The notes under the pieces: model-generated
Told to the model about the DNA's origin: nothing
Databases searched by the model: none
What the model saw: the letters and a program-made list of their open reading frames with translations, nothing else
In this document: positions 1 through 64,000 of the stretch, piece by piece
Layout of the letters: each line of letters starts with the position of its first letter
Numbering within the stretch: the first letter of the stretch is position 1
Made by a program: the position numbers and the translations under genes
Source: Phyllosticta citribraziliensis
Lineage: Eukaryota
NCBI RefSeq assembly: GCF_038025025.1
Contig: NW_027117339.1
Span: 2,604,001 to 2,668,000, forward strand
Direction of reading: 5' to 3'
Length of the DNA: 64,000 nt

Positions 1-173
1 TGGTCAAAGCCGTCAGAGCGGGATCTATATCTTGGGAGCCAGGGTAGCTTTCCTCAGCGCATAAGGACTCCCCACACTAAGTCTCTTTTAAAACCCGGCT
101 CTCTGTCAACCTCAACACCTTTCACTCTTCCTCTCAACCTTCTCCAAATCCACACTTCTTCAAATCATCCATC

Positions 174-1371
174 ATGTCTACCGACTACAAGTTCGAGGGA
201 TGGTGCGGTCTTGACCCCAAGGCCGCCGAGGGTAACATGGTCTGGCAGGAGTACGAGCCCAAGCCGTTCTCCGAGGACGACGTCGACATTCAGATTTCCC
301 ACTGCGGTATCTGCGGCAGGTAAGCTACCCTCTTCAGCATTCGAGCTGCTGCATTGGACTTGGAATTGACGCACTGCAGTGACATCCACTCCCTCCGCTC
401 CGGCTGGGGCGAGACCCCATACCCTTGCGTCGTTGGCCACGAAATCGTCGGCAAGGCCGTCCGCGTTGGAAAGAACGTCAAGCACATCAAGGAGGGCTCT
501 CGCGTTGGTGTCGGTGCTCAGGCATCTTCTTGCTTGAAACCCGACTGCGAGGCATGCGCTGATGGCGAGGTCAGTATCCCACCACACGTCTGAAAGTGGT
601 CTTGTTGTTAACATGTAGCAGGAGAACCACTGCCCCAACACGGTCGGTACCTACTGTTCCAAGTACCCCGACGGAAGCAAGTCCTACGGTGGTTACGCCA
701 ACTACAATCGCACGCCATCCCACTTCGTCCTCAACATCCCTGAGTCCATTTCCTCGGCCGACGCGGCGCCCATGCTGTGCGGCGGTATCACCGTCTACTC
801 TCCCCTGAAGCGTGAGGGTTGCGGTCCGGGCAAGAAGGTTGGCATTGTTGGTCTTGGTGGTCTTGGACACTTTGGTGTTCTGTTTGCCAAGGCTCTGGGT
901 GCTGAGAAGGTCGTCGTCATCTCCCGTACCTCTGGCAAGAAGGCCGACGCGGAGAAGATGGGTGCCGACGGTTTCATTGCTACGGACGAGGACAAGGACT
1001 GGGCCTCCACCAACGCCAACAGCCTTGACCTGATCGTCTCGACCGTCTCTTCGCCGAAGCTGCCTCTCATGGGCTACTTGACGCTGCTCCGCAGGAAGGG
1101 TGTCTTCATCCAGGTCGGTGCTCCCGAGGACGCTCTGCCTCAGTTCAACGCCTTCGCCCTGATTGCCAAGGGCTGTAAGATTGGTGGCTCCCTCATTGGT
1201 CCCCCCTCCGAGATTCAGGAGATGCTGGAGCTCGCTGCCGAGAGGAAGATCAAGCCCTGGATTCAGGAGCGTCCGCTTGACGATGCCAACCAGGCCGTCG
1301 TCGACATGGAGGATGGCAAGGCCAGGTACCGGTACGTCCTGGTCAACCAGAAGGTTGCTGGTAAGCAGTAA
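174..1371 (+). CDS. NADP-dependent zinc alcohol dehydrogenase (ADH6/ADH7, cinnamyl-alcohol dehydrogenase family), 3 exons
   Basis: ATG at 174; introns ~320-379 and ~570-621. Motifs CGICGSDIH, GHEIVG, structural Zn Cys cluster, APMLCGGITVYSPL, GLGGLGH, and C-terminal GKARYRYVL. Confidence 0.93.
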
Positions 1372-1775
1372 ATCATCAACGACCCAAAAACCATGACGAA
1401 CGAGACCTAGGGCGTATGGAGAATTCAAAGCTCTGAAGAGAGATAAAATAGATTAACGATTGCGAATTTCCAACATGCCTTCTCATGAGTGCTCCGGTGA
1501 ATTACGTGCTTGCTGTGACGACCCTTCACACAGCGAATTGACGTCAATTTATGGCCGGGTAATATCGTGACAGGCTCGCTTATGCAGATCGTGAGGGGTA
1601 CTTCGCGTACCTGACGGGAACGGAAGGTCGAGAATCATTTGTTGGAGCATCAATTTGTCCGCCAGGCTCTATACGATGCATCCCGGGGATTGGCACCAGC
1701 ATACAAATACGCCGCCATGACTCTGACGGCAGCCGCTGTGGTCATCCAAGGGAACCTCCGGACAGCCAAAAAATC

Positions 1776-4607
1776 ATGCAGCGGCCTTTACTGACTTACT
1801 TGCTTTTTTCTACCATTGGCGCGGCCGAAGACCCCTTCCGGCCATACCCGCTCCCTGATGCACATCTCGCGACGACTTCGTTCCTGGACCACGCGGGCTT
1901 TCTCTCAGGCTTCGATGACGCGCAGTGGTACCTGGACAACATACCCTTCGTCGACTTCCCCGACCAGTCTCTCCAGGATGTTTATTACTACCGTGCCAGC
2001 GTCATCAAGAGACACTTGAAATATGCTCACGAGAACCATGGGTTCATGTTCACCGAGTTCATCCATCCGGTCACGTGGGGTGCAGTCACCATTTCCTTGA
2101 TCAAGACCGCCTTCACACTGCTGCTGCTGAGAAATCCTTTGTTGACTTGCATTGTTCAGCGTCAAAACTTCAAACCATCCCAGACAGCGCCGGTCACCAC
2201 ATTTTGGAATCGCGCTGGCTACGAGATCCGAACTACGCTAAAGATCTGATACTCGCGTACACGCGCGGAGGGATAGAAGCGCTTTCTGGCATCTCGTATA
2301 CACACTACGTGCAGCATGCGGCGCTTGAACACGCCCAGACGACGGGGGACACGGCCTTCCTGACGGCACAGCTCGAAGGGATGGTAGCGACCTTTAACCT
2401 CTGGGACGCCCAATTCGACAACACGACAGGGCTATACCACCGCACGCCGCTTAGCGACGCCCAGGAGTACTCACTGCCCGGATATGTTGTGGGCGGGCCC
2501 AACGGCGGACCCGTCGAGCAGTGGAACGACGCCGAAAACGACTTCAACACCATCTTTGTGGGTCCCGAGACGTACCGGCCCTCACACAATGCCTACATGA
2601 TTGCCAATGCGCGGGCCATTGCTGCCGTCGCCCGTCTGGCCGGCAACGTCAGTCTGGCACAACAGTGGAGCGTTCGTGCGGCGACGCTGGAGCAAAATAT
2701 GCGCAATCTGCTCTGGGACGACGAGCTTCAGTTCTGGATCGACGTCATCTACGGCTCCAACACGCCGGCCGTCGGCCGTCAGCTCATTGGCTACTTTCCC
2801 TACCGGTTTGAAATCTTTGCGTCGACGTCGTCCAACTCTTCATCACCCTCTGCCGCAGAGATCAAGGGCCTCGAGGCTGGATTGTCTCCTGAGGTGTTTT
2901 TGACGGAGTTTGGCCCTACGACGCTCGAGCAGAGCAATCCGTATTACACGGCGCTGAAGAATTCAACTATTTGTTGCGTGTGGAATGGGCAGAGTTGGCC
3001 CTTTTCGACTGGTGTCTACTTGGGTACGCTTGCGAGGATTGCGCGGGCGAACTTGAGCGACATTATTACCAAAGACTTTTGGATAAGTGAGTTTGAGAAG
3101 TACGTTAGGACAAACTACCGCGACGGCGTGCCGTATACTGCGGAGAGCCATTAGTAAGTTTGTTTTTCTTGCTGGATAGGGGTAACTGTTGACGGTTTGT
3201 GAAGTCCAACACTCGACCAATGGAGCGGCGATCACGCTAAGTAAGTTTTTTCCTCTTTGTGGACTTTCCAGGAGTACTGACTGGACCAAGCCACTCTGAA
3301 CACTATCTCCATTCCACCTTCTTCGATAACATCTTTACCAACTTGCTTGGGATAATTACTACGCTCGATGATCGCCTTGAGCTGCGTCCGCTTGTTCCAG
3401 ACAACTGGACTCACTTTGCGGTCGAGAATCTTCCGTATCACGGTCGGCACCCATCTCATGCTTCCCTTGATTAGTAGACTGAAAAATAACAGGCTCGCTC
3501 CTCACCCTCCTCTGGGACAGCGATGGCACGCACTACAGCAGCAACCACAGCGCCGGGCTCTCCATCTACCAAAACGGCGCCCTTATACACACGCAGCCCA
3601 CACTGACACCGCTAAACCTGACGCTCACCAACTCGACGCTCGCGGTGCGCACCCTCGCGGCAGCGCCGCGCTACGCCAACGTCCTCGCCAACCCCAACAC
3701 CCCGTGGTCTCTGCCCTCTGTCACCGCTGACTACGAGCTCAACCCGGACGGCAACCTCATCTCGATGCCGGCCTGGAAGCTCAACGACGGGCTGCTGTGG
3801 TACGACGATGTGCCCGACAACCGGTGGACCAACAACCAAAGCACGACGCCCTTCAACACGCTGACCGTCACGCTGCCGCGCGCCCGCAGCCTGCCGTCCA
3901 TCTCACTCGCCGTCTATGCCGACGCCAACAAGAAGGGCGGCTTGCGCGGCGGCGGCGTCATGGCGTGTCCGGCCCGCGTCGTCGTCAAAGACGCTCGCTC
4001 GGGTGCCGTGCTCGCTGAGCGCGGCGATGCTGATGGCGGCGACGGTTCGTGGCCTGCTTGCATCCCCAACGCGCTCAACACGATTGCCTTTGACGCCGGC
4101 GCCACGACGACGGACCTCCTGACCGTCACGCTGTGGAATCAGCTACACTACGCCGTCGCGCTGTCCGAGGTGCAGCTATGGGTGCCCGAGGCCTCTCCTG
4201 ACGAAGGAGAGACGCAGACGACGACGCGCTATGAAGTCGAAGATGGCCTCGTCGGCGCCTTCGTCGGCTCCTTCCAGGGCACCGCATACGGCATCAACGG
4301 CACCGTGACCACCCTCAGCAACGCGACTGGTGTGGCGCTCCGTACAGACGGCTGGGTCGAAGTAGCCGGCGTGACTAGCCCCTCTGCAGACGCCGCTGGC
4401 ACGGGCGGCACGCTGAGCATCGTCGGGGCTGGGCCGGGCGCAGTGCGCGTGAGGCTGAATTGGGTCGGCGAGGGACAGGTTGTGCTGTGGGACGGCGACG
4501 GCGTCGTCGAGCAGTCGCTCGGTGTGCAGTTGGCGCCAGACCGCAATTTCGTGACCATCTTTTGGGAGGAGGGCACGCCGTGGGTTGATGCTTTGGTTAT
4601 AGGGTAG
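1776..4607 (+). CDS. Secreted six-hairpin glycosidase-like protein (GH63/MGH1-like catalytic domain plus C-terminal beta-rich modules), about 5 exons
   Basis: Signal-peptide-like N-terminus; NIPFVDFPD..LQDVYYYR, ETYRPSHNAY, WNGQSWPF, SEHYLHSTF. ORF pieces 1776-2080, 2160-3153, ~3290-3442 and ~3493-4607 are joined by short introns. Confidence 0.75.
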
Positions 4608-5026
4608 GTTTCCGGCAGGTGGGGCAAGGAGTTACCAGTCTCTTGATTGCTAGGCTGTTCGGTAGAAAGGTCAGTTGCTTGGCTGATGGGCTGATGGTAA
4701 GGAGCCCGAGACGTCCTGGATAGTCGGGTTGATGTGACACCAGATGGACAAAGAGATTCTCGGATCGTAAGTTTGAAGTTTCGAGCACTAGCTCGATTGC
4801 CGCAATTCCCACTTTTTTGTGTGCCTAATTGATCAACCTACATACCTGACCGGGCCCCATTGTAACGCCGGTCTAAGCAAGACCAGCCTGCTTTTGAATG
4901 GCATTCTATCAACAGCAGCAGCAAGCTCTTGATTCGTCATCCATCTCTTTAACACTGGAGTTCAACCGTTCAACCTCCCCCTGCTCATTAAGCTTACAAG
5001 CAACACTTCTCAAAGCCCTTCAGCCC

Positions 5027-7225
5027 CTACTTGACAGTAATGAAGCCGCATCCACGCATCAACTTCTTCTGGGCCTGCCTAAGCGCCTGGTCCTCCGTGT
5101 CGGTCCACTTGACGTCAATCTCGTCCCACTTCTTGATCTGGTATTCCTTGCGGAACTGGCGCTTCATGGCCTGGAGGCGGTTGCTGTCGTGCGGGTCGCC
5201 GGTGCCGCTGTACACGATGAGCGCGGTGCAAGGCGGCAGGTTGTCGTAAATGTGCTTGAGGTTTGCCGCAGTGCGCGACACGGCTGTGGCGAGGACGGCT
5301 GCGGAGGGCTGCTGCTGCTCCGCCTCCGCCTCAGCCGTCTCTCCATTGCTGGTCTTGTTCTTGCCTTCGGCGTCGTCTCCATTCTCATTCGTCATCCCGT
5401 TGTTCGCCATGGCTCTCTGGCGCAGCGGCTCAACTGCAGGCGCCTTGCCAGCTTGCCACCAGCCCCGAACGGCCTCGAGCTCGCGCATCCGTGCCCACAC
5501 AAAATCGCATCCCTTGACGGGCACGCCCGGTGGGTCGTCGTCGAAACGGTCCGGACCATTGACAGCCTTGACCACATTCTTTGCGACGTCATGATCCGTC
5601 TCGCAGCCAAAGACAACCTGTGCCGAGCTGCCGTAGCCACGTCTTGGGTCGCCCCAATCCACCAGCGCGCCGACCCGGTGCTCTTCGGCGCCCGTCACCG
5701 ACTGAGTCTTGGTCCTGACGCAGCGAGCGAGACGCTTGAAGATGGACTCCACGTTGGCGTCGCTGGTGCCCCATTTGGGACCCTTTTCGCATTTTAGCTT
5801 GACGAGATCGAGCACCGCTCGTGCGTCTTCGACGCTGTCGTGGCCTGAGCTACCGTGTCCTTGCTGGATGGAGCGTGAAAGGTATTTTTGGGTAAGCCAC
5901 TTGAGAGACGATTTGAGCGGTGCACCGCGTGGGTGCGGGTACAGGAAGGCCGTGTCGACAACGAAGGGGTGGGTTATCTTGAGGGCGTTGAGGTCGGAGT
6001 TGAGGGAGTGACCCATCAAGATTGTCTGCGGAGTCACAATCTCGAGGAGACGTTTCTGGATGTCGGGAAGGGTGGTGGTGACGTTGCGCAGCATCTCTTC
6101 GGTGATTCCAGAGAACTGCGTCAGGTAGTCCTCAATGGGCTCGTCCGGCTTGACCAGCTCGTCCATCGCCACATTGCCGTCCCAGTTGACAACGCTGACG
6201 CGAGTAAGCACGTATTTGTTGTTGGCAGCGCGACACATTTCGCAATCCATGGAGAGTATCTTCCGGCCGGCGGTCAGGCTTCCTTGTTGAATGTCCTTGT
6301 CTGGCACGTCACCATCTTCCATCTTTTCCACTCGAGTGTCAACCCATCCCTCCGCTGCTGTGTGTCCGTCCAACTCTCGCTTGCTGAGAGCGATTTCTTT
6401 CTCTTCGGCAGTGGGATACATGGCAGGGTGGATGGTCCACTCCATGGGCACATCCTCGAGCATTTCATCTAGTGTCACCAGGTATTTCGTGATTGGTGTG
6501 CGCACGTTTTGCACTTTTGTGGTCTCTTTCTTTTCGTTCTTCTGGTCCTTGCTTTTGGGGAGTGGCGTGTTCAACATGGTTTCTAGTGGCGATTGCACCT
6601 TGCCGTATTTCTCATCGCCTGAAGCTTTGATGGGCCAGATGTGCGGAAACATGTCTGCAAAGGCTTTCAAAGGCTCTGGCAGCTTCTCAGACTCAAGTCG
6701 GACAGGATAGTACTCGTCAGGTGAAATAGACAAATGCTGTTTACTACTGTGCTGAGCTACAGTCTCTGGCTGAGCACGCTCCGCTTGGTCTCCAGTCGTG
6801 TGTGCCTCGTCCTGTTGTGCACCTGCATCCAGCGCAATGTCTCCGGTGAACAGGCCAGCTTCGAGCCCAGGCACCATCACCGCGACCACTTTTCTGATGT
6901 GCTTGACATTTTCCACTGCAACCCAGTTCGGGGCGGGGACTTCGTCGAGAATGTAGAGAGCGAGGCGCTGGAGGTCGGACAATTTGACGGTCGATTGGAG
7001 GCGCGCATTGGGCGAATGCTTGATCGAGGGATACTTGTGGGACTCTGACTTGGGAACCTTCTTCCTCTTCTTGGACGACTTGCTCTGGGCGACCTGCCAG
7101 CCATCTTGACCTTCATCTGCCGAGCGCTGCTGGTCCGATTGCGCAGGCGCGTCGTCCTCGGCTAGCTCTTCGATTTTGCGCTTTTGGCCAGCTTGGACGG
7201 TCGCGGCTTCAGGAGGGTGATCCAT
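5027..7225 (-). CDS. REX1: RNA exonuclease 1 (DEDDh family, Rex1/Rnh70-like)
   Basis: Single long ORF with likely start MDHPPEA; Exo motifs SMDCEM, GHSLNSDL, HPFVVDTA, LKWLTQKYL, GHDSVEDARA. Confidence 0.9.
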   Translation of the reverse strand: MDHPPEAATVQAGQKRKIEELAEDDAPAQSDQQRSADEGQDGWQVAQSKSSKKRKKVPKSESHKYPSIKHSPNARLQSTVKLSDLQRLALYILDEVPAPNWVAVENVKHIRKVVAVMVPGLEAGLFTGDIALDAGAQQDEAHTTGDQAERAQPETVAQHSSKQHLSISPDEYYPVRLESEKLPEPLKAFADMFPHIWPIKASGDEKYGKVQSPLETMLNTPLPKSKDQKNEKKETTKVQNVRTPITKYLVTLDEMLEDVPMEWTIHPAMYPTAEEKEIALSKRELDGHTAAEGWVDTRVEKMEDGDVPDKDIQQGSLTAGRKILSMDCEMCRAANNKYVLTRVSVVNWDGNVAMDELVKPDEPIEDYLTQFSGITEEMLRNVTTTLPDIQKRLLEIVTPQTILMGHSLNSDLNALKITHPFVVDTAFLYPHPRGAPLKSSLKWLTQKYLSRSIQQGHGSSGHDSVEDARAVLDLVKLKCEKGPKWGTSDANVESIFKRLARCVRTKTQSVTGAEEHRVGALVDWGDPRRGYGSSAQVVFGCETDHDVAKNVVKAVNGPDRFDDDPPGVPVKGCDFVWARMRELEAVRGWWQAGKAPAVEPLRQRAMANNGMTNENGDDAEGKNKTSNGETAEAEAEQQQPSAAVLATAVSRTAANLKHIYDNLPPCTALIVYSGTGDPHDSNRLQAMKRQFRKEYQIKKWDEIDVKWTDTEDQALRQAQKKLMRGCGFITVK

Positions 7226-7520
7226 GGTGTCGGATCGACTGGCAAAGCAGGAAAATTCCGGTGAAGCGGTGATGGTGATGGATGATGTCAAAAACACAGC
7301 CCAGCAGGCGCGCGCGAGATCCATGGGCATAATGGCAGAATTCCCGCTTACACTTTTTGATGATCCGTGCGTCACCGCCTTCGCTAGGTGGTCGGCCATG
7401 TCCCATCATGAGGACAAACCAGAGTGCTCTACAGGCAAACGACATGGAGACAGGTCAAAATATTTTGGCTACTGCACATGGAGTTGATCTGATCCGATGA
7501 GCGTAGAGTTTCGCATTCCT

Positions 7521-9090
7521 TTATCCCAGCATTCCATGGTCGCCCAGAATTTTGATAGCTTCCAAAGCAATCTCCGCCTCCCGCTGTTGTTCCTGTTCGA
7601 TCATTCTCTCACGCAAAGTCAACCTCTTCGCCTCCTTCTTGGTGCCCTGCTTTGGCATTGGATTTTGAGCGGGTTTGCGAGCTGGGGGAGCGACCTTGAT
7701 TGGACGCTTTGCAGAAGATTCCTCTACCGGCGGCGCGTCGCTATCACTGTCCCCATCGGAGGAGCTGTCCGAATCCGTTTCGGTCGAGGAGTCTGAGGAA
7801 TCCGATGAGATGACACTTGATTCGGCTTCGCTGTCCTGCTCGTCATCTTCGCTATCATAGCCAACAAGATTGGCCTTGGATGCGTTTTGTGTCTCTGAGT
7901 CTCTGGTCCCCAAATCTGCGACAGCCTCCGCAGGCGATTCGGGAGGTTTGCTCTTCGCCTTTGCTGAGGCGGTCCCGTTAAGCTTGGCTTCTGCTTTCTC
8001 AAGCTTCTTCCGTAGCTTCTCGGCCTTTGCGAGATGCTTCTCCATGGCCACTCTGTCATGATCGTCCCGTTTGCGCTTTTTTCCCGGGGCCTCCCTGGCT
8101 TTGTGCTTGTTGTCCTTGTCAAAATTCGCCTCGGCGTTCCGTCTCTTCTCTTCCCGAGCTTTGCGCAGCTCTTCTTCCGCCTTTTGCTTCTCCAGAGCTC
8201 TGGCTCTTGTTGGCCATCGTTTTTTGCGTTCTGCAATCCAGGCAGCTATGTCTGCACTTGTTTTCAACGTCGAAGAGCGACCTTTGTATTCGAATTGAAG
8301 CCTGTACGGGTCAGCGAAGGACGGTTGTGTCAAGGAGAGATACTCACACTCCAGACGAAAACTTGTCCTCTTCGTCAATATCCTCCTCTTCGCTGTCCTC
8401 ATGAACATCGCTGCGTGGTGTAAGGCCAAGCTGATTAAACTTGCGCTTCTTTTTATTATTGTTCGAGACTTGTTCAACGTGTGCGTCTGCAGTTGCGGTG
8501 GGCAGTTGAAAAGCAAAACTCGGCACCGCAGGCGCAGCTGCAACTTTGGGCTTGGAAGCGGCCTTTGGCTTTGGAATGGGTGGAGGACGACTCGCGGGTT
8601 GATTGGACCGAAAACTGTCATTTACTGGGTTACTGGCGATTACATTCGTGTTAGGCGGAAAACTTGTTTGCTGTTGGGCAGTAGCAGGATTCCAAGACGG
8701 GACAGCAGGACTAGAATTGACGCAGTTTGTATAGGCATAGGCGAACGCTGGATTTATGTATCCACCAGTGGGCAGCGGGCTGTGATTGACGAGAGGACCA
8801 TTGGAGGGAAATGGCTGGTGTCGCTGCGGGCTTGAAGGCAATGCATGGCCGCTGCGCTGATTCTGAGCTTGAAAGCCACCCGTCATGGAAGCATGATGAT
8901 TATTTCTGGGGCCATGGCCGCCGCGATTGTTGGACCCTCGCCCTCGCCCTCGACCCCTGCCTCTGTCCGCCGCGCCTCTGGCCGAGCGGTACCCTTGCCC
9001 TCCGGATTGTGCATTTGTGCCGGGATCGCCATCTTGGGATGCTGCTCGGGGCGGAGGCGGCGGTGGAGGAGGAAAAGAAAAGCCCTTCAT
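7521..9090 (-). CDS. NUFIP1/Rsa1-like box C/D snoRNP assembly factor domain protein, 2 exons
   Basis: Start MKGFSFPPPPPP; RGG-rich N-terminus; KKRKFNQLGLTP; intron ~8302-8347; then YKGRSSTLKTSADIAAWIAERKKRWPT, the NUFIP1-type motif. Confidence 0.75.
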
Positions 9091-9444
9091 GAGAGACTTT
9101 GGATGGTAGGCCCAAGAGCTCGGAGAGTGAACAGCTGAGCGTGAAATGTGCAGGTGGTGTCGTCGCGAAAAAGTGCGGAAGTGACGCGGGGGACGGGACG
9201 CGCAACCGAAAGGCGGTGAGGCCTTTTTGCCAGCCAAATATTTCACGTGACTGGTCGCGTCGACGAATTTCCGTCTTTGGGGCATCTTCCATTTCTTCCT
9301 CAACAAGAGCAACATGCTCCCGCTCAATGTGATTGTGTCACTGCCCAGGCTTTGCATGTGATCCACCCGACTGCGCCCTGCCATCCGCTTCCCATTTCGC
9401 TCGTTGAACTCGACCGACGCAATCTCTCGCGTGCGACCTCGACC

Positions 9445-10373
9445 ATGTTTTTGACGGTACGGAAAGATTCTACGGCCACGGCTGCACGCCAGACTCACTT
9501 TCCATAGACGACAATTTCGGACTTGATCCAGATCAAGCCAGAGGAGTTTGAGAAGTCGAGCATCAAAGCCATCAAGGATGCCATCCACTCGAAATATGCG
9601 AACAAGGTACGTGGGTCCGAACAAGTCCAAATGAGCTACTGACGCGGTGAACAGGTCATACAGGAGGTCGGCTTGTGCATTTGCCTCCGCGACATTCTCA
9701 AATCGTCCGAGGGCCTCATTGGTCACGGCACTGGCATCGTAAACGTCAATGGTGCGTGTCTCCAAAGCTTCTGATTCGTCAAGACCTGGCTGATCGATCA
9801 AAGTCGACTTTCGACTTGTAGTGTTTCGTCCCTTCAAGGGCGAGATCATCGAGGGCAGGATCACCGACTCCAGTGCTCAAGGCATCAAGAGTAAGACAGA
9901 GTGTTCAAACGTAAGGGCTTCTGGTTAACCGCATTGCAGTCGCGCTAGACTTTTTCGACGATATATTCGTGCCCGGTCCTGTCAATCTCTTCGAGGGAGT
10001 CAACTAGTACGTTTCTCGACCGGTGAAGTTCTGGCCTTTATGTCGTGTTGACAATCTTGCGCTAATGCGACCTGCATCTCCCCAGCGTCGGAAAGGAAGA
10101 AGTCTGGGTCTGGACAACAGAGAATGGAGACGAGCTCTTCTTTGACATGGAAGAAACCGTACGCTTTCGCGTAGAGGCTGAGATTTGGACCGATCAGTCG
10201 CCACAAGCGCCAACAACAGACGACACCCAAATTGAGAGGAAATCGCCATACAGCATCATTGTAAGTCAACAAAAGGATTATATCTCATCGGTTATTGACT
10301 CTGTCAGGGATCAATGCAGCAAGCAGGTCTTGGCCCTACTCTGTGGTGGGAGGAGGGAGCTGAAGAAGAATGA
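9445..10373 (+). CDS. RPC25: RNA polymerase III subunit Rpc25 (Rpb7-like), multi-exon
   Basis: Spliced translation MFLT/TTISDLIQI..KYANK/VIQEVGLCICL..G.IGHGTG/VDFRLVVFRPFKGEII/..LDFFDDIFVP/..FDMEETVRFRVEAE/GSMQQAGLGPTLWW. Confidence 0.92.
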
Positions 10374-11211
10374 GTGGCTCGAAGCTACTTCAGCAACAAA
10401 AGTTTCCGGCGGTTGTTCAAAATCCGAAACAAAGGGCTGCAGCTTGGGTTGCAAGCCTCTCCTGTCAAACTGCAGGTCAAGACGTCCAAAAAGGCCAACC
10501 GGAGCTGCTGCAAGACGAATATCGGTGCCAGGCCACGCATCCGCCACGACCGACAAGGCATGCTCATTTCGAGGACTTGAACAGCCATTGCTTGGGGGGG
10601 ATCGGGCAGACCTTTGCCGTCTACGAGGAAAATGCAGTACGACTCTTGCAACTGTCGTACGATTGAGCTCGCATACGAGCTGCGTAACCGGGTCGATTTT
10701 TTCTTCCCGCCGTCGAACGATCCCGAGTCCGAGTCTTTGATGCAGCCTGAAAAGTGGGAAGGCGCTGCTAGACGTTTGACCAGTCAATTGAGGAGCTCTC
10801 CTGACCTGCTCGAGGAGTTTCATGGGAGAGTCGATTTTACCGTAGCGCACAGACGAGACTGGAAAGGCAAAGGATAAACTAATGATGTCATTCAAGTTCT
10901 TCCGTATGGACGCCTTTCTTCGACCAGTCTGATTGCCAATCCGTCCAGCCAGACATCAGAGGAATTTCCAAAGCCAAACACCATGTGTTCCGTGCTGACT
11001 TTGACCCAATTACTTTTTGGAAAGTGCCAGACTGAAAAGGGGAATAAATAAAGAAGAAAATCAAGGCCCCGTTCGCGCCATGCCCCGTCCAGCTGCTTCT
11101 AACGCTGCAGCCCCACGTATGACCGTTTTTTGAACACCCTCTGGACCCAGAAATGAAAAGAAAGCCCTGTGGTTTGTCCAGATTAGCCGATGATTTGCAG
11201 CTGTGTGAGTG

Positions 11212-11529
11212 TCAGGAACTTACCAGAACATGACCACTAGTTGACCGGGGTGCCGCACTGAGGACAGCACTTGCCAGGGATGACCCAGACGACTTCGCCT
11301 TTGGCCAGGCAGGCAGGGCACTTCCTTCCAGGAACCTAGAGATATGGCGATCAGTCGTGACCACGGCACGGGAGTGGAGAGAAGTTACAGGAAGGCTGAT
11401 GATTGGGATCTCGGAGCGAGTCTCGTCAGGGTCAAAGAAGGGCATCTCTTCGCCAGGAAGGAGAGCTGGGAGTTGCTCGATTCCAAGACGCTCCAGAATC
11501 TGCTGGCGGTGGATGTTGTTGAAAGACAT
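11212..11529 (-). CDS. Small hypothetical protein (105 aa)
   Basis: Good Kozak context (CACAATGTCT), a pyrimidine/CA-rich leader like those of genuine genes in this window, and a TATATAA box near 11663-11669 on the minus strand. No recognisable domain. Confidence 0.4.
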   Translation of the reverse strand: MSFNNIHRQQILERLGIEQLPALLPGEEMPFFDPDETRSEIPIISLPVTSLHSRAVVTTDRHISRFLEGSALPAWPKAKSSGSSLASAVLSAAPRSTSGHVLVSS

Positions 11530-14500
11530 TGTGAGGGTTGGTAGGCTTGGTGTGGTTTGAGAGTTGGTGGAAGTGGGAGGATGTAGTAGTTGTTGGGAGA
11601 CGGAGAGAAGAGAGGACTGTGTTGATGCTGGAGAGAATGGTGTTGAGGGTATTGGAGAGGGGTTATATATGTAAGTTGACAGACGACTTTTTTATTTTAT
11701 TTTTTGAAATGTTTCCGCAGTATGACCGCTTGGATCGGACGTCTACAATTCCACAGGCGCTAAAGCGGTAGACGCCATGGTACACAGTGAGAGGTCAGTT
11801 CCAACAAAAACATGTATGATACATGTAGCGGGCCGTCAGTAGTACGGCTTTTTCCCGCAATGAGCCAAAAACCATGGAAACCAATCATGGAGGGGGTCGA
11901 CAGAGATTGCGTATTGCGGTGAAAGATCCAGCAACGGGAACAGGGGCCTGCAGCAGTCGGTAGCCGTCCAGCGATTCATCCTCGCGTGGTGCGTTTCTCG
12001 AAGGCGCACTGGCCAAGGACGGGCGGTAGGGAGACGTCGGTTGACGCACTTGATTTGTGGTTTGCTTTTTCCTGTCATTTGTTAGTCCGACATCAACTTC
12101 ATGAACCCTCCCTCGCCCTCGGGACGTGGCGTTGATCTCCCTTCTGGGTTCAGCCTGGACCTCTGGGAGCACAAGACGAGTTACACCTCGACATCGTGTC
12201 CATGGAATCCCGCCGGTGAGATACCTTACAGTACAGTACAGACGGTACCTTGGGTTGGTTCTGGCAGACACATCACATTGCCATTGCTTTCTGGTTTCCC
12301 GCCTGATCGGACCCGCCATCGTTTAAACTTTGCACCGTTGGATAATTCATAGATCGCATCTCGCGACCAACATGGCCTTAGTCATGGGCGCCGTACGATC
12401 TATCGCATCCCGTGAACCAGCGGCCGTGCCGGCAGCAGCAATGTTGCACAAGAATCAACCACCGCACAGGAAACAACGTGAGCTCGTCGCCTCACCGCAA
12501 TCGAATGCTCGACGGCTCTCAGAAAGGGCGGCGAGCCTGTTGTCGAAACGTCGTCGTCAAAACAAAAGCAATCGTGAGCCCACGCGAAGCCCAGGGTGCC
12601 CACCTCAGTACCCGCTGCCCCGACCGTTGACCTCACCTCCCGAGACGCGTCCGTCCATGTCGCTTTTTCCCGCGTCACTCGGCCCAACCCCCCACACATC
12701 AAGAACATGCCATGCACGACATTCCCGGTGGTTTTGATGGAACACGGGGTGACATGGACGACGAAGCTCTGGTCCGCGCCATCCCGTTCGCCCTGTTCTC
12801 CTCACCAGTACCTGACCTGGCACACGGAACCCTCCACCTGGCGCTGTGCACGAAGCTGCGCCCCATGGCAATACCAGGCCAGTTCCGTCCAGGATAGATA
12901 CTCGACTGCAGTTGACTCCCAACCCATTGGTTCCCTCGAATTGACGACATGCCATACACAGCCAGCGCCGATGCCGGCTCCCCGACGACTAGTCAGTTGG
13001 CTACAGCATGAAAGCACACAAGAACACTGAAATTGAAGTTGGTGGCCAGCTCCACCTGCTTGTAGTTGCACTGATGTCGTCGTCCGCTGGGTGTTGAGAA
13101 AGAGCACCCAGATGTGCCCTAGGTACGGCCCGGCTGCCGCTTGCATCCCCGGCCGTCGTCATCGGACAAAATCGAACCGCTATCTCCAGACGGGACCCAC
13201 ACCGCCTCTTGCGATCCGTGGGCCGTTTCCACTCGCGGCTTCCCATCTACTTTGCTGTTGCGGTTGGCTGCGAGACGCATTGCTTTTGAACCTCAACACC
13301 ATCGACAACGGCTGTAGGGTCGGCTCGCAAGCTCCGACATGGCCAAGAGATCTGCCGCGCGGCACGAACCACGATCTCGCAGGGCAAACACCGTCGAGCC
13401 ATTTCTTTTTCTCCATTAGCCTTTTTCATTTTTTCCTACGCCATATCCGATTGGAACCATATCAACCTATCCGCGAACAAGAACTCGCCATTCAGCTTTT
13501 CCCTGCAATCCACCGCTCAGTGGCCCAATTTTTTCGAGCGCGCCTTTGCTGTCTTTTCCCACACAATCCGGGCAGTTCCGGCGCTTTGTACACCACGGCT
13601 GATGACGAAGCAAGTCACCGGCTAAGTGATTGGCTTCTGATTTGTCCACATGTTAAGATTCACTCAAGTCAAACCTCGAAGATGGGTGCCGGCCGGAAAT
13701 TTTTTGCGTAGCCACCCTGATCCACTTGGTATGCCGCAAGTAATGACCTATCGTATGTCCTCGGAGTCCGGCGAGTTTGTGGAGAATGCTGTTTCTGGTG
13801 GTGACGGAGCATCGCGCTCTGGCCAGCCGATCTAAAGTCACTGGGAATCGAAGCAACGGCCCCTCGGGAGATTGTCATCCACTCACCCTTTTGTCCGACC
13901 GTTGGATCTTCAGAGCTCGCAACGCTCTGCAGCCTCGATCCAAGTGCTCGGTCAGGACCCACGTTACTCGACGTAATCACACAGAATGGACAACGAGCTC
14001 CGAACCAGGTCTTCCTTTTGAAAATTGGCAACAGCGTGCTCAAAGAAATGTCGAAACCGCAAGCAAAAGTGACCAAAACACAATGGAGGAGGAGAGTTTG
14101 ACACCAACAACATGGCCGAGGTTCCTGCAAGTCTGCCGTTTGGAGCTTTGTGGTACGCTGACAGGGGGTCAATGATCGTTGGACTTCCAAACCACGCACC
14201 TGTGCTTTCCCACTTACCAACAAGGGCAAAATTAGCAATACCTTCGGTGTCCTGCATGTAATACCAGGAAACCGTTCAACCAGGTACGTATCCCTGTCAC
14301 AAAAGGTACATGCATACACCCCACACTATCCACCCAGGTATGATCACCATGTGCTATGACAGTTTGATTAGATTAGTCTAGAAAGGCATGTCTACTTCAC
14401 CGCCTGCTTGAGTCAGAAATGGCCCCTTGAAGCAACTCGAAACCCATAGTCTTGTACGACTGACTCGACGCTATTTGATGCATTCTACAATTTGGTATCC

Positions 14501-17272
14501 AGCATCAGTGCTTCTTCCAAGGCACTCCAAATCGACTACTGCTCCGGTTCCGCTACCAGCGACAAGACGCGTTGCCGCATGTTGTACGTCTGCAAAGCAC
14601 TTCCGGATCTTGGTCAAGTCGTGAACCCGCTTTCCCAGCAGCTATGCGGTCGGCACCTCTCTGTCAGTCTTGCGCTGCGCTTACAAGCGAGACAGGGCAA
14701 GCGCTACGCGCCAGATGACCCGCTTTGGCGCTTGTGTCTTACGAGATATGCACCTGAACCGGGGCTTTGGGAGTCATAACCGGGAAATATGTCTGGAAAT
14801 ATGAACCGGCCCCACTCGATTCTTCTGCCAAGTGGCTGGGTGGAACTAATACAGTGCAGGGGCGTCTCAAAAGGCTACTTGCGTCAAAAGGACATGGCGC
14901 ATTCTCACGGCGGTTTGCAATTTGTTCGATATCCTGCATGACGTCTCCTGTCGACCCGCAGAGCCGCAGTCTCGGATATCGTGTACAACAAATTTCGGAC
15001 TCGGTTTCTTCAATCGTCGCCAACAGCAGGAAAGCTGCATGGCGTCCAAGCAGGATTGAAAAATTTCAAACATTCCAGAGGCCTCTGGGAGCAAGCTCCG
15101 GAAGAGTTTTGAATAAGCTGCCCCCGTCGACGCACTGCATTCACTGGGAAGTCTCATCCTATCTCGATTTTTGAAAGCTCCCAGTTGGTGGAGATTGCTC
15201 CGGGCCAACGCATTGATCCGGTTGGTGCAAGGTTTGACACAAACCAGTGACTGCTCTGATGCCGCTTTGGAACGTAGCTCTACGGCGGTTGGACAGACCC
15301 ATCGAACCACCGTCAACGGCTCAAGCTCCACTGGCGTACCGGCGGCAAAAAGCTCACAGCGTTTGCAAAAAGAAAGAAAACAAAGGAGGGAAATGAAAAA
15401 GAGAAAAAAGTCGGGAAAAAAAAAAGTCACCCCTGTCACTCCCCTGAACCGTTACACACCCGTGTCACCACGTCCCGGCCCGCCGGTTCGCGCCCTCGGT
15501 CCCTGAGCCGCGCACCGACCTCATTCGATGGCACTCCGAGAGAGGAAAAAGAAATTATACCCTGCTTTCTTCGCCAGCTCACCGTTTCTCGTTCCAACTC
15601 AAAGGCCCAACTAGATGCCTACGTACATGGCGCGCGTCCCGACTGGCCGGCTCTCGTCCCCAAGCGCGCCTCGATTTATTACTCCATGCATCAATCCACA
15701 TCCACACCGCCATGTGTCTCTCTGTCTCTCATCTCTTTCTCTCCTGTCGACTCTTTTCTTGCCTGCATATAAACCTCGTCGCCGCTCGCTTTTAAGGCGT
15801 CCTCCAAATCACAGCGACCCGTCCCGTACCCGCCCCGTCATGCCATGCCATGCAATGCATCCAGCTTACCAGGCAACAGCAGCAGCCGCAGCCGCCGTGG
15901 CAAACCAACATCGTATGTAGGTATCTGACCCTCTCTTTCCCCTCTCAAACCCCCCCGCGCGCCTGTGCAACCAAGCTGCGTCCTCGTACTTCGCACCTAC
16001 ATGCGGCATCGGTTATGCATGTATATACGTATCGCAATATCGTCGCAACGCTTGCTTGCTTGCCTAGCACACGTCAGCGACCAAGGCCAGTCAGCCAAGC
16101 TCGGGAATCGGAACTGTCCAATTGTTGCGAGGTTTGATGGTGATGACGACGACAACGGCGACAATGTCGCTTGAGCTGCACATGCAGCCGCCCACCGCAA
16201 CGGTCTGCAAAACTGCCCAAGGAGACATGCCGCCAGGTCGCCTTTCCTTCCTTGTGCTGCTGCTGTCGCCGCCGCCGCCGCTGCTCCTGCAGTGCAGCGA
16301 GAACAATTTCCTCTGTCACGTCATTGCTGTTGCGACACTCGCCTACGCACGTCGCTCAATCTGATTGCATCTCTCTGGCTGGAGTGTACTGTGCATTTGG
16401 CAGACGACGCAGAAGCATGCAAGTGAGCGAGCAAGCAAGCGCTTGCGATTAGTGACTCCTGGCCCGTAAGGACAGAAGACAGCGCCCAGTTACCATCAAG
16501 CGAAGCAGGCTCAGTCAACCAGAAGCTACATCTCCTTAGCCAGAGGGTACTGGGGAGCATTCGTGGCATTTATGCATATTTCCAGGCCTGTAGAGGAGCT
16601 GAGCAAGCAACATTCATCGGCTCCAACATGCCAAAGCCAGCAGCATTCTGTGAGCCACGACTTTTGCGAACATGCCTTGGTCAAGCAGCCAACCTCTCCG
16701 TTCCTCTCTTCAAGCCACACCCAACAAATCCGCCGCAGAAACACTGTCTTGTCGCTTACTTCGTGGTAGCATTTTCGTTCTCTTCATGTGCGCCGACTGC
16801 CCGACAAAGTTTATTGAATACGTGAATCAGCCGCAACAAGCGTGCCGCAAAATGTCGCGTCGACTGAGCGCGGACGATGTCGACGAGACTGCTGCGAAAG
16901 TCGTGTTGTAGCTCATCACGAATAGACCGTCACGCTGAGAGCAAGATAGGTGTCAAAGGGTGTGGAAGCTCTCTGCGCACAGTTGCTGTGCATAACGACA
17001 GTTCCCTGAGCGCAGCGGGCAGCCATGGTGGTCATCGACTTAGCAATATGAACAAATACAACTTTGTGGTGCGGCATGCTGCAACCTATACACTATTTTC
17101 ATCCCCAGCCCACCACGCCGTCCATCCGCTCATGGTGTCAATCTGACCCAATCCCAATATCCAGCAGCATGAACGCGCTTTGGGTCTGTCTGACATGCGC
17201 GCTGGAGCCAACATCAAAGAAAAATCAATCAACCCCACAACGAAACCATCCCAGCGTCAAAACGGCAGCACT

Positions 17273-20200
17273 CTACGCCGCCGCCTCAGGCACCGCAGTA
17301 GCGGCCTGCTTCTCCTTCTCCGCCTTCTGCGCGGCCTCCTTCGCCTGCTGCTCCGCCTTGGCGTCCGCCGCCGTTTTCGGCGTCGCCGCCACGGCCTCCT
17401 TCGGGCTGACCGAGGCAACCTCTGCTATCATAATGCTCTCGACGCCCTTGGCTAGCTGCGCCTCCTTCTCGACCACGAAGCGCTTGGTGATTTTGACCAG
17501 CAGCACGCCCTTGCTCTGCACGCCGTTGTGGTCGAAGACGTGGATGAGGCGGTGGCCCGGAGCCAGGCGGTCGAGGCGGAACGCCGCCCAAGCGGCCAGG
17601 TCGTCGTGACCAAACTCGTCATCGAGAATTTTGAAGCTGTGAGATCTTGTCAGCCGTGAACTCAAACGACAAAAATGACGATAATGGCTCTGGTCGTGCG
17701 TCATGTGCTGGGATGGGGCAATTCTTGTGTGACGGGTGGATGTTTCCGTCAGTACATGTGCAAGGCGACGCGACAGGAAGATGCAAAGATGGCCAGAGGC
17801 AACACAAGATGCGAGTGGTGCAATCGCGGAGCAGGTTTGCGGTGCCCTGCCTGTCGGCGTCATCCGGTGAACCTCAGGGGGAACAGGTCCAGGTACGCAG
17901 CCGTGACGACCTGTGGTGACTTGAGGTCACGCTAGGTTGGCAAGGCGTGTACCCTCATGTGTGTCTGCTTATGCTGACACCCGCACAGCTGTCACCGTCG
18001 CCGCGGCAGCTTCCTTCCCGTTGTGCCTGGACTGCGTGTGCGCCGGCCCGATCCGCACGCGCATCCCTGAGGCAGACATGCCCAGTGGACGGACCGGTCA
18101 AGATGAATCAGATCAGACCGTGTCGGCATGACCGCAGGAAGCGCGGTTGTGGCAGTGAATGTGGTGGCGGCCGTGGCACCGGCGACCGCGGCAATGCAGC
18201 AAGTGCGGGTGACACAGAAAGTATATTCGCCCTTGGTGGTGTGCGAGATGGAGGCCGCAAGACTCCAAAAAAGCGGACACTGCAGTTGGCAACAAGTCAA
18301 GCTTGCACCGCCGGCCAACACCGTACGCAAGCGCGGCATTTTGGCGCCTGGGACAAGTGGGAGCAACATGAGTAATGTTGCGACTGCTGCTAGCACAGAG
18401 ACGGGTGTGTGCAGCTCAACAAAGTGGGTGTGAAGAAGAGGAAAACGTGCTCCGACGATGAAAGCCGACTTACCGGACAAAACTCAACTCTGGTGTCACT
18501 CCCGGGACCTGCTCGAATTTGAGGATTTCTCTTCCAAAATCAGGATCTGAGCCCCTCGCAGTCTTGGTTCGCACTTTGTGCTCGCCCTCTTTACTCTTGC
18601 CGCCTCCTGGCACTGGAGCTCCGTGACGCTCTTCTGGCTTCTCTACGTGCAGTTCACATTTGATGTAGGGACGGAAACCCTTGTCTGTCTTGGCCTTGTC
18701 GCTCTCGGGCCACGGAATGTCCTGGCCAGCAAACACTTCAATTGTCAGGTCCAAGGTGCCGTAGTTGAGGGCGTGCAAGTGGCGTTCGGCAGGAGAATCG
18801 CTGCGGTATCCAGGAGGTTTGAGGACCCAGCCCCCAGTCGAGGCAAACATGCCCTCATTCAGCATCATGCCTTCGTCCCATTTCTGCCAATTCAGGGCGA
18901 CCACTTGGACACCTTGACGCCAAAAGAGGGGAGGATCCAAATTGGACGACGAGATTCGAGTACCCTTTGGGTACGCCCTCATGAAGTATTTCTATGCCGA
19001 GTTAGGACGTTAGGACCCCGACAAAAGAGCGAACAGACCACTTACTTTGTTGTGAGAGAACAGTTCGACCGGGGATTGCTGATGCGCTTCCATGAGACGG
19101 CCTTCGGACAGGGAGAAAATGTGGGTGGGGATAGTTGCCTCTACAGTGACAAAATTAGACCTTTCCCACGACGGCAAGGATAGGCACTTACCAGGAGAAG
19201 TAAAACCATTGAAGTGACAGCCCCGGGTGTACACGCCCAACTTGCTCAGGGCCTCTATTATTTTGGCCTTCGGCTTCTTCTTCTGTTCCGGCGAGGCCTC
19301 GTCGGAAGAAGAGCTGGATTCGAGCTTTTCAAGATCCTTGGTCTCGTTTTCTTGTGTCTCTGGCTCAGCATCGTGCTTAACAGGTGAGTACTTGACCTTG
19401 ACCAGTATCTTGTGGAACAGCTCTTTCAGCGTTGGGAGGCGCAACTTGTCGGGGTCCTCCCAGTCGGCGTTTGAGATGTTTTGCACGAGATAATCTTTCC
19501 AAGTCTCCAGCATGATTTCGACCATTGATTCCTGTTGCTCTGGGCTGGTGTGGACCTCGAGGCTGACGATGACAGGAAGTTGGCTGGTTTCGTCAGCTTT
19601 CAGATCCGGGCGTAGAGCATCTGTTGGGCACTTACGAGCTCACAAAGGCATAGTCACGAATCGTCTCGCATACAGCTCGGAACGGGATATCCGTCGTCGC
19701 AGTGTAGCCGTGGTAGACTCGAGGTTCTGGGCGCGAGTTCGTGCGCTCTGGTTTCAGATTATCCTCTTTGCCAACGGGCGAAGCCTCCTTTTCGGCTTTT
19801 GGGCTGGCCTGCTTGGATTTGACGCTCTTCTTCCTCCTGATTTTGGACATGAGCTTTGCCTTGAGGCCGGTCTTTTCCTGTCCTTCGCCCTCATCATCGC
19901 TCGAGCTTGAGTCGGAATCAGAATCGTGGCCGTCCCAGACGTCTACTTCAACGCAACGGCAACCTCGAAGGAGAACCTGATTGTGGTTGTCAGCATGTCA
20001 CGTGGTTTTGAGTGTCCAGTGGAACTCACATTCTTGTACGCATCGGTACTCGATTCGCTGTACAGCTGATTGCCGGTCAAGTAGGTATTGTGGCTGGAGG
20101 AAATGAAGTAGTTGGAGATGGGAAAGCTTATGTCCAAAGGCTCGGGAGGGGCCAGAGCGTTTGCATGGTGACTTTGCAAATATTGTTGGAGATGGTCGGG

Positions 20201-20500
20201 CGAGAAGCGGTCATGGTTGATGGGGATGGGATCCTGGGCATGCTGCTGGTGGGTCTTGAAGAAGTCGGACAATCCCTGTTTCTTGGACAGCTCAAAGTCC
20301 TTTTCCAACTCTTTGAAGATGGCCTTGACGTGGGTTGCGAGGGCCGGGTTCAGGTGGTCTACTTTCTGGGCATGCTCGATGGTGTAGCTCGCGGTTCCGC
20401 CTCCAGCTTGGGCTTCGGCGTTTGCGACGGTCGTCTCCTTTTTCTGGGTCGTCTCTTGGACGGATCCTTGAGGCAGCGTGGTGGACAAGTCTGCCGGCAT
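17273..20500 (-). CDS. Phosphoinositide-specific phospholipase C (X, Y and C2 domains), multi-exon
   Basis: X box [16 protein letters not shown] and [14 protein letters not shown] box [26 protein letters not shown]2 domain [39 protein letters not shown], split by a long intron at 17637-18473. Confidence 0.9.
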
Positions 20501-20647
20501 TGTTTACGAGGTCAAGAAGGGGCACAGGTCTGTAGGTAGTGTAGGTAGGTGGCTAGGGAGATGGGTGGTTGAGTTGGAGGTAGGAGGCTCGGCGGGTAAA
20601 GCAGGCGGGAGCTTGTTGGAAGGCCAAGCTTGGAAGCTACAAGTGCT

Positions 20648-20672
20648 CAGGTCCAGGTCCAGGTCCAGGTCC
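20648..20672. repeat. (CAGGTC)4 microsatellite
   Basis: caggtccaggtccaggtccaggtcc read directly. Confidence 0.8.
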
Positions 20673-21058
20673 CGTCTTTAGAGGGGCCTCACGTGGTACG
20701 TGACAAGTTCAACCTGCTCAAAGGGTTCGGCCTGAGGGATCAAGTTCATGACGAGTCAGAGGCATGGGCCTAGATGTGGAGTGGAGTAGAGTGGACGGTG
20801 TTTCGTATCAAGGTTGGCCGCAGCGGCGCACGTCTTCTGAGCCACCGGACAAAGTTACGCGCCTTGATTGACAGTGTTATGTTGGTCAGACTGGCGCAGT
20901 TGGGCCGGAGCAAACAGATTGATTCAGTTGGCCTTGTTGAGTGCCACGTTCATGTTCCTTTGGGCCAAGAAAAGGGACTTTTACGTCATCCCACTTCCCC
21001 ACACCACCACCAGCTCCTCCCCACCAACACCCACCACCACCAACAACAACCGCCGTAC

Positions 21059-21385
21059 ATGTCTGCCAGCCAAGCTGAGAGCCAAGTCCGTAGCTGGGGC
21101 TTCTCCCACGTCTTCACTTGGAGCGACGGACCGTTCGTATTCTCTGCCCTCCGATTCTGCACTCCTCGCTGACGGTTGCCTAGAAACGCCCATTACCCAC
21201 CGCACAAACACAATGACCTCACAACCCATCTGATACTCGACGGCGAGCTCACCATAGCCTACCCCGACGACCCATATCCAACAAAAGAGACGTTTGGTCC
21301 TGGTGCACGCCTCGACGTTGACGCAAATCGCCTACACGAGGTTTGGATGGGCAGCACCGGCTGTACATATGTCATTGGGGAATGA
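21059..21385 (+). CDS. Small cupin (RmlC-like) protein, 2 exons
   Basis: MSASQAESQVRSWGFSHVFTWSDGP / NAHYPPHKH..TTHLILDGELTI..GARLDVDANRLHEVWMG..GCTYVIGE; intron ~21133-21183. Confidence 0.85.
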
Positions 21386-22842
21386 GACTGCTCGTCAGTT
21401 GGACCTGTGTCTCTTCTTCGCGCCCGTGTCGTGCGAGACTCTGGTCGCCTGCCATTTTCCAACATGGTCCCAGGTGCGTTCAATACTCGAAGCTGTCACG
21501 TTTCATGGCTCCCCACCCGCGTCGATCTGTTTGGCAGATTCGTCTCAGGATTCTTTCCGCGCGCAAGCGCTTCCATCCTACGACCAGCTCTTTGGGTCTG
21601 TCAATAAGGTGCTATGACGGATCAGATGCACCTTGTTTCTGATAGGGTTGGTGGATCGGCGTGTCCGTCATTCATTTAGGTTTAAAGAACAAGCCTCCCG
21701 TGTCCGATGACACCTGACAGCTCTTGACGGTGATGGGCACGTTCTTCAAGTCTCTGGGGCCTCGATGCAATGCGCCGTCGGGGGACAATCGGGAATTGCT
21801 GGTGCAAGGCTTTTCGAGATTTCGAGAAGAGAAGCGATCAGGTCTGTTCCTTGGCAATGGTTTGAAAGGCATACCAAGCTTCTTTGCAACGTGCGGCCCA
21901 TGCGCCATCACATGCAGGGGGTCGTGAGCAAGCTCTACTTGGCAGCAACGTTGTTCGCGAAAAACGGCTACACAGGGCGTTTTATAGCCAATTTGAGTGG
22001 ACGACGGAATACTATCAGGCCCGCGCCTAGCAAATGATGAAACGTGCGAAGAAGGCTGAATCCTGAGAGAACAGAGGCTCGGGAGAGGCTTGCCGCGCTC
22101 TTCGAGACCGTCGGCGGATTTTGTGAATTCATGCCAAACGTCGATAGAAGCAGCAGCATGAGGGCGCATTGCCGTGGTAACTGGGTGTTGCCGGCACGAA
22201 ACCCGCATGCGTCAGAGAAGCATGATCCCCGACCGTCTAGGTTGTGGATGCATGCAAGCTTGCGGGAGTGCTCCGGACGTTGTCCCTGGCGTCGACGGGG
22301 AAGCCCTGTCGGCAACGCGCGAGAGTTGTCCCGCTTCATGCCGATTGAAAAAGTGGTTGAAGACGGTTTCGTCGGTGGTCCAAGTCTCTGGCATTGTCAG
22401 TAGGGGTGGCTCTGGCTTTGGCTTTGTTTGCTCCCTGGTGGCTCAGGGAATGGCAGAAAATGACAATCGGACTGGGAGCAAAAGGAGCCACGGCGGGAGG
22501 TTGCGTCAGGTGGAGCGCGTAGGAAATGAAGATGCGTCTTTGTGTGAAGGTGTTTCAGCCGTCGACCGGCGGAGAGAGAGGCAGGCCGTAACGATACGCC
22601 GGAAGAGGCGTGTAGCGGCGAATCAGGAGGGCGGCCGCCGTTGTTTACCTCCTACCTACCTACAGTACGCTTCGGTACATCACTCTCCTCCCTCACCCCC
22701 CGACACCTGGACTCTGTGCGCTTTCTGAACCCTCCGCTCCTGCCACCACCTCAGCTCAGCTCAGCACCGCACCGCAACCTTAGATGTGTCGCCGACTCTT
22801 CCGTTGCCGCATTCCCTCCCTCCGACCCGGCCCGCGTCCGGT

Positions 22843-23922
22843 ATGAACTCGAGGCTGTGGGATTCCTACCACCAAAACGATGCCCCTCGCACTCCTACAC
22901 ACACCATGCCCTCCACCAACCACCACACCAACGGCCTCTACGAACAATCGCCCTCGCCCTCTCCCCTAGGCGAGCTGACCAACGGCGCCAACCCCACCGT
23001 CTCGCCCTTTGCCAACCCCTCCAAACCCACCTCCAAAGTCATCGAGCGCCTCACTGCCCACAATGATCGCCTCATTCGAGACCTCAATGCCGAAAAGGCA
23101 AAGACTCAGGAGCTCACCGAAAACATTCGCGCCCAGAAGAACGTCGTCGAGCAACTACGCGAGGAGAACAACAGTCTGAGGGCTGCTGCAGAAGCCGCCG
23201 AACGCACACGCAAGTCGCGAAAGGAGTTTGAAGAGTCGCTCCGGAACCAACTCAAGGCCGAGGAGGACAGGAGGAGACAGGCCGAAGCCCAGGCCACCGG
23301 CATGAGCCTGCAACTAGGGCAAGCCCACTCGGATCATCAGCGAGAAATTGCTACTCTGAAAAAGGAGAACAACGACGAGTTGTCCAAGGTGAAGAGGGAC
23401 AATGTTCGGGAAGTCTCCCATCTGCAAGAAGACCTTACCGAGGCCCGCGAACAAACCCGACTCTTGACCGAAAAGAACCACTACCTCGACAACCAGCTCA
23501 AGTCCAACCACGGCATCTACAAGCAAGAGGTGGCCAAGCAGAACAAGGTGCTCAAGGAGCTCAGGGACTACCGAAGCCGTGATGTCAAGAAGCTCGTGAC
23601 GGTAGAAGCCACAAGCCAAGCACACGATGTCATTGTTGGCCAGATGCGGCAGGAAATGGAGCGCAAGGACCACTTCCTACAAGAACTCAAGCATCTCTAT
23701 GCCGCTTCAAAACTCGAGTGGGAGGAGTCGATGAAGGCGTACAAGGACGAGGTTGAGCAGGAAAGGCAACAATTGACGGGCGAAGCCGCCAAAATGCGAC
23801 AGAAGCTGTCGGAGCACGACGCCATCGCCGATAGGGTACTACCAGAGGCCGAGGAGACGATTGCATTCCTTCGCTATGTCAAGAATCTCCACCTCGGCGA
23901 TACGGCGCATCATAGAAACTGA
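22843..23922 (+). CDS. Coiled-coil protein (She3-like filamentous-fungal family, tentative)
   Basis: Single ORF with a S/P-rich N-terminus, then KVIERLTAHNDRLIRDL and a long E/K/Q/R-rich heptad region. First ATG at 22843. Confidence 0.7.
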   Translation: MNSRLWDSYHQNDAPRTPTHTMPSTNHHTNGLYEQSPSPSPLGELTNGANPTVSPFANPSKPTSKVIERLTAHNDRLIRDLNAEKAKTQELTENIRAQKNVVEQLREENNSLRAAAEAAERTRKSRKEFEESLRNQLKAEEDRRRQAEAQATGMSLQLGQAHSDHQREIATLKKENNDELSKVKRDNVREVSHLQEDLTEAREQTRLLTEKNHYLDNQLKSNHGIYKQEVAKQNKVLKELRDYRSRDVKKLVTVEATSQAHDVIVGQMRQEMERKDHFLQELKHLYAASKLEWEESMKAYKDEVEQERQQLTGEAAKMRQKLSEHDAIADRVLPEAEETIAFLRYVKNLHLGDTAHHRN

Positions 23923-24430
23923 TGGGCGATCCGACTGCAACACCATGGTCGGCGTCCAAATCTTTGCCTCGGACTGCAAGCACCTCGGTGGGTCCACGCG
24001 TCGCTTCCCCATCATCGCTTTGCTGAGCAAGCGTGTTTGAAGTCGCGCTTAGCACCATGGCACCATGGCGTTTCATGACGAGTTGGACGCATTCTCCATC
24101 CCGGATCTTTGGGAATCTCATTATCCATCCTACAAACCAAAAATTGCGGGGACAAGCAGGACCACCAGGATACCTTCCTCTTGCCTCCCCCTTAGAGCCA
24201 TCGACCAAACGGCATTAATGAGGTCTCCTCGAGGGCAAAGGAGTTTCGGGCGTTTTCCTACCAAGGCGAACTCGACTGGCGCACTTTTTCTTTCTTTTGC
24301 TTTCCTGTCTGTCGGCCGTGGAAACTCTTCGTCCTAATGGCGCCTTTGTTGGAGCGGTACAGCATGCGTTTCCGCGGGGCATTGCGTTCGTTTTCGGGTG
24401 TTCTGGCCACAGGAACCCTGTTCTGTCTTG

Positions 24431-24454
24431 TTTTTTTTTTTTTTTTTTTTTTTT
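24431..24454. repeat. poly(T)24 tract
   Basis: 24 consecutive T in the intergenic/3' region. Confidence 0.9.
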
Positions 24455-24890
24455 GCTTGTTGGGTTGTTTCGTCCTCGCTGGCGGCGCAGTGATACCATT
24501 ACGAAGGAAGAGGGTGGTGGGCAGAGGAGACGGGATTTACGGATCAATGGATATAGTGTGCAATTGAACACCCACGGCCCTTTTGTACAATAGTCCTTAC
24601 GGGATCCTCTGGCTCGCTTCTGGATACGGTGGGATGAGGAGTGGATTGGGGGTATACAAGTTTCTGACTTGGATGAAAGCCAATGTGTGCCTGACGAATA
24701 CTCCGGGAGCAAACTTTGTTTGTCCAAGTCCTCTTGTAGTCCGTCCGGGAAGCAATCATGAGCTCTACCAAGCCTTGTCACCGAATTGGGTAAAGCGCCA
24801 CAAATTAGCGGCATTTAGGCGTGACTTCGTGTCGACCCGCGCCACTTCAATCAACGCGTCGTTCTCTCACCTAACCAACCCAACCTCAAA

Positions 24891-26880
24891 ATGGCGGCCG
24901 AGATTGACAATGCCTACAAGAAACTGTCGCCGATTGCAGGCAATGGTCTTTTCGCCAAAAAAGCCTTTCAAGAAGGCGAGCTGATCTTTGGGATTCCACG
25001 CCCCATGCTTACGGAGCTGGACAGTGCCGGATTGCGCCTATATTGCTCAAACTGCTTCGTGCGCAGCAACGATGGTTTGCCTGGCTCACGCCACATCAAA
25101 ATCAGCGCATGTTCAGCTTGTAAAGTCGTGAGCTACTGCTCCAAGGTCAGTTTTCCACGGCTCCATTTCATGACTGTCTGGCTAACATTTGATAGCAATG
25201 CCAATCCATTGCGTGGAAGCGCCAGCACAAAGCCCAATGCCCAATTTGGAAGGGCTTGCCGCGAGCGTCAGAGATTCCCCATGCAGTTCGGCTTGTCGCC
25301 CAAGCTCTGGCGGCGAGGAAGAATGGCCGGATATCTGACAAGGAGTGGGAGGCATTTGAGAGCCTGCCAGGCCACGTTGACAAGCTGAGAGAGCGAGACG
25401 ATTTCGAAACACATGCCGCCATGGCCATGGGTGCTCTAAAATATTCTGGCGTAGAGACGTCCTCGAACTTTGACAAGGCACTGGCGATTTACGCAAGGGT
25501 ATGTAAGAAGCGTCGCCGCGCGGCGAAGGCCAATTGGCTAATCCCTCGCAGATTCTCACCAACAGTCTCACCATTACTACAGCCGCCCTTTATCCCATTG
25601 GGGTAGGAGTTGATCCTTTTGCAAGCTGCGCCAACCACTCGTGCGAGCCCAACGCTTTTGTCGTTTTGGAAGGAACCAAGCTGTGCTATCGCGCTCTCAG
25701 ACCCATATCCAAGGACGAGGAAATCTCCATGTCCTACGTGGATGACAAGTGTCCCTTCTTCCAAAGACAAAAAGAGCTCCGAGACCGCTACTACTTTGAC
25801 TGCAAATGTAGCAAGTGTCAAAGGGGATGCGATACCATGGAAGATCGACTCAAGCAACCTTCACCAGAACAAGAACGCAAGATCTCACGTTATGCTTCAG
25901 CTCTGACCACTGGCAAGCCTGACCGGTATGTACCTGAAGACACCCCATTGCCTGCCACCGATGAGTTTTTGATACACAAACTCGCTCGACAACTCCCTCG
26001 GCGAATCCGCAAGCCTCGCGACTCGATATCCCCACTTTCTCCTGACCTCTACGCACTCGAGGCCTACGCGTTCGGTTACGTCGAGAGCATCGGCGGTCCA
26101 AAGACTGTGGACCTCGAACCCCTGTTGCCCGTCATGTGGCTACTCTCCTCAACAGAGGTATGGCCAAATTACAGGCAGCCCTTCCCTGACCTCGTGGAAG
26201 ACTTTCTGCGGCGAACCGCCAGCTTGGAGGGCCCAAGCAAGGCTGGCTTCCACAACCTGGGCCCCGTCTGGTTGTTTGCCGTGTTTCGCTATATTCAAAT
26301 AGACCCTATCCTGTACCCTGCGCACCACCCACTGCGCACACTGCATGTGTTCAGCCTCGCCAACTGGAGCATGACCCTGCTCGAGGACAGCGAGGCCGAC
26401 CAGCGCAGGGTACTTGAGCTTGCACTCGGTGGCCCGCTGGCTCGGCGCATCGACTTTCTGGCCTTGGCCAAAGACTTCTTGAGCGAGGCGCAAGCCTCGG
26501 TCGTCAAGAGCCACGGCCATCAAAGCAGGTTCTCGTACGCCGTCATCGCACAGGCGCCTCTAAACCTCTTCGGGGAAAGAGGGAGCCCTCCTGGGTACGC
26601 AGAGCACAAGAGGCCGGAGAGGTTGCGCCTACTCGAGGACGTGGCGAAGGTCGTTGACGAAAAGAAGAGCTCTTGGTTCCGCCAGATGATGGAGGGTCGC
26701 TTCATGGAGGACGTGTTTGGAGAACGTGCCTTGAAAAAGAGCGACCAGGGCGTTCGCGGATACTTCTCTTCATTCAATGCCAATTTTGAGAAAGCCCTCG
26801 GGGGTCCTTTTTCAGACAGTGAAGACGATGATAAGGATTGGAAGAGGGATTATAATTGGCTTTCTTCGGACGATGAATGA
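24891..26880 (+). CDS. SET and MYND domain protein (SMYD-like lysine methyltransferase), 3 exons
   Basis: GNGLFAKK; MYND finger CSNC..CSACKVVSYCSK/QCQ..W..HK..C; ANHSCEPNA, ISMSYVD, YYFDCKCSKC; introns ~25146-25195 and ~25499-25551. Confidence 0.9.
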
Positions 26881-29087
26881 TTGGACGACAGGCCGGCAGC
26901 GTGGGGCATTCTGCCTGGATTCTCTCGCTGGTTTCTGGGATTCGTTCTCTTTGCGTCGTTTTTGTACAGTTATGATGCTCGAGCTGCCGCTGCCGGTAGC
27001 GGCGGCTGACTTGATGATAGCAGCACGAGATACTGATGCCATCACGCGAGGCTCGGCCACAGTGGATGTGCAAAGAAATCCATCAACCTAGGACTGCGGC
27101 TCCATGCCGGGAGCAGTCATCCGCGACCACCGCTACGCCTACTCTACGGATGAAGTTTGCACTGAGAAGTAGAGGGTGTGTCATAATAGACTGCTTTGCC
27201 TAATACCAAATACTTTCCACGTTAAAGGCTAACCCTCCACACATTGTCGCTCGTGTCACACACAATGGCAACGCTTCTCCTTCCATCATGTCCTCGCAGC
27301 GACCCGATCCACTTTGTCACAGGTCACTCACATATTCACAGACGGACAGTACGCTCCTTGTAATTCTGGAGTCTGTCACCAGTCACCTGTCGCGCGACAA
27401 TGGTGAGTATCCGCTCACATTCCACTATTGCCGGCAGTATAAAACCCCCCTTCTCCCCAGATCCTACAGCTCACCCACAAACCCACCAAAGCCTCAACGC
27501 CTGGAGCTTAAGACTCAGAGCTTGCCTACTGGTCACGTCTTCAGTTACGGCCGTCTGCAATTTTTTCGACACTTTTTGACTCGTTCTTTACAGCACAGCA
27601 GCGCCTTCGGGATTCAGGGACTAGCAAATCTCGTGCAAGCCATAGCATAGCGTAGAAAAGATGCGCCACGGCATCATGAGACTATGCTGGTCATCAACAG
27701 CCTGCGAACGCACAACTTGATTATCGCGTCTTCCTCCGGTTAGCTGCAGAGGACTCTACATTCTAGCAGCCCCACGACGGGACGTAGCACGAGCAGCCAA
27801 GACACCAAGAGCACAGTGTCGATTTCTTCTTGGAGTTCTGCGGTTGGGACAAACCCCTGTCCTGCCGAGAAGGCGAAGAGGTGCAGAGAGGCCAGAGTAC
27901 AAAGCTCTTGTAAAACTGCCGCTACGCTACCATACCCGCTCTTAGGCACCCGCACCCCTGAACAGTCATGACGAAAGTCCATGTGACAGCTTTTCCGCAT
28001 GCCCCCTGACGCTTACTGCGCGTGCCTCGGCTGTCGGGCTTCTGCTGTCGGGCTTCAAGCCATACAGAAGCCCACGATCCCACGCTTCGAGGCAGTCAAC
28101 ACAATTCAGCGTCCCGTGGTCTCTCTACGGAGGGCCTGGAGTACTATGTACTGGGCCTGCCTGCCTTGGCCGCCGACGTACGCACGTACATGGGTCGATT
28201 CAGTCAGGGGCTAGACGCGCATCGTTCAGTGTGCGCAACATAATCACCATCACCATCAGCTCTTCGTAGAGCTGGCGCGAGGAGCAACATCTCAGAAGCA
28301 TGCCGCTGGGCTTCATCGCCAGGTCATATCGCCGGTCGTGGCAATCCCGTTCTACTAAGCGTTGTGAAATCAATGTATACCAGGCAGAGGAAAGGGCTGG
28401 CGCCAGCGGCCCTGGCGCGCAGTTCGGTAATCGTGTGTTCGACTTGCCTCCACGGTAAGAAATCGGTTGAGGTTGTGAGACGAAACTCAGTGGGAATGGT
28501 TTGGCAAGCCTTCAAAGCTCTGGAGCGCAAAAGAGAGGGGGGGAGGGGCGGGGTTTTAAATTCTTGAGCTACCAGTGTCTGTTGTCAGTTGCGTTTGTGA
28601 ATCATGGGACAAGTCATGCTTTGAGGTCATCTCTGGAAATTATTTTGAGCGCATGATTGAAGACTAGTTGATTGTTTATCAAATGCAGACGCAAAAAAAT
28701 CCTCCTGCCAAGGACCGTTCAAACATGTCGGCAGTGCCGATGCTATCGATCGAGGCTTGTGACGAAAAGCTGCAATGCGCGCAGCGGACATTCAGGGAAT
28801 CAAGGACCTTTCCCAAGTCTTGATGGTATGTGCGCGAGGAGCATTCAGGCTGCCCGAACGGATGGGGTCGGGGAGGATTCAAGCTCCGACGCAGAACTGC
28901 AGCTGCATGCAACGATCTTTTGAGTGGTAATTGGGTGTCAGGCCATTGGTAGAAAACAAGAAGACGACGTCGCTCGCTAATGCTTGACGCAAGACTCGCG
29001 CGGATAATCAGACACGCGCGACAAGAGCCGCAGAACGATAGACGCGCGATTGAAGAATGCAAAATAAATATCCTGATAGATAATTAT

Positions 29088-29118
29088 GATGGTGGTGATG
29101 GTGATGATGATGATGATG
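29088..29118. repeat. (GAT/GGT)n microsatellite
   Basis: gatggtggtgatggtgatgatgatgatgatg read directly. Confidence 0.75.
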
Positions 29119-29197
29119 CAAATGCAGGCATGGTTGGGTATTAAATTTTGGCTGAAAAAATGCTTTGTCTTTTCTTCGTCAAGGTCGTTGTAGTGTC

Positions 29198-30166
29198 TCA
29201 ATCGCTCGAGATCTCAACGCTGACGCTCACTTCGATTTGTTTGGCCGAACTTGATAACCTGTCGTCGTCGATCCAGCCCACCTCCTTGTCTCCGCAGCAA
29301 GCCACGTACAGCTTTGCCTTGTCCACGCCCTCGTCCAGATGCAGCGCCGATGGGCTGTTGAGACCTGTTGCGATTTCAGTGACGGTGCCCGTGCCGGCGC
29401 CGTCGACTTCGACCTTCCACAGCAGCCCCGACATGTAGCCGGCCGTGTACGCGGCCGAGCCGTCTGCGGCAGCCGTCAGGCCGTCACTGTTGAGGAGGTC
29501 GGTCGCAACCGTCTGCACGGGGCCGGCGGCGTTGCCCGCCTCGTCGACGGCTACGCGACACACCAGGCCCTTGCTCGTATTTGTCCACCAGATGTGGTTG
29601 TCTGATCTTGCGAGGGTGTTGATGCCGAAAAACTCGTCCGGGGTGGCCTTCGCCATGGTTTCGGTGTCGGCGAGGAAAATGGCCGTCTGGCCGGTGCGCA
29701 TGTCGAGCTTCCAGATGGAGCTCTTTTCCGAGTCGGCAAGCAGCAGCGTGTCTGGCGACTGCGGCGCGCCCGGCGTCACGTCGATGACCAGGCCGGCGTC
29801 GGCCAATTCTACGATTTTGGTGACGACGGGGGCCTCTTCCCCACGCAGCGTGACTCGCCACACAACCCACGACTTTGAGTCTATGGAAACGGTCTTGACA
29901 TCGAAGCGGCCAGCGATGACGGCGTACTCTTCCTGGTCGGGACTTTGGCTCAGGGCGCAGAGGTTGGTCAGGCCTTCGGCATCGGGGAACGTGTGCAGCA
30001 GGGTCGGCTCGGCGCTTTGGTCCTTGGGGTCGAATGTGTAGAGTCCCGGCAGGTCAAGTCGGGCAGCGAGGATTTGGCCATTTGGTCGCGAGAGGATTCC
30101 TTCGCACCACGAGTCGTCGGGCAGCTGGGTAACATGAGTGACTTGGGGTTGGGCGTCGTCTGCCAT
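29198..30166 (-). CDS. Six-bladed beta-propeller protein (SMP-30/gluconolactonase/TolB-like)
   Basis: 322-aa ORF with WCEGILSRPNGQIL, LLLADSEKSSIWKLDMRTG, GINTL, DGL and SPSA blade-type motifs. Confidence 0.75.
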   Translation of the reverse strand: MADDAQPQVTHVTQLPDDSWCEGILSRPNGQILAARLDLPGLYTFDPKDQSAEPTLLHTFPDAEGLTNLCALSQSPDQEEYAVIAGRFDVKTVSIDSKSWVVWRVTLRGEEAPVVTKIVELADAGLVIDVTPGAPQSPDTLLLADSEKSSIWKLDMRTGQTAIFLADTETMAKATPDEFFGINTLARSDNHIWWTNTSKGLVCRVAVDEAGNAAGPVQTVATDLLNSDGLTAAADGSAAYTAGYMSGLLWKVEVDGAGTGTVTEIATGLNSPSALHLDEGVDKAKLYVACCGDKEVGWIDDDRLSSSAKQIEVSVSVEISSD

Positions 30167-30882
30167 GGTGGTGGATGTGAGGAGAGGTTGGGTTGGGGAA
30201 AGATGGAGGCTTGAGGACAGCAGCGCGCAAGGCTCGATATTTACTGATGATTTCCCCTGAGGTGAAACGAGGGTGAGGCGCTCAACGTGGGCCGGGAAGC
30301 CCCATTCGTACTAGAGATTGTCGGTTTGATGGGCTCTGCGAGTCGTGGATGAGCAGGGCTGCTGGCCAGTGCATATCTTGGCCAGAGACGCGCAGCGTTC
30401 AGTGCCGCGCGGACTTTGGTCGGGGAAGTCGACGGCATTGGGCATGATGGACGGCAACGGGATAGATCATGTCGCAACGGGCATGGCGGTGTTGGTGTGC
30501 GAGTCGTTGGTGGTGTTTGTCGCGGACGAGGCGAGACGGGACAGCAGCCGGCGGCCGTTGTCAGCGTCAGGGAACTGGCAATGTCGGCCCGTGCCGCACT
30601 CTGCCAAGGTCCGAGCAGGCGTTGCGATTCAATTCTTCTTTTACAACCCACTCTTCCTCTCACCACCCCCACATCCCGCTGCTTCCCTGCCCTCCCATTC
30701 GCATGACGGCTCGTCTTTTGACAAACTCGAGTCGGCTGCTCTTTCTTTTTCCCTCAACAACTCCATAATTGCCCCCTGACCCCCCCTTGATATCTGTCAA
30801 AAGACGGTCAACATGGTCAAGTGTTTCATTCGGTCTACGAGCCTCAGCTTCCAGCGCCGCACAGCATTCATTTCTATCCACC

Positions 30883-32333
30883 CTAACCCAGCTTCGTAAC
30901 CGTCTCGGCATCCTTCTCCTGCTTCTTCTCCGCCGGCGGTCCTCCTCCAGTCGTGGGCAGCCCCAGCGTGACCTTGTAGGACTGCGTAGCTGTTAGCTGT
31001 CTCCTGCAATGAGTCCTCCGTCAATCCAAGCAGACTTACGTCGTAGATGAGCCACTGCACTGTACGGCCGTTAGTCGTCTACTCCAATATCCATTTCGGG
31101 TTAGGCGACACTTACGTCCAGTCAGAGTGCCGATCATGAAAATGCGGACAACGAGGCCGTTCCACAGTCCCGCGAATCCAATATCTTTGTAGATGCGCGC
31201 CGTCGCGGCTCCAAATGCCTCGCCGTCCTTGCGGTTCGCGTTGAGTTTCGAGACCATGACGTCGGCGGGGTGGCTGACAATGGCGCACAAGATACCGGCG
31301 AGGTATCCAGCGGTAAACGACACCGCTGTCTGCGCGCCCTTGCCGTATTCCGCTTTGCTTCCGGGCAAGTAGTCATAGATCATCTCGACAATGGTCTCAA
31401 ACGAGGCGAATTTCATCATCGTGTAGGGCACCTGGCGACCCCAAAGTGGGTAGAGCCCCTTGAACAGACTGGTACGGCTCATTAGCTGCATTGCAACTCA
31501 CGTCTCTCCGGAGACTCACCCAGCCGTACCCTCCTTGGCCGTGACGGTGGAAATGCCTCCGAACGTCGACCTCGCAAAAGGGGGAATCGTCGTCTGCATG
31601 CGGACCTTGACGGCCTCGAACGGGCACAGGGCAACATCTGCAATGACCTCGGCCGACGCAGACGCAGTCAGGTACAGCACCGTCTTGTATCGTTGCGCGT
31701 TCTCAGGTCCCGCCAGGTCCGAGTATAACTTCTTGAAGTATTCGTATCCGCCGTACTTGAAAGCACCTTGTGCCTGTACAATGATCAGTGTCATTCGGCT
31801 TCAGTGCAGCATTTGCCGTACCGAGTAGCCCCAGAGCGTCGGTCCCCATCCAGTGTAAATGCCCCGAAGGCCCTCGGCGCGCGAAATCTTGCCCCAGGCC
31901 TCAAAGTTGCCCTTGTACATCTTGGGATCAACCTGACGCCGGCACTTGACCAAGTCCAACGGGGTGACGGCGGTATGAGTCAGGCCCTGCGTGCGTTAGT
32001 ACCCTTCGGCCATGAAGAGCATTGGCGACTCACGCAGGCCAAAAGGCCACCAGAGGTGCAGGCGGCGTAAAACTTGGGAGAATACATTTCAATCTTCCCA
32101 GTCGCCTGCTGGGCTTTGCTGCTCGCCTGCTGCAGCTCCTTGACCGCGGCATTGCTCAGCTGGTTTGCCTTGTCTTTGGCATCGTCGATCGCGCTCCAGG
32201 TGCTATAGAGCTCCTGTCGCGCTTGATATCGAGTCCTTGGCGGCTCGGCAGAGTCCGCCGTCCAGTTCTGCGCTGACGGCGCGGATGGAAACGCATCGCG
32301 CATGGCTCCAAGGTATGGGAAGGACAAAACCAT
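30883..32333 (-). CDS. Mitochondrial phosphate carrier (Pic2/Mir1 family), multi-exon
   Basis: [84 protein letters not shown]. Confidence 0.93.
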
Positions 32334-33319
32334 CTTGTCGCCTTGACCTGTGACGGTAGTCAGCCTCAGCAGCAGCTGCGCACACACGGTCACTGAAACC
32401 TGCAATGGCTATCTACAGCTTGAATGGTTGGACGAGTGCAAAACAAGGCTTGAGATGACAGTGGGAACGATGCTGCGGAGTAGTGGGAGAGGAAGAGGGC
32501 GGCTATTTGGGCTCGTGTTTTTGGGGGCGGCCCCCTTCGTCCAACATGCAACGTCATTCCTTAGCTCCGCTATCCCCGGATCCTTGCACCTTGGCTAAGC
32601 CAACTCAGGTTACACCAGAGCCTCGTTTCGGTTTGACCACGACCGCTGCTGTCCCAAAGCAATCCTGACAGGTATACAGATAAGGGGGGCAGTCTGTGAG
32701 GTTGCATCCGCTTCAATGGATAACTGATGGGAGTATTCAGGCTACCCTAGATGTAGACTAGAGCATGGTGCCATGCGGTTGGAGAGAAGATACGATACTA
32801 CCTAGATACTCCGTGAATGACTCACAAGTCGAACCCAGAAAGGATCGCGAGAAAATCCGCATTGAGCACTGTCACAATCAGGACCATCCACGCTGTTTGA
32901 CACTCGATAAACACTCTCCAGTGGCAGTGGTTGTGGAAAGATATGACAATACCTGCGCATAGCTGCAGTAATGAACGAAGACCCCTTGAGCGCAACCATG
33001 ATGGCAGACGACATTTCGCAGCTGTGATGGAAAACCGCTCACTCGGCGTAATTTGGTAGCGAACGACAGCTCCCAAGGCGTGCCTGTGACATGAATGACA
33101 GCTCCCTAGCTCCATCTGCAGTAGTAATGATTGCTCCCTAGACGCCGCCGCAGTGCCGGGAAGAATTCAAGATTGGTGCTTCATTACCTATCCGTAAATG
33201 TGCATTCGACCAAAATGCGCCTGAGCGCCTGAGATGAGAAGTCCTTGACCAGGTTCCAAACCACCACTTCAAACGACGCAGCTCTTGTCTCTTTCAACCG
33301 CAAGCTTCCGAGGAGACTC

Positions 33320-36300
33320 CTAATTCCCCTCTCCCTTTTCAGACTCTTCCTTGCAAGCATGCTCATCAAACACGCTCATATCGCCTCCGTCTGCGCCAGC
33401 GGCAGACGCACTGCTCTTTTTTAAGGCTGCCCACGAGCTCTCCATGCTTTCGCTTGTTGGCCGCTGGGCCGCGCTGCTCTTGCGGTGCCGGCTTACAACC
33501 CCTGGGAAGATCCGGGGCTCGTGCGCGTCGAGATGGTTTGCCGCCGGTGCGGACGAAATCGATTGCTGTGGAGACAAGGGGAGGCCTAAGGCTGGCTGGG
33601 GCATGGGGACAAGCGAGGAAGTCGAGGCCACCATGGCCGAGGGTGGGTTGTTGACGCGAGAGTCTTGAGTTTCATCGCCTTCACTGCCGTTGAATCCATC
33701 GCTCACATGTCCTGCAGAGACTTGTCAGATATTGTTGGTAGAAAGAATGATTTTCGCTTACCTTCCATTGAGTTCTTCGACGTGGCAGGATGGTGGGTTC
33801 TTGGGACTCGCAGCGTGTCTCCATTCGCCCCTGGCTCGCTTTCGTGGACAGGGGCGTTTTCAGTCTTGGGCTCATTGTCAGGGGGCGTGTTGGATGCCAC
33901 ATTTTGGACAGAGAGCGGTTCGGCATTCTTGTTCGTGTACCGCGAGATCATGGCAAGCTCGGCTTGAAGCGTTTCGTGGCGGAACGCCTCTCTGATGTTG
34001 GGAACGTTGACCTTGGCCACGTCATTGCCAGACACACCAGGCAAGTGATATTCGGCACCCAGCCAACGCTGCTTGATTGAGTGTTCAAAACCACTCTGCA
34101 GGACCGAATGCTTCGCCAGCTCACACATGTCGACGGCACTGAGCTTGTAGATCTGCGCCGCGACAGCATACTCTTCAATCAACGGCTCCTTGGTAAAGGC
34201 GAATTGAAGGGGATCGTCGGTTGAGAGAGACACGTTGAGTCCGCGCTTGAAGTACGAGAGGAACGGGTTACGCTCGTAGGCCAGGAACAGAGCATTGTTG
34301 CTCAGAGGCGACATTGCTATGCCAATCTGCTCCAAGTAAAAGACATACTGGAGCAATGGGACCTTGCGAAGCATCAGACCGTGACTGATGCTGTGGCAGC
34401 ACAGGAATGCTGCTGCCAAGTGGTCAGTGTCACCCGCCTCACCGCAGTGCGGCCTGAGGACGAAAGTGTTGAAGCCTCGCTGCTTGCGCCACACGTTGAG
34501 GGAAGAGATGTTGGCAAACAGATAGTAGATCCAGTAACTGTACGGCGGATTCTGTTTGGTGTCCCAGAGCGCCGGGGTGGGGAACTTTCTGTAAAGCCTG
34601 CGTTCGGGCTTGCTCTCGTCGTCGACGCTATCAAATCCAATGACGCGTTGGAGAAAGATGTGAAGTTTCGGGTGACTGGCGGGATCCTTGGTCACCTCGA
34701 AGAGGGGCTGGAAAACATTGACCACCACTTGCTCGAAATTGTCCATCAGGTGCGAGTTCTTGTAAACGTCGTAAAGCCTGGGAACCTGGATGAGCCATCG
34801 AACATTTGGCGAGAAGAGTTTGTTGTCCACAACCCAGGCGGCAAGCTTGTCCCACTCGTCCAAGCTGCGGCCATAGATGGAGATGCGCCACTCCACCATT
34901 TGGTACTTGCTTGACTCCATGTCGGAAATGACTTCTTTTGTAATCTCAGCCAGATAACGCCCGTGAATGTAATTGTCAGTTTTGAGGAAAATGGTGCGCA
35001 GTCTAGACTCTCCAATGGGATTGTACTTGAGGTTGAATTTGTCGAAACGATGGAAACTGTCCGTGTGCGCGTGCATATCGAGGGTATCGATGCTCAAGTC
35101 GTACGCCGTCAAGTTGATACTCTCAAAAACTTCTCTCAGGGTCAAATGCCTGCCATCCCTGTACAAAACGACCTCATCGGGGGATTTCTTCATCTTGCTC
35201 TTGATAAAACGCAGCAAATGCTTTTGGTTCATGCAAGCAGAGTGGTGGACGTGGGTATCAACCTTTCTGACGTTGTAAAAATCTCTGTGGGGCACCTTCT
35301 TACTGTCGGCAACCTCTTGGTACTCGTTGAGAAGGAAGTATAGGTTGTATTTTCCTTCAAGGTACTGAAGCCGCCGAAAGGCAAAGCTTTTGATGGGACC
35401 ATCGGTAGAGACACTGATGACCTCGTCGAGATCCATGTAAAACTCCCGAATGTCTGGAATGTGCACGATGGGCCTGTTTTGGTCGACCGACGCTTCATTC
35501 TCGTAGACCTGGAACACGCCCTTCTTGTCGAGCTTGAAGGACATTTCTGACGGACCTGGAGGCGTCAGATCGTTAATGTCGAAGTCTTCGCCAATGTTTT
35601 CGCCCAGCTTGCGGGGCTTGGGCTTTGGCTTCTCCGCATCTGGCTCCAGTATAGTGCTGTTGGTCATGCTGTTTTGGCCCGTCATTGTGCTCCGGTGGCG
35701 ATCGTGGTCCCAGGACGTTTCGGGCATGGGCGGGTAGACTTTCCAACTCGGGTTGTCTTTGGGGTTGTCAAAGTCCCCTTGCAGCGAGATGCGGATGTAC
35801 TTGTGCCGTATGTCAAGAACCTTTTGGATGTTTGTGTAAATGTTCCTCAATTCTTCCGTGACACTGGCGTCGCTTGCGGCAAAGCCTCCGGCACCGCTGC
35901 CCACTCCGACTCCTGCTCCTGCTCCATGAATTCCGTGCATTTCCAGCAAAGGCTTGTGTTCGTGGGGAAGGCCAGGATGATGGGTGTGGGAGCGCGCTGC
36001 GGAATCTGCGTGCAGAAAAGGCTCGTCTTGCTGCTCGCCAGTTGGACGAGCGTGGTGATCTGGCGGCAGCCCTTGCGTCTGCGCCCCCGCAAGCGCAGAG
36101 GTGCCAACCTCGATGGGCAACGCAGCACCATTGAGGGCGTTTGAGGCGGGGACGCTACGTGGTGGCATTTGGCTGCCGCTGCGACTGGCGCGGTCCGACT
36201 CGACAGCCGTGTGGTGGGAGAGGGCCTTTGGTGGTATGACGGGACTGTAGCCGCCATCCTGCGACCAATTGCTGGCACCAGCCTGGCTCTCCAGCTGGTG

Positions 36301-36704
36301 GCGCTGGAAGAACTGTTTGGCCTCGGAATGGCTCATTTGTATTTCGGATGCACGGTCGTAGAAGGCTGTCTTGCGTTGTTTATCTCTGGGCAGTGGAACA
36401 GCTTGTGTATCGTCGGACGCGGGAGCATCCCCGGCATCGTCTGCTGCTGTGGGCTGCTGGGGGCCCGCAGCGCCGTCTTGAGCACGGCCATGTGCGCCAT
36501 CGCTATTGTCCTCTGGCGTTTGCGCGTCGGGGTCGGGGTCGGAGTTCTGATCGAGATCGTATTCATGCTCTTCGTTGGACGAGACGGTGGCGGCAGCGCT
36601 GTAGACGGGCGAGTCGCCGGGCGAGGGGCCAAGGTGAGCTGGAACAGTCAGAAGACGGTCGCACACAGACGGGCTTGCATGGGGGGAGGCCAACCTTTCG
36701 ACAT
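33320..36704 (-). CDS. AMD1: AMP deaminase
   Basis: [49 protein letters not shown]. Short first exon ATGTCGAAAG with intron ~36639-36694; last intron ~33712-33761. Confidence 0.95.
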
Positions 36705-37077
36705 TTTTCGCGTCAAAAGATGCGGGCGAAGAGCGCTGATAAACTTCCTACCTTAATCGCGCGTCGCTGAGCGGGTCCGAGCGTCATTCCCCGGTCTCGT
36801 CTTGGCGACATGCGCCTCCGCCGTCTTTTGCCCCCTGCGTGATGTACCTCTCTACTCCATACCCACTCGACGGTCAGCTGCCGTCTCCCGTCGACGCTGC
36901 GGTGCCGTCACGCGCTAATCACACGTCTATCCCAGCACCTTGCCCGATGCTTGCACCTGGGACTCGATCGGTCATGCCCGCACTCAGCCACATCTCAGAC
37001 GTGCACTCAAGGCCGTTCTATTTTTCTAAATCTGCTCCCTTTGACTATCCCGTACGCCGCTTCGAGCCGAGGGCTTT

Positions 37078-38663
37078 CTACGTCTCCGTATCCTTGTCTG
37101 CCGGAAACCGCGTGTCCAGCAGATCGTGATGTGCCTGGTTGATGTGCGCCGCCCACTGCTTGGACCCTGGGAATTCTTCATCGCACCCGACGTGCGGACA
37201 CGAGTATCCTCTATGCTTCTTGGAGTGTTGGAACAGCTCGTACTGCGTGTGGAAACGCTGCAAACCATTTAGCGGAGACTCAACGGTGGCTGTGGTGGTT
37301 GACATACCTCATGGCAGCTGATCCACGGACAATGAAACGTTGGTAGGTCGAAGTCGCTTTCTTCAGACCCGTCTGACTGATATCCTTGGTCCCTCTGTGG
37401 CTCGTTTGGCTTTTGGTGGGTGGCTGGATTGAAATAGCCCCTCTCATCGATATACATCTCGTCACCAATGCGCCTTGCCATGCCTTGCGAGTTTTGACGG
37501 AGAACGTTCTCTTGGACTCCCACAGCACGTCCCTGGGTTTCTAGAGCTGCCTCTGACCTGGCTGCCACCGAGGTAGCCACCTCTTCTGCCCCAACGACGT
37601 GCCCCAGTATCATACGGAGTCGCGCCACGGCTTTGTTGTCGAGTCGATTCATGCCCGACTTGACCTCCTGAAGCTGGCTTCGCGCTTCTTTGACAATGGG
37701 GAGCATGTCGCCCCATACTTGATCCGTATAGCTTGTTAGTACGTCCTCCCAGTCTGCCAGGAATTCTTTTTGCACAGGCGTGTCATTTAGTATTGCTCTT
37801 TCTTGCTCCGACTGTAACACGTCGACAAGCTCCCGTAATGCGTGCTCCGTGTGCGCATCGGCTGCAAACTCTGGTCGGAGGTTCAACGGGTGGTCCTGGC
37901 TGAGAGATCTATGCTGCGGGGGAGGAGGAAGGGAGGATTTGATTTTTTGAACAATCTCCTGCTCCTGCGGGGTATAGTTTGGACTAAACAAGTTTGAGGG
38001 TGGCTCTTGCGTGGAGTCGCTCAACATGTTGTACTCATAGTCCGTGGGGTCTGGGAAAGATAGTATGTCTCTCACGGCAGCGCCGTCGTCATACTCGTCA
38101 TGACCAACAGTCGTGCCGTTGCGATTCTGGTTTTGCCATGGCGAGTCGATGCGGGGGGCTTCTTTCGAAATTGCCCCGTGTGTTTGAAAATGGGCGACCC
38201 AATCATCGGTCGGTTGACCGTTCTGGGGCTGATGTTCATCTGGCCAAGTGCGCGTGGGCTCGTTCGTAAGTTGGTACTCTTGCGCATCTTGTCCTTGAAG
38301 AAAGGCGTCAAAATCAAAATCAGGTACTTGGTGGGAAGCACTGGAAGCTTCGCGGAATCCTTCATTGCTGTAGCTTTGGCCCCCAGAAGCGCTCCCCGTG
38401 GACGATCCGTTCGGCCTTGCAGGTAGCGCCTCAGACCATGGCGAGGATGCCGAGCTGCTTGACCCGTTTGGAAGCTTTGCAGAGAGACCTGAGGCGGAGG
38501 TGAAGGCCGCATGTGCGTCTTGTGCAGATGCGTTGGTGAAAAAGTCCTTAGCCAGACCTGAGGCGGATGCGGTAATGCGGGAAGACATGGACGGCTCCGA
38601 CTGTTTGCCATGGGCTGGGGGTGCAGCGCCGTCGTTGTCGACGACGTCCTGCTGACGGTTCAT
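37078..38663 (-). CDS. Hypothetical protein with two C-terminal C2H2 zinc fingers, 2 exons
   Basis: Long ORF ending FHCPWISCHE, intron ~37259-37307, then RF....LFQHSKKH and YSCPHVGCDEEF....W..HINQAH. Confidence 0.8.
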
Positions 38664-39499
38664 GGCACCAGGAGTCAGCTGAAAACGAATGGAGAGGCAA
38701 TGAGGATAGCAAAGCGCTATTGTAGACTTGGAACAAAGTCAATCGTTCCGATTTGCGGGGAAGACTGGGACCGGGATGGTCTGTACTGTACAGGTCGGGA
38801 GGAACAGGCGCGGATGAGGAAACCTTGGGCCGGCTATGAAGTCGTCATAGACATGCAGGTTATCCAGGAGACCGGGGCGACATAGCAGTGTCTTGTTACT
38901 GCAAAGGCTGCATTTTTAGGACCAGAGTCAGATCGGTAGAGCGGGGTTAAAACATGGCTCTTGGTTTGGGTTTGCATCCGGATCCATGCACGCCTCCCTC
39001 TCGTTTGCCGTACGCCCGCCGCCCGCCGATAAGATTAGATCTATCCGAGGGACCGGTCGTCGGCTACAGGGAGGACTTGCCCATGACGTCCTAGGTACAT
39101 GTACCATACATACGCAAGACGTGTCTCTTCTGCCAGATGCTCATCTATCCCAGCAGGGTGCTACCAGGCTAGAAAGTCAAGAGAGCATCTCCCTACTTGA
39201 TTTTATTCAGGGACAGGCAGCGACCAATTCTGTCGTCTACGAAATCAGACTCCTTTTGACAGCAGCCGTGCCACTCAACTTCTTCCCTCTACCGGGTTTT
39301 GCTGCAGCAAGCCGCGAAGATCCTCCGCCTTGTGGCGTTGTGGAACCGCACCTGGGTCTGGCTACCACTAGCCACATCAGGAAGATGGGCAGAACTGAAC
39401 ATGGGAGAAAATCCAACTCTCGTTGCATGATGCTTTATTTCTATCGACACTGCCTGATGCCTTTTTTTCTGCTGCCCCGTCTCGCAAGTAATTCATTAT

Positions 39500-41546
39500 T
39501 TACCTGCTCAGGACAAAGTCGTCTACTCTCAGCAGCGATCTGAACACAAAAGTCAGTGGAATTCTACAATCATCTGCAAATCAAAACTTACTTTACCGTC
39601 TCGGCTGCGAGCTCAATGGCTGATGTCGAGACAAGAAGAGGCTGGAGAACGTTCTCCTCTGCAATGTTGCTCTTGACGCCACCGCTCTTGATGCTGATTC
39701 CTGCGTTCGTCTCGCCCTGAGCATGACGGTTTCTCAGCTCAGTGACGACCTTGATCGAGTTCAATCCGGCGTTCTCGGCCAAGGTGACCGGGACAACTTC
39801 CAAGGCGTCGGCAAACGCCTTCCAGCAGATGGCCTCGGGACCAACAAGTGTGCGGGCGTGCTTCGCCAAAGCCTGGGCAACCTCGATTTCGGGCGCACCA
39901 CCTCCCGCCAGCATGGCCCTATATGTGTCAGAACCCAACGTGTGTCCAACTGCAACATCGAGACGTACCTCTTCTTCACCAAGCAGCGCATGACACACTG
40001 AGCATCGTGCAAACTACGCTCAGCCTCGTCCAAGATTAGCTGGTTGGCGCCTCTGACCACCAAAGACACCGTCCGTGCTTGTGCCTTGACGCCCGTAACC
40101 TTGACAACCTTTGCTCCCGATGTGGTAGCCTCCTCAACAAGGTCAGCCGAGCCAAGCTTGTCCTCCGTAAAAGAGTCAATGTCTGCAATCGGCTTGCAGC
40201 CGGTACTCTTGGCGATGAACTCAAGCTCGTCGCGCTCAATCTCCTTGACGACAAGAATGTTGAGCTTGGCGAGGAAGTGCAAGCTGAGGTCGTTGACGGC
40301 GTCGCGGAGAATCGACTTTTGGATGAAGAGAACGTTGCACTTGGCCTTCTTGATCTTCTTCACCATGTTCAGCAGGTATGTGCGCTCTTCCTTGAGGATC
40401 TTGTCCATTTGGCGGTAGTCGTTGACGACAATTTGGTTCTCCATGTCCGGCTTGGGAGGGCTCAGTTGGAATTGAATCAGACCAATCCTCGCCTTCTCCA
40501 TCCTGATGGGACCGCCGCCGCTCTTGGCAACCTGCTGCTGCAAAGCCAAGCCGTCGATAATCTCGCTGTCGTCAATAGTTCCGCCAGCCCTCTTGAGAAT
40601 CCTAATGTTCTTCAGGTCTACGTTTTCGGCGGTCTTGGAGTCGATGACCTTCAGGACGGAGTCGACGGCCATTATTGCGAGCTTGGGTTCTTGAGCAACG
40701 ATCTTCGAGGACAAGGAAGTAGCGGCGGCCTTGATCAGGGTTTGCCGGTCTTCTAAAGTGATCTCCAGAGACATCTGATGGAGTACGCTAACCGCTGCCA
40801 TGGCGGCTCTTTGGAAAGCCTCTGAAATGCTGGTGGGGTGAAGACCTGAAGTGAACACGTTAGCCCTGGCACTCTCAGAGCAATTCGAGGAAGCCCCGGT
40901 ACTCCCTCAGAGCACTCCCAGAAAGACGCCTACCCTTGGCCAGTAACCGCTCCGCCGCAGCCAGGAGACTACCGCAGATCACGACGACTGACGTTGTTCC
41001 GTCGCCTGCCTCTACATCTTGTGCGTTCGCAAGGTCGACAAGCATCTTTGCGGCGGGGTGCAGGACGGCCATGTCGCGCAGCATGGTGTTGCCATCGTTG
41101 GTCTGGCGATGTTAGGAAGATGCATCGCAAAACGAGGTCGCGGAGCTCACAATCAGGGTTTCGCCTTTGCCCGTTTGAATCTGAGAAGGTGTTAGAAGCT
41201 TTGCAGTCGGGTCAGATACGCGCAGACTTACCATCTTGTCCATACCCCTTGGTCCAAGCGACTATCCAACGATTAGCTCTGTGTCCTGTTGCTTCGGGAC
41301 CCTCGACGTACAGTTCTGATGGCATCGGCGACGGCTGTAGCAGCTGATTAGCATATCCGTCGCTGTTTGATAGAGCCTGACGGCTTACCTCTCGCCGCCG
41401 TGATGTTTGCCGTGCGCACAGCTTGAGGCTTCTCCTTGTCCTTTTCCATGGTCGTTAGCTTGCGATTTTGGGCGCGGAAGTCGGAGTCGCACCTTGAAGG
41501 CAGCATTTGGGCCGCCAGCACTGCTTTGGACACCTGCGCTAGCCAT
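39500..41546 (-). CDS. CCT4: T-complex protein 1 subunit delta (CCT chaperonin), multi-exon
   Basis: [79 protein letters not shown]. Confidence 0.96.
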
Positions 41547-41919
41547 GTTGGAAGGTTTGAGGAACGGTGTGAGGGATTAGCAGGGAGGAACGCGGTGTTG
41601 TGTAGCTCTGCTGTCCCGCAGTTTTCGGCGAACGCGTTGGCCGCCAGCGGCCAAAGTTCGCGCCGCCACCTCACGCAGACTCAATGCCAAGACCGGGGCT
41701 GGACAGCCCAGGCACAGTACCCGGCGATTACAACACCGGGCGAGCTCCATCACTCTTCCACGCTCGTCCATCCCACGCCCACGACACTCCACTCCGTCAC
41801 TCGTCCTCTTGCGCATCGCTTGCCGCTACCAGCCCCACTGCTGAAGCTCTTCCGACCACCTGCCATCCTCCTGCTTCATCAACAAACCCGCCAAACGCTC
41901 CCGCTCTCCTCCGTCCACC

Positions 41920-43408
41920 ATGCCCAGTGCCACCGGTTCGAGCTGGGAGAAGTACCAAAAGAACTACGCCGACGATGAGGTAGAAGAGAAGAAGATCACC
42001 CCGCTCTCTGATGAGTACGCGTACCGCTCGATGCCGCGCGGCCCCAAACGCTGACCCTCTCTCAGAGATATCCAAGTGCTCAAGACCTATGGCGCAGCAC
42101 CGTACGCCGCGGAGCTCAAGAAGCTGGAGAAGGAGATCAAGGACAAACAACAAAGCGTGAATGAAAAGATTGGTGTCAAGGTAAAGCTCATAACGCTCTT
42201 GGTCTCGCCGACCACAAGGAACAACATGCTGAAAGGAAGCTAGGAATCGGACACTGGTCTCGCACCGCCGCATCTCTGGGATATCGCCGCCGACCGTCAG
42301 CGCATGCAAGAGGAGCAGCCGCTCCAAGTCGCACGGTGCACGAAGATTATCCAAGACGAGAAGGACTCGGACAAGAGCAAATACGTCATCAATGTCAAGC
42401 AAATCGCCAAGTTCGTGGTAAATCTGGGCGAGCGGGTGTCTCCCGCCGACATCGAGGAGGGCATGCGTGTTGGGTGAGTCGCAGAATCCAGTCAAGCTCC
42501 CGACCTCATCGCTAACAGGCCATTTCAGCGTCGACCGCAACAAGTACCAGATCCTGCTTCCCCTCCCGCCCAAGATAGATCCCTCCGTCACGCTCATGCA
42601 AGTCGAGGAGAAGCCCGATGTTACATACGGCGATGTTGGTGGCTGCAAGGAGCAGATTGAGAAGCTTCGCGAGGTCGTCGAGATGCCCCTGCTGTCTCCG
42701 GAGCGCTTCGTCAACCTCGGTATCGATCCACCCAAGGGAGCTCTGCTTTACGGTCCTCCGGGTACCGGAAAGACGCTTTGCGCGCGAGCGGTGGCCAACA
42801 GGACAGACGCTACCTTCATCCGTGTCATTGGTTCTGAGCTGGTGCAAAAGTACGTCGGCGAGGGTGCCCGCATGGTTCGCGAACTGTTCGAGATGGCGCG
42901 GACAAAGAAGGCTTGCATCATCTTCTTCGACGAAGTTGATGCCATTGGTGGAGCCCGTTTCGACGACGGCGCTGGTGGTGACAACGAAGTTCAGCGCACT
43001 ATGCTTGAGCTGATCACGCAGCTGGATGGATTCGACAGCCGCGGCAACATCAAGGTCATGTTCGCGACAAACAGGCCTTCGACGCTCGACCCTGCCCTCA
43101 TGCGTCCGGGTCGTATTGACCGCAAGATCGAGTTCTCGCTGCCGGACATGGAAGGCCGCGCCAACATTCTGCGGATTCACGCCAAGAGCATGTCGGTCGA
43201 GCGCGACATCAGATGGGAGCTCATCTCCCGCCTGTGCCCCAACTCAACGGGTGCCGAGCTGCGCAGTGTTGCGACGGAAGCAGGCATGTTTGCCATTCGT
43301 GCGAGGAGAAAGATTGCAACCGAGAAAGACTTCTTGGCCGCCGTCGACAAGGTCATCAAAGGCAACCTCAAGTTCAACTCGACGGCCACGTACATGCAGT
43401 ACAACTAG
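41920..43408 (+). CDS. RPT1: 26S proteasome regulatory AAA-ATPase subunit 7, multi-exon
   Basis: [79 protein letters not shown]-terminal YMQYN. Confidence 0.97.
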
Positions 43409-43689
43409 ACGGGCCCCGCGCGTCTCTTTCTCGGCTGGGTCCTTTTTCTTTTGCTTTTACATGGAATGGCATCGGTTGCGCTCGATCGGGGGATTCGTAT
43501 TGAGTAGGAGGCTGAGTAGGTGGAGAATTCCAAACACATCATCTTTGATAGAGCTGCTCTTCGTCCACGTCTTTGCCTCTTGCGTGGTCTATGGTTTCTT
43601 GGGCGTGACTACCCAATGGTTGAGTGCCTCGTAACAATCCCATCCACGGGGCGGCTCGTCTCCCGCGTCACGCAATGGAACATGGAGTC

Positions 43690-44490
43690 GAGTTGAATGC
43701 CCGAGTGCAGAGTTTGAAATCTTGGAGTATTCAATTCCTTCTCCGCATGTGTGCACGAACAGGTCCCTGACACGCGGATCTACAAGGAAAAGGGAGCATT
43801 CAAGCACTTTCCCCCAGGATTCAAGCAAGCCCCGAACCAGTGTTATAGACTGCAAGTAAGTGCGAGAAGAGGGAGCATTCACGCACCCTTCCTCAAGATG
43901 CAGACGTGCCCGCAATGCAGGTCTACAAAGGCAAGAAGAGGAAGCATACAACGCATCTCCCCATTCCGGCATGATGGTAGCAAGTGTCTGAACAAGTGCC
44001 AGAGTCCGGCCGTACGGGAAGGGGGAGCATCCGAACAGTATCCATGATGTGATGTAAACAGGTGCCCGCTATCTGGCTCTGCAAAGACAAGAAGAGGGAG
44101 CATCCAACACATCCCCCCATTCCGGCATGATGGAAGCAAGTGCCTGCACAACTGTCAGAGTCCGCCTGTGCGGGAAGGGGGAGTATTCAAGCGCCTCTCT
44201 TGAGATGCAAACAGCTGCCCACTATCCGGGTCTGCAAAAGCAAGAACAGGGAGCATTCAGGCACATCCTCAGGCACTCCGGCGTGATGGAAGCAAGCATC
44301 TCAACATCCGATCAAGTGCCAGAGTCCGACTGTGCAGGAAGGGTGAGCATTCAAGCACTTCTCTTGAGATGCAAGCAGGTGCCCAAGGCGAAGTGTGGGG
44401 AAGGGAGCATTCAGACACTGTGTGAGAACACTTTTACGGCGAGCTTTTCTGTCACGAGGGAGTGTCAAGGAGCATTCAAGTACATCACAG
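43690..44490 (+). repeat. Degenerate tandem array: 11 copies of a GGAGCATTCAAGCAC core, alternating ~70/~83-bp spacing (~155-bp dimer)
   Basis: Cores at ~43724, 43793, 43872, 43941, 44024, 44097, 44180, 44250, 44344, 44404 and 44469. The subunit CCATTCCGGCATGATGGAAGCAAG..CAGAGTCCG recurs at ~43961, 44117 and 44273. Confidence 0.88.
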
Positions 44491-44536
44491 GGGAATGAAA
44501 ATGGTCGGGAAGAAGTCAATTGGTCGGCTGTCTGAG

Positions 44537-45020
44537 TCAGTAGGGATTGACTCGAGGGCCCTGTCCGCTGCTGTGCACCACGTCCACCACCTTGGCCACC
44601 TCGGTTGATGTTCTGGACACCGCGTCCACCACGCCCTTTTCCATCATGCCGGAGTGGGGAAATGTGCTTGAATGCTCCCTCTTCAACGACTGGTGGCTGA
44701 CATAACCCTGGCAACTCCGTACCACTGAAGGATTTTGAGGGCAAATGGTCATTGTACTACTCATTCAAGGCCCTTTGAGCCCAATTCTATCCTCAGTAGA
44801 GCGCGACTCGAGCACTCTGTCCGCATTGTCCGCCAGGTCCAGGTCCTCCACCGCCGCGGCCTGGCTTGCTGCCCTACCCATCGCTTCCACAGGGAACATT
44901 CATGTCACGGCAGCTGAAGGATTGTGAGGGCAAATGATCGTATTACTCATTCAAGGCCCTCAGTACGGATTGACCCGAGCACTCTGTCCGGCGCCAGGTC
45001 CTCCAGGTCCTCCACCAGGT
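44537..45020 (-). repeat. Three tandem copies of the helicase gene's 3' end (last codons, stop and part of the 3' UTR)
   Basis: GQSARVNPY* (stop 44960), GQSARVALY* (stop 44793) and GQGPRVNPY* (stop 44537). The ~50-nt block CTGAAGGATT.TGAGGGCAAATG..ACTCATTCAAGGCCCT occurs at 44725 and 44914. Confidence 0.85.
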
Positions 45021-48000
45021 CCTTTCCCGCCTTTTCCAGGTCCACATCCACCACCAGGTCCGCCTTTGCCCTTGCCTTTGCCCTTGTTGGTCCCCTTGCC
45101 CTTGTTGGCACCCTTGCCACCTTTGCCACCCTGTCCGCCGCCGCCGCCACTTCCATCTCGCCACGGAGCAGCTGGAGTCTGATACGAACCCATACCTGTT
45201 CCTCTGGGAGCGTTGTTGAGCCCAGCCGCAGCAGCAGCAGCGTTGGAGTTGGAGCGCTGCGCATCATTGACGACGAAAGTGCTGTCTTTGATGGCGGGTT
45301 CTGTCACCTCTTGGCCTGCGAGAATGTTCAAATAGTCGGTAACATCGATAACATCCCTCTTGTAATCCAGGTCTTGAACAAGATGATGCAGAGACGAAAG
45401 GACCTTTTTAGCCACCAACGCCTTGTCTTTGCGGTGTATGCCCCTAATCCAAGGCGCAAAGTTGCCGAAGATGTAAAGGCAATGCTTCCCGCGCGAAAGA
45501 GCGACATTGAGGCTGTTCTCCTGGGCCATGAAAGCGATGTCGAATTCATTATCGAGCTTGTTCACCGTTAGCGACAACAGAACTACCTTACCTTGACTTC
45601 CTTGGATTGCTGCTACTGTCATGACCCTGATTTGGCGAGCAACATCGTTGGGGAACGCTTGGTAAAGCTTTTCGACAAGGAGGCGACGCTGGCCACTGTA
45701 TGGCGAACCCACCAAGATTTCCCGTGGGTCGACTTGCCTCAGATCGGTTTGATTCGGACGGGGTCGAACTGCCAGGAGCTTACTGATGGTAGCAATAAGG
45801 GCGTTTGCTTCCGACTCGTTGCAGAGAGACGGCGTATTCTTGTAAGTGTGGGACGAAATTTGCCGGTCCCCAGCAAGAGAGGTGGAGACGTCGATGGCGA
45901 TACGACGACGACGGTTCCAAACGCGACTGCCAGCAGATCGCATGGTCAGCTTGATCGTGCCCTCAAGTTGAATGTCGCGTTTCGCCTTGCAAATCAGGCT
46001 CCCGTTGTAGAATTCGTCCGAGATGAACGCCATCAGCTCCTCGTCCATGCGGAAGCATTCGACAAGCATGAACGCAGCAACATCCTCATCGTCTTTCTTC
46101 GCCTGCAGGACATGGAAGACACTTGGACCCAGGAGTTTAATCGCCTCGTTGTTCATCTGCGACTGCAACACCGGACGCTGCTGCTTGTGATCGCCGGCAA
46201 ACATCACGGTCTTGACACTGTGTCGAAAAGCGGCAAGAGGGATTGCAACCTCTGGAACGGTAGACTGGCCACACTCGTCGACGATGATGACTTCAGGGCG
46301 GAAATTGCCCGTCAGGATCTCATGCGCAGCTCGAGAAGTTGTCGTGAACACAACCTGGATGCCTGCCTTTCCTTTGAAGAATTCCTCGGTGAATTCCACC
46401 TCTCTGAGACCCTTCGCGGTCTTCCGAAGCTCTTTCTTCGCCTTCTTTGACACTTTCGGATCTTTCGATTGTGCGAGGCACTTGAGATATTGCAACGCCT
46501 TGTCGCAGAGTGAATGGGTCGAATCGGTCGAAATTCTTGCGATCATCGCTTCCAGCATACTGGGAAACGAGAAAGCCTCCAAATCCAAGTTTTCGGCCGT
46601 GAGCAGATTATCCCACATGCTGTTGAGCAAATCCTGTTGCTCGGAGGCATCCGAAGGAGGGGTTGCATCAGTGGCACTGGGCGCTGTCTTCCTGGTGCCG
46701 CCACCCGAGAAACGACAGAACTTGCGAGCGTCCATGCTGGTTGACGTCCTGAACTCGTCGAAGGCCTGGTCGAGAGGGGAGTTGACTGTTGCGCAGAACA
46801 GGATCCGAAGACCCGTCGCTGCCAGAGCTTCAATGGCCGCGATCTCAGTTCCCGTTTTTCCCGTTCCCGGTGGGCCCCACAGCGTGACGGTCGGGTAGTT
46901 CATCGTTGCTCTCACAGCCCTGGCTTGCTCCTCGTTCATGTTCGAGCGCTCGATGAACTCGTGCACCAGAGCCCTTCTTTCGGGCTTCTCATCAAACCAC
47001 TGCTTGAGCGCATCCTGTCCACCCTTACGTGGACCCAGGTCAAGGAGAGCCCTGATGTCAACGCCGCATTGTCCTTTTGGTCGGTTCTGGAAGAGCAGTT
47101 GAAGAGCGCTGAGCTGGCGGGACGTGGGCACCTCATCGTCAAGTGCCGAAATGATGATGGGGTATCTCTTTCCGGCTTCAAGCGCGAGCTCTGGCCCGCG
47201 GGCGAAGACGTTGAAGTGAGCTTTTGTTTCAAGGTGGTCATCAACGACAGATCCACTGAACTTGGGCCAGCGCTTGCCGTCGCCAAAATCAACCTTGAAT
47301 ACAACCCGAGTGTCAATCTGGGGTTGCAACTGGTCGGCGTTCGACTCGGGCAGCCACACCGAAACCATGTACTGCGAAGGCTCCGAAGGGCAGGGGATGA
47401 ACTCGGCCCTCGCTGCTGGTACATTGGAGAGGCTGCTGACTCGGAGGATCGTCTGCTGAGCTTCACGCTCGCGTTGGACAGACAAGCGCCACAAGAACAT
47501 TCTCTGTTCAATTGGTAGACCCTCGGGCAACTCAAATGATGCCCATGATGCCGGAATCAGGATCGGCCGCGAATTAGGCCTGCCGTGTTGCCTTCCAACC
47601 CACCATTTCTCGACGAGCCACCTTGGGACTTCCAGTTCGCGAAGAGGATACTGTTGGCTTGACATTGACCCGCGGACTTCAGGACACTGCAGGCGGTAGA
47701 ACCACATGAGACCAACATCCCTGCTGACCTTCATCAGGGGCATGAAGAAGCTGCGGAGCCGAGTGAACTCGCCCAATCCATGCTTTTGAATCAGCGTGAA
47801 TATGGACAATTCAACGTCTCCCTGGGCCAGATGTGCCACAATCTTTTCCTCGTCAGTCAGAGTATCGTGGTCTGCGTCGCAAATGGCGGTAATCCGGCTC
47901 TTTTCAAGGCCCACAAACTCGATCCGGGAGCGGCTCTTCGTCCTCTGGGGTCCGTGTTGCACATTCGTGTTTCCGGAATCGACGTCCATCGCCTCACCAA

Positions 48001-49387
48001 TCGGTGTGAATTGGGAGGCTCCGAGCGCTGGAGCAGCTTTTGGCGCATTGGAAGCTGTCCACGTGCGTGCAGCGATCTTGACGCGTGTCACGACCCACTG
48101 CCATTTGTCGGGCACATTGGCAGTGTCGGCAGGAAGGCTCTTCCAGGCAGATACGTCGTCTGCCGTAGGCTCCTTTTCGCCAGTGCGCATCGCCAACGAG
48201 CACATCTCCTGACCAACGTCTGGGTTTTCTTCGGATGGAATCTCCAGACAGGTGCCGAAGACGAGGCAAATCAAAGGCTTCGCACCTTTGCGATTGATGC
48301 TGATCTCCAGGTGCGGCCATTGCGTCTGGATCCTCCATCTCAGATTGATGATCGGGGAAGGGGCGGCGGGCGATTTGGGGAAGCAGCCAAACACCTCTCC
48401 TGATTTGAAGCGGAGGACTGCTCCGAACTTGCTGAGCATATGCTTTCCACCCGGCTGTGGGGTGAGCTCCTTGGATGACGGAGTGTCCATGCCCCTGTAT
48501 GCGGCCGTGACGCATGCCAAGTCAGTGCGGTACGATGGACACCGTTCGGCGAAGTCGAGGATTGCGGCGTTTTGCAACGTTTCGCTGTCTTGACGCTCGT
48601 ATTGGTACACTGGCTTGGGGGTGTATCCTGTTGTTCCCTCCATGGCGATGTCCCCTTCTTCGTCGACATCTTGGTCGACGTCTTCCGTTTCCGTAGTGTG
48701 AGCGTGCTCAACAGGGGCGGGCTCCTCCTCGATGTCCATGGTGTCTTCGTCGCGCTCGACAGGCCCCATCGACTCGACGCAGGCTGCACAGGAATATCGC
48801 TCCGTCGCGGGTAGAGATGCATTCTTTGGGCGCATCGAGCTTTCGGGGACGAGGTGGAAGGTTTCTCCCGGGAGATTACAGCGAGAAAGGCAAGCTGCAA
48901 CTCGAAGGTCTGGGTCGACGGGCAAATTCCAGGTTTGATCCTCAGCATCAACGCAGTAGTAGCATGTTCCCTTGTCAGAGACGCGCCTGGGAATACTGCC
49001 AACAAGGTCGCTCGAGGTGACCAACGATTTTTTCGCTGAAACCGCGTTGCCGGGCCTGGACATGTCGCAATCTCGGCAAATGACCGCGTTGGTGACAGCT
49101 TGCCAGGCTTTGCTGGGGCAATCCACACAGCTCGCGAACACAAGATCAGCCTTCAGATACTCCGGATCGCACTTCATTTCTGAAGTGACATGTCTCAATT
49201 CTGCCGCGTGCGCTCCGGCGAAGCACCAAACCTCATCGACTGAACGGTTCAGCTCACACGACAGGCAAACCCCACTGGCTTCGGCCCGTTGCTCAATGGA
49301 TTGCCGGAACCTACAGTTCGGGCATTGAAACCAGAGAGCCGGGGCCTTGGCCGGGGCCGGAGCCGCGGGGGAAATGGACGAATCCAT
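44960..49387 (-). CDS. Superfamily-1 helicase (UPF1/DNA2/NAM7-like, AAA_11/AAA_12) with a Cys-rich N-terminus and G/K/P-rich tail; intronless, 1475 aa
   Basis: MNEEQARAV (Q motif), [56 protein letters not shown]-terminal CPNC, CLSC, CVDC, CRDC, CYYC and CAAC pairs. Confidence 0.9.
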   Translation of the reverse strand: MDSSISPAAPAPAKAPALWFQCPNCRFRQSIEQRAEASGVCLSCELNRSVDEVWCFAGAHAAELRHVTSEMKCDPEYLKADLVFASCVDCPSKAWQAVTNAVICRDCDMSRPGNAVSAKKSLVTSSDLVGSIPRRVSDKGTCYYCVDAEDQTWNLPVDPDLRVAACLSRCNLPGETFHLVPESSMRPKNASLPATERYSCAACVESMGPVERDEDTMDIEEEPAPVEHAHTTETEDVDQDVDEEGDIAMEGTTGYTPKPVYQYERQDSETLQNAAILDFAERCPSYRTDLACVTAAYRGMDTPSSKELTPQPGGKHMLSKFGAVLRFKSGEVFGCFPKSPAAPSPIINLRWRIQTQWPHLEISINRKGAKPLICLVFGTCLEIPSEENPDVGQEMCSLAMRTGEKEPTADDVSAWKSLPADTANVPDKWQWVVTRVKIAARTWTASNAPKAAPALGASQFTPIGEAMDVDSGNTNVQHGPQRTKSRSRIEFVGLEKSRITAICDADHDTLTDEEKIVAHLAQGDVELSIFTLIQKHGLGEFTRLRSFFMPLMKVSRDVGLMWFYRLQCPEVRGSMSSQQYPLRELEVPRWLVEKWWVGRQHGRPNSRPILIPASWASFELPEGLPIEQRMFLWRLSVQREREAQQTILRVSSLSNVPAARAEFIPCPSEPSQYMVSVWLPESNADQLQPQIDTRVVFKVDFGDGKRWPKFSGSVVDDHLETKAHFNVFARGPELALEAGKRYPIIISALDDEVPTSRQLSALQLLFQNRPKGQCGVDIRALLDLGPRKGGQDALKQWFDEKPERRALVHEFIERSNMNEEQARAVRATMNYPTVTLWGPPGTGKTGTEIAAIEALAATGLRILFCATVNSPLDQAFDEFRTSTSMDARKFCRFSGGGTRKTAPSATDATPPSDASEQQDLLNSMWDNLLTAENLDLEAFSFPSMLEAMIARISTDSTHSLCDKALQYLKCLAQSKDPKVSKKAKKELRKTAKGLREVEFTEEFFKGKAGIQVVFTTTSRAAHEILTGNFRPEVIIVDECGQSTVPEVAIPLAAFRHSVKTVMFAGDHKQQRPVLQSQMNNEAIKLLGPSVFHVLQAKKDDEDVAAFMLVECFRMDEELMAFISDEFYNGSLICKAKRDIQLEGTIKLTMRSAGSRVWNRRRRIAIDVSTSLAGDRQISSHTYKNTPSLCNESEANALIATISKLLAVRPRPNQTDLRQVDPREILVGSPYSGQRRLLVEKLYQAFPNDVARQIRVMTVAAIQGSQGKVVLLSLTVNKLDNEFDIAFMAQENSLNVALSRGKHCLYIFGNFAPWIRGIHRKDKALVAKKVLSSLHHLVQDLDYKRDVIDVTDYLNILAGQEVTEPAIKDSTFVVNDAQRSNSNAAAAAAGLNNAPRGTGMGSYQTPAAPWRDGSGGGGGQGGKGGKGANKGKGTNKGKGKGKGGPGGGCGPGKGGKGPGGGPGGPGAGQSARVNPY

Positions 49388-49544
49388 TTGGGGTGAATGT
49401 CTTAAGGTAAAGCTCTATGAAGAGCTACCGACAGTCAAGCAAATACTAGGCGTACCTAGTATTGCCCCACTCCGTAGGAGCGGTAATCGCAACAAAAAGT
49501 TACGACTGAGGGAAGCGCTTAACGGAGCGCGAGCCGGGGGAGAG
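49366..49544 (-). ncRNA. Structured 5' leader, copy 1 (upstream of and overlapping the helicase start)
   Basis: Reverse complement of 52421-52598 at roughly 85-90% identity in the core, by eye. Five stems with compensatory or G.U-consistent differences between the copies. Confidence 0.75.
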
Positions 49545-52420
49545 GGTGTGTGCGCCGGGGCGCGTGAACGAGGGGGCGCCGGGGCGCGAGAGCGAGGGCG
49601 CGGGAGCGCGAACGAAATGGCTTGCAGCAGAGCTGCAAACCAGGAAGACGGGTGACGCGAAGGTGGCGTCAAGGGGGGGGAGGGTCGGAGGTGGTGGAGA
49701 GGAGAGGAAGAGAGAGGAGAGTTGAATTCGAAAGACTGACTGAGGGTTGTGGGCGCAAGCGGCGCCATTCCCAATCGGGACGACCACCTGCCCGGAGGCA
49801 GGTGCGGGTTCCCGTCGGCCAAACAGTCCAGCGGTACTCCTGGAAAACACCACACGAGACTGCCGTCTGCTCAGGTCAAAACAACATCCACGCTGGATAC
49901 ACCAAACACTGGCAGAGGCTGCAACTCTTTCTACCCGAAATTCCCTCCAATCGATACAGTGAGTGTACAGGTAAGAAAGCTCCATTTCCTCATCTGCTGT
50001 ACTGAATTAATGCTCCCTGGACACGGCTGTGGTGCAACGAAAGCTTCCTGGCCTCGACCGTGGGTGGCGGTGGATGGACGCTCCCAGGCCACAGCCGCGG
50101 CGCTGAATGGATTCTACATGGAAGCAGTCATGGCCAAATGGCGGCTCTCTGGCTCGAGGCGCCCATCTTCGAGATGACAGCAGAAAGGCATTCTTTGCTA
50201 CTGGTATCCGACCTTTCCTTTGCCCGAAAAGATGGCTAACGGGATCGGTCCACAGGCCCTGGTTGCCCGTCAGTATTTCGTGATTCCCGCTCGGAAACGC
50301 CCCATCACATTTCCGACCGTTCAGTTCCACCTATTTGCGCTTCATGCTCCTCTTCAGGCATTCGAGGGATATTTTGACAATGACATGAGAGGAATAGAAG
50401 GCTAGAGGCAAGCCGATGGACAAAGAAGGAAGGGAAAGCTATTTGCTGGACAAAGCGATGAAACCAGCCCGCACATATGCCTCTGATTGCCCATCGGTGG
50501 TTTGCGTGCTGGGGAGCCACCTACCACATTTCCATCTCTTCAACCCTACCTTGCACTCATGTACATCTTCATCAAGCAAGCCAGACCATCAAAGGATGGT
50601 ATGCCAAGAACCTGAGTGGCAAGTAGGGCGAGCGACGAGCCGACAATTGAACGAGGAAAGGTAAGTTGTTTGCTCCCACACACGCCTAGCATGGCTTCGG
50701 CATTACTCGCCAATCCAATTTTATCCGCTTTCTTTTTATGAGATGATTGGGCGAAAAGGTAGCTTTCATTGCGATGATGGTGCTGCTCAAACGGGAACGT
50801 TTGGGCAACTTGATGATGTCTATCTAGGCGGTGAGCGCGTATGCATTCCGCCCCGCCGATGCTTGTCTGATATTACGGTACGCTCCCTTGCTCTCTCCCG
50901 GACTTCCGTCGGATGCTGCCAAGGAACGTCTGCCCCTACATGTTGTCGATTAGTTAATCCAAACCCATCATGTCGACGTGCAAGGAATCATCTTCCCGTT
51001 GGAAAAGTGAATCGGCTGGTCCGTGCTTGCGTCTTCATCGCCTCAGCTGCAAAGAACGACTCGCAAGCAGAGCGCCTGCAGACTGTGCTCTGGCCACCAC
51101 ACCACCACCGGGTTTCCGACCACTTTGTCCATGGCGAGCACTGCGGGATACTCAGTAGCGGAGTTGGGAGGTCTGCAGATAAGCCTCGGGGTCAGTTGTC
51201 TCGTGGTCGGTCGCTGGGACCAATTGCTGCCGAATATGAATGTATCCCTCCCATCTTGTTCCAGACCACGACCCACTAATGGATGACATATAGCCGATGA
51301 ACTGACTTGAAGCCCAGCCCCCATCCAGCAAGCGCCGTCACCAGAAGCCAGGTCGAACGGGCCTCATGACTGGATGCGACTCCAAGCCTGCCATATGTAC
51401 CGAGAAGCATAGGAAAATTGTGCCGTCGTGGGTGTGTTTCTCTGGAACATGAAGGTACATTGACTTGTAGGGGATCTTCGCATTTCTACTGCGCCACTGG
51501 TAAGCCAATGAAAAAAAGCGATTGAACGACAGCAGGTCTCTGCGCGCCTGGGAACTTGTCTTGCCCAAGCGCCAGGAGAATCGCCGCGCATCTTACCAAA
51601 CGAAATGCCTGCACGCTGCCATCAGTAGAATCCAAGGCCACGCTTCGCAGAAGTCCCTTTTCATGTTTCAAACCTCATGCGCGCTCTTTGGACTCAGATT
51701 CTCAAGCCCGGGACCATGAAGAGAGTCCACTACCTTTCCACCTCACGGTATGTAGACGAAGTTTTGTCCTAAGGCCCAAGACGTGGGTGGTCGATCGTTC
51801 TGCTTCCAGTCAAATACTCGATGTCTTCCATCAGCCTCTCCGCGACCCTTCCATCGGATCCCTGGACCCTTCAACTTCGATGTGTCCTACGGTTCTTCGC
51901 GCCAAGTCTTGCCGAGATCGACACGCCAGAGCAGGCGTCTTCGCAAGAGCAAGTTGTCCGCCAGCGACAGGAATCCCAGGATTGGCAATGTCTCGAGATG
52001 CCATCGTATGACGGACGCATTTGAAATCGGAATGCGGGAGCTGTTCGATTCATGGGAGCACGCCGTCCGTGAGTTGAATTTTGGTGGAACTAGCGATTGA
52101 AATCGCGACGCAGACGGCAAGAAGTGTCGCCGTGTCTGCTGGCGAACAGTTTCCAAGGAAAGAAAGAGTCGAGCTGACAGACCGGGATGCGATTGCATGC
52201 GCCGGATCGAAAGTCGAGCCGACTTGGGAAGGCCCCCTGAGAACAGAGTCAAGAAACTCCATGGGCGCGATGCTTCTATTCTTTTCCTCTTTGCACCTCT
52301 CACTACGTTCTGGAAATCGTCAAGGCATTCGTGTCTTGCGCGAGACATCCAGAGCAGTGAAGAGGTAAATTCCATCGTTTCGTTATTTTCCGCCCTCTCG
52401 CCCTCTCGTTCTCCTTGCCG

Positions 52421-52598
52421 CTCTCCGCCCGGTTTCGCGCACCGTTAAGCGCTCTCCCCAGACGCAACCTTTGTTGCGGTTACCACTCCTACGGAGTGGG
52501 GCAATACTAGGTTCGCCTAGTATTTGCTTAACTGTCGGTGACTCTTCATAGAGTTCACCTTAAGACATCATCTCCAATGGACTCGTCCATTGCCCCCC
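52421..52598 (+). ncRNA. Structured 5' leader, copy 2 (upstream of and overlapping the GIY-YIG gene start)
   Basis: GTTAAGC..GCTTAAC encloses CGCAAC/GTTGCG, CCACTCC/GGAGTGG and AATACTAGG-TTCG-CCTAGTATT. This is followed by TGTC-GGTG-ACTCT-TCAT-AGAGT-T-CACC-TTAA-GACA, ending 10 nt before ATG 52577. Confidence 0.75.
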
Positions 52599-55015
52599 GC
52601 CGTGAGAACGGCTCTGGTAGGAAGACCTACCCTGAGCAAGCCGCAAGGCCTGCCAAGAGGGTGAGGTCGTCGTCGGCGAACAAGGAGAACGACGACGAAG
52701 ACTACCTCTACGTGGCTGACGGCGATGCCGACTACCACTTTGAACTTCGCGAGGACGTCCAGCCGAGGCGGTCCTCGAGGATCGCTGCTCAACCCCTGAC
52801 CTTGAAAAGTCCGAACCAGAGGCTTTCTCGTCCTTTCAGGGTGCCCTCGAGGTTGGCTGCTCCCGGTCCGGCGCTGTCGACTCCGTCGCGTCCTCCCACG
52901 CCGCGTCCCGCTCCCACCTGGCATTCGGCTGTTCCCACGCCGGCTCCTTCGGCTTCGTCGAATGCTCCTGCTCCGTCGGCCGACAACTTGATTCGGCAAT
53001 CAGAGGACGACGACGACGACGACGAGCCTCCCAGGAGGCCGTGGGGCAGGACGAGTGTCTTCCTCGAGATGGACGAAGACAAGGACGAGGAAGACGAGTC
53101 TCCGAGGAGGCCTTCGAGGGCGGGCCGAAAGCGTCTCATCATTGACATTGTTGGTGAGCAAGAGCAAGGCATGCCCGCAGAGGCCGGAGACCCCGTCGGG
53201 AACGATGGACTTCCCGAGGACGATGGACCTGCCGAGGACAATCGACCTGCCGAGGACAACGAGCCCGACTGGTTTGCCATGGTGGAGCAGGACCAGGAAG
53301 CTCACGGCGCTGTGGATGACGACAACGACGATGTCGAGCCTGAGGAAGACGACGACGAGAACGACAGCGACGGCGACATCGACGACGTCGACCAATCCAA
53401 CGTCGGAGATGGCGACGATGAAGAGGACAATGATGCCTTCGCACTGTCCCCTGCTGTTCGTCGCCAAAGGGCAAATTTCGTCCGCAGAATGGAGAATCTC
53501 AAGATCAACATCGGTGAGCCCGCTGAACAAGGAGTATCATACACTGACATTCTGCAGAAGAGGGCACACCTCCACTATTCACTGTCCATCGAAGCCTCAA
53601 CTCTGAAGCAAATCATCATGCGTCCTGAAAACGGCGACGGTCCAGTTGGTGCAACAAGATTTTTCATGTCATTTCTTCGGTACGTCAATGTTGACCACCT
53701 GGTTGACCATTTGGTGGGACAGCTTCCGGATGCTTCGGTCAACGTCCTCGGAGACGGAAATGGGCTTACGGCACAGAAGATCATGGACCTGCCTCGTCTG
53801 CCAAATGAGGAGATGTGCTTGACTGGGGTTTACCTCGGGCTTATCGAAGAGGACGGTCTCTACACTGGCTCCGCTCGTTCTGACTTTGGTTTCCTCTCAC
53901 GATTCTGCCAGTATGACCGAATCGCCAAGGGTGGCCTGAAAGCAGCACTGCCTTTTGAAAGAGCCATCGCAGGGCACAGCGACAACGTCAACATCCGCGC
54001 CCTGTATGCATCACCGGTGGCGTCCACTCCGGCCATATACACGCTGTGCTACGAGACTTTGATCATGATTCTCGTGGACTCTGTGATGCCCATCTCCGAG
54101 AATATCAAATTTCTGCCAAGTCTCCATGGAGAATGGTACAAAGAGGCGGTGGGCGCTATTCGTGAACTGTTTCGCCCCTCCCCATTTCAAGGCCATGGCT
54201 TGAATCGAGTTTGGTCAATAGCGCAGTCTGTGCCCAGACAGTCCATACGCTACCTTCAGAACACGACGTGCAACAACTGCCACGTGTTGTGGACGCCAGA
54301 GACAAGACACAGCTGGGTCGACGGCCAGGTCCTCTTTGCCTGGAGATGCGCCGCTTGTGAGTTCTACCTCTGGAAAAGAGGCGTTCCCCGGCCAGTGAAG
54401 TTTCAGGTCAGAAAGCAGAGACTGGCAAGAGCAAGAGCGGCAAAACTCGACGACGTGTGTCCGAGCTGTACGGGTACCTTCGATCATTGGAACCTCGTCC
54501 GTTTCCAAGAGGAAGACTTTTTGGTTTGCGACAAGTGCAAAGGATTCATCAACCAAAAGAATCGATTCATGCGGCCGGACGATCATCGTTATGGCGACTA
54601 CAAGTACCCTGACAAACCAGAGGATGGACTTTGTGTCAGCTGTCTTGTGCAGCCCTGCAGGACAATCGTCAAAATCTCTGGGATAGAGCATTGGGTGTGT
54701 GGCGCCTGTTTCAGTTTTCGTGATCGAAACCAGCGCCTGAAGGTGGCGACAGACCCCGGCCATAGGGACTACGGTCAAATTCCCGCCAGTGGTGAGTGCC
54801 CCAGTTGCTTGAAAATCTTCTCACATGACAAGGAAAGATGGAGCTCGGTGGACAAGGACGGCTTCAAAGTCAAGGTCTGTGGCAACTGTTATCAATTTAC
54901 AAGGAGTAATCAAGGGCGATTCAAGACAGCTGCCAACAGGGGCCACAGAGATTGGGTGGCCCAGTGGCCCAAGAATGATCGCTATGTTCCAGTCAGTCAA
55001 CTGCGACAGTCTTGA
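52577..55015 (+). CDS. Putative GIY-YIG endonuclease with a disordered acidic N-terminus and four C-terminal GATA-like Cys4 zinc fingers; intronless, 812 aa
   Basis: GVY-x9-YTGS, downstream Arg (FLSRF..Y), Glu (CYETLI) and GLN appear in GIY-YIG order. Fingers are CNNC-x22-CAAC..RGVPRP, CPSC-x19-CDKC, CVSC-x18-CGAC and CPSC-x23-CGNC. Confidence 0.72.
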   Translation: MDSSIAPRRENGSGRKTYPEQAARPAKRVRSSSANKENDDEDYLYVADGDADYHFELREDVQPRRSSRIAAQPLTLKSPNQRLSRPFRVPSRLAAPGPALSTPSRPPTPRPAPTWHSAVPTPAPSASSNAPAPSADNLIRQSEDDDDDDEPPRRPWGRTSVFLEMDEDKDEEDESPRRPSRAGRKRLIIDIVGEQEQGMPAEAGDPVGNDGLPEDDGPAEDNRPAEDNEPDWFAMVEQDQEAHGAVDDDNDDVEPEEDDDENDSDGDIDDVDQSNVGDGDDEEDNDAFALSPAVRRQRANFVRRMENLKINIGEPAEQGVSYTDILQKRAHLHYSLSIEASTLKQIIMRPENGDGPVGATRFFMSFLRYVNVDHLVDHLVGQLPDASVNVLGDGNGLTAQKIMDLPRLPNEEMCLTGVYLGLIEEDGLYTGSARSDFGFLSRFCQYDRIAKGGLKAALPFERAIAGHSDNVNIRALYASPVASTPAIYTLCYETLIMILVDSVMPISENIKFLPSLHGEWYKEAVGAIRELFRPSPFQGHGLNRVWSIAQSVPRQSIRYLQNTTCNNCHVLWTPETRHSWVDGQVLFAWRCAACEFYLWKRGVPRPVKFQVRKQRLARARAAKLDDVCPSCTGTFDHWNLVRFQEEDFLVCDKCKGFINQKNRFMRPDDHRYGDYKYPDKPEDGLCVSCLVQPCRTIVKISGIEHWVCGACFSFRDRNQRLKVATDPGHRDYGQIPASGECPSCLKIFSHDKERWSSVDKDGFKVKVCGNCYQFTRSNQGRFKTAANRGHRDWVAQWPKNDRYVPVSQLRQS

Positions 55016-56299
55016 AGCTCGCGATGTCCATGTAGTGCGGAAAATATGAGATTGGTTTTATTCTATATTCAGGAATGAAAATGTGATCTTCTTTGTTCCT
55101 TGACTCGTGTTGCAATATGCCCAAATGTGCGAGTTTTCAGAGACGAGACCTGATATTTGTAGTTAAAAGGGATTGGTGTGGGACACAGAGGTTTCTGAAG
55201 AGATGGACCGAATCGCTGGCGTAAGCAGCCTGTACGCTATCACTGATGTTCTTCCCCTTTGATTCCCACCTCTACCTTGTTTTACCCGCGCGAGCAAGCG
55301 ACAAGAGATACTAGGAACCCCCAGGCTTTTGCGTGGCCAAGGAAGGTATGATGGAAGAAAGCGGGATAATGGATCCTCCCGAATCACCGCCCGAGACACC
55401 ACAGACAGGTACCTCAATGTTTGCTGTCACGCTCTTGCGAAGGGGCCTCAACGATCTTTCTGCTGTTCATGTTCCTTGTCTAGACACCCATCTACTTGGT
55501 CGATCAATCGGCCGATTTCATTTGAGAAATTTCGTAGAAGTATTTGTGGCCATATTGATTACTTGAATGGAATCACTTGAAAGTTTGCTGGCCGTACTCT
55601 ACCGTACCATGCCCTGGTAACACAGCCACTGCCTTGGGGCAACGGCGATGGACGAGATGATGGACCCAGTGAACGAAGCGGGCGGATGAGGAGGAAAACG
55701 TGGGAAAGGTCGTGGCAACCTCGCATTCAAGGTGGTCAGACTCGACGAGTTCGGGGTAGCTGTCGAAAAATGATTGACCCATCCTAGCGCTTGCCGTGGA
55801 TGTACGGTCAGACTTGGAGGGGTCAGGGGGTGTCATTGAAAGAGGCAGTATAGCTGGAGCTCGTCATTCTCGGCCAGTCTTCTTGTTAGTGGAGCTTCTG
55901 ACCGATGGACCAACGCTAGATGCACCCGGCTCACGACCCCAAGCCAAATAAGTTGACTGAAGGTTTTAGTAAATCAATCAGCACATCAATCAGCACATCA
56001 AGCAGTGGACCAAGCAGCCATTGACGTGGTCATAGAAGCTGCTTTCCAGGCAGCAAACGAAGGGGTCAAGGTATAAAGAGCGGCTGCAGCGGCAATGGCA
56101 GAAGTGGAAATAAAGTAGTAGATTCCAAGCACGGTGAGCCGCGGATTGCCTCCTATTCTGAGAGATGTAGATATATTTTACTCCAGACTATAGACGTAAC
56201 ATCTTATCCTCCACCGCTTGCCTTTGGTCATGAAGTGACTTTTTTGGAGATCCTCGTCTTGGGAGTTTCGCCTCGCGGAGCCATTCCTATTTTTGAACT

Positions 56300-56840
56300 C
56301 CTCTCATGGACTTCGGTCCTACCACTTCCTTCGCGTCGTGGGGCGATTTCATCATCGCTTTATAGCCGCTGGCCTTCCAGTTAGGGTCGGCTTTGACATC
56401 ACTTTGGATTTCGGTCCCACCACTTCCTCCGGGTCGTGGGGCGATTCCCTTCGAAGTTGCTTTGTTCTTTGGCACCCCATTTCGGGGCGACCATCCTCTC
56501 TCTCTCTCGCTTCATGAACTTCGGTCCTACGAAGTAGCGGTGGCGTCGTCAACAGCGTTTCACCTACTACATTTTCTCTTCACCACTGCCTACGGGTCGT
56601 GAAGCGATCTCCCAGGTCCTGCCTAGAGATCGTCTGTAAAGCCGGTGGCTCTTCATAGAGTTTTACCTTTTACATCAATTTTTTTCATGGGCTTCGGTCC
56701 TACACTTCTTACGGGAGGAAGGCGATTTTTTAATCGCTTTGACAGTCGCTGACCCTCCAGTAGGAGTCGGCTTTCAACACAACTCTGGAGTTCGGTCCTA
56801 CCACTTCCTTCAGGTCGTGGGGCGATTTCCTCGGAGGTCA
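56300..56840 (+). repeat. Degenerate array of a ~38-bp unit TTCGGTCCTACCACTTCCT..GGTCGTGGGGCGATT, ~100-bp period
   Basis: Copies at 56312, 56410, 56520 (5' part only), 56581 (3' part), 56693 and 56791. Block 56304-56450 is duplicated at 56685-56830. Confidence 0.88.
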
Positions 56841-56972
56841 TTTTTTGGGGGCGGTGGAGGGGAATCACTTGATGGGTTCGGGTTTAGCCATCCCTTACAA
56901 AATCGGCACTTTACTCCCTTTTTCCTCTTTTTCTCTCTCTTCCCCCCTTCTACAAACCCGCACTCAAACAAA

Positions 56973-57674
56973 ATGGTCAAGAAATGGTCATTGACAAGCT
57001 ATTCGGCCTCGGCCAGCGGTGTGCTTCCTGCCGACCTGACCTGCACGCCAGCATTCCTCCGAAACATCGCCAGGAACTCACGGCCAATTCGCGGAGTCCA
57101 ACACTAGAGACGACTCGAAACGTCTACCGAGGAGAGAGATGGCGAAAGCTTCACGGGATGGATGCGGAGAACGAGAGAGGTCTCACGGAGCAGTCGCCAC
57201 GATCTTCGGGCTCTTCGAGAACGGGGGGATTCTCGGCCCAGGAGAAGGGCGGAGAGGGGGAACTTGTTGGTAAAAGAGACCCGAGGTCAGCCTGATCCCG
57301 CTCCAGCTTTGGACGCAAATGATGTTAAATCAAAAGTCTTCAGCATGGAAACCTATCCCAACCTGCCGCAGGTGTACGCGTACAAAAGCCGCGATAGCCA
57401 GACGTTGGTCGCACCCGGTCACCTCGAACTAGCGGGGTCGTCTCCATCTTACCGCTCCTCTACGACATACGCTTCACCGACATCCGAAAACAATCTGCTC
57501 GCCAAGCGGAGTGCGGTGCTCAGGCTCAGCACAAGAATGGTGTTTGGCCAGTTGGTGTTGTCCTTGAATATCAACTTGGGCTTCGAGCTCCATTCGCAGT
57601 GGGTGCATCTCGACATTCGCGTCGGCTCAGACTCTGGGTACTGGGACTCTGATGACGGATCAGAGATGGTTTGA
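56973..57674 (+). pseudogene. Possible interrupted ORF (single in-frame TAG at 57105-57107)
   Basis: CT-rich leader and CAAACAAAATGG start. The frame stays open after the TAG and is in frame with ORF 57162-57674. No recognisable domain. Confidence 0.3.
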
Positions 57675-58697
57675 TGGTAGACTGGTGTGCTGGTGGTGCA
57701 GGGTGTACGTTCTGGCTTTTCCAATGTTTCCTGGGGTCTGTGTCTTGTTTTGTCGGCGTTGGGGTTTAGACTGCTGCTGGCGCCACTTTGCGGGCGGGGC
57801 GTTCGCTCTTAGATAGCTGAGACGTCAGATCCGACGAGAGAATCGAACGCTTTCCAACGTTGACTGCTTCTTCGCGCACTACCATCACCACCTGTACGAT
57901 GAGCAACAAAAGCGCCTCCACACTGGTCCCTAGGAATGTCAGGCCAGGCCGACAGGCATTCTTCTTCCACATCCTGCCAAGGCAGAAGCGTGAATGAAAA
58001 AGTAGAGGGACCGCTTATGCAGCGGTCTTTTTGTTCCAAAAATTGCGCCCCCAGCTGTTGAAGAAAGAGGAAAGAAGAGAGGGAAGGCGGAGGTGGAAAC
58101 AGCGTGGAAGGCGAAGGGAGGGAAGCCATGAGGCCAAGGTGCCGATTTTGGTGGGAGAGCTGAACCCGAAGAGAAAATTTAGACCATTGAAATGGCCTGC
58201 CGTGGAGAAGTCAAGTGGAGAGCTGGATGGAGAGCTTTTATAGACAGCCCCCAGGCGACTTGGTTGCGCCTGCGCTAACCTTGGTCAGGCAGCTGGCCGG
58301 CTCAACCGGTTTCGACTTTGTCAAGTCTGATGGATGAGAGAGGCCAAAGGTCTAGGTAAGGTACATAGGTAGGAATTGTACCGGTAGGTCGGACCGGGAG
58401 GGGGCGCACAGATGCACGGGCCTGCGCACTACGCCCGATTAGGCAATATCTCGAACCTCAACACCACTTCGATAGTCTGTACGTCTGTGCCTGCGCGGCG
58501 TCCAAGCAAGTATACTGCGTGTAGAAGCATTGGTTTACACCCTATTGAGCTCAAAAACACTGTAATAGCTAGCTTATTGGCTGTATTCCAAAGCCAATTC
58601 GAAAATATGCATTTGCTGTCTGAACGAAGCTCCCCCTTGACCCCCTTTACATCTAAACACCAAGCCACTCTCGAGAACTTTCTCCTGGGCTTTGAAT

Positions 58698-60904
58698 TCA
58701 GTAAGTACGGCGAAAAGGTGGTACCGGGGGTGCCTCTTCCGCGTCTAACGTAGTGCCAACGACCGCGCGGTAGCCCAGGTCCACCTTACCGTGCGGTTGC
58801 TTCTGCCAGGTGAGGCTATGGACCATCCAATTTTCGTCGTTTCTGTCGGGCCAGTCCTCACGTGCATGAGCACCACGAGACTCTTTGCGGTTCGCAGCGG
58901 CAACGGCAGTCTGGGTGGCGCAGGTCAAAAGGTTCCTCAGCTCGAGGGCCTCGACGAGGTCGGAGTTCCAGATCATGCTGCGGTCCTTGATTCCGAGCTG
59001 AGAGTAGGTGGAATCCACCTGGGCAATCTTCGCAACGCCCTCGTCAAGGGACTCCTGGGTCCGGAAGACGGAGACATCCGATTGCATAGTCTTTTGCATG
59101 GCCAGGCGAATCTCGTGTGTTGGCTTGGGGCCATCCGCAGTACGAACCTGGTCGACAACGGCAATCGAGTCAGCGCCAGCGTCAGCAGAGATGGGCTCGT
59201 GTTTCTTGCCGGGGCTGGATTTGTCGCGGATGGTGTGGGAAACGGCGCGACCAAAGACGATCAAGTCGAGAAGAGAGTTGGCTCCGAGGCGGTTGGCGCC
59301 GTGAACAGAGACACAAGCAGCCTCGCCGCAAGCGTACAGACCGTCGACAACCTTGTCGTTGCCCTTCTCGTCCACAGTAAGGACCTCGCCAGTCCACTTG
59401 GTGGGGATACCACCCATGTTGTAGTGGACGGTGGGGAGAACAGGAATAGGCTGCTTGCGAACGTCGACACCGGCGAAGATGGCAGCGGTCTCAGAGATAC
59501 CAGGAAGACGCTCGTGGAGAATCTCAGGAGGCAAGTGACTGAGCTGGAGGTAGATGTGGTCTGCGTCCGGGCCTACGCCGCGGCCTTGGCGCACCTCCAG
59601 CGTCATGGAACGGGAGACGACATCGCGACTGGCCAAGTCCTTGGCGGTCGGGGCATATCTCTCCATGAAGCGCTCACCCTCGGAGTTGAGGAGATATCCA
59701 CCCTCTCCTCTCGAGCCCTCAGTGATCAGACATCCAGCGCCGTAGATACCAGTGGGGTGGAACTGCACGAACTCGAGATCCTGGTTGGGAAGACCGGCAC
59801 GTGCGACCATCGCCATGCCGTCACCCGTGCAAGTGTGGGCAGAGGTACAGCTGAAGTATGCGCGGCCGTAGCCGCCAGTAGCGAGAACAGTGTGGTTGGC
59901 GAGGAATCTGTGCAGGGTTCCGTCTTCCTGGTTGTATGCAATGACGCCCTTGCACTTCCCGTCCTCCATGATCAAATCGGTGGCGAAGAACTCGATGAAG
60001 TACTTCGTATTGTGTCTCAGAGACTGGCCATACAAAGTATGCAGTAATGCGTGCCCTGTGCGGTCTGCAGCCGCTGCGCATCTGTAGGCCTGTCCTCCTT
60101 TTCCGTACTCTCGGGACTGTCCGCCAAAGGCGCGCTGGTAACTGAGTGAAAAGTTAGCTTAGTCCGTTCCCACCCGCTCTTCCATACTCACATCTTGCCG
60201 TCATCGGTTCTAGAGAAAGGGCAGCCGTAGTTCTCGAGTTCGTAAACACTAGCTGGCGCTTCACGCGTCATGTAGTGGATAGCATCCTGGTCTCCCAACC
60301 AGTCCGATCCCTTGATAGTGTCGTACATGTGCCATCTCCAGTCGTCCTCGTGCATATTACCCAGGGCAGCATTGATACCGCCCTGCGCAGCTACGGTGTG
60401 CGATCGCGTAGGGAAAAGCTTCGAGATACAGGCAGTGTTGAATCCAGCCTCCGCGAGACCGAAAGCGGCGCGAAGACCAGCACCACCGGCACCAATGACG
60501 AGAGCATCATATTCGTGATCTATGACAGGGTACTTGGTGCCAACGTGGGGCGAGGCCTCCTTCGCACGGAGCGGATCGGTGGTGATGATCCTCGAGACAG
60601 GTCTTGACGAGGAAAAGGCGCGGAACTGGGGGCGAGCGAGTCTCGCAGTCTACAAAAACGACAAGTCAGTCAGAGTCGCGCATCTAGTCGTGGATATTGT
60701 GTCCAGATTGGCAAAGCAGTGGTCTTGTGGAAAGGGATACCAGAGGCAAGTCTCTCAGCAAAGTCTATGATGCTCCGATATTGCCCGCGGGGTGCACGTC
60801 GCAAGAGAAGAGAGGACCAGCGCAACAACGTAACCTGGGTTCGGAAGGACTGTGGAACTCACCTGTGCCTTGGAGGCTAGCTGCCGCAACCTAAGGGCCG
60901 ACAT
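58698..60904 (-). CDS. SDH1: Succinate dehydrogenase flavoprotein subunit, mitochondrial, multi-exon
   Basis: [79 protein letters not shown]. Confidence 0.97.
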
Positions 60905-61750
60905 TGTGGGCAGAGGGGTGGAGTGGAGAGGATGGAGGTTTGTAGAGGCCGGGACGTCTTTGGTGCATTCGATACACTAATGGCGCATTTCCCTACGCCC
61001 ACAAACGCGGTTGCTCTGATTGGTCAACGGCCATGCCTCGGCTACAATCGACCGGGAGCTTGCGTCTGCACGCCTCGATCCTCGTGCCAAGTCATGAAGA
61101 AAGACAAGCCTCTGGGTACATCTCGCCGACCATGATACTTTCACAGGTATTCCGCAACGCCTTTGGCTTGGGTGGTCGTAGTTTGCATCGTTCGACAGCA
61201 TTCCGGTCCATTATCGTCGTTTGCACACCGGAATCAGCTTTCCCACCATCATCACCGAAGGCCGAGCAAACCCCTAAAGATCTGTGCCGCTTTCAGTCCA
61301 GTGAGCAACCTCAGCATTCCTTACCAACGGGTTTCGACTCTGGTTTCACAATATGCGGCTGGGCCAAGCTTTTCTTGGTTAGACGCCTGGAGAATTGACA
61401 TTCATTATGTTTATGCGCTCAAGCTGAGCTCAGCACTGAGCAGTCATAGAGAAAAACTCCTTTGACCTCATTACCCACACAAAACGTTGGAATCGTCATA
61501 GCGGTTTTTCATGGTTTCCATCACAGGGACATCAGGTCTCCTTTGCACTCTTCAACATGACCTCATCGCACAAACGGAAATCATCATTGCGGTATTTCAT
61601 GGTATCCATGACTTTCTCATTGTGTATCTTTTGGATGTGACGCGTGCTTTTAGCTACTGCTTCACCGAAACGAACATGGATAACGCCAGTGCTACCGCCA
61701 GCCCTTCATAAACAAGATGCAAAACCAGACCAGAAAAGAAGAGAAACACC

Positions 61751-63238
61751 TTAAGCGGAGACCTGGAGGTCCTTCTTGAGGGTGCCCATGATTTGCCTCT
61801 TCTCGGCAGGGGTCTGGTAAGCACCGTGACCGAACTTGGACGAAGTGTCGATCCACTTGAGGTCGACCTTCTCGAGGGCCCTACGGCTGGTGTGGACGAA
61901 CATCGACTTGCGGAGAGTGACGACCCTCTTCTTGACACCGGGGATGCAGCCCTTGAGGAGGAGGAAGTCGTTCTTGACCTCACCGTAGCGGACGAAACCA
62001 CCCATGCTGAACATCATGTTAGCGATTGCCTTGTAGGTTGGCTACCTGGTGAACTTACGGAGTGATGGTCTTCTTGGAGACGTCGAACTCGGTCGAGGCG
62101 TTGCCAGCGTCTTCACCCTTGCCGATGCGGTAGATCTTGTGGTTGACGGAGGTACGGTGGTGGTAACCCATTTGACCAGCACGGGCAACGGTCCACTGGA
62201 CGTGGGACGGATGCCAGGCACCGATACAGGCGACCTTCCTGAGACCCTTGTGCGTCTTCCTCGGGAGCTTCTTGGTGCCCCACCTGGAGGTGACACCGTT
62301 GAAACCGTGGCCCTTGGTGACGGCGATGCAGTCAATCATCTCATCCTGCTCGAAGATGGAGGTGATGTCGACGGGCTTCTCGAAGAGACCCTGGGCGAAC
62401 TCGACCTTGTCGGCGATGCTGCCACCGTTGACCTGAACCTCCATGAGGTGGGCCTTCTTCTGCTTGAGAGGGGTCTTGGAGATCTGGGTGTGGGCAAGGA
62501 CGCGGACGACGGTGCAGTACTTCTTGATGCGCTCGAGCTCGCGGGTGATGCTCTTGCCGCTGTTGTCGGCGTACTGCTTGGCGTACTTGGTGAAAGCCTT
62601 CTTCTTGCTCTTGTACCAGTTCTTGTAGAACCTCCTCTTGACCTCGTCCGACAAGTGCTCGGCCCAGACGGTGGTGAGCGAGCGGAGACCGCGGGGAGTC
62701 TCGATGTAGCCGACGACACCAACGACGACAAGCTGCAAATTTGTAAGTACGGGTCACTGTGATGGTTTCGATGGCGGTCGATTGTACGTACGGGAGGAGT
62801 CTCGACGACAGTGCAGGCCTCAACAATCTCCTTCTTGTGGTTCTTGGCACCGGGACGGTCCAGGTCGCGGACGATGGTGGTCATGCCGGCCTTGTAGCCC
62901 ATCGAGGCGGTGAGGTGGACGGGCTTCTTGGAGTCGTCCTTGGGGAAGCTGTATTGTTGCCCATGTTAGCTCTCATGCCCAAAATCCGGGGTGCTCGACC
63001 AGTGCCGCGGGAGCGCTTTGCGTCCAATTCTTCGCGGGGCTGACGATTTCGACTGGTGGATCGCCCGGGCCCGTCATATCCATCTCTTTTGGTGTGCAGC
63101 GCTCCCGGGTCGGAATTGCGAAAGTGTGAACGAGGGCCGAACGTACCTCTTGACCTTACCCCGGTGACGGGCAGCCCTCTTACGGGGCAAGAAGGCCAGC
63201 GAGCCGTGGCGAGGCGCCTCGAACTTACGGTGGGACAT
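61751..63238 (-). CDS. RPL3: 60S ribosomal protein L3 (uL3), 4 exons
   Basis: [58 protein letters not shown]; introns ~62951-63147, ~62733-62791 and ~62007-62058. Confidence 0.98.
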
Positions 63239-64000
63239 TTTCGCGGTAAGTCGAGGTTGGTTGTCGTCGTGTCGTCGTCTCACCGGAGAGAGTTCAAGAG
63301 AAAGTGGACTTGCTCGAATTCTACGAGTGCGTCTAAGCGAGTGGTCCGTGCATGGTGGGATCACGTGCCATCGCCCCTTCCCCGGCCGTGACGACTGGAG
63401 TTACGTCAAGCATCGTATGGATGCTGCCAGCAGCCCAGGTGTCGAAAAAGTGAGCATCTTTTATTCCAGCTGCTGTAATGAACGACAGTCCCCTAAGCCC
63501 ATCTGTGGTGACGGCAACAGCTCCCCAAGCATTACGTTGATAGCGGATGACTGCCAGCAGCTTTTGGCAACGAATGCTCCCTGCCGGCTGGCGTTTATTC
63601 ATGGTTCTTGTCAATTCTGACAGGCAGGTGAGCATTTCGAGGCTCTCAAGTAGGTTCAATTATTTGTTGATGCAGCGTCCTCGTCGCTGCGCATCAAGCT
63701 CCCTCATTGCTCTGGCAAAATTTGGAACTTCCCCAGGCAATGGACGGTACAAGAACCTCGTAGCTGTATATTCTACAAGATTGGGTTTCGACATTCATCA
63801 TTGCTCGCCTTTTCAATTCACAGTTGATGCTGGATGCTGCTCTCGGGTTCCCGTTGCGTGCACCACAGGAGGTTGAGTCTTTGATCTGGCTGCCTCATAT
63901 GGCGTCATGCAAGACTGCCCACCACCAGGCACAGATTCGGCCTGAAAACAAAGAACAGCCATCCCAAGTGACTACGTGGACGCGTACGAGGGCTGTCAGG

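Follow-up and report, generated by a model that had tools for sequence, protein, structure and literature searches.

Two long genes lie head to head between RPT1 and SDH1 in Phyllosticta citribraziliensis (GCF_038025025.1, contig NW_027117339.1, positions 2,604,001–2,668,000 of the forward strand, a 64-kb window in which all coordinates below are given). One encodes a helicase and the other a nuclease, and the question raised by this locus is whether the two form a working pair, are chance neighbours or are what a mobile element has left behind.

A divergent gene pair between RPT1 and SDH1

The identity of the flanking genes was confirmed by 97–98% identity to named 26S proteasome subunit 7/T1 proteins for RPT1, and by Pfam matches to FAD_binding_2 (4.5e-70) and Succ_DH_flav_C (1e-46) for the SDH1 flavoprotein. 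Between them, the two head-to-head open reading frames reported in the initial annotation were recovered, with the helicase gene at 44960–49387 on the reverse strand (1475 aa) and the nuclease gene at 52577–55015 on the forward strand (812 aa, counted from its ATG), diverging from an intergenic region of ~3 kb that is common to both. GC3 is 0.63 in the helicase gene and in the nuclease gene, compared with 0.72 in the exons of RPT1 and 0.70 in those of SDH1.

Expression was assessed from contigs assembled from two RNA studies, X1 and X2. Both genes are covered in both data sets, and no sequence differences were found between the window, X1 and X2 wherever there is coverage. The X1 contig depths over the two genes are 284 and 305–443, with bins of 0–8 across 55171–58425. 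Both genes had been described as intronless, which holds for the helicase coding sequence, contained in one unbroken contig (44946–50259). It does not hold for the nuclease reading frame, where the contigs (51318–53679 and 53779–55051) define a GT..AG intron of 100 nt (53680–53779, forward strand) with a joint seen in both X1 and X2. Splicing out this intron puts the downstream sequence out of frame, and the resulting 381-aa product lacks the nuclease domain; the excised stretch encodes a segment that is conserved in relatives of the nuclease. Spliced introns are also present upstream of both genes. A 266-nt intron (50259–50524, reverse strand; joint 50257->50524, CT..AC, cut +1, in X1) sits 871 nt upstream of the helicase ATG and belongs either to a long 5'UTR isoform of the helicase or to a separate upstream transcript; a 76-nt intron (51242–51317, forward strand; RNA contig joints, with an alternative 5' site near 51190 in X2) sits 1259 nt upstream of the nuclease ATG.

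The proposed symmetrical layout, with a tandem array downstream of each gene, did not survive closer inspection. On the left, a repeat of 156 nt in 2.9 copies with 79% matches was detected by Tandem Repeats Finder (43932–44385, forward strand; repeat families D3–D8, D10, I3–I5 and I8–I10), with degenerate units spanning about 43724–44488 and one inverted unit at 44639–44684. However, this array lies in a contig that continues from the last exon of RPT1 (42528–44407 in X1, to 44087 in X2), whereas the helicase contig ends at 44946, and the array is not part of the gene pair. On the right, at 56.3–56.8 kb, Tandem Repeats Finder returned no array; three dispersed 62-nt units and three 20-nt units were found instead, and these are unexpressed debris of the leader described below.

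The helicase and nuclease proteins and their relatives

Assignment of the larger protein to the UPF1/DNA2-type helicases is borne out by Pfam AAA_11 (4.7e-24; 86 bits, gathering cut-off 27) and AAA_12 (1.1e-27; 97.4 bits, cut-off 27). Together with PDB sequence matches and invariant columns, these place an SF1 UPF1-like core at residues 817–1309 (45461–46939, reverse strand). The Walker A motif GPPGTGKT (pattern GxxGxGKT) and motif II, IVDECGQ, are present, and residues G838–T845, G1065, D1066, Q1069 and R1299 of motif VI are invariant in all seven aligned sequences. By sequence, the closest solved structures in the PDB are NAM7/UPF1 (2.4e-15), IGHMBP2 and SETX, and the first non-fungal named matches are HELZ2 and IGHMBP2. 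The protein thus has the same AAA_11 and AAA_12 core and conserved ATPase motifs as the UPF1-like SF1B helicases (UPF1/NAM7, IGHMBP2, SEN1/SETX, HELZ2, MOV10, ZNFX1), but is not orthologous to any of those named, which show 21–26% identity over 20–38% of the query.

It further differs from them at the N-terminus, where it has its own domain of ~550 aa (residues 260–815; 46943–48610, reverse strand), conserved in all six aligned relatives and restricted to a few proteins from Ascomycota and some further contigs. In front of this lies a Cys-rich extension (residues 1–260; 48608–49387, reverse strand) with several CX2C...CX2C pairs and no Pfam family. No CH, R3H, RNB or NFX1 domain was detected in the helicase by Pfam. 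For the C-terminal part of the N-terminal region, the top Foldseek matches are Upf1 and SETX, at E about 1e-2 with a model pLDDT of 58.7, which is weak evidence that this part may resemble a UPF1-type barrel. The protein ends in a Gly/Lys-rich tail. Its named relatives come from Phyllosticta citribraziliensis, Kalmusia, Dothistroma, Saxophila and Botrytis.

A Pfam scan of the nuclease protein gave no family at E<=0.1, with no match to GIY-YIG (PF01541), GIY_YIG_domain (PF19239) or GATA (PF00320). The GIY-YIG fold proposed for it was nevertheless recovered in model residues 106–243 (53816–54229, forward strand), which match the catalytic domain of I-TevI (1mk0, Z 7.6, rmsd 2.4, 95 residues aligned to a 97-residue chain; 1ln0_B, Z 7.5). 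Model pLDDT is 82–90 across this part, and Foldseek gives the GIY-YIG match a probability of 1.00, yet an E-value of only 5.2e-2. The characteristic residues are present as GVY...LYTGSA...R...E...GLN; Y111, Y121, R134 and E185 are the same in all 14 family sequences, G123 is nearly invariant, and G130 and R166 are invariant as well. Presumably the Tyr, Gly, Arg, Glu and Asn positions have the catalytic roles given to them in the I-TevI/UvrC literature. A histidine conserved in the family is a phenylalanine in the P. citribraziliensis protein.

The nuclease domain is preceded by a conserved helical region and by a long acidic, low-complexity N-terminus (~300 aa), and is followed by four CX2C-X17-20-CX2C zinc-finger units identified from the sequence (54251–54913, forward strand). 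These are GATA-like by fold only: the matches to GATA4, GATA3 and GATA1 have Z 4.5–5.5, and those to GATA1/3/4 and AreA together Z 4.3–5.5, about 5 overall and in the range usual for small zinc folds. In SLX1, too, a GIY-YIG domain is followed by a zinc finger. Plant EFFECTOR OF TRANSCRIPTION (ET) factors combine GIY-YIG with Zn/DNA-binding ET repeats, according to the available part of PMC6585611. The P. citribraziliensis nuclease therefore shares its fold with I-TevI, and with the ET factors and SLX1 the order of parts, GIY-YIG and then C-terminal zinc-binding repeats, but differs from all three in the lack of a Pfam match, in fingers that are GATA-like by fold, and in its long acidic N-terminus and conserved helical region. 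Fifteen relatives were found (16 proteins including the query at E<=0.001 among 1.84 billion representatives), the named ones being from Nothophoma, Parastagonospora and Phyllosticta capitalensis. Both families have very few, distant relatives, and every named one is in Ascomycota.

A structured leader common to both genes

That both genes begin with the same structured leader was confirmed. The module is ~200 nt long and takes in the first five codons (MDSSI), with copy A in front of the helicase (49388–49600, reverse strand) and copy B in front of the nuclease (52380–52576, forward strand), the latter with a CT-rich tract upstream. The copies show 90% mean column identity over 194 columns, MDSSI codons included, and form inverted arms of 84 nt at 93%, 50 nt at 76% and 24 nt at 79%. 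A 20-nt core occurs three times in the window (0.01 expected) and a 26-nt core twice (0.00 expected). Rfam covariance models run over 43000–58500 gave only two sub-threshold matches, neither of them in a leader.

Both copies fold better than chance (z −4.0 and −6.5), and none of 200 shuffles was as good for either. The predicted fold is a multi-hairpin 5'UTR module of six or seven hairpins, several with tetraloops of the UNCG type, a stable RNA motif, and the last hairpin encloses the AUG and extends into codons 1–5. None of the 49 pairs predicted in the consensus is broken, two being kept by two-sided changes and three by one-sided changes via G-U. All seven changed positions in the stems still pair, three of them through G-U wobble. 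Moreover, the differences between the copies, which diverge by ~10%, fall mainly outside the stems (7 of the 98 paired positions differ, compared with 16 of the 64 unpaired; Fisher p 0.0023), and in slid-partner controls 34–43% of cells pair, compared with 100% for the structure itself. The structure was predicted from the same two sequences used to judge covariation, and with only two copies to compare, the covariation has little statistical weight (the observed values are reached in 104 of 500 shuffles). The stem changes that keep pairing point to a sense-strand RNA element, because G-U pairs fit sense RNA only, and neither duplex DNA nor the antisense strand. Gene conversion, instead of selection, could be the cause of the high similarity between the copies.

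A reading at the DNA level would have the palindromes bind transcription factors that act as dimers, perhaps even the GATA-like fingers, with one copy of the element on each side of a bidirectional control region. The stems are indeed near-perfect inverted repeats with 3–5-nt spacers (one has two 9-bp arms 4 nt apart), and zinc fingers are present in both proteins. However, four of the predicted pairs contain a G-U in one or both copies, and three substitutions swap G-U and Watson–Crick pairs, keeping RNA pairing but not DNA palindromy. Furthermore, the leader abuts and includes the start codon rather than lying upstream of a promoter, and its loops are RNA tetraloops, all of which makes this reading very unlikely.

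The stretch before the start codon is free of ATGs for 306 nt in the nuclease gene and 380 nt in the helicase gene; farther upstream, ATGs are about as dense as expected (21 and 8, where 17.0 and 9.3 are expected). Since the contigs extend far upstream, with introns there, the leader may be embedded in a long 5'UTR laden with uATGs.

The earlier proposal of a co-regulated helicase–nuclease module is supported by three findings: both genes have the structured leader, they diverge from each other, and both are expressed in X1 and X2. At roughly even odds (about 0.5), we favour a lineage-restricted, host-resident module for nucleic-acid processing, placed under shared translational control by the leader and acting in the surveillance of foreign or aberrant nucleic acid; we infer the translational control, the cooperation of the two proteins and their biological role. 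On this reading the leader pair arose when a local inverted duplication carried the first five codons along, and it would impose common translational control on both genes, through occlusion of the start codon or a shared RNA-binding factor. The nuclease may be gated a second time by its 100-nt exonic intron, with splicing breaking the frame before the catalytic domain. The helicase would then be the motor or sensor and the nuclease the effector, with foreign or aberrant nucleic acid as the target. Weighing against this reading are the phenylalanine in place of the nuclease family's histidine and the named relatives of the two proteins, which come from largely different species and give no sign of a conserved pairing.

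Alternatively, the two genes could be unrelated neighbours, a small local inverted duplication having copied the promoter-proximal 5'UTR and start codon of one onto the other. They would then share regulation at most and have no joint function, and the hairpins would be a legacy of the duplication, with no selection for a role specific to the pair. Apart from the leader, the helicase and the nuclease have nothing in common (best BLASTP E 0.75; Cys-rich parts E 1.4), the named homologues of the two families are mostly in different species, and other small duplications exist at the locus (the 3' end of the helicase, repeat families D9, D14 and D16, and a helicase fragment). In that event the finding would shrink to two orphan genes and a small duplication. 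Yet the absence of broken pairs despite the divergence of the leaders, with changes mainly at unpaired positions, argues that each copy has kept its structure under maintenance; a helicase beside a nuclease is a recurrent functional pairing; and relatives of both proteins occur in the genus Phyllosticta. We regard chance neighbourhood as unlikely, if far from negligible.

Known helicase–nuclease systems and the question of mobility

Helicase–nuclease pairs are a main theme of prokaryotic immunity. Prokaryotic defence systems of this kind include the two-gene Hachiman HamAB (available part of PMC12278908) and the Mokosh pair of MkoA and MkoB, a helicase and a PLD nuclease (available part of bioRxiv 10.1101/2022.12.12.520048). 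The P. citribraziliensis locus follows the same logic of adjacent genes pairing a helicase with a nuclease, but its pair is eukaryotic and divergently transcribed. Its nuclease is GIY-YIG, not HamA. The helicase core matches the MkoA profile in PADLOC (E 6.7e-45); this match is generic, because the part of the Mokosh paper available reports 1,095,192 eukaryotic matches to MkoA. Mokosh itself was rejected, as the nuclease has the GIY-YIG rather than the PLD fold and matches no PADLOC family.

The pair may have a defence or surveillance role. A bolder version, which we hold to be unlikely, is an undescribed eukaryotic conflict system (antiviral, anti-transposon or selfish) whose effectors are silenced by a shared RNA switch over the start codons, with an unproductive-splicing gate on the nuclease and a leader cassette that spreads by local or dispersed duplication, donating start codons. 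Our literature search found no paper on an adjacent, co-controlled helicase–nuclease pair in fungi. The family combining GIY-YIG with GATA-like fingers, missed by current profile libraries, is new, as are the small helicase family with an N-domain of no known kind and the ~200-nt structured 5' leader, absent from Rfam, on two unrelated genes. Should the leader act as a translational switch, it would be a rare fungal case of one RNA element coordinating two potentially dangerous enzymes, with the frameshifting intron as a further safeguard.

The initial annotation had also raised a novel selfish or mobile element or an endogenised virus-like unit, while noting a poor fit to Helitron, Penelope and Starship elements. 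The poor fit was upheld. Neither the two main proteins nor any of the 18 other open reading frames scanned in the interval (43.0–58.8 kb) has a Pfam match to a transposase, Rep, reverse transcriptase or recombinase. Helitrons also contain a helicase, but the one here is UPF1-type and not Pif1-type, and they were rejected for want of an HUH Rep or Pif1 family in the helicase and the 18 other frames. Penelope-like elements also contain a GIY-YIG nuclease and were rejected because no reverse transcriptase family lies near the GIY-YIG domain. Starships, which carry a tyrosine recombinase, and other DNA transposons were rejected on the absence of DUF3435 and DDE domains and of terminal structures or bounding repeats in the inspected 64 kb.

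For the selfish or virus-like origin itself no positive support emerged. On such a reading, the leader would be a duplicative cassette that is linked to the GIY-YIG nuclease, lands at gene starts and donates a hairpin-buried start codon; the helicase leader and N-extension would have been so acquired, the debris at 56.3–57.7 kb would be a dead copy, and the locus a selfish element or what remains of one after domestication. In its favour, the classic homing nucleases include GIY-YIG enzymes, both families are extremely sparse and patchy (the best helicase relative is 36% identical), helicase residues 1–260 are missing from six of six relatives, and additional degenerate leader copies lie nearby. 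Against this, the repeat search of the window found no terminal repeats or target-site duplications bounding the interval, and core-word counts and nhmmer found no leader copies in the other ~50 kb of the window. Moreover, composition is host-like and introns are of host type (GT..AG), the sequence is identical in the two RNA data sets, and no relatives of the proteins were found in viral contigs. The pair does not look like a currently mobile element, and we consider a selfish element, or a domesticated remnant of one, quite unlikely.

The debris itself comprises degenerate leader-derived units (56298–56838, forward strand; repeat families D5, D12, D15 and I7; RNA depth bins 0–6) that begin 1.2 kb past the end of the nuclease contig at 55051. 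The most complete is a third leader copy at 56582–56669 (nhmmer E 3.3e-6), with the shared 20-nt core at 56641–56660, so that the window holds two intact copies and one degenerate copy, all within 7.3 kb. The units are followed by a decayed paralogous copy of helicase residues 260–364 (57372–57623, forward strand, inside the reading frame 57162–57674; tblastn E 1.9e-7; BLASTP 31% over 105 aa, E 1e-10). Expression of this fragment is weak, and an intron of 58 nt is spliced out a short way upstream of it (joint 57283->57342, depth 13.6).

Helicase and nuclease genes

The interval is bordered on the left by RPT1 (last exon ending at 43408), with 97-98% identity to named 26S proteasome subunit 7/T1 proteins, equally high to those of Lecanoromycetes, Leotiomycetes and Eurotiomycetes, and on the right by SDH1 (minus strand, from ~58457; Pfam FAD_binding_2, 4.5e-70, and Succ_DH_flav_C, 1e-46). 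Between these housekeeping genes, the two long, head-to-head reading frames proposed in the initial annotation were recovered uninterrupted: a UPF1-like SF1 helicase of 1475 aa (44960-49387, minus strand) and a GIY-YIG nuclease with GATA-like fingers (52577-55015, plus strand), of 812 aa counted from its ATG and 825 aa if begun at a GTG farther upstream. The GC content of the interval is even (0.49-0.60), no AT-rich tract was seen in a composition scan of the interval, and GC3 is 0.63 in helicase and nuclease genes alike (RPT1 exons, 0.72; SDH1 exons, 0.70). A resident, lineage-restricted helicase-nuclease module is, in our estimate, the best reading of the locus, with a probability of about one half.

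The helicase keeps its earlier name, displaying AAA_11 (residues 817-1077, 4.7e-24) and AAA_12 (residues 1089-1309, 1.1e-27) in Pfam; the solved structures closest in sequence are NAM7/UPF1 (2.4e-15), IGHMBP2, SETX, DNA2 and SEN1. It also matches the MkoA profile (6.7e-45), a match that is generic, since more than 1 million eukaryotic MkoA matches are reported in the source paper (bioRxiv 10.1101/2022.12.12.520048). Relatives at E<=0.001 made up 570 of the 8000 scored candidates, and only a handful of these have the N-terminal two thirds in common with the helicase, the closest being a Phyllosticta citribraziliensis protein (36% identity, 79% coverage) and the remainder coming from unnamed contigs, Kalmusia, Dothistroma, Saxophila and Botrytis (24-30% identity). 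In a seven-sequence alignment the ATPase motifs are invariant and residues ~260-815 form a family-specific region, while residues 1-260, with many CX2C...CX2C pairs, are missing in all six aligned relatives. Residues 260-815 were modelled poorly (pLDDT 58.7), with weak fold matches to Upf1/SETX. The helicase reading frame given here is absent from the protein collection and the Atlas, in which the nuclease is present; it has probably been modelled differently, or missed altogether, in the public annotation of the genome. Look-ups in the Atlas returned leads below 0.9 only. A direct duplication of ~190 bp (44725-44858 versus 44914-45022; 82-92% identity in three blocks) covers the helicase stop-codon region and 3' flank.

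No Pfam or PADLOC family matched the nuclease. When 1.84 billion representatives were searched exhaustively (HMMER) with the C-terminal 504 residues, 16 proteins reached E<=0.001, the nuclease itself included, with a best foreign match of E 1.2e-11; the named relatives are from Nothophoma quercina, Parastagonospora nodorum and Phyllosticta capitalensis, and one match sits in an Ixodes scapularis record. Invariant residues in a 14-sequence alignment (Y111, Y121, G130, R134, R166 and E185, with G123 nearly so), together with a GLN motif, give the GIY-YIG pattern. The AlphaFold model has a pLDDT of 65 overall and 82-90 over the GIY-YIG part. Against the I-TevI catalytic domain, Foldseek returned a probability of 1.00 but an E-value of only 5.2e-2, with no match to the model at E<=0.001, and VIA-align superposed 95 residues on the 97-residue chain (Z 7.6, rmsd 2.4). 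The GIY-YIG assignment is thus upheld by both residue pattern and fold, whereas the fingers can be called GATA-like at the level of fold only, the four C-terminal fingers of the model resembling GATA4/3/1 with Z of 4.5-5.5 (VIA-align), values also usual among small zinc folds. Plant ET factors (PMC6585611) serve as a comparator for the nuclease.

The C-terminal end of the helicase is a Gly/Lys-rich tract encoded by 12- and 18-nt repeats (44963-45200), and the N-terminal part of the nuclease has long Asp/Glu runs with 18-nt repeats (52990-53430); a putative electrostatic contact between these oppositely charged segments is conceivable. A complex prediction for the helicase N-extension and the nuclease C-half scored 0.00, which speaks neither for nor against binding, and the Cys-rich parts of helicase and nuclease showed no significant similarity to each other. 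That the two genes are unrelated neighbours with a duplicated 5' end in common is unlikely, though the likeliest of the rival accounts.

The shared leader

As had been proposed, both genes are headed by the same structured leader, a hairpin-rich module lying before and over each start codon (49388-49600 for the helicase, 52380-52576 for the nuclease). The homology extends over ~200 nt, reaching through the ATG and the codons for MDSSI, with a mean column identity of 90% over 194 columns; its inverted arms (49413-49496 and 52470-52553) match at 93% over 84 nt and are extended by stretches of 50 nt (76%) and 24 nt (79%). The window holds 3 and 2 occurrences of the core motifs, where 0.01 and 0.00 would be expected. 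The leader had no Rfam match, and a tRNA or SINE origin was rejected, there being no tRNA-like gene in 43000-58500.

Folding z-scores were -4.0 and -6.5, and none of 200 shuffles folded equally well for either copy. The consensus, predicted from the same two sequences on which pairing was then scored, has 49 pairs in seven helices, none of them broken in either copy, and its last helix is predicted to enclose the AUG. Two pairs (A-U/G-C and A-U/C-G) are preserved by two-sided changes, a further three by one-sided changes via G-U, and two loops differ between the copies (UACG to UUCG and UUCG to CUCG). Differences fall at 7 of 98 paired-column positions versus 16 of 64 unpaired columns (p 0.0023), and in slid-partner controls merely 34-43% of cells pair; with two sequences only, the observed covariation was reached by 104 of 500 shuffles. 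The G-U pairing fits a sense RNA and not duplex DNA, and a palindromic control region acting at the DNA level, the third of the rival accounts, appears improbable.

No ATG occurs in the final 306 nt before the nuclease start codon or the final 380 nt before that of the helicase. Farther upstream, ATGs appear at roughly chance density (21 in 51318-52576 on the nuclease side, 8 in 49388-50258 on the helicase side), with a spliced intron beyond each. These ATG-free zones suggest that the functional 5'UTR of each gene comprises roughly the leader and a further 100-170 nt, beginning close to a CT-rich tract. As part of a resident module, the helicase and nuclease mRNAs would carry a common structured 5' module that conceals the AUG, and this could place both under common translational control.

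Transcripts and splicing

Two sequencing runs of this organism, X1 and X2, each from a different study, cover the region. None of the runs listed for the region is registered as RNA; the contigs of X1 and X2 skip the GT..AG introns of RPT1 and SDH1, from which we infer that both contain RNA. For X1, X2 and the window, no differing bases were listed. Both genes had been described as intronless. This holds for the helicase CDS, which is covered by one unbroken contig (44946-50259) with a 266-nt intron next to it (50259-50524, minus strand), but not for the nuclease. The nuclease contig (51318-53679) is preceded by a plus-strand intron (51242-51317 in X1), for which X2 shows an alternative 5' site near 51190, and followed by a 100-nt GT..AG intron within the reading frame (53680-53779, plus strand), spliced in both runs. 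As 100 nt is not a multiple of three, splicing shifts the frame and gives a 381-aa product ending before the GIY-YIG domain. The protein segment encoded by the removed stretch is conserved among relatives and modelled with confidence, so that the intron-retained form makes the nuclease. X1 contigs break precisely at both borders of this intron, as expected if spliced and retained forms coexist. The event looks like regulated unproductive splicing, by which nuclease output would be further limited.

Contig depth in X1 was 284 for the helicase, 305-443 for the nuclease and 0-8 in the bins of 55171-58425; contigs and depth do not give spliced-to-retained proportions, transcript starts or strands. 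Joints at 45086 to 53005, 45242 to 53005 and 53025 to 58074 (21-nt sides) were treated as artefacts of GAC-rich low complexity.

Flanking repeats and mobility

Each gene had also been credited with a downstream tandem array. On the nuclease side Tandem Repeats Finder reported none; three units of 62 nt and three of 20 nt are present, together with a third, degenerate leader copy (56582-56669; nhmmer E 3.3e-6; 20-nt core with one mismatch). About 0.7 kb past this copy lies a barely expressed ORF (57162-57674) that matches helicase residues 260-364 at 57372-57623 (tblastn E 1.9e-7; BLASTP 31% over 105 aa, E 1e-10), with a weak profile comparison (probability 8%). A third leader with a decayed helicase copy downstream argues that the right side is what is left of another leader-plus-helicase copy rather than an array of the nuclease.

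Such duplication and decay, along with the very sparse and patchy distribution of both families, would suit an origin in genetic conflict, as would the GIY-YIG domain, which is typical of homing nucleases. The locus is nevertheless unlikely to be a selfish cassette or what remains of one. In agreement with the initial annotation, no transposase, Rep, reverse transcriptase or recombinase family was found in the helicase, the nuclease or any of the 18 further ORFs scanned, each 100 aa or longer. No repeats bounding the interval were found, and no leader copy occurs elsewhere in the window. Viral contigs yielded no relative of either protein, two single-protein scans of metagenome contigs found none, and the composition and introns of both genes are host-like.

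In a resident module, helicase and nuclease may cooperate in nucleic-acid surveillance or defence, by analogy with the helicase-nuclease pairing logic of Hachiman (PMC12278908) and Mokosh (bioRxiv 10.1101/2022.12.12.520048). Full-text literature searches brought up no paper describing a fungal pair of this kind.

On the helicase side the tandem array is real (43932-44385, 156 nt x 2.9 copies by Tandem Repeats Finder, with degenerate units either side), but its assignment to the helicase did not survive: the array lies inside a contig running on from the RPT1 last exon to 44407 (X1) or 44087 (X2), and the helicase contig stops at 44946, short of it. No similarity links the array to the leader. 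The array units span 43724-44684 overall, in the region where the RPT1 and helicase genes converge, and the apparent RPT1 3'UTR of ~1 kb carries 156-nt units. One unit, at 44639-44684, is inverted and could pair with the tandem units.

Follow-up and report, generated by a model that had tools for sequence, protein, structure and literature searches.

The two genes described here, one for an SF1 helicase and the other for a protein with a predicted nuclease fold, both start with a copy of the same structured 5' leader, a module of ~180 nt that occurs in inverted orientation within the 64,000-nt stretch of DNA analysed (the window). The two copies are homologous, their sense strands fold more stably than shuffled sequences, pairing is preserved on the sense strand specifically, and both copies are present in contigs of spliced transcripts. 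These observations would be best explained, if tentatively, by a duplicated leader that acts as RNA and gates translation of the helicase-nuclease pair; both selection on the leader as RNA and its effect on translation are what we infer from these patterns. An initial annotation of the sequence had already described the shared leader, most of its stems and the sense-only pairing, and in these respects it holds; its further suggestions of a ribozyme or of a replication or viral-end signal are not supported. New here are a hairpin around the start codon, a third, decayed copy in a local array and an AUG-free zone of 307-381 nt before the start codons.

Two unrelated genes start within one inverted repeat

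The leader copies, the genes they precede and the spacer between them are located as follows.

44960..49387, minus strand: ORF of a 1475-aa SF1 Upf1-like helicase, intronless (Pfam, PADLOC, PDB)
49367..49544, minus strand (sense): leader copy A, limits by BLAST, ATG at 49387-49385
49545..52420, no strand assigned: spacer between the copies, 2.9 kb, covered by contigs at least in part from each side
52421..52597, plus strand (sense): leader copy B, limits by BLAST, ATG at 52577-52579
52577..55015, plus strand: ORF of an 812-aa protein with a predicted GIY-YIG fold (Foldseek, family alignment, PDB profile search)

A BLAST comparison within the window aligned the copies at 86.1% identity over 180 columns (E ~6e-46). 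The strongest inverted arms in a repeat search, 49413-49496 and 52470-52553, are 84 nt long and 93% identical, with three weaker arms continuing them, and a 28-nt core of the leader occurs twice in the 64-kb window as opposed to 0 occurrences in 100 shuffles. Each copy consists of the last ~155 nt 5' of the ATG together with the first seven codons (MDSSIS/AP), thus reaching 21-24 nt into the respective ORF, and the repeat stops just beyond the predicted AUG hairpin. Both long ORFs begin within the repeats, are read outward and have the same frame relative to the repeat. The helicase and the nuclease-fold protein share residues 1-7 and none beyond, and the flanks of the copies are unrelated, so that homology is confined to the leader. 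This agrees with the initial description of one leader before two unrelated genes.

No further full copy was found within the 64-kb window, and no target-site duplication is visible at the outer repeat ends (49366/52598). A degenerate P5 pattern gave 0 matches in metagenome contigs and 0 in viral contigs; because no homologue was found outside the window, covariation rests on two to three copies. Among the seven spacer ORFs (82-178 aa), none has a Pfam match at E<=0.1. Weak similarity and pyrimidine-rich tracts extend for ~100 nt 5' of both copies, and the locus is flanked by housekeeping genes. A scan for bacterial-type promoters and terminators, which is irrelevant to a eukaryote, returned an extra hairpin at 49618-49642.

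The leader is predicted to fold into a row of hairpins

RNAalifold and RNAfold placed the following hairpins in the two copies.

49515-49530, minus strand: copy A, P0
49488-49504, minus strand: copy A, P2
49467-49483, minus strand: copy A, P3
49438-49466, minus strand: copy A, P4
49398-49433, minus strand: copy A, P5
49372-49389, minus strand: copy A, AUG hairpin P6
52437-52452, plus strand: copy B, P0
52463-52478, plus strand: copy B, P2
52483-52499, plus strand: copy B, P3
52500-52528, plus strand: copy B, P4
52533-52567, plus strand: copy B, P5
52575-52592, plus strand: copy B, AUG hairpin P6

The sense strand of copy A has a minimum free energy of -59.4 kcal/mol over 151 nt (z -6.44) and that of copy B -53.7 kcal/mol over 148 nt (z -5.76); in either case 0 of 200 shuffles folded equally well. 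Antisense folds are weaker than sense folds yet also beat shuffles (z -3.53 and -4.00). For the full module of five hairpins plus the AUG hairpin, -61 to -66 kcal/mol was predicted. The five stems are all different and contain 6-13 pairs, counting the long P4 and the composite P5 whole, in addition to the 4-bp P0; their loops measure 3-5 nt, and that of P0 8 nt. Differing as they do, the stems look like RNA hairpins rather than one repeated protein-binding half-site. The predictions show a row of independent hairpins with no junction core and no pseudoknot, and the chain would end ~10 nt 5' of the AUG. The start codon itself lies inside P6, AAUGGA-(U/C)UCG-UCCAUU, which is predicted in both copies; taken alone, this AUG hairpin folds no better than shuffles (z -0.30 and -1.10).

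The five-stem model put forward in the initial annotation thus requires revision: P2, P3, P4 and P5 are present as described, P1 is replaced and the AUG hairpin has to be added. The proposed P1 stem (GUUAAGC/GCUUGAC) has a pair probability of 0.00 in copy A and 0.026 in copy B, and forcing its formation raises the energy by 7.5 and 2.0 kcal/mol, respectively; a local GCGC hairpin (P0) together with a longer P4 is preferred. A comparison with Rfam 15 (cmscan, E<=1, both strands of 48500-53500 and 55000-58500), a check that had been suggested earlier, returned no credible family for the leader. The sole match, mir-598 at 53315-53392, scored 28.8 bits against a gathering score of 69 and lies inside the nuclease-fold coding region, away from the leader.

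Pairing on the sense strand is kept despite substitutions

Copies A and B differ by 14 substitutions (11 transitions and 3 transversions) over 133 columns, five of which fall among the 84 paired columns (hypergeometric p 0.027). On the sense strand, none of the 42 consensus pairs is broken (P of 0 broken 0.0009-0.0014, 200,000 simulations each), with the consensus structure being tested on the same sequences it was derived from. When the structure was taken from copy B alone, 0 of 42 pairs were broken in A (p 0.0009), and when it was taken from A alone, 3 of 46 failed in B (p 0.14). The antisense strand behaves differently, with 6 of 45 and 5 of 39 pairs broken (p 0.73-0.74). Single-sided changes in the stems are U.G/C-G and G.U/A-U; all stem mismatches on the sense strand are G.U and none is A.C, as had been proposed for the mRNA strand. 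The comparison draws on two full copies and one decayed partial copy.

Two compensatory double changes had been reported in P5, of which one is clean (A-U to G-C). The second, G-C to A-U, is compensatory only if a neighbouring 1-nt indel is moved one base on; with the placement chosen by MAFFT, the pair scores as G.U/A-U. The first of these pairs reads A-U in copy A and G-C in copy B, its neighbour G-C and A-U, respectively, and the third copy described below has G.U at both positions. P5 thus follows a stepwise path, with G.U intermediates that are available on the sense strand only. Alternatively, templated mutation or gene conversion can produce compensatory changes in palindromic DNA in the absence of selection.

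A decayed third copy lies in a tandem array

A search of the window for further copies, carried out with a covariance model (R1) and BLAST, led to a partial copy.

56290..56860, plus strand: degenerate tandem array containing the third copy (repeat comparison within the window)
56582..56677, plus strand: third, decayed partial leader copy corresponding to the P3-P5 part (BLAST, covariance model R1)

It is 70.5% identical to copy A over 88 columns (E 1.7e-5) and 70.1% to copy B over 97 columns (E 4.5e-5), and the covariance model matches 56644-56669 within it with 19.6 bits (E 1.7e-4). The outer helix of P5 and most of P4 are missing. The ATG downstream of it, located in a GGGC-UUCG-GUCC hairpin, does not open a long ORF. 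Units of the surrounding array begin with (T)CATGGACTTCGGTCC, a sequence similar to the AUG hairpin, followed by pieces that resemble P3 and P4; the stretches 56304-56466 and 56685-56846 of the array are 77.6% identical over 165 columns. Across the array units only the UUCG hairpin is kept: no conserved structure beyond it and no compensatory pairs were found, and the folds of the array are unexceptional (z -1.55 and -0.94). Other local duplications occur at 43.8-44.5 kb and at the 3' end of the helicase gene.

Contigs with splice joints run through both leaders

Contigs were available from two public runs, X1 and X2, whose RNA nature is inferred from their splice joints. One X1 contig (44946-50259) spans the ORF of the helicase and leader copy A and extends a further 714 nt, co-linear with the ORF and with 0 gaps; another (51318-53679) covers 1103 nt 5' of copy B, copy B itself and 1103 nt of the ORF. 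Just 5' of each covered region lies a canonical splice joint of matching polarity, which defines an intron in the spacer.

50259-50524, minus strand: spacer intron, joint 50257>50524 (CT..AC)
51242-51317, plus strand: spacer intron, joint 51241>51318 (GT..AG)

With the runs taken as RNA, splice-jointed contigs thus span the element and each ORF, and the leader is present in transcripts. As the contigs cover both leader and ORF, the objection raised in the initial annotation, that transcription might begin 3' of the element, can be dismissed for some of the transcripts at least. Contig sequence continues for 0.7-1.1 kb upstream of each copy, while contigs reveal neither transcript starts nor strand. 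Contig-free parts (e.g. 55216-55849) are uninformative on expression, and depth is given as one figure per contig. Three further joints (45086>53005, 45242>53005 and 53025>58074) were treated as assembly chimeras, their 21-nt sides lying in low-complexity repeats of GAC/Gly codons.

Before the start codon, 381 nt in A and 307 nt in B are free of AUGs (rough Poisson p 0.002 and 0.001, respectively), and further upstream 8 and 21 AUGs follow. The AUG-free zone fits a nearer start site; long, AUG-bearing upstream RNA is also found in the contigs.

The encoded proteins

The helicase core (residues ~807-1340) matches Pfam AAA_11 (4.7e-24) and AAA_12 (1.1e-27), the MkoA models of PADLOC (6.7e-45 and 1.2e-37) and, in the PDB, Nam7/Upf1 (2.4e-15). 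The match to MkoA is at the level of a general Upf1-like core, and the best relative of the core has 26% identity. The core is preceded by ~800 aa of orphan N-terminal sequence containing CxxC pairs, for which no match was found among 8000 candidates (residues 1-800), and the tail is rich in Gly and Lys.

The 812-aa protein comprises an acidic, low-complexity N-terminal half, a predicted GIY-YIG-fold domain at ~400-560 and then four CxxC...CxxC GATA-like zinc fingers. Pfam gave no match in this protein, and no GIY-YIG match there or in 15 relatives; PADLOC gave none either. The three top Foldseek hits are all the catalytic domain of I-TevI (probability 0.99, target TM 0.63-0.68), with E-values of 0.036-0.082 and none <=0.001. 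At E<=1e-3, a search of 1.84 billion representatives yielded a family of 16 proteins, this one included. Invariant across 14 family sequences are Y, Y, G, R, R, E and an L (Y100, Y110, R123, R155, E174), and we take the Tyr, Arg and Glu residues to correspond to catalytic residues of I-TevI. The family profile matches GATA fingers in the PDB (E 1e-5). In a search for the gene context of distant relatives of the nuclease, a single-protein query (P0012) matched 141 stretches, of which 0 were confirmed, and the window's own protein matched 2 stretches in viral contigs, again with 0 confirmed.

A leader that may gate translation

Based on these results, we favour the following tentative scenario. 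A module of ~180 nt would have been duplicated in inverted orientation and would now serve as proximal 5' leader, start codon and first seven codons of two divergent, otherwise unrelated orphan genes. Its five stable hairpins, and the small hairpin sequestering the AUG itself, may block or gate 40S scanning and access to the start codon. Neither protein would then be made until the leader is opened or recognised through the same trans-acting factor or condition; candidate factors are an RNA-binding protein and an RNA helicase, perhaps the one encoded here. In this way a potentially harmful helicase-nuclease pair could be kept co-regulated at the level of translation. A more speculative and fairly improbable version is that the leader is a portable translation-gating RNA of cellular origin that carries its own AUG and functions like an IRES or as an 'RNA operator' that the helicase encoded downstream of it would open. 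Copying would have ensured that the two members of a fast-evolving helicase-nuclease pair, perhaps a selfish module or one of fungal genome defence, are translated solely in concert and in response to a specific signal, and the decayed copies nearby would be failed or retired recruitments.

Alternative explanations

The repeat could instead act as DNA, with a core promoter and palindromic factor sites that co-regulate transcription and an RNA fold that is merely a by-product, which we think unlikely. Such a module would fit the weak similarity and pyrimidine-rich tracts 5' of both copies; in filamentous fungi, such CT tracts are found near the start sites of genes. The AUG-free zone would also be consistent with a start a short way upstream, and antisense strands outfold shuffles as well. 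However, a DNA module does not predict pairing that is respected on the sense strand only, with G.U as the sole kind of mismatch, nor five palindromes that all differ; a promoter would have no reason to run past the start codon into coding sequence, and the contigs cover the whole element. It appears quite improbable, too, that the leaders and the array at 56.3-56.9 kb are a neutral by-product of a locus prone to local duplication, i.e. a functionless junk repeat kept alike by gene conversion. The decayed third copy and the related array 4 kb away, the other local duplications and the array units without conserved structure beyond one UUCG hairpin all conform to this idea. Yet the copies in front of ORFs are 86% alike with every pair kept, whereas the copy without an ORF has fallen to 70% and lost helices, a contrast as predicted by purifying selection. 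Moreover, gene conversion erases differences and does not sort them into loops and G.U-compatible sites.

If the 5' UTRs were indeed 0.9 to >1.2 kb long and loaded with AUGs, the module might be an IRES-like element that recruits the ribosome internally and positions the AUG, as domains II-IV of hepatitis C virus do. The RNA continuing 0.7-1.1 kb upstream of the copies with its 8 and 21 AUGs would favour this, as would the fact that the element takes in the AUG, within a small hairpin, and the initial codons, an arrangement that PMC3273827 describes for domain IV of HCV. Contigs cannot show, however, that the long form is the translated mRNA, and the AUG-free zone is just as compatible with a nearer start and ordinary scanning. 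None of the IRES families in Rfam matched. Furthermore, a factor-independent IRES would be expected to have more than ~155 nt ahead of the AUG, and overall we find internal initiation distinctly doubtful. The 180-bp inverted repeat flanking a 2.9-kb segment could also suggest the terminal inverted repeats of a DNA transposon or MITE (49367-52597) or the flanks of an invertible segment. This is very improbable: both long ORFs start inside the repeats and are read outward in the same frame, the outer ends and the spacer ORFs gave neither target-site duplication nor Pfam domain, no copies beyond those described occur within 64 kb, and on both sides contigs join spacer, repeat and ORF in the reference orientation. 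A self-cleaving ribozyme or other catalytic RNA, as initially considered, would be compatible with an RNA that packs several helices and UNCG loops into ~170 nt, but is extremely improbable given the Rfam result, with its one sub-threshold match outside the leader, the independent hairpins without a junction core, the disfavoured P1 that would close a junction, and contigs that pass through the element uncut. The comparison with replication signals or the ends of viral segments likewise does not fit copies that are internal to a nuclear locus between housekeeping genes.

Comparison with known systems

Iron-responsive elements are structured cis-regulatory 5'-UTR elements in functionally linked mRNAs, all of which are controlled by one factor. 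The leader resembles them as a hairpin structure in different mRNAs, here with sense-strand pairing conserved, but is larger, with ~155 nt, five hairpins, the start codon and seven codons in an inverted block copy next door, and it matches no Rfam family, and its trans factor is so far hypothetical.

In the HCV IRES, according to PMC3273827, the AUG lies inside the domain IV hairpin, and Honda et al. 1996 are cited there for the stability of this stem controlling initiation. A multi-domain RNA directly 5' of the start and an AUG stem-loop reaching into the coding sequence are common to both. The leader differs by its cellular nuclear locus, about half the size, no predicted pseudoknot or junction and no match in sequence or Rfam.

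Maize MuDR has two unrelated genes, mudrA and mudrB, both of which start in its terminal inverted repeats (TIRs) of ~215 bp. PMC3440606 describes genes that are transcribed convergently and have their promoters and start sites within the TIRs. There, too, the two genes have a common leader because either gene begins within an arm of the inverted repeat. In MuDR, the convergent genes are enclosed by the repeats, which form the ends of the transposon, whereas here the genes lie outside and diverge. The repeat of this locus also includes the ATG and seven codons and is accompanied by no target-site duplication or transposase.

The pairing of an MkoA-matching helicase core with a predicted nuclease is reminiscent of Mokosh (MkoA helicase and PLD nuclease). 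This locus is eukaryotic, and the partner has a predicted GIY-YIG-like fold with GATA-type fingers and not a PLD domain; a Mokosh-type system was therefore rejected despite the helicase match. Literature listings and the openings of abstracts showed no paper on such a fungal helicase/GIY-YIG pair or on a shared leader, which does not prove that none exists.

Viruses and a few cellular regulons are well known to link different genes to one translational switch through shared, structured leaders; a block-duplicated leader carrying the start codon before two unrelated nuclear genes is unusual. If the fold gates translation, this would be a compact, testable case of a eukaryote coupling two potentially dangerous enzymes post-transcriptionally, and would also show a control module spreading by local duplication. 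Lying between housekeeping genes, the orphan helicase and its GIY-YIG/GATA-finger partner are a candidate fungal defence or selfish module.

Duplicated leader of two divergent genes

The two long ORFs point away from each other, and a shared sequence lies in inverted orientation directly upstream of both ATGs. Repeat search and BLAST agree here with the coordinates and description of the repeat in the initial annotation.

Features of the locus
44960-49387, minus strand: helicase ORF, 1475 aa
49367-49544, minus strand: leader copy A, before the helicase ORF
50259-50524, minus strand: intron from junction contigs, GT..AG in helicase sense
51242-51317, plus strand: intron from junction contigs, GT..AG in nuclease sense
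52421-52597, plus strand: leader copy B, before the nuclease ORF
52577-55015, plus strand: putative nuclease ORF, 812 aa
56290-56860, plus strand: degenerate tandem array, leader-related, containing a third copy

The repeat search found inverted arms at 49413-49496 and 52470-52553 (84 nt, 93%), adjoined by three weaker arms, and gapped BLAST within the window merges them into 49544-49367 versus 52421-52597 (86.1% over 180 columns). A 28-nt core of the leader occurs twice in the 64 kb and in none of 100 shuffles. Since the similarity crosses the ATG, ending 21-24 nt inside the coding sequence, both proteins begin MDSSI(S/A)P; their remainders are unrelated. Such block duplication together with the AUG, before two unrelated neighbours, is unusual for a structured cis-regulatory leader.

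Directly upstream of copy A lie two GC-rich 24-nt tandem units (49552-49599, 88% identical) and, at 49618-49642, an 11-bp hairpin after which comes TTTCGTT. A CCA(T)TTTCGTT motif precedes copy B as well as copy A.

Predicted fold and preserved pairing

On the mRNA-sense strand both copies are predicted to form a row of hairpins, at -59.4 kcal/mol for 151 nt in copy A (z -6.44) and -53.7 kcal/mol for 148 nt in copy B (z -5.76), with 0 of 200 shuffles as good in either case; the antisense folds are less strong (z -3.53 and -4.00). The RNAalifold consensus holds 45 pairs, reduced to 42 by leaving out 3 of a stray outer helix.

Leader hairpins in the RNAalifold consensus, 5' to 3'
P0: 4-bp GCGC hairpin
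P2: 6 bp
P3: 7 bp, UAC loop
P4: 12 bp, loop UACG in copy A and UUCG in copy B
P5: composite 13-bp stem, UCAU loop

The long-range stem P1 of the initial annotation is disfavoured, with pair probabilities of 0.00 (A) and 0.026 (B) and costs of 7.5 and 2.0 kcal/mol when enforced. When the first codons are folded as well, both copies are predicted to gain a sixth hairpin, AAUGGA-(U/C)UCG-UCCAUU, whose stem contains the AUG. The complete module then amounts to -65.6 and -60.8 kcal/mol; folded alone, the AUG hairpin does not outperform shuffles (z -0.30 and -1.10).

From P0 to the end of P5 (133 columns, 84 paired), 14 substitutions, of which 11 are transitions and 3 transversions, and 2 one-base indels separate the copies. 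Only five of the 14 lie in paired columns (hypergeometric p 0.027), and these break no pair. The stem changes are U.G/C-G, G.U/A-U and one A-U to G-C double change; this last is one of two compensatory changes claimed earlier and holds, while the status of the other, a neighbouring G-C to A-U change, hinges on indel placement. When substitutions of the same number and kind were placed at random (200,000 trials per starting copy), zero broken pairs arose in 0.09% of trials from B and 0.14% from A. To lessen circularity, the structure was also drawn from one copy and then scored in the other.

Pairs broken when the structure of one copy is scored in the other
Sense, structure from B: 0 of 42 broken in A, p 0.0009
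Sense, structure from A: 3 of 46 broken in B, p 0.14
Antisense, structure from B: 6 of 45 broken in A, p 0.74
Antisense, structure from A: 5 of 39 broken in B, p 0.73

The copy A MFE includes some additional pairs, and of the three that fail in B, one is an indel artefact. As the broken-pair counts differ by strand, the asymmetry noted earlier is real: G.U on the mRNA strand corresponds to A.C on the opposite one. From a small sample (two copies, 14 changes), it provides the chief argument that selection may act on the RNA, or ssDNA, of the mRNA strand.

Third copy and tandem array

A partial third copy (56582-56677, plus strand) was found both by BLAST (70% identity with each leader, E 2e-5 to 4e-5) and by R1, a covariance model built from copies A and B, which matches its P5 hairpin (19.6 bits, E 1.7e-4); among 41 matches listed, it is the sole one at E <0.01 besides the two training copies. 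At the two variable P5 pairs, copy A has A-U/G-C, copy B G-C/A-U and the third copy G.U at both, the expected stepping stones. The third copy has lost most of P4 as well as the outer helix of P5, and there is no long ORF after it. The contrast matters: the copies fronting ORFs keep every pair, whereas the ORF-less copy is decaying.

The units of the surrounding array start with a CATGGACTTCGGTCC motif resembling the AUG hairpin (CATGG-UUCG-hairpin type); beyond the UUCG hairpin, no conserved structure was found among them, and no long ORF follows the array. A higher-order repeat links 56304-56466 with 56685-56846 (77.6% identical).

Transcript evidence

Contigs over the locus come from two public sequencing runs, X1 and X2, neither recorded as RNA. 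They are read here as transcript assemblies on three grounds: nine short skips with GT..AG or CT..AC ends in the neighbouring housekeeping genes, loose ends that look like adapters, and strongly uneven depth. One X1 contig (44946-50259, 5314 nt, 0 differences) runs through the helicase ORF and copy A and 714 nt further; another (51318-53679) starts 1103 nt before copy B, crosses it and ends 1103 nt into the putative nuclease ORF. The two introns lie just upstream of these contigs. Contigs and sense-matched splice joints thus place the element, with much upstream sequence, in at least some transcripts, though the contigs show no starts, strand or amounts. The contig-supported parts contain 8 (helicase) and 21 (nuclease) upstream AUGs, and the last 381 and 307 nt before the respective starts are AUG-free (rough Poisson p 0.002 and 0.001). 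This zone fits a major start site lying a few hundred bases further upstream, from which ribosomes would scan in the ordinary way into a highly stable leader; it also fits an internal landing site.

A proposed shared leader RNA and its alternatives

The most likely reading, held tentatively, is that a structured 5' leader RNA was duplicated en bloc, start codon included, and brings both genes under a single post-transcriptional control; the evidence consists of two and a half copies and the contigs. Scanning 40S subunits are blocked by hairpins this strong, and fungi respond sensitively to such structures. A leader of -54 to -66 kcal/mol ending at the AUG should strongly hinder scanning, so that the default state would be mRNA present with little protein, relieved by a shared factor. 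A DNA-level promoter module is an unlikely alternative that keeps some weight, weakened by the strand asymmetry of pairing and by the extension of the repeat into coding sequence. A neutral local repeat is rather improbable, given the difference in pair retention between the ORF-fronting copies and the orphan copy, and slightly less probable again is a true IRES, which is possible if the long form laden with upstream AUGs is the mRNA.

Transposon TIRs or an invertible segment are very unlikely, as the ORFs begin inside the repeats and read outward, and neither TSD nor transposase was found. Least likely is the ribozyme suggested by the initial annotation: Rfam searches of the leader regions and array gave no credible match, the predicted fold has no junction core, and the contigs run through the element uncut. 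By possible mode of action, the closest systems are the shared leader hairpins of cellular regulons, HCV-type IRESs, which also have the AUG inside a small hairpin (described as domain IV; PMC3273827), and maize MuDR, in which two unrelated genes likewise start within inverted-repeat arms (described as terminal inverted repeats; PMC3440606). The element itself classes neither as a TIR element nor as Mokosh, and its geometry is not MuDR-like.

Encoded proteins and surrounding locus

Matches in Pfam (AAA_11 and AAA_12), PADLOC (MkoA, 6.7e-45) and PDB (Nam7/Upf1, 2.4e-15) identify the 1475-aa protein as an SF1 Upf1-like helicase. Residues 1-800 had no match among 8000 candidates, and no relative of the core exceeds 27% identity across a substantial stretch of the region. 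Pfam has no match for the 812-aa protein, and a word-indexed search returned only the protein itself; exhaustive HMMER gave 16 proteins at E<=1e-3, self included, the relatives being hypothetical proteins of Pleosporales fungi, one tick record and metagenomes. The family alignment has invariant Tyr, Tyr, Gly, Arg, Arg and Glu, and its profile matches GATA fingers in PDB (E 1e-5). The AlphaFold model of the nuclease segment (mean pLDDT 64.9) is good over the first ~190 residues, and the top three Foldseek matches are the I-TevI GIY-YIG catalytic domain (probability 0.99, target TM 0.63-0.68, E only 0.036-0.082). The nuclease label is accordingly reasonable but not secure.

A 100-nt GT..AG intron inside this ORF (53680-53779, plus strand) has junction contigs in both runs. 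Splicing it out shifts the frame, so that translation stops after 381 aa without reaching the GIY-YIG domain; thus the full-length protein needs intron retention, or the nuclease part separate initiation. An in-frame ATG at 53783, in a ATCATGGAC context like that of the leader's AUG, opens the nuclease/zinc-finger part. A weak Rfam mir-598 match (53315-53392, minus strand; E 0.0055; 28.8 bits, gathering score 69), inside an acidic GAC-repeat coding region, is most likely chance.

Helicase, nuclease and array form a ~13.5-kb orphan block (44900-58450) between two conserved housekeeping genes, that of an AAA ATPase to the left and that of the succinate dehydrogenase flavoprotein to the right, with a further one, for a TCP-1 chaperonin, in the left flank; the repeat search saw no terminal repeats of the block. 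The spacer between copies A and B has no recognisable gene (Pfam match in 0 of 7 ORFs). Tandem repeats of ~156 nt lie downstream of the AAA-ATPase gene (43790-44490), with inverted matches at 44640-44684. At 44535-44990 the helicase gene's final ~50 nt and the flank downstream of it come back two to three times, 164-256 nt apart (repeat families D9, D15 and D17), which again points to small local duplications being frequent here.
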